Origin: a virus
Taxonomy: Duplodnaviria; Caudoviricetes
DNA: 44,206 bases
IMG/VR virus record: IMGVR_UViG_3300010376_000017
Span: 1 to 44,206 of that record
Direction: 5' to 3' (one strand)
The position numbers were made by a program, and so were the translations under genes. This document shows, piece by piece, positions 1 to 44,206 of this stretch. The first letter of the stretch is position 1. Each line of letters opens with the position of its first letter. The notes under the pieces are model-generated. The model was not told the DNA's origin and ran no database searches. It was given only the letters and a program-made list of their open reading frames with translations.

Positions 1-123
1 CCGGTCACGAACCGCTGCTGGAACGCCCCGTACTCGCTGCTGACGATCATGTCGGTCACGATCTTGTTGACGGCGTTCTGCAAGGGGATCGCCGGTTCCA
101 GGTCGGAGTGCGGCGTGCCGAGC
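1..123. repeat. 123-bp direct terminal repeat, left copy (assembly overlap)
   Basis: Identical to 44084-44206; lies inside the portal CDS. Confidence 0.95.
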
Positions 124-797
124 AGCCCCGGCTTGTTCTCCAGCGGGATCACCGGCACGACCCCGAGCGTGTTCGTCTCCTCCGACGGGGCGTCGCTGCG
201 CTCGACCCATTCGATCGTCTGCCCCTGCACCTGCACCGGCTGCTCCGACTCCCACTTGAGCACGATGTCGGGCAGGTACAGGTTCACGTACTGGTAGCCG
301 TCGTCCCCCAGCCAGCGCTTGAGCGCCGCCAGGCGCTTGCGCCGGTCGCCGGGGTCGCTGGCGACGATCATCTGGGCCGGGTGCTCGACGCTGATCCGCG
401 GCGGGTCGCCGGTCGGGTCGACGAGCAGGTAGCAGCGGCCGCTCTTGCCGGTCTCGGTGTGCGCGATCACGCTCTCGACGTCGAGCGCGTTCTGCTGCCA
501 CAGCTCCCAGGCGGCCTCGTTCGGGCCGGAGCCGATCTCGAAGCCGACGATCGTCAGCCGCTCGACCGCCGAGTCGACGATGAGCTGGCACCAGTTGTCC
601 GCGAAGTGGTTGAACAGATTCGCGAACGCCTCCCGGTATTTCGTGGTCGCGAACTGCAAGGGGTGGTTGCCGTCGTAGTACGCCTCGTACAGCTCCACCC
701 AGGCGCGCTGGGAGGCGAGCTGGGCGAGCAGCAGCGTCCGCCAGTCCTCCGGCGTCCGTTCCGCCAGCCGCGGCGGCAGGGCGCCGGTGGCGGTCAC
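1..797 (-). CDS. Portal protein, N-terminal part (SPP1 gp6-like; continues across the contig join to 43378; ~500 aa total)
   Basis: Hand translation from GTG 797 (GTGA overlap with terL stop): ...LYEAYYDGNHPL...NWCQLIVDSAVERLTIVGF...; same frame as 43378..44166 across the join. Confidence 0.9.
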   Translation of the reverse strand, partial: MTATGALPPRLAERTPEDWRTLLLAQLASQRAWVELYEAYYDGNHPLQFATTKYREAFANLFNHFADNWCQLIVDSAVERLTIVGFEIGSGPNEAAWELWQQNALDVESVIAHTETGKSGRCYLLVDPTGDPPRISVEHPAQMIVASDPGDRRKRLAALKRWLGDDGYQYVNLYLPDIVLKWESEQPVQVQGQTIEWVERSDAPSEETNTLGVVPVIPLENKPGLLGTPHSDLEPAIPLQNAVNKIVTDMIVSSEYGAFQQRFVT

Positions 798-2236
798 AGG
801 AAGGCCGCCTGGGCGGGGCGCTCGTCCGCCTGGAGCACGTCGCAGCGGGCCTCGTAGGCGAGCACGGAGGCGACCGCGGCGTCGATCTTCTCGCGCTCGC
901 TCCTGCGGGTCAGCCAGTAGCCGCCGCGCACCTCCTTAGCTTGCGCGTTCAGCACATGCTTGTCCAGGACGGGGTTGGGGACGTGCGGCACCTCACCGGC
1001 GACGTTGTCGGTTCGGAATCTTTCCACAGCGTGCATCATCCGCGTTCGCGCCGTCCAGAAGCGCATCACCTGCGTCTCGCCGTACTCGTGTGCCCAGCCG
1101 TCGATCTCCGACTGCCAGAGCGGCGGGTCGAAGTAGCCGCGCGCGACCTTGAAGCGGCCCATCGCCGCGTTCAGCGCCCGGTCAACCTCCCCGGCGGGCA
1201 CCTCCCAGTTCGCGGGCGCGGGCGTGGTCGGCGCTTCCCAGACGTGCAGGAGCTGGAGCAGCCCGTCGTCGATCCGACAGGCGACCAGCGCGGTCGCGTC
1301 GCCGTAGCGGGCGCCGTCGAAGCCGAGCGCGACGTGGTCGCCGTCCGCGAGCTGCTCCGCGACGGCGTTCGCCTGCCAGACGTCGGGCACCATCCACCAG
1401 GCTTCCCCGGCCGCCCAGATGCCGCAGGCGAAGCGGAGCCACTGCCAGGGCAGCATCGAGGGCGAGTCGTGGCGGGCGCGCAGCTTCTCGACCGTTTGCG
1501 AGGCGAGCGGGTTGACCAGCTTCACGAGCTGCATGTCGTGCACGTCGTCGGCGTCCTTCAATGACCATTCGTGCATCGCGAAGGAGCTGTCGGCCGAGCG
1601 CGCGTACGTGTAGCGGCCGTCGAGCCGTGTGACGACGAGCGGTAGGTGTCTGGCGGAGGTGCGGAGCACGCCGAGCGTCCCGGCTTCGTTGTCCCCGGCG
1701 GTCGAGATGGTCAGCATCTGCCCGTTGCGGGGGCCGAGGCCGTCACGGAAGACGCCGTACAGCCCGGCGTTGCGGTGCCGGTGCAGCTCGTCTACCAGGG
1801 CGAGCGTGGGGATGACACCGTCGGCGCCGTCGACGTCGGAGGCGAGCACGCGGATCACCCCGGCGTCGGCCTTGTTGCGGATCTCCCGGTAGCCGGGCTT
1901 GAGGTCGGCGTGGACGGCCAGCCCGGGTGAGCGGCGAACGAAGCCGGAGGCCTGCTTGAAGAGGATCCCGGCCTGGTCGCGGGTGGCGGCGCCGATCACG
2001 CACTCGGCGTCGGCGGTGGTGATCAGGTGGTGGAGGGCGAGCGCGCCGAGCAGCGTCGTCTTGCCGTTCTTCTTCGGCAGCATCACCAGCGTCTCGGTGA
2101 TCCCGGCGAAGTAGTCGAACAGCATCCGGTGCTGGAAGTCCTCCAGCTCGAAGGGGTCGCCGTTCTCCAGTCTCAGGTGCGCGCAGAACTGCGCGAACGA
2201 CTCAAGCCGTGCTGGCGCGTCTGGCTGAGAGTTCAT
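794..2236 (-). CDS. terL: Terminase large subunit
   Basis: Walker A PKKNGKT, Walker B VDELH, ISTAG motif, nuclease LGFDG and KIDAAVA; start trimmed to ATG 2236. Confidence 0.95.
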   Translation of the reverse strand: MNSQPDAPARLESFAQFCAHLRLENGDPFELEDFQHRMLFDYFAGITETLVMLPKKNGKTTLLGALALHHLITTADAECVIGAATRDQAGILFKQASGFVRRSPGLAVHADLKPGYREIRNKADAGVIRVLASDVDGADGVIPTLALVDELHRHRNAGLYGVFRDGLGPRNGQMLTISTAGDNEAGTLGVLRTSARHLPLVVTRLDGRYTYARSADSSFAMHEWSLKDADDVHDMQLVKLVNPLASQTVEKLRARHDSPSMLPWQWLRFACGIWAAGEAWWMVPDVWQANAVAEQLADGDHVALGFDGARYGDATALVACRIDDGLLQLLHVWEAPTTPAPANWEVPAGEVDRALNAAMGRFKVARGYFDPPLWQSEIDGWAHEYGETQVMRFWTARTRMMHAVERFRTDNVAGEVPHVPNPVLDKHVLNAQAKEVRGGYWLTRRSEREKIDAAVASVLAYEARCDVLQADERPAQAAFL

Positions 2237-2711
2237 CGGGGACGAAGCGGGTGAACGGGTCGGACGGCTTCGTGTCCGGCTTCGCCGCCAGCTCGCGCTG
2301 CGTGATCCGCGCGAACGTCTCCGGCTGGGTGCGTTCGAGCATCCAGCCCGCGGCCTGCCAGGTACTGGGCGCCGAGGCGGCGATCGCGGCGACGAGCTTC
2401 GCCGTCCCGAACGCCTGCGCCTCCTCCGTCCGCTCCTTGAAGCGCTGGAACTCCGGGCGCTCGTCCCGCAGCCAGCCCGAGTACGTCGGGTAGGCGACAC
2501 CGACGGCGGCGCAGGCGATGGTCATCGGCACGCCCGAGCGAAGCATCGTGCAGACCTGGTCGGTCAGCTCGACCGTCAGCTTGCGCGGGCGGCCGACGAG
2601 GCCGAGGTGCGAGGCGCAGAGGTCGGTCATGTTCTTCGCGTAGTTCCGACAGGGCAAGCCGGTCGACGGGACCGTGGCCGAGCAGCGAATTCGCAGCGAT
2701 CTCTGCCTCAA
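2202..2711 (-). CDS. terS: Terminase small subunit (N-terminal Cys/His knuckle plus HTH)
   Basis: Directly upstream of terL; RC..T..G.PC..C..H then GRP.KLT, HTH-like segment and WQAAGWMLER. Confidence 0.7.
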   Translation of the reverse strand: MRQRSLRIRCSATVPSTGLPCRNYAKNMTDLCASHLGLVGRPRKLTVELTDQVCTMLRSGVPMTIACAAVGVAYPTYSGWLRDERPEFQRFKERTEEAQAFGTAKLVAAIAASAPSTWQAAGWMLERTQPETFARITQRELAAKPDTKPSDPFTRFVPDELSARRASTA

Positions 2712-2793
2712 CGATTTTCCCCACTGTTTCTCCCGGACGGCCGGAGCTGGGTACCGACTTCATGGCGGGGGTCCGATGCCGGTCGGCGCTGGC

Positions 2794-3120
2794 TCATGGG
2801 CGAGCCTCCTGCCGCCTGTCTGCTTGTGACTGGCCTCGCTGGTTGCAGTGGGCGCAGACCGAGATCATCTGTTCTGGAGCAGGGGTCGTGGGGCCGCCGA
2901 GCACGAGCGGCAGCAGATGTTCGATCTGACTGGCCTGTTGTCCACAGCGACGACAGATGTAGCGGTCACGTTCCAGCACCTGGAGTCTGACGGCGCGCAG
3001 CTTGCCATCCCGGCGTCCTGGCCGATGCCGAGCACACCACGTCTTACCAGCTTCTGCTGGCCTGGGGCAAGCGGGAACCCGGCAGGCTTGCCTACTTCGT
3101 GTGGCCCGACTGCTGGTCAC
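2794..3120 (-). CDS. HNH endonuclease (packaging-associated)
   Basis: VLERDRYICRRCG...EHLLPLVLGG...CAHCN; adjacent to terS; start uncertain. Confidence 0.85.
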   Translation of the reverse strand: MTSSRATRSRQACRVPACPRPAEAGKTWCARHRPGRRDGKLRAVRLQVLERDRYICRRCGQQASQIEHLLPLVLGGPTTPAPEQMISVCAHCNQRGQSQADRRQEARP

Positions 3121-3241
3121 GGATCCGGGCCGAGGCGAGCGCGGCAGCCTTCGTCTTCGACGAGCCGACCTGCTTGCGCGTCTCCTTGTTGACGATCTTG
3201 TACGGGCGCGATCCGCCCCGCTTGTGGACCGTGTGTGGCAT
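3092..3241 (-). CDS. Small basic hypothetical protein (49 aa, MPHTVHKRGGSRPYKIVNKETRK...)
   Basis: Below ORF-track cutoff; strong GGGAGG RBS; hand translated. Confidence 0.65.
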   Translation of the reverse strand: MPHTVHKRGGSRPYKIVNKETRKQVGSSKTKAAALASARIRDQQSGHTK

Positions 3242-3262
3242 CTCAACCTCCCTGTGACGACG

Positions 3263-3868
3263 TCATGCCGAACCAGAAGATTCGTGCTCCGAATCGTACG
3301 CCTGCTTGAGCTGGATCATCCTGCGCGTCTGCCAGGCCTTGCCGTACTCGGCGTCCGCGAACAGGCGCGCGAAGCCGGTGATGTGCTTGAGCCGGAGCAG
3401 CTCGTCGGCCTCCAGCCCCAGCTCGGCGCAGATCCGCTCGTCGGTCAGTCCCTGGTCGAGCATCCCGAACACGACCTGCGACATGCCCGCGATCGAGTGC
3501 TTGCCCCTGGCCCGGTTGTGCCGGATCGTCGAGGCCATCCGGCCTGCGAGCGGCGCCTCGATGATCACGACCGGGCAGAGGCCGCCGGTCAGCTCACGGA
3601 CGTCGTCGTAGCGCTTGAGCAGCAGCCAGCGGTGGAAGCCGTCGACGATCACGTACACGTCGCGCTCGCGCTCGTGCACGGTGACGACCGGCTGGGTGAA
3701 GCCGTCCGCCATCACCGAGGTGTGGAGCAGGCGCAGCTCGTTCGGCGCCACCTTGTTCGGGTTGTAGTCGTTCGCCTCGACCTTCTCGATCGGCACCCAG
3801 CGCACGTTCGAGACCGGCTGCGACTCGATCGCCGCCAGCAGTTCGTCGTTGACCTCGTGCAGTCTCAA
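3263..3868 (-). CDS. ibrB: IbrB/YbdM-like ParB/Srx-domain protein
   Basis: ANDYNPNKVAP, GFTQPVV, IVDGFHR, ASTIRHNRARGKH; start (TTG) uncertain. Confidence 0.85.
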   Translation of the reverse strand: MRLHEVNDELLAAIESQPVSNVRWVPIEKVEANDYNPNKVAPNELRLLHTSVMADGFTQPVVTVHERERDVYVIVDGFHRWLLLKRYDDVRELTGGLCPVVIIEAPLAGRMASTIRHNRARGKHSIAGMSQVVFGMLDQGLTDERICAELGLEADELLRLKHITGFARLFADAEYGKAWQTRRMIQLKQAYDSEHESSGSA

Positions 3869-3912
3869 TGCCCCATTCGGGTCATGGACTTTCGTGCGGG
3901 TGCCCGTACACT
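3868..3912 (+). promoter_or_regulatory. Phage promoter/operator, copy 1
   Basis: ATGCCCCATTCGGGTCAT-N4-TTTCGTGCGGG-N6-TACACT; ATG follows 6 nt after the -10 (leaderless). Confidence 0.75.
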
Positions 3913-3918
3913 TCGTGC

Positions 3919-4128
3919 ATGATCACTTACGCATACGCGATGACCAGACACGGCGAGGCGCAGCACGCCGTCAAGATGCGCGCGAACGGAACCGCCGACC
4001 CGACCACCGTCTGCGGCCGCAAGGCGACCTACGCCTACGGCCCGACCTTCACGGGCGACGAGGGAATCCAGCACCCCTGGAGATGCGACATCTGCCACCG
4101 CAAGATCACGACGACGAAGGAGACCTGA
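3919..4128 (+). CDS. Small hypothetical protein with Cys/His motif (VCG...CDIC), leaderless
   Basis: In-frame ATG just after promoter copy 1. Confidence 0.65.
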   Translation: MITYAYAMTRHGEAQHAVKMRANGTADPTTVCGRKATYAYGPTFTGDEGIQHPWRCDICHRKITTTKET

Positions 4129-4131
4129 ACC

Positions 4132-4401
4132 ATGCGCGTCCGCGTCTACAGCCACTTCCAGCGCCAGACCTGGGAAGGCAACGTCCCCGACGAGCACTGC
4201 GAGCCGGGCACGCCCGACAACTACACCAGCCGCGTCAACGAGCTGCTGTTCCGCTGCTTCAACCGCGTCGACCGGGAAGACGCCGACCGTCTTGAGGACT
4301 GGGGCTACGAGCTGCCCAGCCTGAGCGTTCACGACGTGATCACCTGGAACGGCCGCTCCTTCCAGGTGCAGCCGACCGGCTTCACCGAGATCACCGGCTG
4401 A
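4132..4401 (+). CDS. Hypothetical protein
   Basis: AAGGAG RBS; PSLSVHDVI..G..F.V...GF motif. Confidence 0.7.
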   Translation: MRVRVYSHFQRQTWEGNVPDEHCEPGTPDNYTSRVNELLFRCFNRVDREDADRLEDWGYELPSLSVHDVITWNGRSFQVQPTGFTEITG

Positions 4402-4578
4402 CCCGACGGCGACGAGGCGGCAAGACACGCCGCCTCCGTCGCTCGCACTGCACGGCCGACTTGCAGACGACCTTGTGCCGTCGATCGGCAGGAACCAGCG
4501 CCAGCCACGACGGCCGCACAACGTGCATTGCTTCGGCGGCGCCGGGCGCTCGCGCCGGATCACGAGCTGCTCGCTCAC
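4391..4578 (-). pseudogene. Possible frameshifted small zinc-finger gene
   Basis: CTLC in one frame and VCKSAVQC in the neighbouring frame, joined by a single missing base near 4475. Confidence 0.35.
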
Positions 4579-4745
4579 TCGGTCTCCACGGCCGCCGCAC
4601 GCAACTCGACCGTCCAGCCGTCGTCCTCCGTCCAGGTGACGGCAACCGAGTCGATCGGGCGGAACGTGCCCTCGCCGTCGACCAGGTAGACGTCGTCCTC
4701 CGGCCTGGCCCGCGCGAGCAGTTCGAGCAGCTCCTTGACGGTCAC
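4575..4745 (-). CDS. Small hypothetical protein (MTVKELLELLARARPEDDVYL...)
   Basis: GTGA coupling to upstream gene; common phage MTVKEL..L pattern. Confidence 0.65.
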   Translation of the reverse strand: MTVKELLELLARARPEDDVYLVDGEGTFRPIDSVAVTWTEDDGWTVELRAAAVETE

Positions 4746-5317
4746 GGGCGCGCACCCGACCTGGGCGCCGCCGCCGTCTTCGCCGCCTCCACGATCCCGT
4801 CGCGGATCTCGCCGCCGTTCAGCTTGTCCAGCAGGATCGGCAGCGCATCACCAGGCTCGTACGGCTCGTCGGTGTCGAAGGCCACCTGGAGCTTGTAGAC
4901 CGGCTTGCCGCCGCCCAGCCGGAGCGAGCTGAGACGCTTGTCCTCGACCACCTGGTGCGGCGAGTGCGCGTCCAGGCAGTAGTAGACGCCGGGACGCAGG
5001 ATCGGCGCGTCCGGGCGATCCTCCTGGCCGCGCAGCCGAAAGCCGTCGTTGCGCACGATCAGATGATGCGTGTACCTCGCGTAGGCCGGGTCAGTGTGGT
5101 ACGGCGTGCCGGAGCGCGTCGCCAGCCAGTGAACGCCGACCGGCCCCGTGTGCCCCCAGGACTTGAGCTTGCGCGAGGCGCCCGCGCCGAAGGCCAGCTC
5201 CAGCAGCTCGTCGGAGCACTCGATCTGCGGCGGGCCGAGCATCCCCGACTCCAGCCAGACGAGCGGCCAGGCCCGCTGGTCGCCCTGCAACACGTAGTCG
5301 GACTTCAAGACCGGCAT
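4742..5317 (-). CDS. Putative 2OG-Fe(II)/cupin-fold oxygenase
   Basis: HxD (YHTD) and distal H (LDAHSPHQV) with beta-strand pattern and late K..VAFD. Confidence 0.5.
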   Translation of the reverse strand: MPVLKSDYVLQGDQRAWPLVWLESGMLGPPQIECSDELLELAFGAGASRKLKSWGHTGPVGVHWLATRSGTPYHTDPAYARYTHHLIVRNDGFRLRGQEDRPDAPILRPGVYYCLDAHSPHQVVEDKRLSSLRLGGGKPVYKLQVAFDTDEPYEPGDALPILLDKLNGGEIRDGIVEAAKTAAAPRSGARP

Positions 5318-5655
5318 CAGGAACCTCGCTCTCGTCGCGGCTTCGGGTGCGGCGCGTCCTGCTTGCGCCGGTTGACGATCACGCCCTCGACGTACAGGCC
5401 CGGACTCGCCCAGTAGATGTAGCCGTCGTCCGGGTGCGTCCAGTAGGTGAAGGCGTGACCGAGGAACTCGCCCGGCTCGCCCTGCTCCCCGATGAAGGCG
5501 ATGAACTCGTCGCGGACCTCGTCCGGCGGAGCTGGCACGCCCGCCGTCTTCTTGCCCGGCAGCGAATACTCGTGCGGCCACTCCGGCACGCTCGCCGCCA
5601 CCTGCCAGCCCGCGGCCTTGATGAAGTCATCGGGTGAGAACACTCGCTCGGACAC
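5317..5655 (-). CDS. Conserved hypothetical protein (WPHEY...GY.YW...VNR), leaderless
   Basis: TATGCT -10 six nt before GTG; aromatic motif pattern. Confidence 0.7.
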   Translation of the reverse strand: MSERVFSPDDFIKAAGWQVAASVPEWPHEYSLPGKKTAGVPAPPDEVRDEFIAFIGEQGEPGEFLGHAFTYWTHPDDGYIYWASPGLYVEGVIVNRRKQDAPHPKPRRERGS

Positions 5656-5698
5656 CGGGCGAGCATATCGGATCCGTTCGCGCCTGCGAACGGAACTG

Positions 5699-6265
5699 CT
5701 AGGGGTTCGCGACCTTCTCCTGCTCGACGCCGAACTCGGCGCCGCACGAGGGGCAGATCACCTGGAGCAACTGCTGGTGCTCGCCGTCGAAGCGGTGCTC
5801 CAGCTCCTCCGACCTGTTGTCGATCTCCTCCTGGGTCGGGAACTCGTCCAGCTTCCTGAGCTTCTCCAGCAGCCCGACCACACCGGCGTCCTGCTCGTCG
5901 AAGGTCGAGAGCAGCGACTTGAGCGAGCCGTCGTCCGACCCGGCCAGCTCGCCCAGCGGATCCAGGGTCGCGAGCACGATCCGCTCCTCCGCCTCGTCCA
6001 GCTCGACGTAGGAGACGGGCACGGTCGGCTCGCCCCGATCGAGAGCGAGCGCGACCCGCAGGTGCCCGTCGACGAGGTGGCCGGAGCTGCGGTTGACGAT
6101 CACCGTCTGCACCCAGCCGACGCGATCGAGGACGCCCGCGAGTGCCCGAGACTGGTGCGCGTTGTGCAGCCGCCAGTTGCGCGGGTTGCCGACGAGCGTC
6201 GCCGGGTCGACGTCCTCGTGCCCGACGATCCGCGGCTCCCAGGTGCGTTCTGTGGTCGCGGACAT
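5699..6265 (-). CDS. ParB/Srx N-terminal-domain protein with C-terminal CxxC
   Basis: NPRNWRLH, GWVQTVIVN, LVDGHLR; ICPSCGAEF. Confidence 0.85.
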   Translation of the reverse strand: MSATTERTWEPRIVGHEDVDPATLVGNPRNWRLHNAHQSRALAGVLDRVGWVQTVIVNRSSGHLVDGHLRVALALDRGEPTVPVSYVELDEAEERIVLATLDPLGELAGSDDGSLKSLLSTFDEQDAGVVGLLEKLRKLDEFPTQEEIDNRSEELEHRFDGEHQQLLQVICPSCGAEFGVEQEKVANP

Positions 6266-6275
6266 CGGCTGGAGC

Positions 6276-6497
6276 TTACTCCCGGATCGCCGCTCGCGCG
6301 TGCGCCCTCCACTGCTCGGACATCCGCACGCCGAAGTGGGTCAGCGTGTGATCGAGGAACTCGATCAGCCGGTCGCGGTGCCGTCTCGCCTCGGCCAGCT
6401 CGGCCTCCAGCTTGTGCACGTGGTCGATCGCTACGTCGCGCTCGCGCCGCGCCTCGTTCAGCGCGGCCAGCGTCTTCGCCTGCTTCGGATCCATCAT
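6276..6497 (-). CDS. Small coiled-coil hypothetical protein
   Basis: Coupled ATGA start; heptad pattern. Confidence 0.6.
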   Translation of the reverse strand: MMDPKQAKTLAALNEARRERDVAIDHVHKLEAELAEARRHRDRLIEFLDHTLTHFGVRMSEQWRAHARAAIRE

Positions 6498-6700
6498 GCG
6501 ACCGTCACCCAGCGCATCGCCGTCCTGAGCAGGTGGTCGTAGTCGCCGGAGGTGCTCTCCTCGATGTAGGCGTCGCGCTCGCGCTGGGAGACGCCCGCGC
6601 GCCGGAGCGCCTCGGTCACGGCGCCCATGATCGCGTAGGCGTTGCCGTCGCGGCCCGTGAGCTGGACCTCGACGTCGGGGTACTTCGGAGTTGTGCTCAT
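6494..6700 (-). CDS. Conserved phage protein (DGNAY...SGDYDHLL family)
   Basis: Recurring phage motif; AAAGGA RBS. Confidence 0.75.
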   Translation of the reverse strand: MSTTPKYPDVEVQLTGRDGNAYAIMGAVTEALRRAGVSQRERDAYIEESTSGDYDHLLRTAMRWVTVA

Positions 6701-7191
6701 CGTCGTCCTTTCGTGTAGTGGTTCCATCCGGGTTGGTAGTAGCCGTAGACGCAGCGGGTGCCGTCGCGGCTCGGGTTGAAGGTGTCGTGGATCACACCGT
6801 CGAGCACGGTGGTCAGGTGGCGGGAGAGGCGGACGATCAGCCGCCCGAACGGGGGCAGCTCGCCCTCGCGCAGGTGAACCTGGCAGCCGGTGCCGATCCC
6901 CATCGTCGCCGTCCATTCCCAGCCGTGGTCGCGCAGGTAGCGGTCGTAGATCCGCCGGTTGACGCCCGTCCGTGGCGAGGCGTGCTTACGCGCGTTCTCG
7001 CCGTACCGCGCTTCGAGCTTGCGCATGAAGAAGCGGTCATCGAGCGTCGCCTGGAACAGCTCGTCGTAGACCTGGCGGTAGTCGGCGCCGCTGGCGATCG
7101 TGATCGCCCTCGTGACGCAGTCGCCGGTCTTGCCGGTGAAGCCAGCCGCCTCGCGGCCGCCGTCGTCGTAGACGTGCTGGAGCTGGCTCAT
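6697..7191 (-). CDS. Conserved phage protein, possible papain-like Cys-His-Asp fold
   Basis: GDCVTRA...RHLTTVLDGVIHDTFN. Confidence 0.65.
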   Translation of the reverse strand: MSQLQHVYDDGGREAAGFTGKTGDCVTRAITIASGADYRQVYDELFQATLDDRFFMRKLEARYGENARKHASPRTGVNRRIYDRYLRDHGWEWTATMGIGTGCQVHLREGELPPFGRLIVRLSRHLTTVLDGVIHDTFNPSRDGTRCVYGYYQPGWNHYTKGRR

Positions 7192-8045
7192 TCGGGCGGC
7201 CCCGTCCTCCAGACCGTCGGGCGGATGTCGAGCGGCTTGTCCTCGGGACCCTTGACGTACGGGTCTATCCACTTGAGGCGGCGCAGCTTGCGGTTGAAGC
7301 CGTGCGGCTGCTGTCGCCAGTGCCCTCGGACTAACCAGCGGTGCGTCCAGTTGACGCTCGTCGGCTCCTCGGCCCTGGTCGGCTTGTCCCGGCTGCCGAG
7401 GCTGAGCACGCGCAGCTCCGGCAGCTCGCGCTGCACGCGGCGCCGCTCGCCCCGTCCTGCGGTCACGGGCGGCCCGACCCGGGTCAGCCGGTGACCGAGG
7501 GCGGTGATGATGGAGACGAGTAACCGGGACGACTGGCTGATCACTCCCAGCTCGCCCGCTTGCATCAGGGAACCTGGCAGCCAGAAGCCGGTGATCAGAT
7601 CGGTCGGGTCGGCGCCTATCCAGATCAGGCCGATCGCCTGGATCTCGGCACGCTTGCCGTCCGCGTCTACGACCGTGGCCTCCGTCTGCGGGACTAACGC
7701 CAGCCCCTGAGCGAGCTGCTGCTCGCTCCGGTCGGGGACACGCTCGATCCTGCCGTCGCGCCCCTCGCGGGAGAGGATCGAGTGCTGGACGTTGAGCGGC
7801 GTCTCGAACAGGATCAGGACGCCGTCCGGCCAGCTCCAGCTCACCTCGGCCTCGGTCGGGAAGGCGATCGTCTCACCGGCCGGAACCGTCTCGGCCATCG
7901 CCTGCACGTAACGGAGCCAGTCCTCTTCGGCCAGCACCGTCGCCGTCGGGAGCATCTGGCCGTAGTTCATGCGGGCCAGCTCCCGGCGCGCGTCGAGCAC
8001 CTGGTCGGCGGAGTGGATCTCGTGTGTGGTGGTGTCGTCGCTCAT
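7188..8045 (-). CDS. Conserved phage hypothetical protein
   Basis: C-terminal HRWLVRGHWRQQ...WIDPYVKGP motif; AAGGAGGTGA RBS. Confidence 0.75.
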   Translation of the reverse strand: MSDDTTTHEIHSADQVLDARRELARMNYGQMLPTATVLAEEDWLRYVQAMAETVPAGETIAFPTEAEVSWSWPDGVLILFETPLNVQHSILSREGRDGRIERVPDRSEQQLAQGLALVPQTEATVVDADGKRAEIQAIGLIWIGADPTDLITGFWLPGSLMQAGELGVISQSSRLLVSIITALGHRLTRVGPPVTAGRGERRRVQRELPELRVLSLGSRDKPTRAEEPTSVNWTHRWLVRGHWRQQPHGFNRKLRRLKWIDPYVKGPEDKPLDIRPTVWRTGPPE

Positions 8046-8072
8046 GGGTTTCACCTCCTTTCGTTCGGCGGC

Positions 8073-8135
8073 TCGCACCCAGTATAGCAGACTTCCGTGC
8101 GGGGGTCAGAACGAAATGTGCTAGACTGGGTGCGA
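8073..8135. promoter_or_regulatory. Symmetric divergent promoter pair
   Basis: 17-bp inverted repeat (16/17) giving TGCTATACT (-) and TGCTAGACT (+) extended -10 boxes between divergent genes. Confidence 0.7.
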
Positions 8136-8159
8136 CCACGCATGAGAGGAGGTGAACGA

Positions 8160-8648
8160 ATGTCCAGGAGACGACAACGTCCGACGCAGCAGAAACGCCG
8201 CGCCTGGCAGCCGCTGGAACGAGCGACGATCGGGGACCCGGCGGGCTACGCCGCCCACGGCCTGACGCCGCCCGACCGCGCCTACCGCAACGACCTCTAC
8301 TCCGTCTTCATCCGCGAGATCGGGCACGGCGCGCAGCACGTCAGCTTCCACCGGCACGACCGCGCGGCCGTCCGCGACTGGAGGCACTACCAGGCGATCA
8401 AGAACGAGGTCGCCGGGCCGGAGGCGCTAGGGCTGGAGGTGTTCCCGCCCGAGTCCCGGCTAGTGGACACCGCGAACGAGTACCACCTGTTCACGATCCC
8501 GGCCGAGCTTGCCGACGACTTCCCCTTCCTGATCTCCGCCACCCGGCTCGTGCAGACGCAGGCCGAGGGCGAAGTGACGCTGGGGAGGTCGAAGATGCGC
8601 CAGCGCGAGTGGCAGCCGGGCCTGCCGACCGGGCCGGGCCATGAATGA
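8160..8648 (+). CDS. Conserved phage hypothetical protein
   Basis: DWRHYQAIKNEVAG...EVFPPESRLVDTANEYHL motif; GAGGAGGTGA RBS. Confidence 0.8.
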   Translation: MSRRRQRPTQQKRRAWQPLERATIGDPAGYAAHGLTPPDRAYRNDLYSVFIREIGHGAQHVSFHRHDRAAVRDWRHYQAIKNEVAGPEALGLEVFPPESRLVDTANEYHLFTIPAELADDFPFLISATRLVQTQAEGEVTLGRSKMRQREWQPGLPTGPGHE

Positions 8649-8814
8649 GCTGGAGCGCCTCGCGCGCGAGGCCTGGGAACGCTGGGGACAGTGGGCGAAG
8701 TTCACGAGGTGCGACGGCTGCCAGCAGCAGCTCTACTGCCGCTCACGATCGGGGCAGGGGCGCTGGCTGTGTGTCGACTGCCACGACCAGCGTTCGGGTA
8801 GCGGCACACGATGA
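8641..8814 (+). CDS. Small zinc-finger protein (57 aa)
   Basis: Hand translation: CDGC...CVDC. Confidence 0.6.
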   Translation: MNELERLAREAWERWGQWAKFTRCDGCQQQLYCRSRSGQGRWLCVDCHDQRSGSGTR

Positions 8815-8855
8815 CCCATTCGGGGCATGCAGTTTCGTGCGGGTGGCGGTACAGT
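8811..8855 (+). promoter_or_regulatory. Phage promoter/operator, copy 2
   Basis: ATGACCCATTCGGGGCAT-N4-TTTCGTGCGGG-N6-TACAGT. Confidence 0.75.
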
Positions 8856-8894
8856 GGGAGCGTGACCTTCACCGCCACCGAAAGGACGACGAGC

Positions 8895-9179
8895 ATGTTC
8901 CAGATCACCGAGATCACCCGCGGCTACCAGGACGCCGCCGAACGCGAGCGCGACATCGAGGCGCTCACCGCCGAGGGCTACGACCACTTCATGCGTTACC
9001 GCGACACGGCCGCGACCTACGCGCTCTGCTACGGGCGCACGCCGAAGCGCGAGATCCAGCACCTGTTCCCGCTCCGCCACAACCCCCACGACCCGGGCGT
9101 CCGCGGACGGATCCGCTACAACCTCTCCGTCCTGCGCAAGCAGCGGCTGACGCCCGCGCTCAAGGGATACCGCCCGTGA
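8895..9179 (+). CDS. Hypothetical protein
   Basis: AAAGGA RBS after promoter copy 2. Confidence 0.7.
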   Translation: MFQITEITRGYQDAAERERDIEALTAEGYDHFMRYRDTAATYALCYGRTPKREIQHLFPLRHNPHDPGVRGRIRYNLSVLRKQRLTPALKGYRP

Positions 9180-9382
9180 TCAACGAGGAGACGCTGCGCG
9201 AGGGCGCCACGTTCAGGATCACGCGCGGCGCGAACGTCGCCTACGCGCACGACCCCGAGGGCGCCTGGGCGGCCGCGCGCCAGCTCAAGATCGAGACGCC
9301 GCCCGATCGCGAGGGCACGGTGATCGAGAACCTGACCACCGGCCAGATCTGGACACGCTGGAAGTGGCGGGAGCTGCAATGA
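9176..9382 (+). CDS. Hypothetical protein
   Basis: GTGA coupling on the 5' side, ATGA on the 3' side. Confidence 0.6.
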   Translation: MINEETLREGATFRITRGANVAYAHDPEGAWAAARQLKIETPPDREGTVIENLTTGQIWTRWKWRELQ

Positions 9383-9687
9383 CGACGAAGAAGGACGCCG
9401 CGATGCAGGCGATGATCATCGCCCGGCAGCTCCGGGCGCTGGAGACCGGCGACGAGGAGATCGAGGACGCCGTCCAGCGACTGCTCTGGTTAGCCCGCGA
9501 CCTGTACCCGGCAATCGACGATCACCCCTGGTACGCGAAGCTGGCCTACGGGGACGAGCCACAGACCGGGACGATCGCGAAGCTGCGGCAACTGATCGAA
9601 CATCCCGAGACGGGCAGCCACGAGCGCGACACCGCCGTCAGGAAGCTCGCCCGGCTGCGCGCGGCACGAGAGACTGGAGGGAGGTGA
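9379..9687 (+). CDS. Hypothetical protein with DUF2786-like C-terminal helical motif
   Basis: IAKLRQLIEHPETGSHERDTAVRKL. Confidence 0.6.
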   Translation: MTTKKDAAMQAMIIARQLRALETGDEEIEDAVQRLLWLARDLYPAIDDHPWYAKLAYGDEPQTGTIAKLRQLIEHPETGSHERDTAVRKLARLRAARETGGR

Positions 9688-9917
9688 GGACGACGATGAG
9701 CGAGTTGCTGATCAAGTGCATGGACGGGCACGTCTCGATGCTCCAGCTCCTGGAGATGCAGCGGGTGATGGGCGCCGAGGGCGTCGAGCGTTGCCACTGG
9801 CACTACAACGACTGCCGCTGCTGCGTGACCGTCCACAGCCACGACGCGACCTGGGTGATCGGGCGGGACGGCGAGTCGACGATGTTCCCCGGTCGCGGCT
9901 GCGAGTGCGATGCCTGA
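9684..9917 (+). CDS. Small Cys-rich hypothetical protein
   Basis: Coupled ORF; GGAGG RBS; start may be 9696. Confidence 0.6.
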   Translation: MRTTMSELLIKCMDGHVSMLQLLEMQRVMGAEGVERCHWHYNDCRCCVTVHSHDATWVIGRDGESTMFPGRGCECDA

Positions 9918-10143
9918 GCAGCCGGGCCTCGACATGGGCGAGTACCGCGAGCCGCCCGACGTCAAGCGTGGCTGCGAGCGCTGCGGGCTGCTGCTCGACC
10001 ACGAGGGCCGGATGCGACGCTACGGCGCGGTCACGCCCGCGTACATCGTCAGCCCGCGCGGGATCGCCCACGTAGGGCTGGACAATGGGATGACCCACTG
10101 CGGCAAGGACGCGACGGGTCCGAACTGGTTCTGGCCGCTGTAA
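9910..10143 (+). CDS. Small Cys/His hypothetical protein
   Basis: CERC...AH...THCG. Confidence 0.6.
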   Translation: MPEQPGLDMGEYREPPDVKRGCERCGLLLDHEGRMRRYGAVTPAYIVSPRGIAHVGLDNGMTHCGKDATGPNWFWPL

Positions 10144-10155
10144 GATCCGATCGTC

Positions 10156-10407
10156 ATGGCGCTGACGGCGAAGCAGCGCAGCAAGCTCCCGGACTCGGCG
10201 TTCGTCTACCCGAAGTCGAGGAAGTACCCGGTGCCGACGAAGACGCAGGCGAAGAAGGCCGGGATCAGCGAGCGGGAGCGCGTCAAGATCCACCGGGCCG
10301 CCAAGTCGTACGCCGCGCGCAAGGACACGGCCGGGACACCGTCGAAGGTCAACGCGGTCGTGCATCGTCGCGGGCCGCTCAAGCCGTCAGGGAAGCGGGG
10401 CAAGTGA
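10156..10407 (+). CDS. Small basic protein (DUF6582-like)
   Basis: LTAKQRSKLPDSAFVYP..RKYP motif. Confidence 0.7.
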   Translation: MALTAKQRSKLPDSAFVYPKSRKYPVPTKTQAKKAGISERERVKIHRAAKSYAARKDTAGTPSKVNAVVHRRGPLKPSGKRGK

Positions 10408-10493
10408 ACAGCACGGTCGGGATCAACCTGCCCGGCGTGGCGCTCGTGGTGCTCGCGGTCGTCTCGGTGATCGCGCTGATCCACTTCTGGTAG
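10404..10493 (+). CDS. 29-aa single-TM peptide
   Basis: MNSTVGINLPGVALVVLAVVSVIALIHFW; fills gap exactly with overlapping start and stop. Confidence 0.55.
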   Translation: MNSTVGINLPGVALVVLAVVSVIALIHFW

Positions 10494-11059
10494 TGCGCTA
10501 CATCGTCCGCACCGTCGCCGGGCTGCGCCGGGAGGGCTGCGACTACCTGCGCGAGCGGCTGCCGGTCGAGTTCCAGGTCGACGAGCGGCGCGACATCATC
10601 GCGAACTTCGCGGCCGCCTTCCGCCGCCAGGGCACCGACGACGCCGTCCACATGGAGGACGACGTGCTGCTGACGCTCGCCTTCGAGGCGAAGCTCCAGG
10701 CGGCGATCGAGCCGTGGCGCGACCAGCTTGTGCAGATGTTCACTTGTCGCCCGAAGGCCGACCGCGCTGGGTCGCGCTGGGCGCCCGGCCGCGACTTCGT
10801 CCACGCCCAGTGCTTCTACGTGCCCGGCGCCGACGCGCCCCGGCTGGCCGAGTTCTACGCGGGCTGGACGGGCCGCCCGGGCTACGACGCGCAGGCCTGC
10901 GCCGACCTGGGCGTCTCCGACTACCTGATCGCGAACCGGCGCCGCTACCGGATCGTGGTGCCGTCGCTCGTCCAGCACGAAGGCAACGGCTCGCTGGTCG
11001 GGCACGGCGCCTTCATGGACCGCTGGCGCTCGCCCAGCTTCGTCGACGCCTGGGCCTGA
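10493..11059 (+). CDS. Putative GT-A fold glycosyltransferase
   Basis: MEDDV acidic motif, D..VSD, PSLVQHEG..SLVGH. Confidence 0.7.
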   Translation: MRYIVRTVAGLRREGCDYLRERLPVEFQVDERRDIIANFAAAFRRQGTDDAVHMEDDVLLTLAFEAKLQAAIEPWRDQLVQMFTCRPKADRAGSRWAPGRDFVHAQCFYVPGADAPRLAEFYAGWTGRPGYDAQACADLGVSDYLIANRRRYRIVVPSLVQHEGNGSLVGHGAFMDRWRSPSFVDAWA

Positions 11060-11143
11060 GCGCGCCGATCTACCGGCCTACCTTGCTGTCGTCACAGGGG
11101 ATGTGGCGCAACTGGGAGCCGCTCGCGCTCGCTCCAGCCGCGA

Positions 11144-11170
11144 GACAGCCCCCGGGTCTCGGGGGCCGTC
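11144..11170. terminator. Hairpin between convergent units
   Basis: GCCCCCG-GGTCT-CGGGGGC with extendable GAC/GTC. Confidence 0.5.
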
Positions 11171-11177
11171 GTCGGGC

Positions 11178-11738
11178 TTACAGCGCCTTCTGGGCCTCGG
11201 CGCAGACCGGGCAGTTGATCACCTGCTGGGCGGGCGTCAGCTCGGCCCGCTTCTTCCAGCTCGCGGAGTTGAGGCCGCAGAGGGTCATCCCGTTCGCGTC
11301 GAGGACGTGGGTGTAGCGGGAGCCGCGGGCTTTCGCTACCTCGGCCCCGGCCGCCTTCGCGTTCCTGGTCAGCTTGCGCTTGCGCGTCAGCGGCGTCCAG
11401 TCCTGCTTCGGCTTCGTGACCGGCTCGGTCACCTCGGCCTCCTCGCTCGTCGTCGTCGGTTCGGACATCGTGTTCACCTCCTCCGTCGTCGTCGCGGTCG
11501 GCCTGCTGGCCCGGAGGGCGGTGATCGCGCGGGCAGGCCCGCCGATCGTCATCGCTTCGCCGCCGCGGCGCTGGTACTCGTCGCTGGCGGCTCGGATGAA
11601 CGCCCATTCCTCGGTGTCGACGTCCGGCTGGAGGCTCGCCTCCATCGCCTGGATCAGCGGGTCGGCCTTGAGCTGCTCGACCTCGCGCCGGTACTCGTCT
11701 GACTCGATCACGCTGATTCGCTGCCGCGGCCTAGACAT
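11178..11738 (-). CDS. Hypothetical protein with C-terminal H/C metal motif
   Basis: TH...TLCG...CPVC; strong internal RBS before M at 11469 suggests a second start. Confidence 0.6.
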   Translation of the reverse strand: MSRPRQRISVIESDEYRREVEQLKADPLIQAMEASLQPDVDTEEWAFIRAASDEYQRRGGEAMTIGGPARAITALRASRPTATTTEEVNTMSEPTTTSEEAEVTEPVTKPKQDWTPLTRKRKLTRNAKAAGAEVAKARGSRYTHVLDANGMTLCGLNSASWKKRAELTPAQQVINCPVCAEAQKAL

Positions 11739-12303
11739 CGGTCAGCTCGCCGTCGGTGGGGCGGGAGTAGAAGCCGAAGTGCGGGTCGTCGTCGCTCTGC
11801 TGGACGGTCGCGGTCAGGCGCACCGTCTGGCCCTTGAGGTCGGGGCAGCGCGGCGGCTGCTCGACGTACTCGCCCGCCTCGTTGTAGAAGCGGGTGATCT
11901 CGGTCAGCTCGCGGAGCTGGGCGGGCACCGTGCCCCAGACCCGGTTGCCGTCACCCTCGTCGATCAGGCACTTGAGCGTGGGGCCGTAGCCGGTGTCCTG
12001 CTCGCGGGTGGAGATGATCACGCCCTGGATCGTCCGCCGCCCGGCCCGGAACGGCTGGGCGTTGGCGGCGCGCTCGGCGCGGTCGTGCCTCCACTCGCGG
12101 GAGCGGTCGCGGATCTTGAGCACCGCGTCGACCTGGCGCTCGGTCAGCTCGCCGTACTTGAGCTGCTTGTTGAGCAGGTCGCGCAGGAAGACGCGGGTGT
12201 TGCCGTTCGTGCCCGGGTAGAGGCTGGCCGCCTCGTCCTCGGGCGTCTCGATCACGTTGCGGAGGAACTCGACGGCCTCCGCCTGGGCGGTGGCAGCGGT
12301 CAT
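11731..12303 (-). CDS. Hypothetical protein, possible OB-fold C-terminus
   Basis: YGELTERQV..V; GYG...K.....G.RVWGTVP; GFYSRP. Confidence 0.7.
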   Translation of the reverse strand: MTAATAQAEAVEFLRNVIETPEDEAASLYPGTNGNTRVFLRDLLNKQLKYGELTERQVDAVLKIRDRSREWRHDRAERAANAQPFRAGRRTIQGVIISTREQDTGYGPTLKCLIDEGDGNRVWGTVPAQLRELTEITRFYNEAGEYVEQPPRCPDLKGQTVRLTATVQQSDDDPHFGFYSRPTDGELTDV

Positions 12304-12539
12304 TTGACCGCCGCCTTGCCGCCCTGGACGTGAACCTGGCCGTAGAAGTTGCGCTTCGTGTACGGGTCCGGCCCGACTATGAAGTAGGTGCCGTCGGGCG
12401 CCTCGGACACCGGCCCGTCGTACTCATTCCCGAACAGGCTGGTCGCTTCGAGACGGACGGACGCGGGGCTGATCGCTACGGCCTCGCGCACCTCCTTCTT
12501 ACTGGACGGGCGGCGCCCGTTGATGAAGATGCCTTGCAT
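12300..12539 (-). CDS. Hypothetical protein
   Basis: GAGGAGG RBS after promoter copy 3; VGPDPYTKRNFYG. Confidence 0.75.
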   Translation of the reverse strand: MQGIFINGRRPSSKKEVREAVAISPASVRLEATSLFGNEYDGPVSEAPDGTYFIVGPDPYTKRNFYGQVHVQGGKAAVK

Positions 12540-12586
12540 CGTGCTATCGCCTCCTCGGCGTGGTGGGTGAAGTTCTCACGCCGACC

Positions 12587-12632
12587 ACTGTACGCGCACC
12601 CGAACGAAACTGCCATGACTCAGATGGGGGAT
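12587..12632 (-). promoter_or_regulatory. Phage promoter/operator, copy 3
   Basis: Minus strand ATCCCCCATCTGAGTCAT-N5-TTTCGTTCGGG-N6-TACAGT. Confidence 0.75.
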
Positions 12633-12656
12633 CGTGTGTGCGGACGTCCGAACACG

Positions 12657-12701
12657 ATGACGCAAACGGGGGATGCCTTTTCGTTCCGGGTGCCGTACAG
12701 T
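12657..12701 (+). promoter_or_regulatory. Phage promoter/operator, copy 4 (back-to-back with copy 3)
   Basis: ATGACGCAAACGGGGGAT-N4-TTTCGTTCCGG-N6-TACAGT. Confidence 0.75.
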
Positions 12702-12738
12702 GGGCGCAATGCACGGAACACCCACCGAGAGGAGCACC

Positions 12739-12918
12739 ATGCACGACGGGTTCCAGCCCGACCACAAGGCCGCGGCCATTCACCGGGCGCGAGCCGAGCG
12801 GGCCTACCAGGACGCGGAGCGGTTCCGCAAGCTCAAGCGTCCGAGCGGCCAGCGGGCCGCCCTCGAAGAGGCCCGCACCCAGGACCGGATAGCCGAGCTG
12901 CTGGAGACGGGCCGATGA
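12739..12918 (+). CDS. Small hypothetical protein
   Basis: GAGGAG RBS. Confidence 0.65.
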   Translation: MHDGFQPDHKAAAIHRARAERAYQDAERFRKLKRPSGQRAALEEARTQDRIAELLETGR

Positions 12919-13052
12919 AGCGCGCTCTCCTGCTGCTGACGATCCTCCCGCTGATTGCCATCAGCGGCCACGAAGCCGCCAGGCACGGCCTGATGCCGGT
13001 CACGGCGATCGGGGCGTTCCCGATCACCGCCGCGCTGCGGAGGCGACCATGA
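12915..13052 (+). CDS. Small hydrophobic/membrane peptide
   Basis: MKRALLLLTILPLIAISG...; coupled both sides. Confidence 0.55.
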   Translation: MKRALLLLTILPLIAISGHEAARHGLMPVTAIGAFPITAALRRRP

Positions 13053-13306
13053 GAGCACGCTACGCCAGCACCTGCGGCGCCTGCGAGCGTCCGATCGAGC
13101 AGGGCGACCAGATCACGAACGACGGCGAGGGCTGGGTTCACTCCGGCTGCCGCCAGCTCCGCGACAACCTGCGCGACCCGGAGTACGCGCGGGGCTACCA
13201 CGACACGCGCCACGCGCAGATGGCAGGGCCGCCCGGCTCCGCCGCCCGCGAGGCCGCCTACGCGGCAATGGAAGCGCAGTGGGCGCGAGAAGGGTTCGAC
13301 TACTGA
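13049..13306 (+). CDS. Small zinc-ribbon protein
   Basis: ARYASTCGAC..PI..GD.I...WVH..C. Confidence 0.7.
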   Translation: MRARYASTCGACERPIEQGDQITNDGEGWVHSGCRQLRDNLRDPEYARGYHDTRHAQMAGPPGSAAREAAYAAMEAQWAREGFDY

Positions 13307-13485
13307 TGCGCCTCCTGATCACGATCAACCTCGGCAACGAGGCGATGCAGACGGCCGACGACGTGCGCGACGCCGTGGACGAAGCCCTGATCGGCTACGG
13401 CGTCGAGCGGCTGTCCCTCAACCAGTACGGCTCGATCCGCGACGACAACGGCAACACCGTCGGCGTCTGGAGGGTGACCGAATGA
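13306..13485 (+). CDS. Small conserved phage protein
   Basis: I.LGNEAM...GSIRDDNGNTVGVW. Confidence 0.7.
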   Translation: MRLLITINLGNEAMQTADDVRDAVDEALIGYGVERLSLNQYGSIRDDNGNTVGVWRVTE

Positions 13486-13694
13486 GCCGCCAGCGCGTCT
13501 ACATCTACAAGCCGGTCGGGTTCGACATCTTCGACCGCCGCAACTACCAGCCGAAGCCGGGCACGCGGCTGGTCAAGTGCCAGCCTCCCGGCACTCCACG
13601 CAACGGCACGATGGGGCACTGCTACGTCGAGGACGCCGAGACGGGCAAGTTCTACGGGCTAGTCCTGGAGAACAGCCTGGAGCGCGAGCGGTGA
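13482..13694 (+). CDS. Small hypothetical protein (SH3-like beta pattern)
   Basis: Coupled ORF. Confidence 0.65.
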   Translation: MSRQRVYIYKPVGFDIFDRRNYQPKPGTRLVKCQPPGTPRNGTMGHCYVEDAETGKFYGLVLENSLERER

Positions 13695-13939
13695 GCGGCT
13701 ACACGCCGCTGCCCGAGCCGCCGCCAGCTCGCCGCTGGCGCTACGAGGTCGGGGACGAGCTGCTCTACCTGTCCTTCGGCGGGGAGCGGCGACGCTGCCG
13801 GGTGACCGAGAAGCACGCCGACATCAAGCACGGCCGCCCCGGCTTCAACGCGATCCTGCTGGGACCGAACGGCGAGCCGAGGATCTGGGAGGAGCAGGTG
13901 TGGGGCTACGACGAGCAGATCGAGCAGGTGATCCGATGA
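13691..13939 (+). CDS. Small hypothetical protein
   Basis: Coupled ORF; DIKHGRPGF...WGYDEQI. Confidence 0.65.
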   Translation: MSGYTPLPEPPPARRWRYEVGDELLYLSFGGERRRCRVTEKHADIKHGRPGFNAILLGPNGEPRIWEEQVWGYDEQIEQVIR

Positions 13940-14163
13940 GGACGTACTCGGAGCAGGAAGCGCGCGAGCGGCTGCGCCCGCTGGGCAACGTGACGGTGAT
14001 CGCCACCGATCGCGACCGGATGTTCGCCGCGAGTCGGCTGCGCGTCCAGGGCGATCTGCCCTGGGGGTTCGGCACCTGGGAGGAGCCGCGTTCACCATCC
14101 CGCACGAAACCCGCTACGCTTGATCCGTCCGTGACACCGAACGAAAGAGAGGAGGACGCATGA
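13936..14163 (+). CDS. Small hypothetical protein
   Basis: Coupled ORF; 3' part overlaps a promoter-like element. Confidence 0.45.
   Translation: MRTYSEQEARERLRPLGNVTVIATDRDRMFAASRLRVQGDLPWGFGTWEEPRSPSRTKPATLDPSVTPNEREEDA
14099..14120 (+). promoter_or_regulatory. Promoter with inverted 11-bp box
   Basis: CCCGCACGAAA (reverse complement of TTTCGTGCGGG)-N5-TACGCT upstream of strong RBS. Confidence 0.5.
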
Positions 14164-14588
14164 ACGACACCACACCGACGATGCTGGAGGCGAGCGACGA
14201 CACGAAGACTCCACTGCGCGTGTTGCTGATCCCGCTCAACGGGCCGCTTGAGTTCCACGAGCTGAACAGCGAACGCTCAGGGCTGGAGACGCTCCAGAAG
14301 CTCGTAGGCGGCTACGTCGAGGCGATCAGCCTGCCCCCGTTCATCAAGGACGGTGGCAAGGCGACCGCCTACATCCACGAGGAGGGCAAGTACGAGTACC
14401 CCGGCCAGGACGGCGTCAACTGGAGGGCGACCGACTACATGGTCCCGGGGATCGGGCTGTTCCACGGCGACTGGATAGCCGGGCCGATGATCCTCGCCGG
14501 GTTCGACCCGAGCACGGGCGAGCACGCCGAGCTGCCTGAGTCCGTGATCCGGCGAGCGCGCGTGATCGAGCGAGAGTCAGGCCGCTGA
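14160..14588 (+). CDS. DUF3846-like protein
   Basis: LETLQKLVGGYVE...HEEGK...N.RAT...D.IAG. Confidence 0.75.
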   Translation: MNDTTPTMLEASDDTKTPLRVLLIPLNGPLEFHELNSERSGLETLQKLVGGYVEAISLPPFIKDGGKATAYIHEEGKYEYPGQDGVNWRATDYMVPGIGLFHGDWIAGPMILAGFDPSTGEHAELPESVIRRARVIERESGR

Positions 14589-14815
14589 TGGGCTACGTGA
14601 TGATCTTCGGCGCCTGCATCTCCTGTCGGCGGACGTTCGGCTTCAACCCGAGCTGGGTGCCGTCCGTCTTCGTCAACGGGAAGCGCGAGCCGGTCTGCCG
14701 CGACTGCGTCGAGCGGGCGAACCCGCTGCGAGTCGAGAACGGGCTGGAGCCGATCAGGATCCACCCGGAGGCGTACGAGCCTGCCGACGAGAACGAGGTG
14801 CTCTGGAATGAGTAA
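14588..14815 (+). CDS. Small zinc-finger protein
   Basis: CISC..TF.FNP..VPS...PVCRDC. Confidence 0.7.
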   Translation: MGYVMIFGACISCRRTFGFNPSWVPSVFVNGKREPVCRDCVERANPLRVENGLEPIRIHPEAYEPADENEVLWNE

Positions 14816-14990
14816 GCGCCCGATCACTGCCGAGACGCTCCGCCACGTTCGCGAGCGGCGTGAGAAGGAGCGGGACAAGCTGGCCGCCGAGTACGAGCTG
14901 GCGGCGAGCATGCTCGACGAGCTGTGGCCGCGGGAGTTCCGCAACGCCGCCAGCCACCTGCGCCACGAGGCCGAACGCTGGAGGCGCTGA
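14808..14990 (+). CDS. Small hypothetical protein
   Basis: Overlapping coupled ORF, helical. Confidence 0.55.
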   Translation: MSKRPITAETLRHVRERREKERDKLAAEYELAASMLDELWPREFRNAASHLRHEAERWRR

Positions 14991-15035
14991 CGCTATTCTG
15001 TTCGGAGACCGGGACAGCGAGAGGAGGTGACGCGA

Positions 15036-15293
15036 ATGGCAACCACAGCACGGATGGGACGGCCGGTGGGCGGCCTGACACCGACCCGCCGGACACAGCT
15101 CCGCCGGATCGTCCGCAGGATGCGCCGAGCCGAGCAGAACGCCCTGGACGTGCGAGGCGAGCTGGCGACGGCCGTGACCGAGGCCCAGTCCGAGGGCGCG
15201 AGCGTCCGCATGATCGGAGAGGCACTCGGCTACGGGTCTTCGACGATCCACGCCCTGATCCACCGGGGCGAGTCAACAGACGACGAGGAGTGA
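15036..15293 (+). CDS. HTH DNA-binding protein
   Basis: GASVRMIGEALGYGSSTIHALI; GAGGAGGTGA RBS. Confidence 0.75.
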   Translation: MATTARMGRPVGGLTPTRRTQLRRIVRRMRRAEQNALDVRGELATAVTEAQSEGASVRMIGEALGYGSSTIHALIHRGESTDDEE

Positions 15294-15294
15294 G

Positions 15295-15699
15295 ATGGAC
15301 ACCTACACCACCACGGCCGCCCTGGAGGCGGCCTTAGCACCAGTGCAAGCCGAGCACAAGCGGCTGACGGAGGAGATCGAGCGCGCCGAGGCGACGCTCG
15401 CGGAGCTGCGGACGAACCAGCGCCGCACGAAGCGGGTGCTCGACGCGCTCAATCCCCCGGCGAAGCCGAAGCCGAAGCCGTCGACGAACGGCCACGGCGA
15501 GCTGTCCCTCGACAGGCTGGAGGAGTTCCTGCACACGCTGCCGCCCGACCAGGACGTGACGTCAACCGATGTCGGGACGGCGACCGGCGTCAGCCGCAAC
15601 CACGCGGCCGTCCAGCTCCGGGCCGCCCACGACCGCGGGAGCCTGCGGCTCGACCGGCGCGGCCGCGGCGGCCAGCGCATCTACCGGGTAATCGCGTGA
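15295..15699 (+). CDS. Coiled-coil plus winged-HTH protein
   Basis: TSTDVGTATGVSRNHAAVQL...G.L.....G....Y. Confidence 0.7.
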   Translation: MDTYTTTAALEAALAPVQAEHKRLTEEIERAEATLAELRTNQRRTKRVLDALNPPAKPKPKPSTNGHGELSLDRLEEFLHTLPPDQDVTSTDVGTATGVSRNHAAVQLRAAHDRGSLRLDRRGRGGQRIYRVIA

Positions 15700-16100
15700 A
15701 GGGCAACGGCCACCGGCGCGGCGCCAGCCTGTACGAGTTCCGCGACCTCGACCTGCTGTTCCGGCTGGCCGAGGCGGGCGGCGAGGAGGGCTGGGCCGAG
15801 ACGGAGGCGCTGGCCGAGCTGATAGGCCTCGACGACAACCGGCCGGTCGGCACCCGCCTAGCCTGGATGCGGCGTTACGGGATGACCGAACGCTCCCGGG
15901 ACGGGCTGTGGAGGCCCACGGCGGCCGCCGAGCGGGTCAGGCAGGCCCGGATCAGGGCCGCGGCCCAGCGGACGCTGGAGGCGCTGCCCGAGGAGTCGAT
16001 GATCGAGACAATGGCCGCGGTCACGGCCAGGTACAGGCTGGCCGATCCGATGATCGCCGCGATGCTCCGGCGCGAGTTCCTGTTCGGGACGAAGCGGTGA
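15696..16100 (+). CDS. Putative winged-HTH protein
   Basis: TEALAELIGL...VGTRLAWMRRYG...G.W. Confidence 0.6.
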   Translation: MKGNGHRRGASLYEFRDLDLLFRLAEAGGEEGWAETEALAELIGLDDNRPVGTRLAWMRRYGMTERSRDGLWRPTAAAERVRQARIRAAAQRTLEALPEESMIETMAAVTARYRLADPMIAAMLRREFLFGTKR

Positions 16101-16543
16101 GCTGCATCCACTGCGGCGCCGAAGTGTTCTGGAGCTTCCCCCGGGCCGAGGATCCCTGCTTCGAGTGCCGCCAGCCGGTCGGGCAGGCGTCGATGACGAG
16201 CTACCGCGCCGGGTGCCGCTGCTCGCTCTGCCGCCGCGCGAACAGCGATCGCCAGAACGACTACATGGCCCGGCATCCCGACCAGCGGAGTCGGCACGCC
16301 GAGCGCGAGCTGGGCCGCTACTACGAGCAGCGGGGCGACCGTCGCCGCTACGTCGGGCGCGAGTCGACGCCTGCCTGTCGGACGCTCCAGTCGAAGGTGC
16401 GCTTCATCGACTTCTACATCTTCGACAGCCACGTGCTCTACAAGCAGGTCTGGCAGGCGGCCGTCAGCGAGAACAACGAGCGTGGCCTGCGCGCGGCTCG
16501 CAGCCAGATGCGCGGCAAGCTCTGGCTGCTCAATCACTCCTGA
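16097..16543 (+). CDS. Cys-rich hypothetical protein
   Basis: CIHC, CFEC, Y..GCRCSLC motifs. Confidence 0.6.
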   Translation: MSCIHCGAEVFWSFPRAEDPCFECRQPVGQASMTSYRAGCRCSLCRRANSDRQNDYMARHPDQRSRHAERELGRYYEQRGDRRRYVGRESTPACRTLQSKVRFIDFYIFDSHVLYKQVWQAAVSENNERGLRAARSQMRGKLWLLNHS

Positions 16544-16547
16544 CACG

Positions 16548-16592
16548 ATCCCCCGTTTGTGTCATGTCCTTTCGTGCGGGGGTCGGTACATT
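16548..16592 (+). promoter_or_regulatory. Phage promoter/operator, copy 5 (upstream of the non-coding region)
   Basis: ATCCCCCGTTTGTGTCAT-N4-TTTCGTGCGGG-N6-TACATT. Confidence 0.75.
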
Positions 16593-16595
16593 AGT

Positions 16596-17276
16596 GGGTG
16601 CAGCGCGGCTTCACCCCCCGGAGACAAGGGGCGAGGGTGAGGCGCCAGGGCCACCGCGACCGGCCCGGCTGCGAAAGGGCCAGCCCGCGCGGACGCCGAC
16701 AAGCGGTCTTCACCGACCGCCCCTCCAGCACGGAAGCAATGAGGTGTCCCCCCGATCCGGCGCCCGCAACGAGGCGGGCGAGAATCCCTTTCGACGGGGC
16801 GGCGGAGCGCGTGCCAGCGGCACCCGCCAGCCCGCAAGGGTGAGGCGGGGTTAGCAACCCTGCGCGCTCCCGAGCCGACGCGTACAGCAAGCCGTGACGA
16901 GGGGCGGCCGGTCAAGACCGACCGGCGACCGCTACCGAGGCGGGATGATCCCGCTCCGAGGACGCCACCCGGGCGTGGAGTTCCGAGGGCACGGAGCGCA
17001 ACGGGCCTCGGAGCGCGCGGGTTTGATTCCCGCGGGCCTCGGAAGCGGCCGCCACCGGCTAACCCCCGACAGCGCCGGACGACAAGCGGGGGAGTCAGCC
17101 ACGCGCGAAGCCGGGAGTGGTAGCTCCCGGCCTGCGTGCCAGCGAGTACGCTCCTTGCGGCGGAGCCGGGCGGTCAGGCTCCATCCCCCCACGGGCGAAC
17201 CGCACGCCCGGCTCAAAGGAGCCTATTTCCCAGCCACCCGGCTCCGTCAACTCCTTACACTCGTGGGCGTCCACCC
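16596..17276 (+). ncRNA. Candidate large structured non-coding RNA (~680 nt)
   Basis: Only long gap without a credible CDS; own promoter; nested long-range helices, GNRA loop, T-loop arm; 5' GGGUG can pair with 3' CACCC. Confidence 0.7.
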
Positions 17277-17290
17277 GATCGGAGGAACCC

Positions 17291-17383
17291 ATGCGCGAGA
17301 CGACCGAGCCAGACACCGAGTCGACGCCCGAGGCGCCACCGGCCGAGCCTGAGCCGGAGAGCGAGGAAGGGGAGGCGGGTTAG
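17291..17383 (+). CDS. 30-aa acidic Pro/Glu-rich peptide
   Basis: GGAGGA RBS; MRETTEPDTESTPEAPPAEPEPESEEGEAG. Confidence 0.5.
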   Translation: MRETTEPDTESTPEAPPAEPEPESEEGEAG

Positions 17384-17421
17384 ACTCCACGCGCGACTCG
17401 TCGTCGCGGTGTGGTGGTGTT

Positions 17422-17450
17422 GAGCGGGGCCGTTCGTCGCGGCCCCGCTC
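17422..17450. terminator. Terminator-like hairpin between convergent units
   Basis: Perfect 11-bp stem GAGCGGGGCCG/CGGCCCCGCTC. Confidence 0.65.
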
Positions 17451-17462
17451 GCTTCTCCAGGT

Positions 17463-18290
17463 CTACTCGTCCGGCGCCAGGGCCGCGTCGCGACTCTCGT
17501 CCGCCTCTTCGGCGGCGATCGAGGCGGCCAGCTCCCACATGAGCTGCTGGTGCTCGATCAGGCTCTCGGCCATGCTCCGGGTCATGTAGCGCGCGTCCGG
17601 GATGCCCAGGAACGTGCGCGCCTCCGTGACCCAGTCCTCGTTCGGGCGCAGCTCCTTGAGCTTGCCCATCAGCTCCCCGACCTTCGCGAGCTGCTCCGGC
17701 GACGGGCGCACCTCGGGCGGCAACGGGCCGGGGGAGTCATCCGCCGGAGCAGACGCAGGCGGCGCCTCCTCGGCCTCCACAGCGTCGTCCAGCGGCATCT
17801 CCTCGGCGGCCGCTGGCTCGTATCCGGCCAGTACGACGATCTGGCCGAGCGGCGCTCGCAGGGCGCGGCTGATCCCGCGCGTCTGGGCCATGCTGCGGAT
17901 CGCGAACGGATCGCGGTCCTTCCATTTCTCCTCGGCCCGCGAGCACTCGCCCTCGGCAGCGCCGACTACCGCGCCGTCCGAGATCCTGCGCGCCTCGACG
18001 TGGGCGATGATCCCGTCGCCCGTCTCGTTCGGCCGGGTCGAGATCACGACCGGCGCGATCCCGAGCATCCCGCCCAGGGTCGTCCAGCCCTCGACGTAGA
18101 CGTGCTTGCGGCCGCGGATCGTCTTGAACAGCTTCTTCTGCTCGATCACGTCCATCAGGGCGCTGGCGATCTCGCCCATCCGGGCGAGGGCCAGCTTCGG
18201 GTCGCCGGTGCCGAACAGGGTCGCCGGGAGCGGCGCCGGGTCGTAGGGGACGAGATCGGTGATCTCGACGTCGTCGTCGACTTCGGTCAT
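17463..18290 (-). CDS. Putative single-strand annealing/recombination protein
   Basis: I.GRKHVYVEGW...AEGECS..E..W...AIRSMAQTRGISRALR core plus acidic tail; in replication module. Confidence 0.55.
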   Translation of the reverse strand: MTEVDDDVEITDLVPYDPAPLPATLFGTGDPKLALARMGEIASALMDVIEQKKLFKTIRGRKHVYVEGWTTLGGMLGIAPVVISTRPNETGDGIIAHVEARRISDGAVVGAAEGECSRAEEKWKDRDPFAIRSMAQTRGISRALRAPLGQIVVLAGYEPAAAEEMPLDDAVEAEEAPPASAPADDSPGPLPPEVRPSPEQLAKVGELMGKLKELRPNEDWVTEARTFLGIPDARYMTRSMAESLIEHQQLMWELAASIAAEEADESRDAALAPDE

Positions 18291-18511
18291 GGGGCAGTCC
18301 TCTCTCCCTGCGAGCGCAGGGCGTAGCGTCGGCCGATCTCGGCGTACGCCTCGTTGTGGCAGTCGAGGCACATGTTCGAGCGGCCGATCTGTCGCTTGTG
18401 CTTCGGGCACTGGACGAGCTTGCGGCCGCCGCGTGGGTAGGCCGCGGGGAGTCGCAGCTCCGCGGCGACGAGGGGCAGCATCTTGCTCGCGTAGTGCCTC
18501 CAGGTGGTCAT
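18287..18511 (-). CDS. Small zinc-finger protein
   Basis: CPKH...CLDC; coupled to downstream gene. Confidence 0.55.
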   Translation of the reverse strand: MTTWRHYASKMLPLVAAELRLPAAYPRGGRKLVQCPKHKRQIGRSNMCLDCHNEAYAEIGRRYALRSQGERTAP

Positions 18512-18552
18512 TCGCTGTTCACGCTACCGAACGAATCGGACGGCACGTCCCT

Positions 18553-18678
18553 GGTTCGCCAACCCCTACTCACACGCTGGCGGCGCAAGTGGTTAGCCAA
18601 CTCCCCTCGAATCTGGCGAACCTCTTGCGCCGCCAACAGGTGAGTAGGGGTTGGCCAACCTGTCACTCAGGTTCGCCA
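18553..18678. repeat. Long imperfect palindrome with GGTTCGCCA-like iterons; candidate replication origin
   Basis: Nested inverted arms of 21 bp (20/21), 12 bp (12/12) and 9 bp (8/9) directly after the primase-helicase stop. Confidence 0.7.
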
Positions 18679-20576
18679 CCTGTCTCGAATTCTGGCGGAA
18701 CTGTGTCGGGTATATCTGGAAGTCGCCACCATGCGCGGGCTGGAAAGCCTCTCTGCTCACTTTCTATATTCAGACGCTTCGCGGCACGCTGGATTGTCCG
18801 GTCACTCATCCCCTGGCGCTCCGCTTGCGCAATCAGCGGCTCCTTCTCGTGCCACTCGTGATCCTCCAGAGCCATGAGCAGAAACGCCTCCGCTTGCTCC
18901 GTTCTGCCGATCTTGCGTACAGAGGACAGAACATCGTCGCGGGTCACGTCATCGGCCTTCTCGACGTACTCCAGCTTCATCGTCTCGAACTCCTCGCCGC
19001 CGATCCCGATGAAGGTCGGAACCACCTGCCAGCGCTCGGTCGGCTGGAGCTGGCCGTAGTTGTGCTTGTGCTGCGCGATCAGCCGCTTGAACTCGTCCGC
19101 GACTCCCTCGACGTCCTTGTCCGGGGTGACGGTGATCACCGATCGGGCGGCGTTGTAGAAGCCGGTCGAGCCGGAGATCCGCAGGTAGATCTCCTTCGAG
19201 TCGGTCTTGTTCAGGTGGGCGATCATCACGGCCGCGATGTGGCGCTCCTCGGCCAGCCGGTGCAGCTTCCCGAGAACGACCCTGACGTGCTGGTCACGGT
19301 GACTGTCCAGGCTCAGGTCGAGGCTGGCGCTGATCGGGTCGATGATCAACAGCTTCGCGTCGACCTCCTCGACGTGCCGGGCGACCTCGTCGAAGTCGGT
19401 CGGGAAGGTCAACGTGCCCTCCTCGATCGGCAGCGTCAGGTCGTGGAAACGGGCCGGGTTCCCACCGGCAGCCGCGAAGCGTGGACGAAGCACGTGCTGG
19501 GCCGAGTCCTCGGAGCTGATCACCAGCACCTGCTCACCGCCGTTCGTCACGTCGGCGGCCCAGCTCAGGGCGAGCGCCGACTTGCCGAGGCCGCCGACTC
19601 CGGCGATCAGGGTCAGCGTCCCCAGCGGCACCCAGCCCTGGATCAGCCATTCCGGGTGGAGCGGCGTGATCTCGGACATAGCCCTGCGGATCACCCGGCG
19701 CTTCGCAGGCCGTCCTGGGGCCGCTGGCGGCGCCGGGGATGGCTCTCCGGGTGCGTCCCCGTTCAAGATCCGCAACGCCTGCTCGCGCAGCGCGACCTGC
19801 GCCGGATCGTGTCCCGGGTAGCGCCGGGCGACGTCGTAGGCGAGATCGGCTACGTCCGCGTCCGTCAGCTCGCCGTCCTGCTCGCAGCGTTCGTGGAACA
19901 CGGTCAGCAGGGCGACGGCGATCTCGTTGCCGGTCATGCCCTGCCGCCGCATCGCCCCGGCCATCCTCGCCAGGGTGACGTGCCGCTTGCCCGCCGGGAT
20001 CGGGCCACCGCCGCTGGGCACCGCGATCGGCCGTCGGCCTCCGGCGAGCAGCGTGTCCGGCGCCGGTGCCGGGTTCCGGTCCTTGTGCTCGATCCAGGCG
20101 TGAGCCGGGCGCCCTTCCTCGCCGCCGGTCTGACTCGGCGGAGCGACTACGAACTGCCCATCGGCCTTGAGTTCGAGACCGTCGGCCAGCACCCGGCCCT
20201 GGATCTTGCCGCCCGGGTGCTCGAAGTAGTAGTGGCGACCGCCGCCGCCGGTCGAGACGGTCGGGGTCGACGGCAGCGGCAGGTACGCGGCCAGGGACTC
20301 GAAGCCGCCGGAGCGCGGGTCGACGTCGAGCACGAGCAGCTTGGAGGCGACGCCGGTGACCACCCCGACGTTCGCGTTCGGCCAGCCCTCCCACCATCCG
20401 GCGATCAGGTTCGGGTCGCAGCTCGCCTGCTCCGGCCACTTGCCTAGGCGCGGGTGCTTGCCCGGCGTCGAGCAGTTGAGACCCTTGCGGCAGGAGCAGT
20501 ACCCGACGGCCATGTCGTGCAGCGGGATCACCTTCCAGCCGCGCTGGGCCAGGTAGAGCGCGTCACTCAGGCTCAT
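18663..20576 (-). CDS. Bifunctional primase/polymerase fused to AAA (RepA-like) helicase
   Basis: CSC...C..PGKHP, NVGVVTG, VLDVD, TGGGGRHYYF; G.RH..L helical domain; Walker A GVGGLGKS, Walker B LIIDP, HLNK. Confidence 0.92.
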   Translation of the reverse strand: MSLSDALYLAQRGWKVIPLHDMAVGYCSCRKGLNCSTPGKHPRLGKWPEQASCDPNLIAGWWEGWPNANVGVVTGVASKLLVLDVDPRSGGFESLAAYLPLPSTPTVSTGGGGRHYYFEHPGGKIQGRVLADGLELKADGQFVVAPPSQTGGEEGRPAHAWIEHKDRNPAPAPDTLLAGGRRPIAVPSGGGPIPAGKRHVTLARMAGAMRRQGMTGNEIAVALLTVFHERCEQDGELTDADVADLAYDVARRYPGHDPAQVALREQALRILNGDAPGEPSPAPPAAPGRPAKRRVIRRAMSEITPLHPEWLIQGWVPLGTLTLIAGVGGLGKSALALSWAADVTNGGEQVLVISSEDSAQHVLRPRFAAAGGNPARFHDLTLPIEEGTLTFPTDFDEVARHVEEVDAKLLIIDPISASLDLSLDSHRDQHVRVVLGKLHRLAEERHIAAVMIAHLNKTDSKEIYLRISGSTGFYNAARSVITVTPDKDVEGVADEFKRLIAQHKHNYGQLQPTERWQVVPTFIGIGGEEFETMKLEYVEKADDVTRDDVLSSVRKIGRTEQAEAFLLMALEDHEWHEKEPLIAQAERQGMSDRTIQRAAKRLNIESEQRGFPARAWWRLPDIPDTVPPEFETGGEPE

Positions 20577-20749
20577 TCCCGCATCCACCGCTCGATACTC
20601 AACTCGTAGCCCTTGACGACACAGGGCAGGCCGCAGAAGCGACGTAGGTGCCTGGTCGTGATCAGGATCACGTGGTCGGCCGTCAGCGGCAGCCGACAGT
20701 CGGGGTTCGCGCAGTAGAGCAGCGGGCAGCCGTCAGGGTCGTCGGCCAC
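20573..20749 (-). CDS. Small zinc-binding protein (58 aa)
   Basis: CANPDC...FCGLPC; ATGA coupling to primase. Confidence 0.55.
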   Translation of the reverse strand: MADDPDGCPLLYCANPDCRLPLTADHVILITTRHLRRFCGLPCVVKGYELSIERWMRE

Positions 20750-20751
20750 CG

Positions 20752-21159
20752 CTAGAACGGGATGTCGTCCCCGGCGGCCTTGCCTGCCGGGAGCGGCTCC
20801 TCGGAAGCGCGGACAGCAACGGCGTACTTCTTCTTCGAGCGCGGCTCGCCGTTCACCTCGAAGTTGTAGTCGGGACCGCGGACGATCGCGATCTTGTCCC
20901 CGACCTGCGGTCCTGCCTCGTCCATCTCCTCGGCCAGCCCGGCGGACTCCCACTCGAACCTCTCGGCGCCGCTCGCGTCCCAGAACAGGTACGCGGTGCG
21001 CTCGCCGTTCGCAGTCGAGAGCATCGTCGCGCCCCGGAAGCGGCCGGAGAAGTTGCCGCCCTCGTCCAGCTCCACCCGGTCGCCCAGGTTCGAGCCGCCG
21101 CCTTCCTGCTCGGCCAGCCGCTTGTTCGCCTCGGCCAGCATCTCGTCGTACTCGCTCAT
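20752..21159 (-). CDS. ssb: Single-stranded DNA-binding protein (putative)
   Basis: OB-like beta pattern and C-terminal DDIPF tail; next to primase. Confidence 0.65.
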   Translation of the reverse strand: MSEYDEMLAEANKRLAEQEGGGSNLGDRVELDEGGNFSGRFRGATMLSTANGERTAYLFWDASGAERFEWESAGLAEEMDEAGPQVGDKIAIVRGPDYNFEVNGEPRSKKKYAVAVRASEEPLPAGKAAGDDIPF

Positions 21160-21311
21160 GCCGAACTCCCTTCGTCGTCGTAGTGGCGTTCGTTCCAGGC
21201 GCGACGCTCCTGCTCGTGCTCGCGGGCGTCGTCCCGCTCGTCGCGCTCCTGCTCACGCTGCTCGCGCAGCACCTCCGGCTCGTACTTGAGCGCCTCGTGC
21301 TCCACCGTCAC
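21156..21311 (-). CDS. Small highly charged protein (51 aa)
   Basis: GAGGAG RBS; ATGA coupling; EQREQERDERDDARE. Confidence 0.55.
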   Translation of the reverse strand: MTVEHEALKYEPEVLREQREQERDERDDAREHEQERRAWNERHYDDEGSSA

Positions 21312-21365
21312 CTCCTCTGGGTTGTCGCAGGCCGGGAACCTCCCCAGCGCCCGGCCCGCAACCGT

Positions 21366-21869
21366 TCAGAGCAAGCCGCAGTAGCGGGCCGTGTTCGGCC
21401 AGGGGTAGAAGCCGCGCGTCTTCCAGGCGCGCTCGGCCACGTACATCTGCTCGCGTGGCGTCCAGGTGTTCGCCCAGCCCTTGCGCAGCAGCCAGGCGGG
21501 GGCGTAGCTCTGCATGAACTCCCTGTCCATCTGGAGTCCGCCCCAGTACGGGTCGCCGGTGTCAGTCCAGCTTCCCTCGAAGCGGTGGATGCAGAGCCAG
21601 GCGGCCAGGTGTGGCACCGACAGGGTGTGAACCCCGTTGAGCCGGTGTTCGAGCCGGATGATGTAGGCGTGCGCTCGTAACAGCTCGCGCATCCGCTCGA
21701 CGGCCTTGCGGTGCCAGAAGCGCACCTGCTGCTCAAGGGGCGACTCCGGCGGCTTGCTCGTCGGCTCCGCGGTCGTTGCCGCGGCCCGGGGGATCAGCAA
21801 GGCGCAGAAGATCGCCGCCGCCGTGATGGCGGCCCAGCAGGCGCCCCAGCCGTGTCTCGTGCGGGTCAT
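21366..21869 (-). CDS. Exported Rpf-like (lysozyme-fold) transglycosylase
   Basis: N-terminal hydrophobic signal ending AAA; W.CIHRFEG, YWGGLQM, PREQMYVAER, G..PWP motifs; AGGAGG RBS. Confidence 0.8.
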   Translation of the reverse strand: MTRTRHGWGACWAAITAAAIFCALLIPRAAATTAEPTSKPPESPLEQQVRFWHRKAVERMRELLRAHAYIIRLEHRLNGVHTLSVPHLAAWLCIHRFEGSWTDTGDPYWGGLQMDREFMQSYAPAWLLRKGWANTWTPREQMYVAERAWKTRGFYPWPNTARYCGLL

Positions 21870-22035
21870 CCGTGTACCTCCTGAGAAGGCGCAACGCGGC
21901 GAGTACGCCCTCACACCAGTCGGCGTAATCGAGCAGGTAGCCGTCCTGGGCGTGGGCGCGGTCGAGTTCCGCGTCGTGGATCAGCGCGTCGAGCTGGTCG
22001 CGCTTGATCCGCTTGCGCTTGTGCAGGGTCTTCAC
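21733..22035 (-). CDS. Hypothetical protein
   Basis: GGGAGG RBS; 3' end overlaps the Rpf-like gene. Confidence 0.5.
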   Translation of the reverse strand: MKTLHKRKRIKRDQLDALIHDAELDRAHAQDGYLLDYADWCEGVLAALRLLRRYTDDPHETRLGRLLGRHHGGGDLLRLADPPGRGNDRGADEQAAGVAP

Positions 22036-22194
22036 GTACCTCCCGTTCCGTCGCGGTGGGTGAACGGGTGACCCTAACGCCCGGCCGGGATGACCGCCAG
22101 ACTTGCCCGGACGGAAAACGCGGTCTTTGCAGCGGATCGTGTGCTGTGCGGTAGGGTGGACGGAATGAGCGGATCAACGAGAGGAGGTGAACGC

Positions 22195-22869
22195 ATGAAC
22201 AAGCAAGCAGAACGGCACCTCGACAGAGCGATCGACCTCGCCGCCAAGGGCGACAACTTCCACTGGCAGGCGGGGCTGGAGATCCTCGCCGCCCAAAAGG
22301 CCGACTCCACGCTCTCGAATACCGAGATCGGACGGCGCATGGGCAGAAGCAAGACGTGGGTCATCTACATCGTGCGTCTTGTTACTACCGGAAAGCCGGA
22401 TGACCGAGTGGACTGGCACCGCGGCTCTCACGCAACGAAGGCCGAGATCCAGACGGGTGCCGAGAAGCTCCTGGAGACCGCCCCGATCAAGCAGATCGAG
22501 AAGATGCTCGACAAGCTGCCGCCGAAGCGCAAGCAGGCAGTCGCGAAAGCCCTGCACGTGCCCACGGAGATCGAGCAGCAGGCCGAGGAGGCCAAGAAGA
22601 AGCAGAAGCGCGAGCGGAAGAGGAAGCACAACCTCCGCTACGTGGAGATCGAGGGGAAGCTCGGCAAGATGAAGGAGATCGGCAGGCAGATCCTCAACGT
22701 CTCCCACGACGTCGAGTTCGACGAGGAGGAGCAGGAGCTGCTCCGCCACTCCCTGTCGGGCGTCAAGGCGGTACTTGAGCTGATCAGCCTCCGTCTGGAC
22801 GGAGCCACCGACGTCGACTGGGACGCGGAGCTGGCGAAGATCACCGAACGAGAGGAGGACGCAGCATGA
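22195..22869 (+). CDS. HTH-containing protein, candidate regulator
   Basis: LSNTEIGRRMGRSKTWVIYIV; GAGGAGGTGA RBS; divergent from replication unit. Confidence 0.7.
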   Translation: MNKQAERHLDRAIDLAAKGDNFHWQAGLEILAAQKADSTLSNTEIGRRMGRSKTWVIYIVRLVTTGKPDDRVDWHRGSHATKAEIQTGAEKLLETAPIKQIEKMLDKLPPKRKQAVAKALHVPTEIEQQAEEAKKKQKRERKRKHNLRYVEIEGKLGKMKEIGRQILNVSHDVEFDEEEQELLRHSLSGVKAVLELISLRLDGATDVDWDAELAKITEREEDAA

Positions 22870-23285
22870 GCACAACGGCCGAGAAGGCGAGTCAGCTCCA
22901 CGACTTCGCCCTCCGGCATCCAGACGGCTTCACCTACTACGACGCCAGGCGCGAGTTCCCCTGGGCGCGGGCACGGGCGAAGTTCTTCCGTGTCGTCCGC
23001 GTTCTACGGCTCGCACTGGCCGCCCAGGACGAAGGGGTGACGCTGCCCTGCGAGCCGCAGGGGCCACGCGAAGCGTGGCTGTACCGGCTGACCAGCGAGT
23101 ACGAGCACGGCCAACCGTGGACGACGAACCGGATCGGGGACATGGAGACGCGGCTGGAGACGGTCGAGGCCGTCTCCCAGGTGCTCGTCTCTTCACTCGA
23201 CCCGTCTGACCCCGACTGGCGCCGAGCACGCAAGATCTACTCGACTGTCAGCTACCTGCGAGCAGAGCTGGCCGACCTGGACTAG
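22866..23285 (+). CDS. Hypothetical protein, possible winged helix
   Basis: Coupled to HTH gene; strong RBS. Confidence 0.65.
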   Translation: MSTTAEKASQLHDFALRHPDGFTYYDARREFPWARARAKFFRVVRVLRLALAAQDEGVTLPCEPQGPREAWLYRLTSEYEHGQPWTTNRIGDMETRLETVEAVSQVLVSSLDPSDPDWRRARKIYSTVSYLRAELADLD

Positions 23286-23295
23286 CCGGAAGGGT

Positions 23296-23328
23296 GCGGG
23301 GCGGCGATCAAGCCACGTGCCGCCCCGC
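23296..23328. terminator. Hairpin between convergent genes
   Basis: GCGGGGCGGC/GCCGCCCCGC stem followed by pyrimidine run. Confidence 0.6.
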
Positions 23329-23337
23329 TGCCTTCTT

Positions 23338-24534
23338 CTACTCGATCGTCTCCAGGCTGGGCAGCGGCAGCTCCTCGACCGTCAGCCAGTTCGGCTTGTT
23401 GTCCTGCACCGCCTGCCAGATCTCGGCGCCCTGCATGAAGTTGCCGGTCTTCACCAGCTCCCAGTCCTGGGTCACGATCGAGGTCACGTGCTGGCGCTGC
23501 GCCTTCTCGTGCAGGTACGGCGGCAGCTTGCGGTCCATCTCGTTGAACTTGCGCGCCAGCGGCAGCCGGTACTCCGGCACGACGAGCGCCCGCAGCAGGT
23601 AGTCGCGGTACTCGCGCCAGCTCTCGAAGGTCGGCGGCAACTCGCGCGGGAAGTAGTCCTGCGGCCCGAACTTGCCCGCCATGTCGACGCCCGGCAGCCG
23701 CGCGCACAGGCGCTCGTACGTCTCCGGCTCGAACTCCTGGCAGTAGAACAACCAGCGCACCGCCGACTCGTGGTGCAGGTTCGAGACGCGCATGTCGCGC
23801 ACCGGGATCCCGAAGCGGTACTGGATGTCGTAGATCCGCGCGTACTCCCAGCCGTGCTCGTGAATCGCCTTCCAGACGTCGGCGTGATGCCAGTCGTAGA
23901 GCGGGTGGAACGTCCACACGTCCTGGCCGTCGACGCGCTCACCGTTGCCCCAGGTGACCCACTTGTAGGCCGCGTAGTAGGTCAAGCCCATGAAGCGGTT
24001 CGGGGACTCCTCGCAGCGCACCCCGGCGATGTGCGCGACCGGGCGGCCGCCGCCGTGCGCGACCGCGAAGCGCGAGAAGAGGTCGAAGAAGCGGGGCGTC
24101 CCGTAGACGTTCCGCTTGTACGAGAGCGGGTCGGCCGGGTGGATCCACTTCTCCTCCTCGGCCGGGTCCCAGGCGTGCAGCCAGTGCGAGTCGCGCGAGC
24201 TGGCGTTGAAGATCTGGTGCGGCACCTGGAGCCAGTACGGCTCCACGTCCGGGTGACGCATCCACGATCCGACCAGGTCGACGACCGCCTGCCACTCCGC
24301 CTCCTGGTCGAGCCAGTAGACCTTGAGCGGCAGGTAGCCGCGCTCGCGCGCGATCTCCAGGCACTTGTGGAAGAGGACGGTCGAGTCCTTGCCGCCGGAG
24401 ACGTTGACGAACACGTTGCCGTCGAACTCGTCGTAGATCCAGGCCAGCCGCTCCAGCAGGGCGTCGTGGACGTTCTGGGTCGAGTAGATCCGCAGCCCGG
24501 CGCCCGAGGGCCGCTTCTTCGGGGCGCGCTTCAT
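23338..24534 (-). CDS. ibrA: IbrA/YbdN-like PAPS-reductase-family (PP-loop) protein
   Basis: SGGKDS, LDQEAEW, GVRCEESPNR, HPLYDW..DVW, MRVSNLHHE. Confidence 0.9.
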   Translation of the reverse strand: MKRAPKKRPSGAGLRIYSTQNVHDALLERLAWIYDEFDGNVFVNVSGGKDSTVLFHKCLEIARERGYLPLKVYWLDQEAEWQAVVDLVGSWMRHPDVEPYWLQVPHQIFNASSRDSHWLHAWDPAEEEKWIHPADPLSYKRNVYGTPRFFDLFSRFAVAHGGGRPVAHIAGVRCEESPNRFMGLTYYAAYKWVTWGNGERVDGQDVWTFHPLYDWHHADVWKAIHEHGWEYARIYDIQYRFGIPVRDMRVSNLHHESAVRWLFYCQEFEPETYERLCARLPGVDMAGKFGPQDYFPRELPPTFESWREYRDYLLRALVVPEYRLPLARKFNEMDRKLPPYLHEKAQRQHVTSIVTQDWELVKTGNFMQGAEIWQAVQDNKPNWLTVEELPLPSLETIE

Positions 24535-24722
24535 GCCCCGTTCTGGCGCCCGGTCGCGACCAGCGTGCCGAGCACACCGACGCAGGCGGAGCTGACCGCG
24601 AACGCCCCGGCGCTGGAATAGCAGCCCAGGCCGAGCACGATCCCGGCGATCAGGCCGACGACGGCGACGAGGCCGAGCAGGACGAGCAACGTGAAGACGT
24701 GCTGTTCGCTCAACCGCGGCAT
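24531..24722 (-). CDS. Two-TM membrane protein, holin candidate
   Basis: Two hydrophobic spans in 63 aa; lysis region. Confidence 0.55.
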   Translation of the reverse strand: MPRLSEQHVFTLLVLLGLVAVVGLIAGIVLGLGCYSSAGAFAVSSACVGVLGTLVATGRQNGA

Positions 24723-24907
24723 CAGCGAACGATCGTGTCCTGCTCGTCCCAGCCGCGCTCCAGCTCCTCCTCGTCGAAGCGCGACCGCTCCACGAACACG
24801 CCCAGCTTGACCGTCCGCCAGCTCGACTCGCGCCCGGCCAGCCAGTAGCCGAGCAGCGTTCCGGCCGCCAGGGCGAGCACGACCCCGGCGGCGATCCACC
24901 AGTTCAT
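24722..24907 (-). CDS. Single-TM membrane protein
   Basis: N-terminal TM, acidic tail. Confidence 0.6.
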   Translation of the reverse strand: MNWWIAAGVVLALAAGTLLGYWLAGRESSWRTVKLGVFVERSRFDEEELERGWDEQDTIVR

Positions 24908-25170
24908 CCGACGATGCAGGTCAGGATCGCGGTCTGGCCGCCCGGGTGGTTGATCACGAGCTTCCCGAACTTCGAGCCGGACGGGCAGGACTCGGCGCCG
25001 GGCGCCCCGGCCGGTCCGGTCGCGCCCTGCGGCCCGGTGGCGACGTTGATCGTCGTCGTGACCGCCGGAGCCTGCTGCCCGACTCCGAAGGCCGTCGCCG
25101 CGAGCACCCCTGAACCTGCGGCAGCAAGTAGAGCACCCGCGGCGACGATTTGCGGCAAGCGCCTACTCAT
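24904..25170 (-). CDS. Exported protein with short collagen-like repeat
   Basis: Signal/TM, GPQGATGPAGAPG, two Cys. Confidence 0.65.
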   Translation of the reverse strand: MSRRLPQIVAAGALLAAAGSGVLAATAFGVGQQAPAVTTTINVATGPQGATGPAGAPGAESCPSGSKFGKLVINHPGGQTAILTCIVG

Positions 25171-25321
25171 GGTGCTCGCCAATCTCGATTCCCTCCTTGA
25201 GCGCGTCGATCCGGCGGTCGCACTCCCGCTCCGCCTCGCGGCGGGTGCGTCGCAGCGCCCAGGCGGAGCCGAGCACGGCCCCGACCCCGGACACAAACGC
25301 CAGGATCGCCTCCCAGCTCAC
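25163..25321 (-). CDS. Single-TM plus coiled-coil protein (52 aa), holin-like
   Basis: Hand translation MSWEAILAFVSGVGAVLGSAWALRRTRREAERECDRRIDALKEG... Confidence 0.6.
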   Translation of the reverse strand: MSWEAILAFVSGVGAVLGSAWALRRTRREAERECDRRIDALKEGIEIGEHHE

Positions 25322-25489
25322 TCACCCGACCGGCCGTTCCTTCTCCAGCTTCTCCGCGACCGTCGCGCCGGGGTGTGACGGCTCCTCCAGCGGGTCGGGA
25401 CGCGGCTCCGGGCCGGTCACGTCCGGCTCGTCGTCGGCGTCGTCCTGCACGTCGACCTCCAGCCGCTCGTTCCGTTCGTCAGCGGTCAT
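25322..25489 (-). CDS. Small acidic hypothetical protein
   Basis: Starts 2 nt after endolysin stop. Confidence 0.5.
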   Translation of the reverse strand: MTADERNERLEVDVQDDADDEPDVTGPEPRPDPLEEPSHPGATVAEKLEKERPVG

Positions 25490-25490
25490 C

Positions 25491-26450
25491 TCAGAACCCT
25501 TTCGCCATCGAGAGAACCTTGTCCATAGGGAAGCCAGATCCACAGTCCCAGTGCCCTCCTCCCCACGATCCGAGGTCGTTGTGCTGGCAGACGCCGCGGC
25601 CCGATCCCTGCGCCTGCGAGGCGGTCAGCTTCGTGATCGGGATCCCGTACGCCTTCGCCTCCTCCGCGATCCAGCGGGCCGTGTTCTCCAGCATGTTCGG
25701 GTGCTTGTCCCACTCGGCGGCCGACCACTTCGCGAACGCGCACAGCTCGATCTGCACGGCGACCGGGTTCGCGTTCATCGCCGTCCACGCCTTGTTGCCG
25801 CGCTTGACGTACTCACCGATCACGCCCTTCTTGTCGTCGGCGCCGGTGTGCGAGCTGACCCCGGCGGACGTCGACGCGAAGTAGTTGCCGAGCGACTCGA
25901 TCGTGGTCGCGCCCTCGGCAGTGTGGAGCACGATCAGCCGCACCGAGGCGCCGCCGCGCGAGGAGTAGTTCGGGGAGGCGATCCACTTACGGGTCAGCGG
26001 CGGCGTCTTGCCGCCGGACGGTTGGCCGCCCTGGAACTGGTCGAAGGCCTCGTTGATCATGTCGATCGCGGTCTTGTCCATCGCCTGCTGGCCGCCGTTC
26101 TGCAACTCCTTCGGGACGAGCGCGTAGCGGAGCGCGTCGAAGGTCGACTTGCCCAGCCAGCCGGAGGCGCTGATCTTCTGCTGGTACTGGAAGCCCGCGA
26201 CGCCGGAGTTGGACACGCCGCCGCTCGACTTGCCGTGCGCGAAGTCCGTCCAGTAGCCGTCGTCGAAGGCCTGCCACGGCCAGCGGCCGAGCCGGGAGAC
26301 GGTGCGCTTGTAGGCGACCACGTCCGGCCCCTTGCTCGACGGCATGTAGCCGGAGCCGGGCGGGACGTCGGGCGGGTAGAGCGGCCGCGGAAAACCCTTG
26401 ACCTTCGCCGGGCCGCCGCCGTGGTAGGGGATCGTCCACCAGTCAGCCAT
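25491..26450 (-). CDS. Endolysin: N-terminal PG-binding-like region plus N-acetylmuramoyl-L-alanine amidase
   Basis: SPNYSSR, IVLHTAEG, VSSH, IELC, QH.DL, HWDCG..FP. Confidence 0.9.
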   Translation of the reverse strand: MADWWTIPYHGGGPAKVKGFPRPLYPPDVPPGSGYMPSSKGPDVVAYKRTVSRLGRWPWQAFDDGYWTDFAHGKSSGGVSNSGVAGFQYQQKISASGWLGKSTFDALRYALVPKELQNGGQQAMDKTAIDMINEAFDQFQGGQPSGGKTPPLTRKWIASPNYSSRGGASVRLIVLHTAEGATTIESLGNYFASTSAGVSSHTGADDKKGVIGEYVKRGNKAWTAMNANPVAVQIELCAFAKWSAAEWDKHPNMLENTARWIAEEAKAYGIPITKLTASQAQGSGRGVCQHNDLGSWGGGHWDCGSGFPMDKVLSMAKGF

Positions 26451-26727
26451 CAGTCGCCTCCTCGATCCAGATTGAGACTTCGCGGTAGCCGGGCACCCCG
26501 GCGATCTCCCAGCGCAACACCCCGTAGTTCAACACCTGCTCGCCGTCGCGTTCTAGCACCAGTCGAACCGGGCCGTGCTGCTGGACGTGCCGGTGCAGGA
26601 AGTCGCGCACGATCGAGTCCAGCTCCGTCTGCGGCGCGTCGTCGACGGCCAGCTCGATCAGCTCGCGCTCCGGCGTCCAGATCCGGCGGATCTTCTCGAC
26701 GTGCTCGTTGCCGCCGTTCTTGCTCAC
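26443..26727 (-). CDS. Hypothetical protein
   Basis: Coupled ORF in late operon. Confidence 0.6.
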   Translation of the reverse strand: MSKNGGNEHVEKIRRIWTPERELIELAVDDAPQTELDSIVRDFLHRHVQQHGPVRLVLERDGEQVLNYGVLRWEIAGVPGYREVSIWIEEATDG

Positions 26728-27647
26728 AGCGCCCGGATCATCTTGTTCGCGATCAGCGTCGGCCCCATGTTCGCGTGGGCGCCGCCGCCACCGACAGTGG
26801 CCGAGTTGACGTTGAAGTTGTGGGCGTGCGCGCCGTCCGCCGAGATCGCGTGCTGGTGGTTCGAGACGTTGTGCGAGTGCGAGCCGTCACCCGCGATCGC
26901 GTGCGTGTGGTCCTGCGTCTCCGCGTCGGTCGTCACGGAGTAGTTGACCGCCCCGGCGGTGTTGACCCGGACGGCGATCTGGCCCTTCCAGATTGCGCCG
27001 CTCGCGTAGCCGCCGTTCGCGTCGTTCTGGACGGTCGACTGCGGGTAGGTGTGGTTGTGCGCCGCCGAGCGACCGCCGGTCGCGCCGCCGTGCGAGTGGT
27101 AGCCCTGCGCGTCCGTGGTCGCGGTGTTGCCGCCGGTGACCCCGGTGTGCGAGTGCGACCCCTGCGAGTCGGTCGCGCCGGAGACGCCGTGGTTGTGGGC
27201 GGGCATCTGGGCCGAGGTCAGCGTGACACCCTCGGAGCCGAGCACGGCGCCGAGCACCGTCCCCGCGACCCCCGAGATCGCGGCCGTGACCCTCCCGGCG
27301 GCCGTGCCGCCCATGTCGTCCTTGCCGACGAGCTGGCGGCCGCGCAGGTCGGGCAGCGCGAAGGTGGTCGAGCCGTCCCCGACCCCGTGCGGGTACCCGG
27401 CCGCGCTCGCGAGCGTGTTCAGGGCCGCGTAGCTCGTGCGCGAGATCGCCTGCCCGTAACAGAGCAGCGCCCAGGACGGGATCCCGCCGGAGGCGTACGC
27501 CCAGTCGACGATCGCCCCGACCGGCACGATCGCCTGCGCCTGGAGCACCGCCTCGATCCGGTTGCAGAGCGCCAGGAAGTTGCCGTGGCCGTCCGCCGGG
27601 TCGGTCGTCTCCGGGTACGGGAGCGCGTAGATCGGCGTCTGTCCCAT
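26724..27647 (-). CDS. Tail collar-domain fibre protein
   Basis: PVGAIV...P.W.LC.GQ.ISRT.Y..L, GDGSTTF.LPDLRGR, repeated HxH motifs. Confidence 0.88.
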   Translation of the reverse strand: MGQTPIYALPYPETTDPADGHGNFLALCNRIEAVLQAQAIVPVGAIVDWAYASGGIPSWALLCYGQAISRTSYAALNTLASAAGYPHGVGDGSTTFALPDLRGRQLVGKDDMGGTAAGRVTAAISGVAGTVLGAVLGSEGVTLTSAQMPAHNHGVSGATDSQGSHSHTGVTGGNTATTDAQGYHSHGGATGGRSAAHNHTYPQSTVQNDANGGYASGAIWKGQIAVRVNTAGAVNYSVTTDAETQDHTHAIAGDGSHSHNVSNHQHAISADGAHAHNFNVNSATVGGGGAHANMGPTLIANKMIRAL

Positions 27648-27659
27648 CGTCCTCTCCTC

Positions 27660-28328
27660 TCAGGTCGCGACGAGCACGTCGCCCCAGGTGGCGTAACGGG
27701 TGTTCACGGCCGCCCAGCTCGCGTTGCTGTCGTGGACGGTCTGCCAGTCCTGGCCGACCTCGGTCAGGTAGTTGAGCAGGATCCCGCCCGGTTTCTGGGC
27801 GAGGATCGCGTTCTTGGTCGCAGTCTGGTCGGGCGTCTGCCCCTGGTAGGTGACGACGGTCAGGCAGTAGGCCGACTCGGGCGAGTTCGGGTAGCCCATG
27901 TTGGCGCCGTCGCGCTCGCGCAGCACCACCGTCTGCGAGCCGGTCAGCGTCGCCTTCGCCGCTCCGACCATCGCCGCCGGGCTGCCGCGCCGGAAGCCGT
28001 CCGTGGCCGCGATCCTGGCCCGCTGCTCGTCCGGCGTCGAGCCGGGCAGCAGGCGCACGCCGACGAGCTGCGCCAGCCAGGGCAGCGCCTCGTCCGGGCA
28101 GCGGTTGATGTCCAGCAGCAGCGACCAGCCCGGCCCCTGCGGCTGGTCGCGCACCCAGTCCTCGATGAGCTGGTACATCGCGCCGAGCGCGTTGAGGAGG
28201 ATCAGCAGCGACCAGCCGAGATCGGGGTCGGACTGGGCGAGCGGCGCCAGCATCACGTACAGCCGCTCCGCGAACGTGTCGGGGGCGAGCGCGTCGGGCG
28301 GCTGCGGCAGCTCGTCGATCACGCTCAC
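27660..28328 (-). CDS. Baseplate wedge protein (P2 gpI-like)
   Basis: CPDEALPWLAQLVGV...RRGS; follows gpJ-like gene. Confidence 0.8.
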   Translation of the reverse strand: MSVIDELPQPPDALAPDTFAERLYVMLAPLAQSDPDLGWSLLILLNALGAMYQLIEDWVRDQPQGPGWSLLLDINRCPDEALPWLAQLVGVRLLPGSTPDEQRARIAATDGFRRGSPAAMVGAAKATLTGSQTVVLRERDGANMGYPNSPESAYCLTVVTYQGQTPDQTATKNAILAQKPGGILLNYLTEVGQDWQTVHDSNASWAAVNTRYATWGDVLVAT

Positions 28329-29503
28329 GTGGCGACCTCCACGGTGCCGGAGATCGAGCCAGGCTGCGGCATCGGCGCGACGCCGGTCAGGGTGACGTCG
28401 GTGGTCGCGAAGGTGCCGCCGGAGACGCGGAGCTGGAGCGTCTTCACGTACCAGACACCGTCGACGCGGTTGACGACCTCGGTCAGCTCCAGGTAGCGGA
28501 CATGGGTGTCGTTGACCCAGGAGCGGGCCGACGTGTCCCCGAACGGTGGCACGCCCCAGTTGGCCGGGGACAGGTAATCGGCCAGCGCCTGGCTGACGGC
28601 CGCCTGGACGTCGGCGGACTGGTATCCGGCGTAGGCCATCGCGTCGTAGGTGACGTCGATCACCGTGTAGGTCGGATCGACGACGAAGACGAGGAAGTTC
28701 ACCTCGCGCTCCGACTGGAGCAGATCGTCGACCTGCTGCTTGATCGCGGCCGAACAGGGCTGGCCGTTCACGTCGCAGATCGCGACCGTCACGCAGCGGG
28801 GGCAGTTGGCGTTGATCGGCGGCCCCGGGTTGTAGAGGTCGATCGCGGTCGCGCGCGCGACACCGTCGACGGAGCGCTGCGCGAGCACCGCGAAGTCCTG
28901 GGGCAGGATCGGCCGCGGCGAGAGCAGCGTCATCAGGTCGGAGAGCCGGTCGAGGTAGGCGTCCATCGTCTCGGCGTCGACGCCGCCCGAGGTGGGCGCG
29001 TCCAGCGTGACGGTCGAGATGAACACGAGCTGGTCGAGTACCTGGACGGGACCGGTGATCCCGGAGCTGGCCGCGCCAGGCTCGATCGCCTGCACCTGGA
29101 CCCCACTGACCGTCGTCTGCCCGGAGGGGATCTGGAACGTGGCGACGACCTGGAAGGTGTAGGCGTCGGTCAGGGCCGGGGGTGAGATCGCGATCAGCGT
29201 CCCCGCGTCGACCGTGTAGCCCTTGTTGTCGACGGCCGTCCAGGTCGTCGTGCCGGTCGCGGCGACCGCCTGGTGCTGGGGCAGACCCATGATCGAGCCG
29301 CCGAAGTAGGCGAAGATCGAGTCGGGCACGAGCGCGATCAGCGCTCGCTCCTCCCCGGCGATCTGGGCGAGCGACTCGATCAGCCAGCTCTCCAGGTTCC
29401 CCTCGGCCGGGAGCCAGCCCGGCACCTTGTCTTCGAGGTACTGGAACGCCTCCCCGGCCAGATCGACCGGCTCGGCCTCAACGGGAACGTCGATGTAGGC
29501 CAT
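28325..29503 (-). CDS. Baseplate J-like protein
   Basis: A..PG..., GGVDAET.DAY..R, DF.......GVARA. Confidence 0.88.
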   Translation of the reverse strand: MAYIDVPVEAEPVDLAGEAFQYLEDKVPGWLPAEGNLESWLIESLAQIAGEERALIALVPDSIFAYFGGSIMGLPQHQAVAATGTTTWTAVDNKGYTVDAGTLIAISPPALTDAYTFQVVATFQIPSGQTTVSGVQVQAIEPGAASSGITGPVQVLDQLVFISTVTLDAPTSGGVDAETMDAYLDRLSDLMTLLSPRPILPQDFAVLAQRSVDGVARATAIDLYNPGPPINANCPRCVTVAICDVNGQPCSAAIKQQVDDLLQSEREVNFLVFVVDPTYTVIDVTYDAMAYAGYQSADVQAAVSQALADYLSPANWGVPPFGDTSARSWVNDTHVRYLELTEVVNRVDGVWYVKTLQLRVSGGTFATTDVTLTGVAPMPQPGSISGTVEVAT

Positions 29504-29823
29504 CAGTCCTCCGATCGGACGCGGACGGTCACCTGGACGTGCCTGACCAGCTCGTCGAACTTGTCGGGCTGGTCGTTGATCAGATTCGACGCCCGCGGCT
29601 CCCAGGTGTCAAGCGTCTCCGCGATCACGTCGACGTCGAGCGGCGCGACGCTGAACGTCGGGTCGGGCAGCCCGAACTCCGGCAGCTCCACCCGGTAGCC
29701 CTTCGGGCAGCTCAGGATCACGGTGGCACAGGCGACCACGTCCTCGATCGTGTCCTGCTCGACGACGGCCGCCTGCGGGGTGGCGAACTGGAACGGGAAC
29801 GCGAAGTGCGGGACGTCGGTCAC
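29503..29823 (-). CDS. gp25/gpW-like baseplate protein
   Basis: HFAFPF, G.R...PEFG, WEPR. Confidence 0.85.
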   Translation of the reverse strand: MTDVPHFAFPFQFATPQAAVVEQDTIEDVVACATVILSCPKGYRVELPEFGLPDPTFSVAPLDVDVIAETLDTWEPRASNLINDQPDKFDELVRHVQVTVRVRSED

Positions 29824-30023
29824 TCGACCGGCCCGGTCGGCGCGTCAGGTGGGATCGGCGGCACGCCCGAACTCGCGTTCAGGATCGGCTGGATGATCGT
29901 CACGAAGCAGCGGTCGACCGTCTCGTCGCCGCCGCACGCCTTGAGCACCCCGTCGGAGACCTCCTGCGGCGTCTCGGTGAAGTTGTCGTGGTCTTCGAGC
30001 TGCACCTGGCAAGTGATCTGCAT
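29820..30023 (-). CDS. Hypothetical protein
   Basis: GGGGAG RBS; coupled. Confidence 0.55.
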   Translation of the reverse strand: MQITCQVQLEDHDNFTETPQEVSDGVLKACGGDETVDRCFVTIIQPILNASSGVPPIPPDAPTGPVE

Positions 30024-30034
30024 GGCTCCCCTCT

Positions 30035-31465
30035 CTACGAGACGCGGCGCGGGATGACCGTCAACGCCCGGTCGGTGATGTTGTAGTCCCAGGTCGTCGG
30101 GGCGGTGTAGAACTGGATCGGCAGGTTCGCGCCGACCGTGATCGGCAGCGGCTGAAACCAGCCGACGTCAATGTTGAAGCCGGTCTGCTGGCGGTGGAAG
30201 TTCGGCGTGAACATGCTGCCGCCGTTGCCGAGGTACACGTCGAGGTAGGCGCTCGCGTTCCCGGCCTGGTTCGCGGTCAGCCAGTACGTGCAGGTGTAGA
30301 TCCCGGCGCGCAACGGCCCTGGTGACGGGTTCGTCTTCCAGTAGACGCCGCCCGAGGTCGGCTCGTTCGCGGTCGTGTAGCCACTGTACGGCGCACCTCC
30401 GACGAACTCCCACTTGTACGAGGTGCCGGTGTGTCCGGCGTTGTAGCGGAACTTCCACGCCCAGGCCGCGTTCGTGAGCGAGTCGACGAGCACGAACTCC
30501 TGGCCGTCGAACGGGTTTGCGGGCAGGCTCGTCCCGATCGGCACCGGGTCTCGTTGCACCCACGTACTCCACCCGCTGCCGGTGTTCGACCGCTCCCAGC
30601 GAACGTCGCTGTTGTAGACCCACGCGATCTGCCGTGTCTGATGGTTCCCCTCGGTGAGCGAGACGACGAGCATGTAGCCGTAGGTGCTCGCAACAGGCGT
30701 GTTCACCGACGACGGCTGCCAGCGGACGAAGCCCGGCGAGTAGCACGTGTTCAGGTCGGCGGTGAGCGGCGACGCGTCGGCGGTCTTGAGCCGGTCGGGG
30801 AGCTGCGGGTCACCGAGCAGCGGAATGTCGGCGGCGGCGATCGCAGACCAGACCGCAGCGCCGCCCGAGCCTTTGATCCACTGGCCGTTGACGACCGGGG
30901 TCGGCACGCCGAAACCGGCCGGACCCTGAGCGCCGCCGAGGAGCACACCCGCGAGCGACGAGTAGCCACCGGCGTACGAGAACGCGGTCACGTCGGAGAA
31001 GAACTGCGCCTCGACGTAGTCGCCCGGGTTCATGTACCAGAGGGCGGTCGCCTGGACGCGGACGTCGTAGCTGGTCGACATGGCGGTGCCGTAGCCGGTG
31101 AACGCGCCCTGCCCGATCCCGAGGATCTCCGGCCCGGCGGCGGCGCCGTTGCGGATGATCCGGCCGACGCGCTGGTATCCGACGGCGCCAGCGATGTAGG
31201 CGGTGAGCACGAACTCGTACCAGCCCGCCGTCCTGATGGTCAGCCGTGACGGGTTCGTTGCCGGGTCGTGCATGTTGTCGGTGTCGAACGACTCTGAGTC
31301 CCAGCTCATCGTCGTCCAGGCGTTCGCGGTGAAGTTCTGCTGGACGCTGGAGTAGACGCGGCAGCCCGGGGTTGGCGGCGGCGTGCCACCGAGCAGGTTC
31401 CAGATCGGCAGCCAGTCCGTCGATGCCGGGAGCGGGCTGGCGAGTTGCTCCGGTGCCGACATCAT
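30035..31465 (-). CDS. Tail fibre/receptor-binding protein (multi-domain)
   Basis: Beta-sandwich ([19 protein letters not shown]), knob-like DLN...G....GWSTW, shared LPANP.DGQ module. Confidence 0.75.
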
Positions 31466-33123
31466 GCCACCCTCACCGGCCTGATCTCGATCCAGCGGCG
31501 CATGATCGTCCAGCCCGGCGAGTTCGTGATCGCGACCACCTGCATCGTCGTCCCGGCCGCCTGGGCAAGGAACCGCGTCGTGCGGCTCCCGGTGGTGTAC
31601 CAGGGCGTCGCGCCCATCTGGAACGTGAGGCTGTCATCACTGAGCGTCGGGTTCGCGGCGCCGTTGAGGCCGATGTTCATCTCCCAGTAGCCCGCCTGTG
31701 ATCCCGAGTCGGCACGCGCGCCGAACGCGACGTCGTAATCACCGGCGCGCGGCAGCGCGACCGCGGCCGGGTTATACAAGGCCCATCCGGTCGCCATCGT
31801 CACGCTCGCGTCGTTCCGCTGCCGCCACGGCGTGCCGCCGGTGAACTCCCACTTGTACGCCGAGGCCGACTGCGCGTTGTAGCGGAACTGCCACGTGTAG
31901 GACGGGTTCGCGACGTTGTCGACCAGGGTCGCCATCTGCCCGTCGACCGGGTTCGCAGGCAAGGTCGTGCCGTAGCTCGGCGGCACGAAGCCGCCCGGCC
32001 AGGGTGTCGGCGCGGCGCTCGTCGGCCGGACAGCCAGGTAGGCGATGCCCTGGTAGACGACGACGTCGCCCTCGACGAAGTTCCCGGCGGCGTAGTCACC
32101 GAGGTAGTGCAGGTTGTCGAGCGTCGACCACTGCGCGTCCCCGTCGGCGGCGGTCTTCTTCGTCAGCGACTGCCCGATCGCACCCCCGGGCGGTAGCGCG
32201 ACCGGCGCCGCAGCCCAGGCGGTCGCGAAGTCGGCAGCGCCGGTCTTGGTCAGGATCGTGCCGACCGCGCCTCCAGCCGGGACGCCCGGGCCTGCCGGAC
32301 CCTGGGCGCCGGTCGAGCCGGGCGGCCCCTGCGGCCCGGTGGAGCCGGTCGCGCCCGGGTTGCCTTGCGGCCCTTGCGCGCCGGTCGCGCCCGTGTCGCC
32401 CTTCGGTCCCTGCGCGCCCGTCTGGCCGGTCGGGCCGGGCGGCCCTTGCGGGCCGGGCGGCCCCTGCTTGCCGGTGCCGACCATTCCAACCAGGACGCGC
32501 GCGTTGTTCTGCAAGCCGGGACCGGTGCCGCTGGACTTGAACGCGACCGGGATCTCGACCCAGGTCGTGTGGTCGATCGCGTCGGCGGTGACGTCGTAGG
32601 TGGCGTGCGCCGTCGAGTCGGTCTTGTCTTGCACGTACACCTGCCAGCCGGTCGTCAGCAGCTTCAAGGCGACCGAGAAGTCGGTGCCGGAAACGTCGTG
32701 GTTGTCGATGTAGAGACGGGTGACGGACGCGGCGACGGCGTTGTTGCCCATCACGCGCGACCCGGCGGGCGGCGGCGTCGTCGCGGTCGAGAACTGGTAC
32801 TCCAGCAGCGTCGTCGAGCCGCCGGGCGGACCTTGCGGGCCGGGCGGGCCGGGCGGGCCGACCGTCCCGGAGACGGGACTCTCGACGAGCACCCAGGGCG
32901 TCTCCTGCTCGTCGAACACGACCAGGCAGTCCTCGCCCGCGGCTGGCAGCGCCGAGGCGGGCACCCAGGGGCACGGCCCCCACTGCTGCCGGGCACCGTC
33001 GAACGACTGCACGGTCACGAACAGCTCATCGTCGGTGGTGGCGACCGTGTTCGCGATCAGGCCGCGCACAGCGGCCTGCGGGCCAGGCGTGCGCTCGACC
33101 AGCTCCTGGACGAGCGTGTTCAC
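31462..33123 (-). CDS. Baseplate spike-like N-terminus fused to collagen-repeat fibre
   Basis: P..G..CLVVF...PWV OB-like motif, Gly-X-Y tracts, GG..GQ.L.K....D..W repeats. Confidence 0.7.
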
Positions 33124-33212
33124 GGGTGACTCACCGCCAGCAGCACGCAGACGAGCACGATCGCGCCGCCGATGCAGGCCCAGGCCAGGTAAACGAGCAG
33201 CCGCTCCGTCAC
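33120..33212 (-). CDS. 30-aa single-TM peptide
   Basis: [30 protein letters not shown]; GTGA overlaps at both ends. Confidence 0.55.
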
Positions 33213-35092
33213 AACCCAGGCCAGTGTCGAGGGGTGAAGCCGTCGGTCGGATGCATCCGCGGGTTCCAGCCGGGGCCGCCCCAGCCCTTGCCCCAGTCGC
33301 CGGTGCCGAAGTGCCTGCCGTCGATCTCCATCCAGACGTGGATCTTGCTCGCCCAGACGGTGATGTGCTGGCCCTTGCCGGGAGCGCCCCACCCGGCAGC
33401 GATCTGGCCGGAGGTGGCGGTCGTGCCGCCGAACTTGAAGCCGAGGTTCGCGGCCGAGAGGATCGCGCAGGTCGAGCCGGAGCAGTCGTAGCCGACCGGC
33501 GGCCCGCCGGTCGGGACGCCCGGGCCTTTCGGGTGCCCGCCGCCCCAGACGTAGGGGAAGCGTTTCGCGGTCATCTCGCGGCAGGCCTTCTTGATCACGT
33601 CGAGCCGCTGGTCGCCGCTCGATCCGGCCGTGCCCAGCGTCTCGCTCGCCTTGCTGGTGAGCTGGATCGACTGCTGGGTCACCTGGAAGGTCGGCGCCGG
33701 TTCGGCCAGCGGGTTGCCGGGCCGCTGCAAGGTGATCGTCGTCTGGGCGTCGAACAGGCCACGCCGGATCTCCTCGACCAGCCAGCGGCCGTCGGCCGGG
33801 CCGCACTCCTCCAGCACGATCACCGAGCCGGGTGCCGCGTACCAGCGGGCCGCCCTGGCCGTGATCGTCGCCTGGTCGACCTGCTTGCCGCTGTCGACGT
33901 CGAAGTCGATCGTCTCGATCCCCTCGACCAGCTCGCTCAGATGGCCGGACGGCTTGGCTGTCATCAGGTCGTTGTCGGAGACGAACCAGACGGCACCGGC
34001 GACGACGAAGCAGCGCCAGTTGACCTCCGAGGCGAGCCGTTGCAGGCAGGCCCAGGAGTCCTCCTTGACGCCGTTCGGGCCGCCGCGCCGGAACTGGAAC
34101 GGCAGCGCCTTCGTCTTCGTGACGTCGATCGTCGTCGTCTGGGTGACGCCCTTGAACACGTCGAGCCAGTGCTGCGCCTCGGCCCGGACACCGTCGTAGC
34201 GGGTCGGGTAGGCCGATCCCTGCACGGCCTGGGCGACCCGCCCGGCCGACCACTGCGGGTTCTGGAGCGCGAGCTGGTTGGCGCCGCCGCGGCCGGTGAA
34301 GCCGCGCTGGAGGAAGGCGAAGCAGCAGGCCTCCGGGTCGCGCGGGTTCAGGTGCAGCCCCTTCGCGGTCGAGGCGAGAAGCTGGAGGATCCCGCTGGAG
34401 GTCGCGTCGCCGCCGGACGGGTTCGAGAGCAGGCTCTCGATGATGCAGGCCTCCATCAGCGCCAGCCGCGCCTTGTCGGGCGCCCCAGCACTGTCCGCGA
34501 CCGTCAGCACCCGCTCGCCCATCTTCTTCTGGGCAGTCGTCGCCTTCGCGCCCTTGACGGTCAGCGGCGCGTCGATCGGGATCCCCTTCGCGGCGCTGGT
34601 CTTCTTGCGGACGATGCCCGGCTGCTGCTTCGACTTCGTGATCGGCTGGACGACGTTCAGCGAGGGGCAGACGAAGGGGATCGTCCGCCCGGCCTCGCGC
34701 ACGAGCGAGAGCGCGAACTGGGCGCGCGTCACCTGGCCGCGGGCCGCCTTGCGCGGCTTGCGGAACTGGCGGAGCAGGCTGACGACGTCGTCCTCGAAGG
34801 TCAGGGTCAGCGTCTCGGCCGTCTTCGAGACCTTGACCAGCCGCCAGCTCACGCCGTCGAGCACGACCCGGGTCGGGGTCTTGGTCGGGTTGAAGACACC
34901 CATCTGGAGCAGCTCCCGTTGCGGGTCGTTCAGGGTCAGGGTCAGGGTGGAGGCGCCGAGGATCGTGCGGTCGAGTTCGCCGTCGACGATCACCCCGTCG
35001 ATCCGGGTGTCCAGGTCGCGGATCTTCTTGCCCTGGACGTCGAGGACGATCTTCGCGACGCTGATGTCGGCTTCGGAGGGGAGCGCGCTCAC
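33209..35092 (-). CDS. Baseplate hub with lysozyme-like and NlpC/P60 peptidoglycan-hydrolase domains
   Basis: IIES.L...[14 protein letters not shown]; [17 protein letters not shown]. Confidence 0.8.
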
Positions 35093-35871
35093 GGCAGCCG
35101 GATCACCTGGCCCGGCTCGATCGCGATCGGGTCACGCAGTCCGTTCAGGGCCGCGATCTCGACCCAGCGGTCGGGATCCCCGAGTTCGCGCGCGGCGATC
35201 GCGGCCAGGCTCTCGCCCTGCCCGGCGTCGGTGCTCAGAGCCGGGTCGGCGGCCAGCGGCTGGATCGGGGTGGCGCCCTTCGACTTCGCGGCGGGCTTCT
35301 TCTTCGCGATCCGCGGCGACTTCTTCGCGGTCACCCGCTTCTGGGCGGCGCCCTGGCGCTTCTGGGCGGTCGCCTTCTTCTGGCGGCGCAGCGTCGCCGC
35401 GTACTTGGCGGCCAGGTAGACGTCCTCGACGAACTGGATCAGCGACAGGGTCAGCGCCTGGCGGGTGCGGTTCCCGGCCGAGTTCATAATCGCCTCGCCG
35501 TACTGCATGTCCTGGATCACCCACTTGAGCTGCTGGTAGGGGATCGCGGCGCCGGGCGCGAGGATCCTGACGACCGGCGGCTCCCCGGCGGAGGAGCTGA
35601 CCTGCGCGAGCTTCTCGACCAGCGCCACCTGCCGCTCGACCGACTGTTGCGGGTGGAGCGAGAAGCCTTCCAGCAGCAGCCCGAGCGTCAGGTGCAGGGG
35701 CGGCTTGCCCGCCCACCAGGTGACGGGGCGCTTGCGCGGCCGCGCCGTCTCCGTCCAGCCGCCGTAACCGGAGTCGACGACCGGCTGGACGTCGGAGAGG
35801 CGACAGACGACGGTGACCGGGGGGTCGGTAGAGCTGACCCTCACCCACCCGACCGACGGTGGCACCGGCAT
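35089..35871 (-). CDS. Tail-tube initiator/LysM-domain baseplate protein
   Basis: GESL..IAARELGD..RW..IA.LN.......I.PGQ.I.LP; position after tape measure. Confidence 0.8.
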   Translation of the reverse strand: MPVPPSVGWVRVSSTDPPVTVVCRLSDVQPVVDSGYGGWTETARPRKRPVTWWAGKPPLHLTLGLLLEGFSLHPQQSVERQVALVEKLAQVSSSAGEPPVVRILAPGAAIPYQQLKWVIQDMQYGEAIMNSAGNRTRQALTLSLIQFVEDVYLAAKYAATLRRQKKATAQKRQGAAQKRVTAKKSPRIAKKKPAAKSKGATPIQPLAADPALSTDAGQGESLAAIAARELGDPDRWVEIAALNGLRDPIAIEPGQVIRLP

Positions 35872-35872
35872 C

Positions 35873-37411
35873 TCAGCGCCTCGCGAGCTGGTCGGAGGTG
35901 AAGTCCGCGACGGCCTGCGCGATCACGCGGTTGTTCAGGTACAGCGGCACGGTCACCCGCAGGTCGCCGGGTCCGGCCGAGCCGACGCCGGACGGCCCCA
36001 GCGGCGTCACCTGGGCGCCCGCCGGGAGGGTCAGCGCCTCCGGCCCGGCCTCCCCGACGATCACGGTGCCGGGGCTGGTCAGCGTGCCGCCGTGCTGGAG
36101 TCCGATCGCCCGCTTGCCGAAGCCGAGCACGCTCGACGGGTGCTCCGCCAGGTGCAGCAGCCGGTTCCCGACCGAGCCGAGCAGCTTCGGCCCCATCCGG
36201 TGCATCCAGGAGACGAGCCGCTCGAACTGGCGGATCACGAAGGTCACCAGCGCTTTCGCCGCCTTCTTGATCAGCCCGAAGTGCTTGACCACCTCGACCG
36301 CGAACACCAGCCAGGGCGCGACCAGGATCCCGACCAGCAGCGGCCAGTTCTTCTTGATCCAGCCCCAGACGTCGCGCGAGACCTTCTTCACGGTGCCCCA
36401 GTGCTTGATCAGGATGATCGTGACCGCGATCAGGGCGATGATCGCGAGCACGATCCCGCCGGTGATGATCGCCGCCGTCGCGGCGGCCGCGGCACCGAAC
36501 AGCGTCTCCGCGACCGTGGCCGCGATCGTGGCGGCGGTGTAGGTGACGTAGGCGGTGGTCAGGACGCCGATCACCGTCCAGAGCAGCCAGGAGTTCTTGA
36601 CCACCGGCTGGATCGCCTGCATGACCAGGACGAGCGCGTGCGTGAACTGGAGCATCACCGGCAGCAGGGCGGTGCCCATCTGCACCTTCAAGCCGTCGGT
36701 CGCGATCGCCAGCTCCCGCTGGTGCTGGATCGCCTCCTGGATCCCCTTGACGGTCTTGCCGCCGATCGTGTCGCCGTACTTGTCCGCGATCCCGAGCTGC
36801 TCCCGGATCGCGTCCGACCCCTTGTAGAGCAGCGGCGCGAGCTGCTGCGCCTGGCGTCCGAGGAGCTGCTGGGCGAGCGTCGCCTTCGTCGCCGGGTTCT
36901 GCGTCTTCGCGAGCGCGTCCGAGACCTTCAACAGCACCTGCTCGACGTTGCCGGTGCGGATCGAGGTGTCGTAGCTGGTCAGCCCGAGCTGCTCCAGGGC
37001 CGAGTTGTGCTTCTTCGTCCCCAGCCGCGTCTTCTCGATCTGCTTCGAGAGCTGCACCAGCCCACGCTGAAACTGGGCGGTGTTCATCCCGCGCGACTTG
37101 AGCACCGACGCCCACTCGGAGGAGGTCTTGATATCCATCTGGGTCGTCCGGTGCAGAGCAAGCGTCTGGCGGCCGAGATCCTCGGTCGCGGCGCCCGCGC
37201 TCTTGAGGAAGCGGGCGGCGCCGTAGGCGGCGGTCGCGATCCCGCCCCACTTGGCGAGCGACTTCCAGGAGAACCCGGCCTTCTTGCCGGTCTGCTCCGC
37301 CTCGTCCCCGACGTCCTTGACGCCCTTGGCCGCCTTCTGGGTGTCGGCGTAGAACTTGGACAGGTTCTGGACGGCCAGCACCAGCGCCACCATCTCGTCG
37401 TGGCGGGCCAT
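35873..37411 (-). CDS. Tape measure protein
   Basis: Ala/Gly-rich helical, hydrophobic span, spaced Trp, VGEAGPE motif. Confidence 0.88.
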   Translation of the reverse strand: MARHDEMVALVLAVQNLSKFYADTQKAAKGVKDVGDEAEQTGKKAGFSWKSLAKWGGIATAAYGAARFLKSAGAATEDLGRQTLALHRTTQMDIKTSSEWASVLKSRGMNTAQFQRGLVQLSKQIEKTRLGTKKHNSALEQLGLTSYDTSIRTGNVEQVLLKVSDALAKTQNPATKATLAQQLLGRQAQQLAPLLYKGSDAIREQLGIADKYGDTIGGKTVKGIQEAIQHQRELAIATDGLKVQMGTALLPVMLQFTHALVLVMQAIQPVVKNSWLLWTVIGVLTTAYVTYTAATIAATVAETLFGAAAAATAAIITGGIVLAIIALIAVTIILIKHWGTVKKVSRDVWGWIKKNWPLLVGILVAPWLVFAVEVVKHFGLIKKAAKALVTFVIRQFERLVSWMHRMGPKLLGSVGNRLLHLAEHPSSVLGFGKRAIGLQHGGTLTSPGTVIVGEAGPEALTLPAGAQVTPLGPSGVGSAGPGDLRVTVPLYLNNRVIAQAVADFTSDQLARR

Positions 37412-37627
37412 CTACGGCCTCTGCGCCTTCGCGTACTCGTCCACGATCATCACGGCCTGGTTGCGCTGGAGGATCGCGACCGCTTTCAGCCCGGCGTCGA
37501 TCAGCGCCTCCAGCACGAACCGCTCGTCAGGGTCGGTCGTCTCCAGATAGCGCTGGGCCTGCGATCCGAGACCGAGCAACCCGAGCATCGCAGCGTTCCT
37601 TACTCCCGGGTCGCTGACGATTTTCCC
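37412..37627 (-). CDS. Tail assembly chaperone, -1 frameshift extension (gpT-like)
   Basis: Open -1 frame from slippery site to TAG abutting tape-measure ATG. Confidence 0.75.
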   Translation of the reverse strand, partial: GKIVSDPGVRNAAMLGLLGLGSQAQRYLETTDPDERFVLEALIDAGLKAVAILQRNQAVMIVDEYAKAQRP

Positions 37628-38169
37628 AGCACGTCGTCAGCAACGTCTGAGTTCGTCTGCCCGCACCACTCCGCGAACTCGTTGGCGGCGTTCGCGATCG
37701 CGATCGTCGGGTCGTTCGCGAACCCGAACAGCTCCAGCAGCAGCCCGCGAGCCGTGCCCGCCTGCAAGTGCAGCGTCTCGGCCAGCACGGCGTCGATCCT
37801 GAGCGTCTCGCCGGGCACGAGCGGCTCCGGCTCCGCGTCGACGGTGCGGCGTCCCATCACCTCCCTGGTCGCCTTGATGATCACGTCGCTGTTCGTGGAC
37901 AGCTTCTCGGCCGAGCCGTCCTTCGCGCGGGCGGCCCGGGCGCCGATCTGCGAGAGCACGCCGGGCGCCAGCGGCTGGAGCCGGATCAGCAGGTGGCCGC
38001 GGTAGCCGGGCACGTCGACGTCGAAGTGCTTGTCGGCCAGCTCCGCCTCGCGGTGCTCCAGCACGGTTTCCAGCAGCGAGCCGGGCGGAGGCGATCCAGG
38101 GAGAGTCTCCTCCGCCTCCGGCTCGTCGTCGAGCGGCGGCAGCTCGCGGAACGAGCGCGCCTCGCTCAC
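37600..38169 (-). CDS. Tail assembly chaperone (gpG-like)
   Basis: Between tube and tape measure; carries slippery site. Confidence 0.8.
   Translation of the reverse strand: MSEARSFRELPPLDDEPEAEETLPGSPPPGSLLETVLEHREAELADKHFDVDVPGYRGHLLIRLQPLAPGVLSQIGARAARAKDGSAEKLSTNSDVIIKATREVMGRRTVDAEPEPLVPGETLRIDAVLAETLHLQAGTARGLLLELFGFANDPTIAIANAANEFAEWCGQTNSDVADDVLGKSSATRE
37621..37627 (-). other. Programmed -1 frameshift slippery site G GGA AAA
   Basis: X XXY YYZ heptamer in frame near end of chaperone ORF. Confidence 0.8.
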
Positions 38170-38573
38170 GTCACGGACCCTGTCGGGGTGATCTCGATCT
38201 CGATCAGGGCGACGTCGGCGGTGTTCGAGTCGACCTCCGGCGGCGTCACCCGCTTGAGGATCCCGTTGTAGGTCAACGGGCGCCCGAAGGCGTTGCCGTC
38301 GATGTCGAGCGGCTGCTTCTTGACGACCACCTGGCCGCGCCCGACCCGGCCGAGCAGGTCGTGCACGTTGACGTGGTCACGTTCGAGCACGTACAGCCGT
38401 CCGACGGTCAGGGCGTTGACGGTCACGACCCCGCCGAGGCTGATCTGGGCGCCCATCCCGCCCGGCCGGTACTGCAACTCCGTCGTGTCGACGTCGCCGC
38501 CGGTGGAGACGTCCCAGGTGCCGTACTGGGTGCCGTCGATCGTGACGGTCGTGTCCCACTGGTCTTTCCGCAT
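38166..38573 (-). CDS. Tail tube protein
   Basis: 135 aa beta-rich protein after sheath; GGAGG RBS. Confidence 0.75.
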   Translation of the reverse strand: MRKDQWDTTVTIDGTQYGTWDVSTGGDVDTTELQYRPGGMGAQISLGGVVTVNALTVGRLYVLERDHVNVHDLLGRVGRGQVVVKKQPLDIDGNAFGRPLTYNGILKRVTPPEVDSNTADVALIEIEITPTGSVT

Positions 38574-38588
38574 CGTTCACCTCCTCCT

Positions 38589-39875
38589 CTAGGCCGCGAG
38601 AGCCTGCGTTGTCGCCACCTTGACGATCTCGATCTCGACCCACTCCGCGAACGGCGACATCTTCACCATCAGGATCGCGTGCAGCTCGCCGTTCGCGATC
38701 GTCGCGGGCGTGTTCACCTGCGCGCCGACGTTGACCTGGAAGGCGTCCTCGGCGGTGGCGCCGTAGAGCGCGCCCTGGTCCCAGAGCGGCGCCAGCATCG
38801 CGCGCAGATCGCCGCCGAAGGCCGCGATCGTGCGCCCACGGCCGTCGATCACCGAGAACACGTACTGCTCCCCGATCACGTCGGCCTGCGCGGCGATCGC
38901 CATGTTCAGCCGCGCCCAGCCGAGCGACAGCCAGGAGGCGGCCGCCGAGCCGTCGATGACCAGGGTGCGGTAGCCGTACGTCTCGACGCCGCCCCAGAGC
39001 AGCCTGGCGCAGTTGACGCCGCCCTGGTTGAGCGTCACCCGGTCGGCGTCGACGAAGTGCTGCGCGACGTCGGTCGCGAACACGGCGGCCCCGTTCGGCC
39101 CGGCGGCGGGCACGTTCGGGTTGTTCGTGATGTCGGAGCGGGCGATGATCCCCGCCTGCACGACCGAGTAGGGCACCGTGCGCGAGGTTCCCCCGGAGAC
39201 GCCGGGGATGATCGCGTAGGGCGCGAACATGGCGCCGTAGCGCGCGTTCGTGTCCGACTGGAGCGGTGCGGCCGCGGCGACCAGTGCGGCGGCGGTGGTC
39301 GCGGTCGCGGGCGGGTCGAGCAGCGCGATCCGGTTGTGGTCGGCGCAGTGCTGCAAGACGGTCGACTGGTCGGCCGCGGTGGTCAGGCCGGGGATCGCGA
39401 CCTGCCCGGGGCCGTAGCTCTTGTCGAACAGGGCGAGCGCGGCCAGGAGCTGGGCGGGGGTCGCGGCGGTGAGCTGCGTCGCCTGCTCGTTCTGGATCGC
39501 GGCGATCACCTCGTCCTTGTTCGCCATCGCCTGCGGATCGACGACGCCGAGTGACTCCGCCAGCGTGTCCAGGTCGGCCCGGGTCATCGCCGTCAGCTCG
39601 TCCGTCGACTGGACGAGCGCGGTCGCGCCGATCACGGCGCTGACCCAGAGCACCGAGCCGCCCTCGCGGAAGTAGGTCTCGACGCTGTCGTAGAGGAGCT
39701 GGCCGTTCGTGCGCGGCCCGTACTGGTTCACGTAGTCGGTGATCGAGCGAATCTGGGTCGGGACGGCCGGGCCGGTCGTGGTGCCTCCGACCAGGAACAG
39801 CGGCCCGGTGTCGGTCGGCGCGGACCGCGGCAGCGGCTCCGCGCGCGAGACGATGTCAACGCCTGGACGGGGCAT
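38589..39875 (-). CDS. Tail sheath protein
   Basis: RPGV, YFREGG..LWV, NRIALLD, PAAG.NG, LNQGGVN, YG.RTL, SPFAEWV; start trimmed to ATG 39875. Confidence 0.9.
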   Translation of the reverse strand: MPRPGVDIVSRAEPLPRSAPTDTGPLFLVGGTTTGPAVPTQIRSITDYVNQYGPRTNGQLLYDSVETYFREGGSVLWVSAVIGATALVQSTDELTAMTRADLDTLAESLGVVDPQAMANKDEVIAAIQNEQATQLTAATPAQLLAALALFDKSYGPGQVAIPGLTTAADQSTVLQHCADHNRIALLDPPATATTAAALVAAAAPLQSDTNARYGAMFAPYAIIPGVSGGTSRTVPYSVVQAGIIARSDITNNPNVPAAGPNGAAVFATDVAQHFVDADRVTLNQGGVNCARLLWGGVETYGYRTLVIDGSAAASWLSLGWARLNMAIAAQADVIGEQYVFSVIDGRGRTIAAFGGDLRAMLAPLWDQGALYGATAEDAFQVNVGAQVNTPATIANGELHAILMVKMSPFAEWVEIEIVKVATTQALAA

Positions 39876-40522
39876 CAGCTTCCTCCTCCTATCGGTTGAT
39901 TCTGGATCTGCTCGTCGTGAGTCTGAACGGTCGGCCAGTCGGCCCACGGGTCGGTCTCGACTGCCAGCGGGTCGTTCGGGGTCGTCGGGCCGCTGCGCGA
40001 GTTGACGACGTTCTCGACCTTCACCTGGATCACGGTGGTCGCGCAGGCGAGCGTCCGCCGCGACTCGAACGCCTGCTGGGTGTAGTCGTCCGCCAGCCAG
40101 CGGACACCGTCCGCCTGGCCGTCGAGCGAGGGGCGCTGGAGCACGAGCGCCCCGTGCGCGGCCGCGTACAGCATCGCCAGCTTGTGCGACTGCTCCTCGG
40201 TGCGGGCGCTGACGACGTTGTCGAGCTGCATCACGTACTCGGCGCTGTGCCACCCGGCGCCGTCCGTCGACGGCACCGTGCCGATCCCGACCGAGCGCAC
40301 GATCACGCAGGGGAGCTGGTCTTCCGGCCACTTGTCGTAGCTCTGGCTGGTGCGCCAGGCGCGGACGCGGGCCAGCTCCCCGGCGGTCAGGCCGTGCTGG
40401 CGCTCCAGCTCCGCGATGTAGGTGCCCGACCACTTCTTGAGGCAGGCGAGCAGCCAGCCCTCGACGTCGTTGCCGGTGACGATCCGGCCGAAGATCGAGG
40501 GTTCGGTGACAATCGTGCTCAC
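39875..40522 (-). CDS. Tail terminator/neck protein (putative)
   Basis: Position before sheath; P.DQLP.VIV motif. Confidence 0.6.
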   Translation of the reverse strand: MSTIVTEPSIFGRIVTGNDVEGWLLACLKKWSGTYIAELERQHGLTAGELARVRAWRTSQSYDKWPEDQLPCVIVRSVGIGTVPSTDGAGWHSAEYVMQLDNVVSARTEEQSHKLAMLYAAAHGALVLQRPSLDGQADGVRWLADDYTQQAFESRRTLACATTVIQVKVENVVNSRSGPTTPNDPLAVETDPWADWPTVQTHDEQIQNQPIGGGS

Positions 40523-40971
40523 GTGGTTCTGCCTCCGCCGACGTACTCACCGAAGATCCTGGTGATCTGCTGCTCGTCCTGCGGCCGCAGCTTGATCGGC
40601 GGCCGCGCGGGCTGGCGACGGGTGCCGAGCGCGTACTTCGCGTACGGGACCGCGGCGCCGAAGGTCAGCTCCGACCGCTCCAGCTCGCGCACGGCGTCGC
40701 CGCCGCTGGTGATCAACGCCCGGCGCAGGGCGCCGGTGCGGACGAGGATCTGGGCCGGGTAGCCGTCGCGGGCCTTGTTCTCCAGGGTGGCTTCCGCCAG
40801 CCGCGGCCAGCCGCTGCCGGAGGCGAACTGGGCCTGCTCCGCCTGCTCCAGGACTCGGAACAGCTCCCGGCTGACCGGACGCATGTCGGACGCCCGGACG
40901 CCGATCTCGTGCAGGTCGAGCGCGGCCTTGCGGTCGCCGTGGATCTCCGCCTTGACGCCCGGGGCGCTCAC
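40519..40971 (-). CDS. Virion morphogenesis/neck protein (Mu gpG-like)
   Basis: W..LA..T...K, IL.RTG.LR, PYA.Y..GT...PARP. Confidence 0.75.
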   Translation of the reverse strand: MSAPGVKAEIHGDRKAALDLHEIGVRASDMRPVSRELFRVLEQAEQAQFASGSGWPRLAEATLENKARDGYPAQILVRTGALRRALITSGGDAVRELERSELTFGAAVPYAKYALGTRRQPARPPIKLRPQDEQQITRIFGEYVGGGRTT

Positions 40972-41435
40972 GGGATCGGCGCCCAGCCGTCACGGGGCGC
41001 GATCGACGTCCACGACCCGACCGGGATCATCGTGATCCCCGGCATCTCGTACTCGCTGCCGCCGACGGCGGCGCTGGCGGCCGCCACCAGCGCGGCCAGC
41101 GCCTCCTCGCGCTGCGTCCAGAGCACCGAGTAGTTGGAGCGGTCGGTGCTGATCTGCTCCGGCCAGTAGGCCTTCTCGATCGAGCAGGCCGCGTCGAGCG
41201 AGACGACGGCGGCCACCGAGGGGAGCAGGTCGGCGGGCAGCTTGTCCAGCGAGGGCAGGCTCGGCTGGATGATCGCCATCGAGACGGTGATCTGCTCGTC
41301 GACCTGGGTGTCGGTCGGCCGGGTGGCGGAGTCGAAGGTGCCGACCTCGTTCATCTGGTCGTCCTTCGTCCGCGCCCGGATCCAGCGGGCGACGTCCTCG
41401 ACGCTGGGGCGTCCGGCGGGCGGCGGCGTGGTCAC
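40968..41435 (-). CDS. Head-tail adaptor (putative)
   Basis: P.VEDVA...RART.D....GTF...TRPT..QV; position. Confidence 0.65.
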   Translation of the reverse strand: MTTPPPAGRPSVEDVARWIRARTKDDQMNEVGTFDSATRPTDTQVDEQITVSMAIIQPSLPSLDKLPADLLPSVAAVVSLDAACSIEKAYWPEQISTDRSNYSVLWTQREEALAALVAAASAAVGGSEYEMPGITMIPVGSWTSIAPRDGWAPIP

Positions 41436-41647
41436 GGCGGCGGCGGCGGGATCGTCAGGGCACGCTGGCGAAACTGCTCCGGCGGCGTGTTCGGCTCCAG
41501 CAGCAGGTCGTAGTTGCGCTGCCACCAGTCCTGCGGCCAGGAGGGCGGCGGCCGGTCTTCGCGCTCCTGCTGGAAGAGGGCACGCAGCCCGACCCCGACC
41601 TGACGCGAGGCTTGCACCTGGGTCGAGCGGGGGTCGGGCAGCGGCAT
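41432..41647 (-). CDS. Small Pro-rich hypothetical protein
   Basis: TAATG coupling, AAGGAG RBS. Confidence 0.5.
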   Translation of the reverse strand: MPLPDPRSTQVQASRQVGVGLRALFQQEREDRPPPSWPQDWWQRNYDLLLEPNTPPEQFRQRALTIPPPPP

Positions 41648-41850
41648 TACTCCTTCTTCCCCGACGAGCGGGTCGGCTTCTCGGCCGCTGCGCTGCTGCC
41701 GCCGCCGCTGCCGAGTGTCTGGACGGATCCGACTCCGTCCTCGGACGGCTCGTAGCTGGAGTCGTTCGCGTCCGAGGACGCCTTCGGGTCCGGCTCCGCC
41801 GACTCCGCCGTCGGCCATTGCGCCTCGAACGGTCCGTGCTCGTCTGCCAT
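41647..41850 (-). CDS. Small acidic low-complexity protein after capsid
   Basis: AAGGAGG RBS. Confidence 0.6.
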   Translation of the reverse strand: MADEHGPFEAQWPTAESAEPDPKASSDANDSSYEPSEDGVGSVQTLGSGGGSSAAAEKPTRSSGKKE

Positions 41851-41860
41851 CTCGTCCTCC

Positions 41861-42799
41861 TTACGCCGCGTTGATGATCTTCACGCACGACCGGTTGAGG
41901 TCGTGGACCATGAAGCCGAGCCGCGTCTCGTAGCGAACCGCGGTCAGGTCTTCCTGGAACAGCTTGCGGTCGGTCGTGCCGTCGTTGACCGTCGCCTCCG
42001 AGCTGGTGGCGACCGTGACGTCCTTGCGGACGCGCACGTGCAGGTTCGGCCGGTGGACGACGAAGCCGAGCACGTCACCGGCGGCCGGGGCCGCCCCGGC
42101 CAGGGTCAGGTTCGTGGAGACGAAGCTGGTGATCCCGTAGGTCGGGTCGAGTCCGAGGCCGCCGGGGCCGTAGACCGGCCGGGCGGCGTCTAGCGTCGAG
42201 CGCGCGTCGCGCAGGATCTGGTTGAAGCCGAAGCCGAGGATCACGCCCATCTGGGCGCTGTCCCCGTAGCCGTTGCCCTCCAGGACGCCCATCGCGGCCG
42301 AGATCGCGACCGCGAGCGCGTCCGGCTTCGCCTGGAGGTACTCGACCGTGGTCGTGCAGGCGGCCAGGTTCGAGTCGAAGACGCTGGTGATCGGGGTGCC
42401 CTTCGAGAGTCCGATCGCGTGCGCGTCGCAGACGTCGTTGATCGCCCGGCGGACGCCGGAGTCGACCAGCACGTTCAGGTCGCCGCCCTGGACGTCCTCG
42501 ATCATCTCGTCCGTGAACAGCACGATCGAGGCGAACTTCTTGATGTTCAGCGGCGCCTGGCCGAACTCGGCGCCTGTTGCGGGCTTTGCCACTCCCTCTC
42601 CGACGGGGGCTGCCGTCGGCTGCCCCAGCCAGATCGGGAAGACCATCTTGACCGCGCTGGAGGCGCGGGAGTCTCCGGCGAGCGCGATCGCGCCGGATTC
42701 GAGCAGGATCCCCTGGGTGAGCAGGTCGGCCTGCTCGGTCGGGATGAGATACCCACCAGCGTTGAGTGGGCTTTCCCGAAGCGGAATCTGATTCGCCAT
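41861..42799 (-). CDS. Major capsid protein (HK97 fold)
   Basis: GGYLIP, VGEG..KP, KK.A.IV.FT.E, LFQED..A.R.E.R.GF. Confidence 0.92.
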   Translation of the reverse strand: MANQIPLRESPLNAGGYLIPTEQADLLTQGILLESGAIALAGDSRASSAVKMVFPIWLGQPTAAPVGEGVAKPATGAEFGQAPLNIKKFASIVLFTDEMIEDVQGGDLNVLVDSGVRRAINDVCDAHAIGLSKGTPITSVFDSNLAACTTTVEYLQAKPDALAVAISAAMGVLEGNGYGDSAQMGVILGFGFNQILRDARSTLDAARPVYGPGGLGLDPTYGITSFVSTNLTLAGAAPAAGDVLGFVVHRPNLHVRVRKDVTVATSSEATVNDGTTDRKLFQEDLTAVRYETRLGFMVHDLNRSCVKIINAA

Positions 42800-42833
42800 C
42801 GTCCCTCCTTCGAGGGTTCAGTGAGCCGTCAGG

Positions 42834-43385
42834 TCACGTCGGCTGGCGACCGAACGCGCGGAGCAGGAAGTCGTTGTGCTCCTCCTCCGGCGATTTCCTC
42901 TGCTCGGCCGTCTTCCGCGCGCCACCGTCAAAACCGGCGGTGGTCGGCTTCGGCTTCTCGCCCAGCAGCTTCGTCAGCTCCTCCGCGCGCAACTCGATCT
43001 CCTCGCGCGTCGAGCCGTGCAGGAACTGGAGCGTGTCCAGGCCGAGTCCGTGGCTGGCCGCGACCTCGATTCTCAGGTCGAGCATCTGCCTCCGCTCCAC
43101 CTCGCCCTTGAGCCGGTCGCGCTCCGCGACCGTCCGCTCCAGCTCGCTCTTGTCCGCGTCCTCCCGCTCCTGGAGCTTCTCTTTCAGCTCCTCGTTCTCG
43201 TTGCGGTGCTTCGCGTTCTCGTTGCGTAGCTGCTTGACGTAGGCCTCGGAGTACGTGCGGCCCTGCGGCTCCTCCGCGACTGGCTGCTCTCCCCCGTCGG
43301 GGTTCTGCCCCTCACCGGCGTCGGGCTTCTGGCCCGGCTGCTCGCCGGTTGCGGTCGGCGTCTCGGTCTCGGCGGCGTCAGCCAC
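42834..43385 (-). CDS. Capsid scaffolding protein
   Basis: YVKQLR.E.AK.R, KSELE, L.G...EEI...A; between portal and capsid. Confidence 0.85.
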   Translation of the reverse strand: MADAAETETPTATGEQPGQKPDAGEGQNPDGGEQPVAEEPQGRTYSEAYVKQLRNENAKHRNENEELKEKLQEREDADKSELERTVAERDRLKGEVERRQMLDLRIEVAASHGLGLDTLQFLHGSTREEIELRAEELTKLLGEKPKPTTAGFDGGARKTAEQRKSPEEEHNDFLLRAFGRQPT

Positions 43386-44206
43386 CTGCGCCTCCCTTCG
43401 CTGGCGGTCCCGCCTGCCCGGGGTTCGGCCCCTGCGACGGCGGCTGTGCTTGTCCTGGTGCTGGCGATGCTACTGCCTGTCCTCCCGGCGTGGCCTGGAT
43501 CGTCGCCCTGACCTGCGCCTCCTGCAAGAGCAGCGCCTGCTGGAGCTTCGCCTCGGTGGCCGCCTCGGCCTCCTTGACCATCTCCTTGATCTGGTCGGGC
43601 GTGTAGCCCAGCTCCAGCCAGATCTGCTCGATCGGCACGTCGAGCGTCTTCTTCTTCATCTCGGCGTCGACGAGCTGCGAGGGCGAGAGCCGCTCCGGGT
43701 TCGCCCAGATCGCCTCCGTCTCGGCGGCTTCCGTGGCGGTGCCCGCCGCGGTCATCGCGAGCGCGATCGCCTCCTCCCAGGGGTCGGAGTAGAAGAGGAT
43801 CTTCTGCTGGCACTTCGAGACCAGCCCGGCCTCCGCGACCAGCAGCGCGTCGCCGCTCGCGTTGACCATCTTCGCGAGCAGGTAGTGCGGCGGCGTCCGC
43901 GTCTGCGCGGCCAGGTGCTGGATCAACATCTCGATCGAGACGACGAAGTTGTTCATATCGGTCGAGGGCAGCGAGCCGACGGTCACGTTCTGCTTGTCGA
44001 ACGTCCACAGCCGCGACATGGCGGCTTTCAGCTCGACGGCGGCGATCGGCTGCTGCGTCTCCGGGTCCTTGGGCACGTCGACACCGGTCACGAACCGCTG
44101 CTGGAACGCCCCGTACTCGCTGCTGACGATCATGTCGGTCACGATCTTGTTGACGGCGTTCTGCAAGGGGATCGCCGGTTCCAGGTCGGAGTGCGGCGTG
44201 CCGAGC
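43378..44206 (-). CDS. Portal protein, C-terminal part (continuation of 1..797)
   Basis: TRTPPHYL, NASGDAL, W..P; in frame across the join. Confidence 0.9.
   Translation of the reverse strand, partial: LGTPHSDLEPAIPLQNAVNKIVTDMIVSSEYGAFQQRFVTGVDVPKDPETQQPIAAVELKAAMSRLWTFDKQNVTVGSLPSTDMNNFVVSIEMLIQHLAAQTRTPPHYLLAKMVNASGDALLVAEAGLVSKCQQKILFYSDPWEEAIALAMTAAGTATEAAETEAIWANPERLSPSQLVDAEMKKKTLDVPIEQIWLELGYTPDQIKEMVKEAEAATEAKLQQALLLQEAQVRATIQATPGGQAVASPAPGQAQPPSQGPNPGQAGPPAKGGAGG
44084..44206. repeat. 123-bp direct terminal repeat, right copy
   Basis: Identical to 1-123. Confidence 0.95.

Follow-up and report, generated by a model that had tools for sequence, protein, structure and literature searches.

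A predicted 680-nt structured element in a soil myophage genome, probably a large orphan phage RNA of a new class

What fills the longest gap in a phage genome whose remainder is tightly packed with genes? The virus record analysed here over its whole length (44,206 bp; hereafter the window) is complete, with direct terminal repeats and a GC content of 69%. Under a codon model its longest gap was found at positions 16544-17462, and a 680-nt element (16598-17277) lies inside this gap. Few bacterial or phage RNAs exceed 500 nt and fold in complex ways, and the small number studied so far brought surprises, such as RNA-only nanocages.

The genome contains genes for terminase, portal, scaffold, capsid, tail sheath and tube, baseplate, endolysin and a Prim-Pol/helicase, and this gene content indicates a contractile-tailed phage (myophage). 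Words of the element were found in eight sequencing runs, all eight being soil metagenomes, one of which may be where this record comes from. The capsid family is big in metagenomes (500 matches among 8000 candidates scored), and no match to it was found in INPHARED or in GTDB. The closest terminases of cultured phages belong to phages of Streptomyces and other actinobacteria; we infer an actinobacterial host phylum, with caution because the best of these terminases reach 33% identity or less. ARAGORN detected no tRNA gene in the genome, and neither a reverse transcriptase nor a homing endonuclease was found among the 57 ORFs scanned. Two ParB-like genes, a PAPS-reductase-like gene and a weak glucosyltransferase match (3263-3868, 5699-6265 and 23338-24534 on the minus strand, 10493-11059 on the plus strand) may together hint at DNA modification.

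The element is flanked by a block of small plus-strand genes ending at 16543 and by a convergent replication block ending at 17463, within which the Prim-Pol/helicase gene lies at 18663-20588. Upstream of the element, the gene at 15696-16100 (plus strand) encodes a 134-aa protein that has 214 relatives and falls in no Pfam family, and that at 16097-16543 (plus strand) encodes a Cys-rich 148-aa protein with homologues confined to its own cluster. The 275-aa protein encoded at 17463-18290 (minus strand) belongs to a large soil family (353 matches) that has no Pfam entry and corresponds to PHROG 19042, of unassigned function; its gene commonly adjoins a primase-helicase gene, and a single-strand annealing role is a guess. 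No match to this family was found in 401 genomes from the phylum of G046.

Does the element encode a protein? All 12 ORFs overlapping it were found to have negative codon log-odds, ranging from -0.15 to -0.73 per codon, whereas 17 of 17 held-out small phage genes, the control for this test, scored positive. Protein coding by the element was therefore rejected, in agreement with the sequence-only reading, which had described about 700 nt of a packed genome as lacking an RBS-led, protein-like ORF. Ten ORFs of the element were looked up in a protein collection, and none was present. The relatives that could be found are near-identical, strain-level contigs only, and those of strain X5 bear on the same question. 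A 1-nt deletion at 16701 in X5 would frameshift the 5' ORFs. Across the ORF at 16894-17352, the X5 indels add up to multiples of three, yet a stretch of 29 codons is frameshifted, and third-position bias is absent from the substitutions (6 of 15).

How might the element be transcribed? It follows the fourth of four plus-strand copies of a promoter-like repeat (16548-16592), which consists of an imperfect operator-like palindrome (consensus ATGAC-N8-GTCAT), a 17-nt spacer beginning with TTTCGT, and the -10 hexamer TACATT. The motif occurs five times in the genome, at 3868-3917, 8811-8860, 12657-12706 and 16548-16597 on the plus strand and at 12582-12631 on the minus strand, and fronts islands of small genes opposed to the main minus-strand operons; the copies at 12582-12631 (minus) and 12657-12706 (plus) face away from each other as an adjacent, divergent pair. 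An RBS and start codon lie within 40-50 nt of three other copies and at 222 nt from the fourth. The claim that a phage promoter with its -10 element at 16587-16592 precedes the element holds as far as the hexamer is concerned, which is there and belongs to one of the five copies; from its repeated occurrence and layout, we infer that the repeat acts as a promoter, and the -10 spacing would place the transcription start at about 16598-16599. No change in the hexamer is listed for strains X5 and X8, and G16580 is changed in both. The motif was absent from the related phage loci searched, and a pattern scan of viral contigs returned no loci.

Is the element folded beyond what its composition would produce? 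Against dinucleotide shuffles, z-scores of -3.6 for 16590-17280 (20 shuffles) and about -4.7 for 16598-17276 (46 shuffles) were obtained. For the core (16686-17277), z was -6.09 on the plus strand and -4.89 on the minus strand (100 shuffles each), and its energy was matched by none of the 100 shuffles on either strand; in this check, which had been proposed from the sequence, the element thus beats its shuffles. The plus-strand fold is also better defined (ensemble diversity 66) than all 48 control windows, whose lowest value is 81.5 and which sample alternate windows across the first 33 kb of the genome. A better-defined fold than that of the element was reached by one or more of the 46 shuffles (51.8) and by one of the 58 folds of gap strands in related phages. 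When 150-nt windows were scored (12 shuffles each), 17101-17250 alone was notable over the element, with z of -4.3, and values elsewhere in the genome went down to -4.6; in terms of these predictions, the folding signal is long-range. Elsewhere, 150-nt windows with z of -4 or below on one strand (12 shuffles each) are 1951-2100, 4351-4500, 11101-11250, 19501-19650 and 43051-43200, mostly in or beside genes.

The anatomy of the fold was taken from the maximum-expected-accuracy (MEA) prediction on the plus strand, with helices checked letter by letter. A 5' domain of three hairpins (16603-16690), closed by GCGCG/CGCGC, is predicted with pair probabilities of 0.76-0.98; its hairpin 16608-16616/16635-16643 has 9 bp, including one U·G. 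The core (16689-17274) is predicted to be a wheel closed by a long-range helix, H1, in which 16689-16705 pairs with 17258-17274 at 13 of 17 Watson-Crick positions and which is predicted on both strands. H1 is the true closing helix of the model and was missing from the sequence-only reading, as were the T-loop-type hairpin, the downstream ORF and hairpin, and the strand ambiguity described below. The closure proposed there, GGGUG/CACCC, pairs at 5 of 5 positions on paper, but its 5' strand begins upstream of the inferred transcription start, and X5 deletes one C of the 3' strand.

Five arms are predicted within the wheel. Arm I (16704-16920) has a 22-position stem (16704-16725/16899-16920) with two mismatches, C·C and A·C, followed by internal loops (AAGCAA/GCAAG), a three-way junction and a hairpin with a GCAA tetraloop; CGCCCGC/GCGGGCG pairs at 7 of 7 positions and GGAGCGCG/CGCGCUCC at 8 of 8. 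The inner part of this arm (16726-16898) folds differently on the minus strand. Arm II (16920-17054) is a long stem, paired at 9 of 10 positions in 16924-16933/17044-17053, that leads to a four-way junction with helix probabilities of 0.90-0.99. One hairpin of this junction, CGCGGG-UUUGAUU-CCCGCG (17016-17034), has a 7-nt loop that we take to be of the T-loop type. Arms III and IV, the latter with a GGUA tetraloop, together with a short variable hairpin, occupy 17057-17158; here 17057-17063/17094-17100 pairs at 6 of 7 positions, CCCCG pairs with CGGGG, and the helix 17110-17118/17123-17131 is present. Arm V (17159-17248) contains 17159-17174/17233-17248, enclosing AGGCUCC/GGAGCCU and CGGGCG/CGCCCG. 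Apart from the end closure, every helix proposed from the sequence was recovered, each with a mean pair probability of at least 0.88.

Between arm V and H1, a pyrimidine-rich linker (17249-17259) is single-stranded in two folds and has no change listed in X5 or X7. It contains CUCCUU, which is complementary to Shine-Dalgarno-type words and presumably resembles the 3' end of 16S rRNA. GACAAG occurs in three largely unpaired copies (joint P about 0.02 against shuffles, for a motif picked post hoc). Three pseudoknot candidates of 5 bp were found among the unpaired stretches, the best of which (17022-17026/17213-17217) loses a pair in X5. Four to five multistem junctions are predicted in the 680-nt fold. 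Separately, the 49 nt at 16799-16847 consist of four words of 10-11 nt with second copies, in swapped order, in the 5' domain (16634 and 16679) and ahead of arm V (17134 and 17157), a duplication that could allow strand exchange. Three of these second copies are altered in X5, and a conserved function of the six direct repeats was rejected on this ground.

How does the predicted fold fare among strains? Nineteen substitutions, all from run X5, were mapped on the fold predicted from the window alone; four of them reappear in another study (X4 at 16962 and 16963, X8 at 16641, X7 at 17159). The 19 substitutions break four MEA pairs, against 7.6 expected, and form one compensatory pair (joint P 0.007, or 0.0045 for pairs with p > 0.9). 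This compensatory change, G17194A with C17208T, converts G-C to A-U in the terminal hairpin of arm V, and a second double change, C17190G with G17211C, converts C-G to G-C across a bulge beside the same helix; both come from one peripheral hairpin on one contig (461 nt, depth 4.5). No covarying pairs in long helices were found among the strain contigs. In the 5' domain, C16615T (C-G to U·G) and G16641A (U·G to U-A) retain plus-strand pairing, and C17099T retains its pair as G·U. X5 carries four extra nucleotides after 17052; these can pair with 16920-16923 and would extend a helix across 130 nt from 4 bp to 8 bp. Since the same insertion creates a local palindrome of 6 bp together with 17054-17059, it may instead have arisen by template switching. 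Five X5 changes cluster at 17149-17158, and two of the four pair breaks fall within 17154-17158, where the small hairpin survives by hand realignment. G17114A breaks a pair in mid-helix.

Divergence was about 4% in the RNA (21 of 524 positions counted) and 14% (15 of 106) in a contig of the upstream gene (Fisher P 2e-4), a contrast in which the upstream contig is possibly from another strain and four differences of the main contig are unlisted. The covariation among homologues that had been suggested as a test of the fold could thus be viewed at strain level, where two double changes in one hairpin and one helix-completing insertion stand beside one mid-helix break. These strain changes are selection-like evidence from one comparison, and not family covariation. 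Overall, the element is very probably a selected structure, and it is probably a functional RNA.

What kind of molecule would it be? The main rival to a stand-alone RNA is a very large leader that would control, in cis, the translation of a short ORF downstream, either like a riboswitch or by sensing a protein. An RBS (GGAGGA) and a 30-codon acidic ORF (11 D/E, 1 K/R) are located at 17281-17383 on the plus strand, and the ORF may be translated. In favour of a leader, strand 17261-17276 has two alternative partners: 16689-16703, which leaves the RBS free, or the RBS and start codon themselves, which are then hidden. Folding the region locally (-13.9 kcal/mol), or leaving out the 5' strand of H1, puts both the RBS and the start codon in pairs. 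Once the ORF is included, the two alternatives come out nearly level, the RBS-hiding hairpin, in which RBS and start pair with 17263-17276, reaching about 0.4-0.45. X5 conserves the frame of the ORF (net +3) and its start codon (ATG to GTG), and three other copies of the promoter-like repeat have genes within 50 nt. Against it, the RBS-hiding hairpin loses one pair in X5 (C17288A), no Rfam riboswitch matches the element, and the ORF has a marginal codon score (+0.09 per codon, near the bottom of the range for true genes) and a product absent from the protein collection by exact look-up. To our knowledge, a leader of 690 nt for 30 codons has little precedent, and 680 nt is far more structure than the leaders we know of require. 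The leader reading is regarded as unlikely. Between the element unit and the convergent replication genes, a GC-rich hairpin (17423-17456), seen in the sequence and in the fold, is likely a terminator; it was not picked by a U-tract scan.

Which strand is functional? The question arises because many plus-strand A·C mismatches turn into G·U pairs on the minus strand. The functional molecule might be the minus strand, as read-through RNA from the convergent replication operon or as a single-stranded DNA structure during replication. Within the shared helices, the internal mismatches of the plus strand are five A·C and one G·U, so the minus strand has uninterrupted stems of 14, 13, 11 and 10 bp. 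Its minimum free energy is also lower, G17114A and A17043C yield G·U pairs on it, and the permutation test of strain changes is stronger there (three broken and three compensatory pairs; P 0.002 and 5e-5).

For comparison, both strands were folded for 22 RNase P and 18 tmRNA genes from the phylum of G046; 27 of 30 RNase P loci were obtained, five of which were skipped by an orientation check, and 18 of 30 tmRNA loci were obtained, with genomes marked unpublished left out. At the corresponding positions, the sense strands of these 40 controls show 22 G·U against 17 A·C, and for this reason the ratio of 1 G·U to 5 A·C in the element is weak evidence. Base composition points both ways: G exceeds C on the minus strand, a bias shared by the sense strands of 36 of the 40 controls, and A exceeds U on the plus strand, as in 35 of 40. 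The z-score, ensemble definition, composition-corrected energy and a discriminant favour the plus strand. This four-feature discriminant gave a log-likelihood ratio of +6.6 to +9.4 for plus and was right for 40 of 40 controls in-sample, with the element atypical on both strands. In addition, C16615T and C17099T preserve pairs on the plus strand only, the repeated promoter points to the plus strand, and a consensus scan of 12000-19000 found no promoter-like site on the minus strand. With promoter direction counted in, the plus strand is the probable functional strand, and a minus-strand molecule is distinctly doubtful.

A further reading holds that the stretch is a non-functional or decaying GC-rich spacer, derived partly from short internal duplications, and that its fold is incidental. 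The stretch is 73% GC, its six direct repeats of 10-11 nt exceed the shuffle mean of 1.2 (P 0.002; as many are present in 3 of 61 genome windows), a more unique fold was reached by at least one of 46 shuffles, and relatives lack a homologue. However, none of the 100 shuffles matches its energy on either strand, it diverges less than the neighbouring gene and carries paired double changes, and the genome is otherwise tightly packed. An incidental fold is held to be improbable.

Could the element belong to a known class? Over the window, every Rfam model stayed below its gathering score, and models of large RNAs, introns, riboswitches and ribozymes gave no hit at E <= 10 in sub-windows 16400-17500, 16590-16930 and 16915-17295. 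OLE, RNase P, SRP, riboswitches and ribozymes were excluded by their Rfam model scores, and ROOL by its unmatched covariance model. GOLLD was set aside since its Rfam model, including the conserved 3' domain, is unmatched and the window has no tRNA genes, an adjacency that is typical and not strict. ARAGORN and Rfam both returned no tmRNA, and ARAGORN no tRNA, in the window; the tRNA-Sec model scored 13.8 bits against a cut-off of 47, and the junction geometry does not fit a tRNA. A group I or II intron is contradicted by the absence of an Rfam match, by the upstream gene ending at its own stop (16543) and by the next large gene being convergent. Candidate antisense targets within the phage were short chance matches only. 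Because these and the homologue searches were empty, the element is by score not GOLLD, ROOL, OLE, tmRNA, RNase P or an intron. The proposal from the sequence of either a high-GC member of a class such as GOLLD or ROOL or a new class loses its first half, since no Rfam match was found, and keeps its second. Size, phage location and a multi-junction fold would suit a very divergent high-GC member of GOLLD, ROOL or an intron-derived class; with no such model at E <= 10 in the three sub-windows, no tRNA genes in the genome and no convincing pseudoknot, we consider this highly improbable.

Homologues were sought with exact words or single sequences, an approach that would miss those below about 70% identity. 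No distant relative was found by blastn against INPHARED and PLSDB. In viral contigs, an exact 24-mer returned nothing, a loose helix pattern returned at least 120 loci of which none was confirmed by nhmmer, and a pattern of T-loop plus GACAAG returned 19 loci that are tRNAs or chance; one pattern in genome contigs gave 23 chance loci. Searching through neighbours gave no viral loci for the 275-aa protein and primase and 31 metagenome loci, one of which is this genome; the RNA was absent from the other 30. The capsid route led to 45 viral records (11 near-complete) with short chance matches only. Fifteen of these 45 were searched whole (973 kb) with nhmmer and three single-sequence covariance models, and the best non-self hits (E 0.03-0.1) were judged chance on inspection of their alignments. 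Since it was found in none of the 45 capsid-related records, the element appears to be accessory. Among the 401 genomes mentioned above, a DNA search gave 27 short matches, the 20 inspected being chance, and model R1 had no hit in 151 genomes of the same phylum. A literature search returned nothing on this element, and six window words were absent from the three supplementary files of PMC10690425 that were available.

Conserved gaps in related phages, tried as candidates, proved to be scaffold or other genes. One gap of about 500 nt in a related phage (L230 11084-11590, minus strand, record G023) has a very unique fold (diversity 0.074 per nt) and contains ACGACAAGCG, as does the window at 17078-17087; it has no alignment to the element and no Rfam match. 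Short tandem or direct repeats occur in apparent gaps of other related phages (L218 12285-12700, L232 13363-13546 and L227 6059-6142).

A replication-origin transcript of the ColE1 RNA II or T4 R-loop type, priming or opening DNA beside the primase-helicase module, would suit the position at the end of the convergent block with its Prim-Pol/helicase gene and a size that we take to be akin to that of ColE1 RNA II, but is scarcely credible given that the phage has its own primase gene, that no AT-rich unwinding element or iterons lie nearby (72% GC) and that phages with the same neighbour genes lack the element.

The element probably represents a class of its own among large orphan phage RNAs, with one lineage so far. 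How does it compare with large phage RNAs already described? In the portions of PMC5737381 and PMC12286853 that were available, ROOL resembles it in being a phage RNA of about 600-700 nt with several multistem junctions, accessory and of unknown function, with a stated average of 581 nt (PMC5737381). As described in the same portions, ROOL differs in often lying near tRNA islands and in having three pseudoknots, whereas the element has neither tRNAs nor a supported pseudoknot; ROOL has about 580-660 nt and six multistem junctions, and the element 680 nt and four to five predicted junctions. It is therefore ROOL-like in a loose sense only, as a large orphan phage RNA with a predicted fold. GOLLD, in the available part of PMC12286853, is likewise a large RNA of phages and prophages with possible tRNA-like parts; many of its members exceed 800 nt, whereas the element is shorter, has no covariance-model match and has no neighbouring tRNAs. 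A precedent is given by the very abundant ncRNAs of unknown function that are described in Rhodococcus phage WC1 and in cluster A mycobacteriophages in the part of PMC10986025 that was available. These are also non-coding and from phages of high-GC Gram-positive hosts, one of them lying mid-genome in WC1 (PMC10986025), but their expression was demonstrated, whereas the element is predicted from sequence and has no sequence match in INPHARED. The 7-nt T-loop-type hairpin, the four-way junction and the cloverleaf order recall tRNA, tmRNA and other T-loop RNAs; unlike tRNA, the element has no acceptor stem or CCA end, its loop at the D-arm position is 3-5 nt and its linkers are 0-1 nt.

The reading that we prefer, at a probability of roughly 45%, is that the element is a plus-strand, stand-alone RNA of 680 nt, expressed from the repeated promoter and folded into a 5' domain and a five-armed wheel, which most likely acts as a decoy or scaffold for a host factor. 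Plus-strand transcription would begin near 16598-16599 at the operator-controlled promoter, and the 3' end would come either from processing near 17277 or from an end at the hairpin 17423-17456. The RNA would be co-regulated with the small-gene blocks that have the same operator-like palindrome and is predicted to fold into the three-hairpin domain and the wheel. Its size, context and motifs suggest that it might act in trans on a host factor that binds RNA or takes part in translation. Speculatively, this factor would be bound by the T-loop-type hairpin, the GACAAG loops (three in all) and the exposed linker with CUCCUU, and the freeing of the RBS of the 30-codon ORF upon H1 closure would, equally speculatively, be a side effect. 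In its boldest form, held here as a long shot, the element would be a new RNA class of abundant uncultured soil myophages, without kinship to GOLLD, ROOL or OLE, that acts in trans on host translation or defence through its T-loop and anti-Shine-Dalgarno-like strand, and that switches on its own 30-codon peptide through a long-range helix spanning 570 nt.

What would such an element mean? Its present value is bounded by a single lineage and by the ambiguity of strand. A predicted fold of 680 nt with no family and its own repeated promoter is a target for in vitro transcription, probing and cryo-EM, all of which can be carried out free of the host. The element would extend large folded RNAs to high-GC soil phages without tRNAs.
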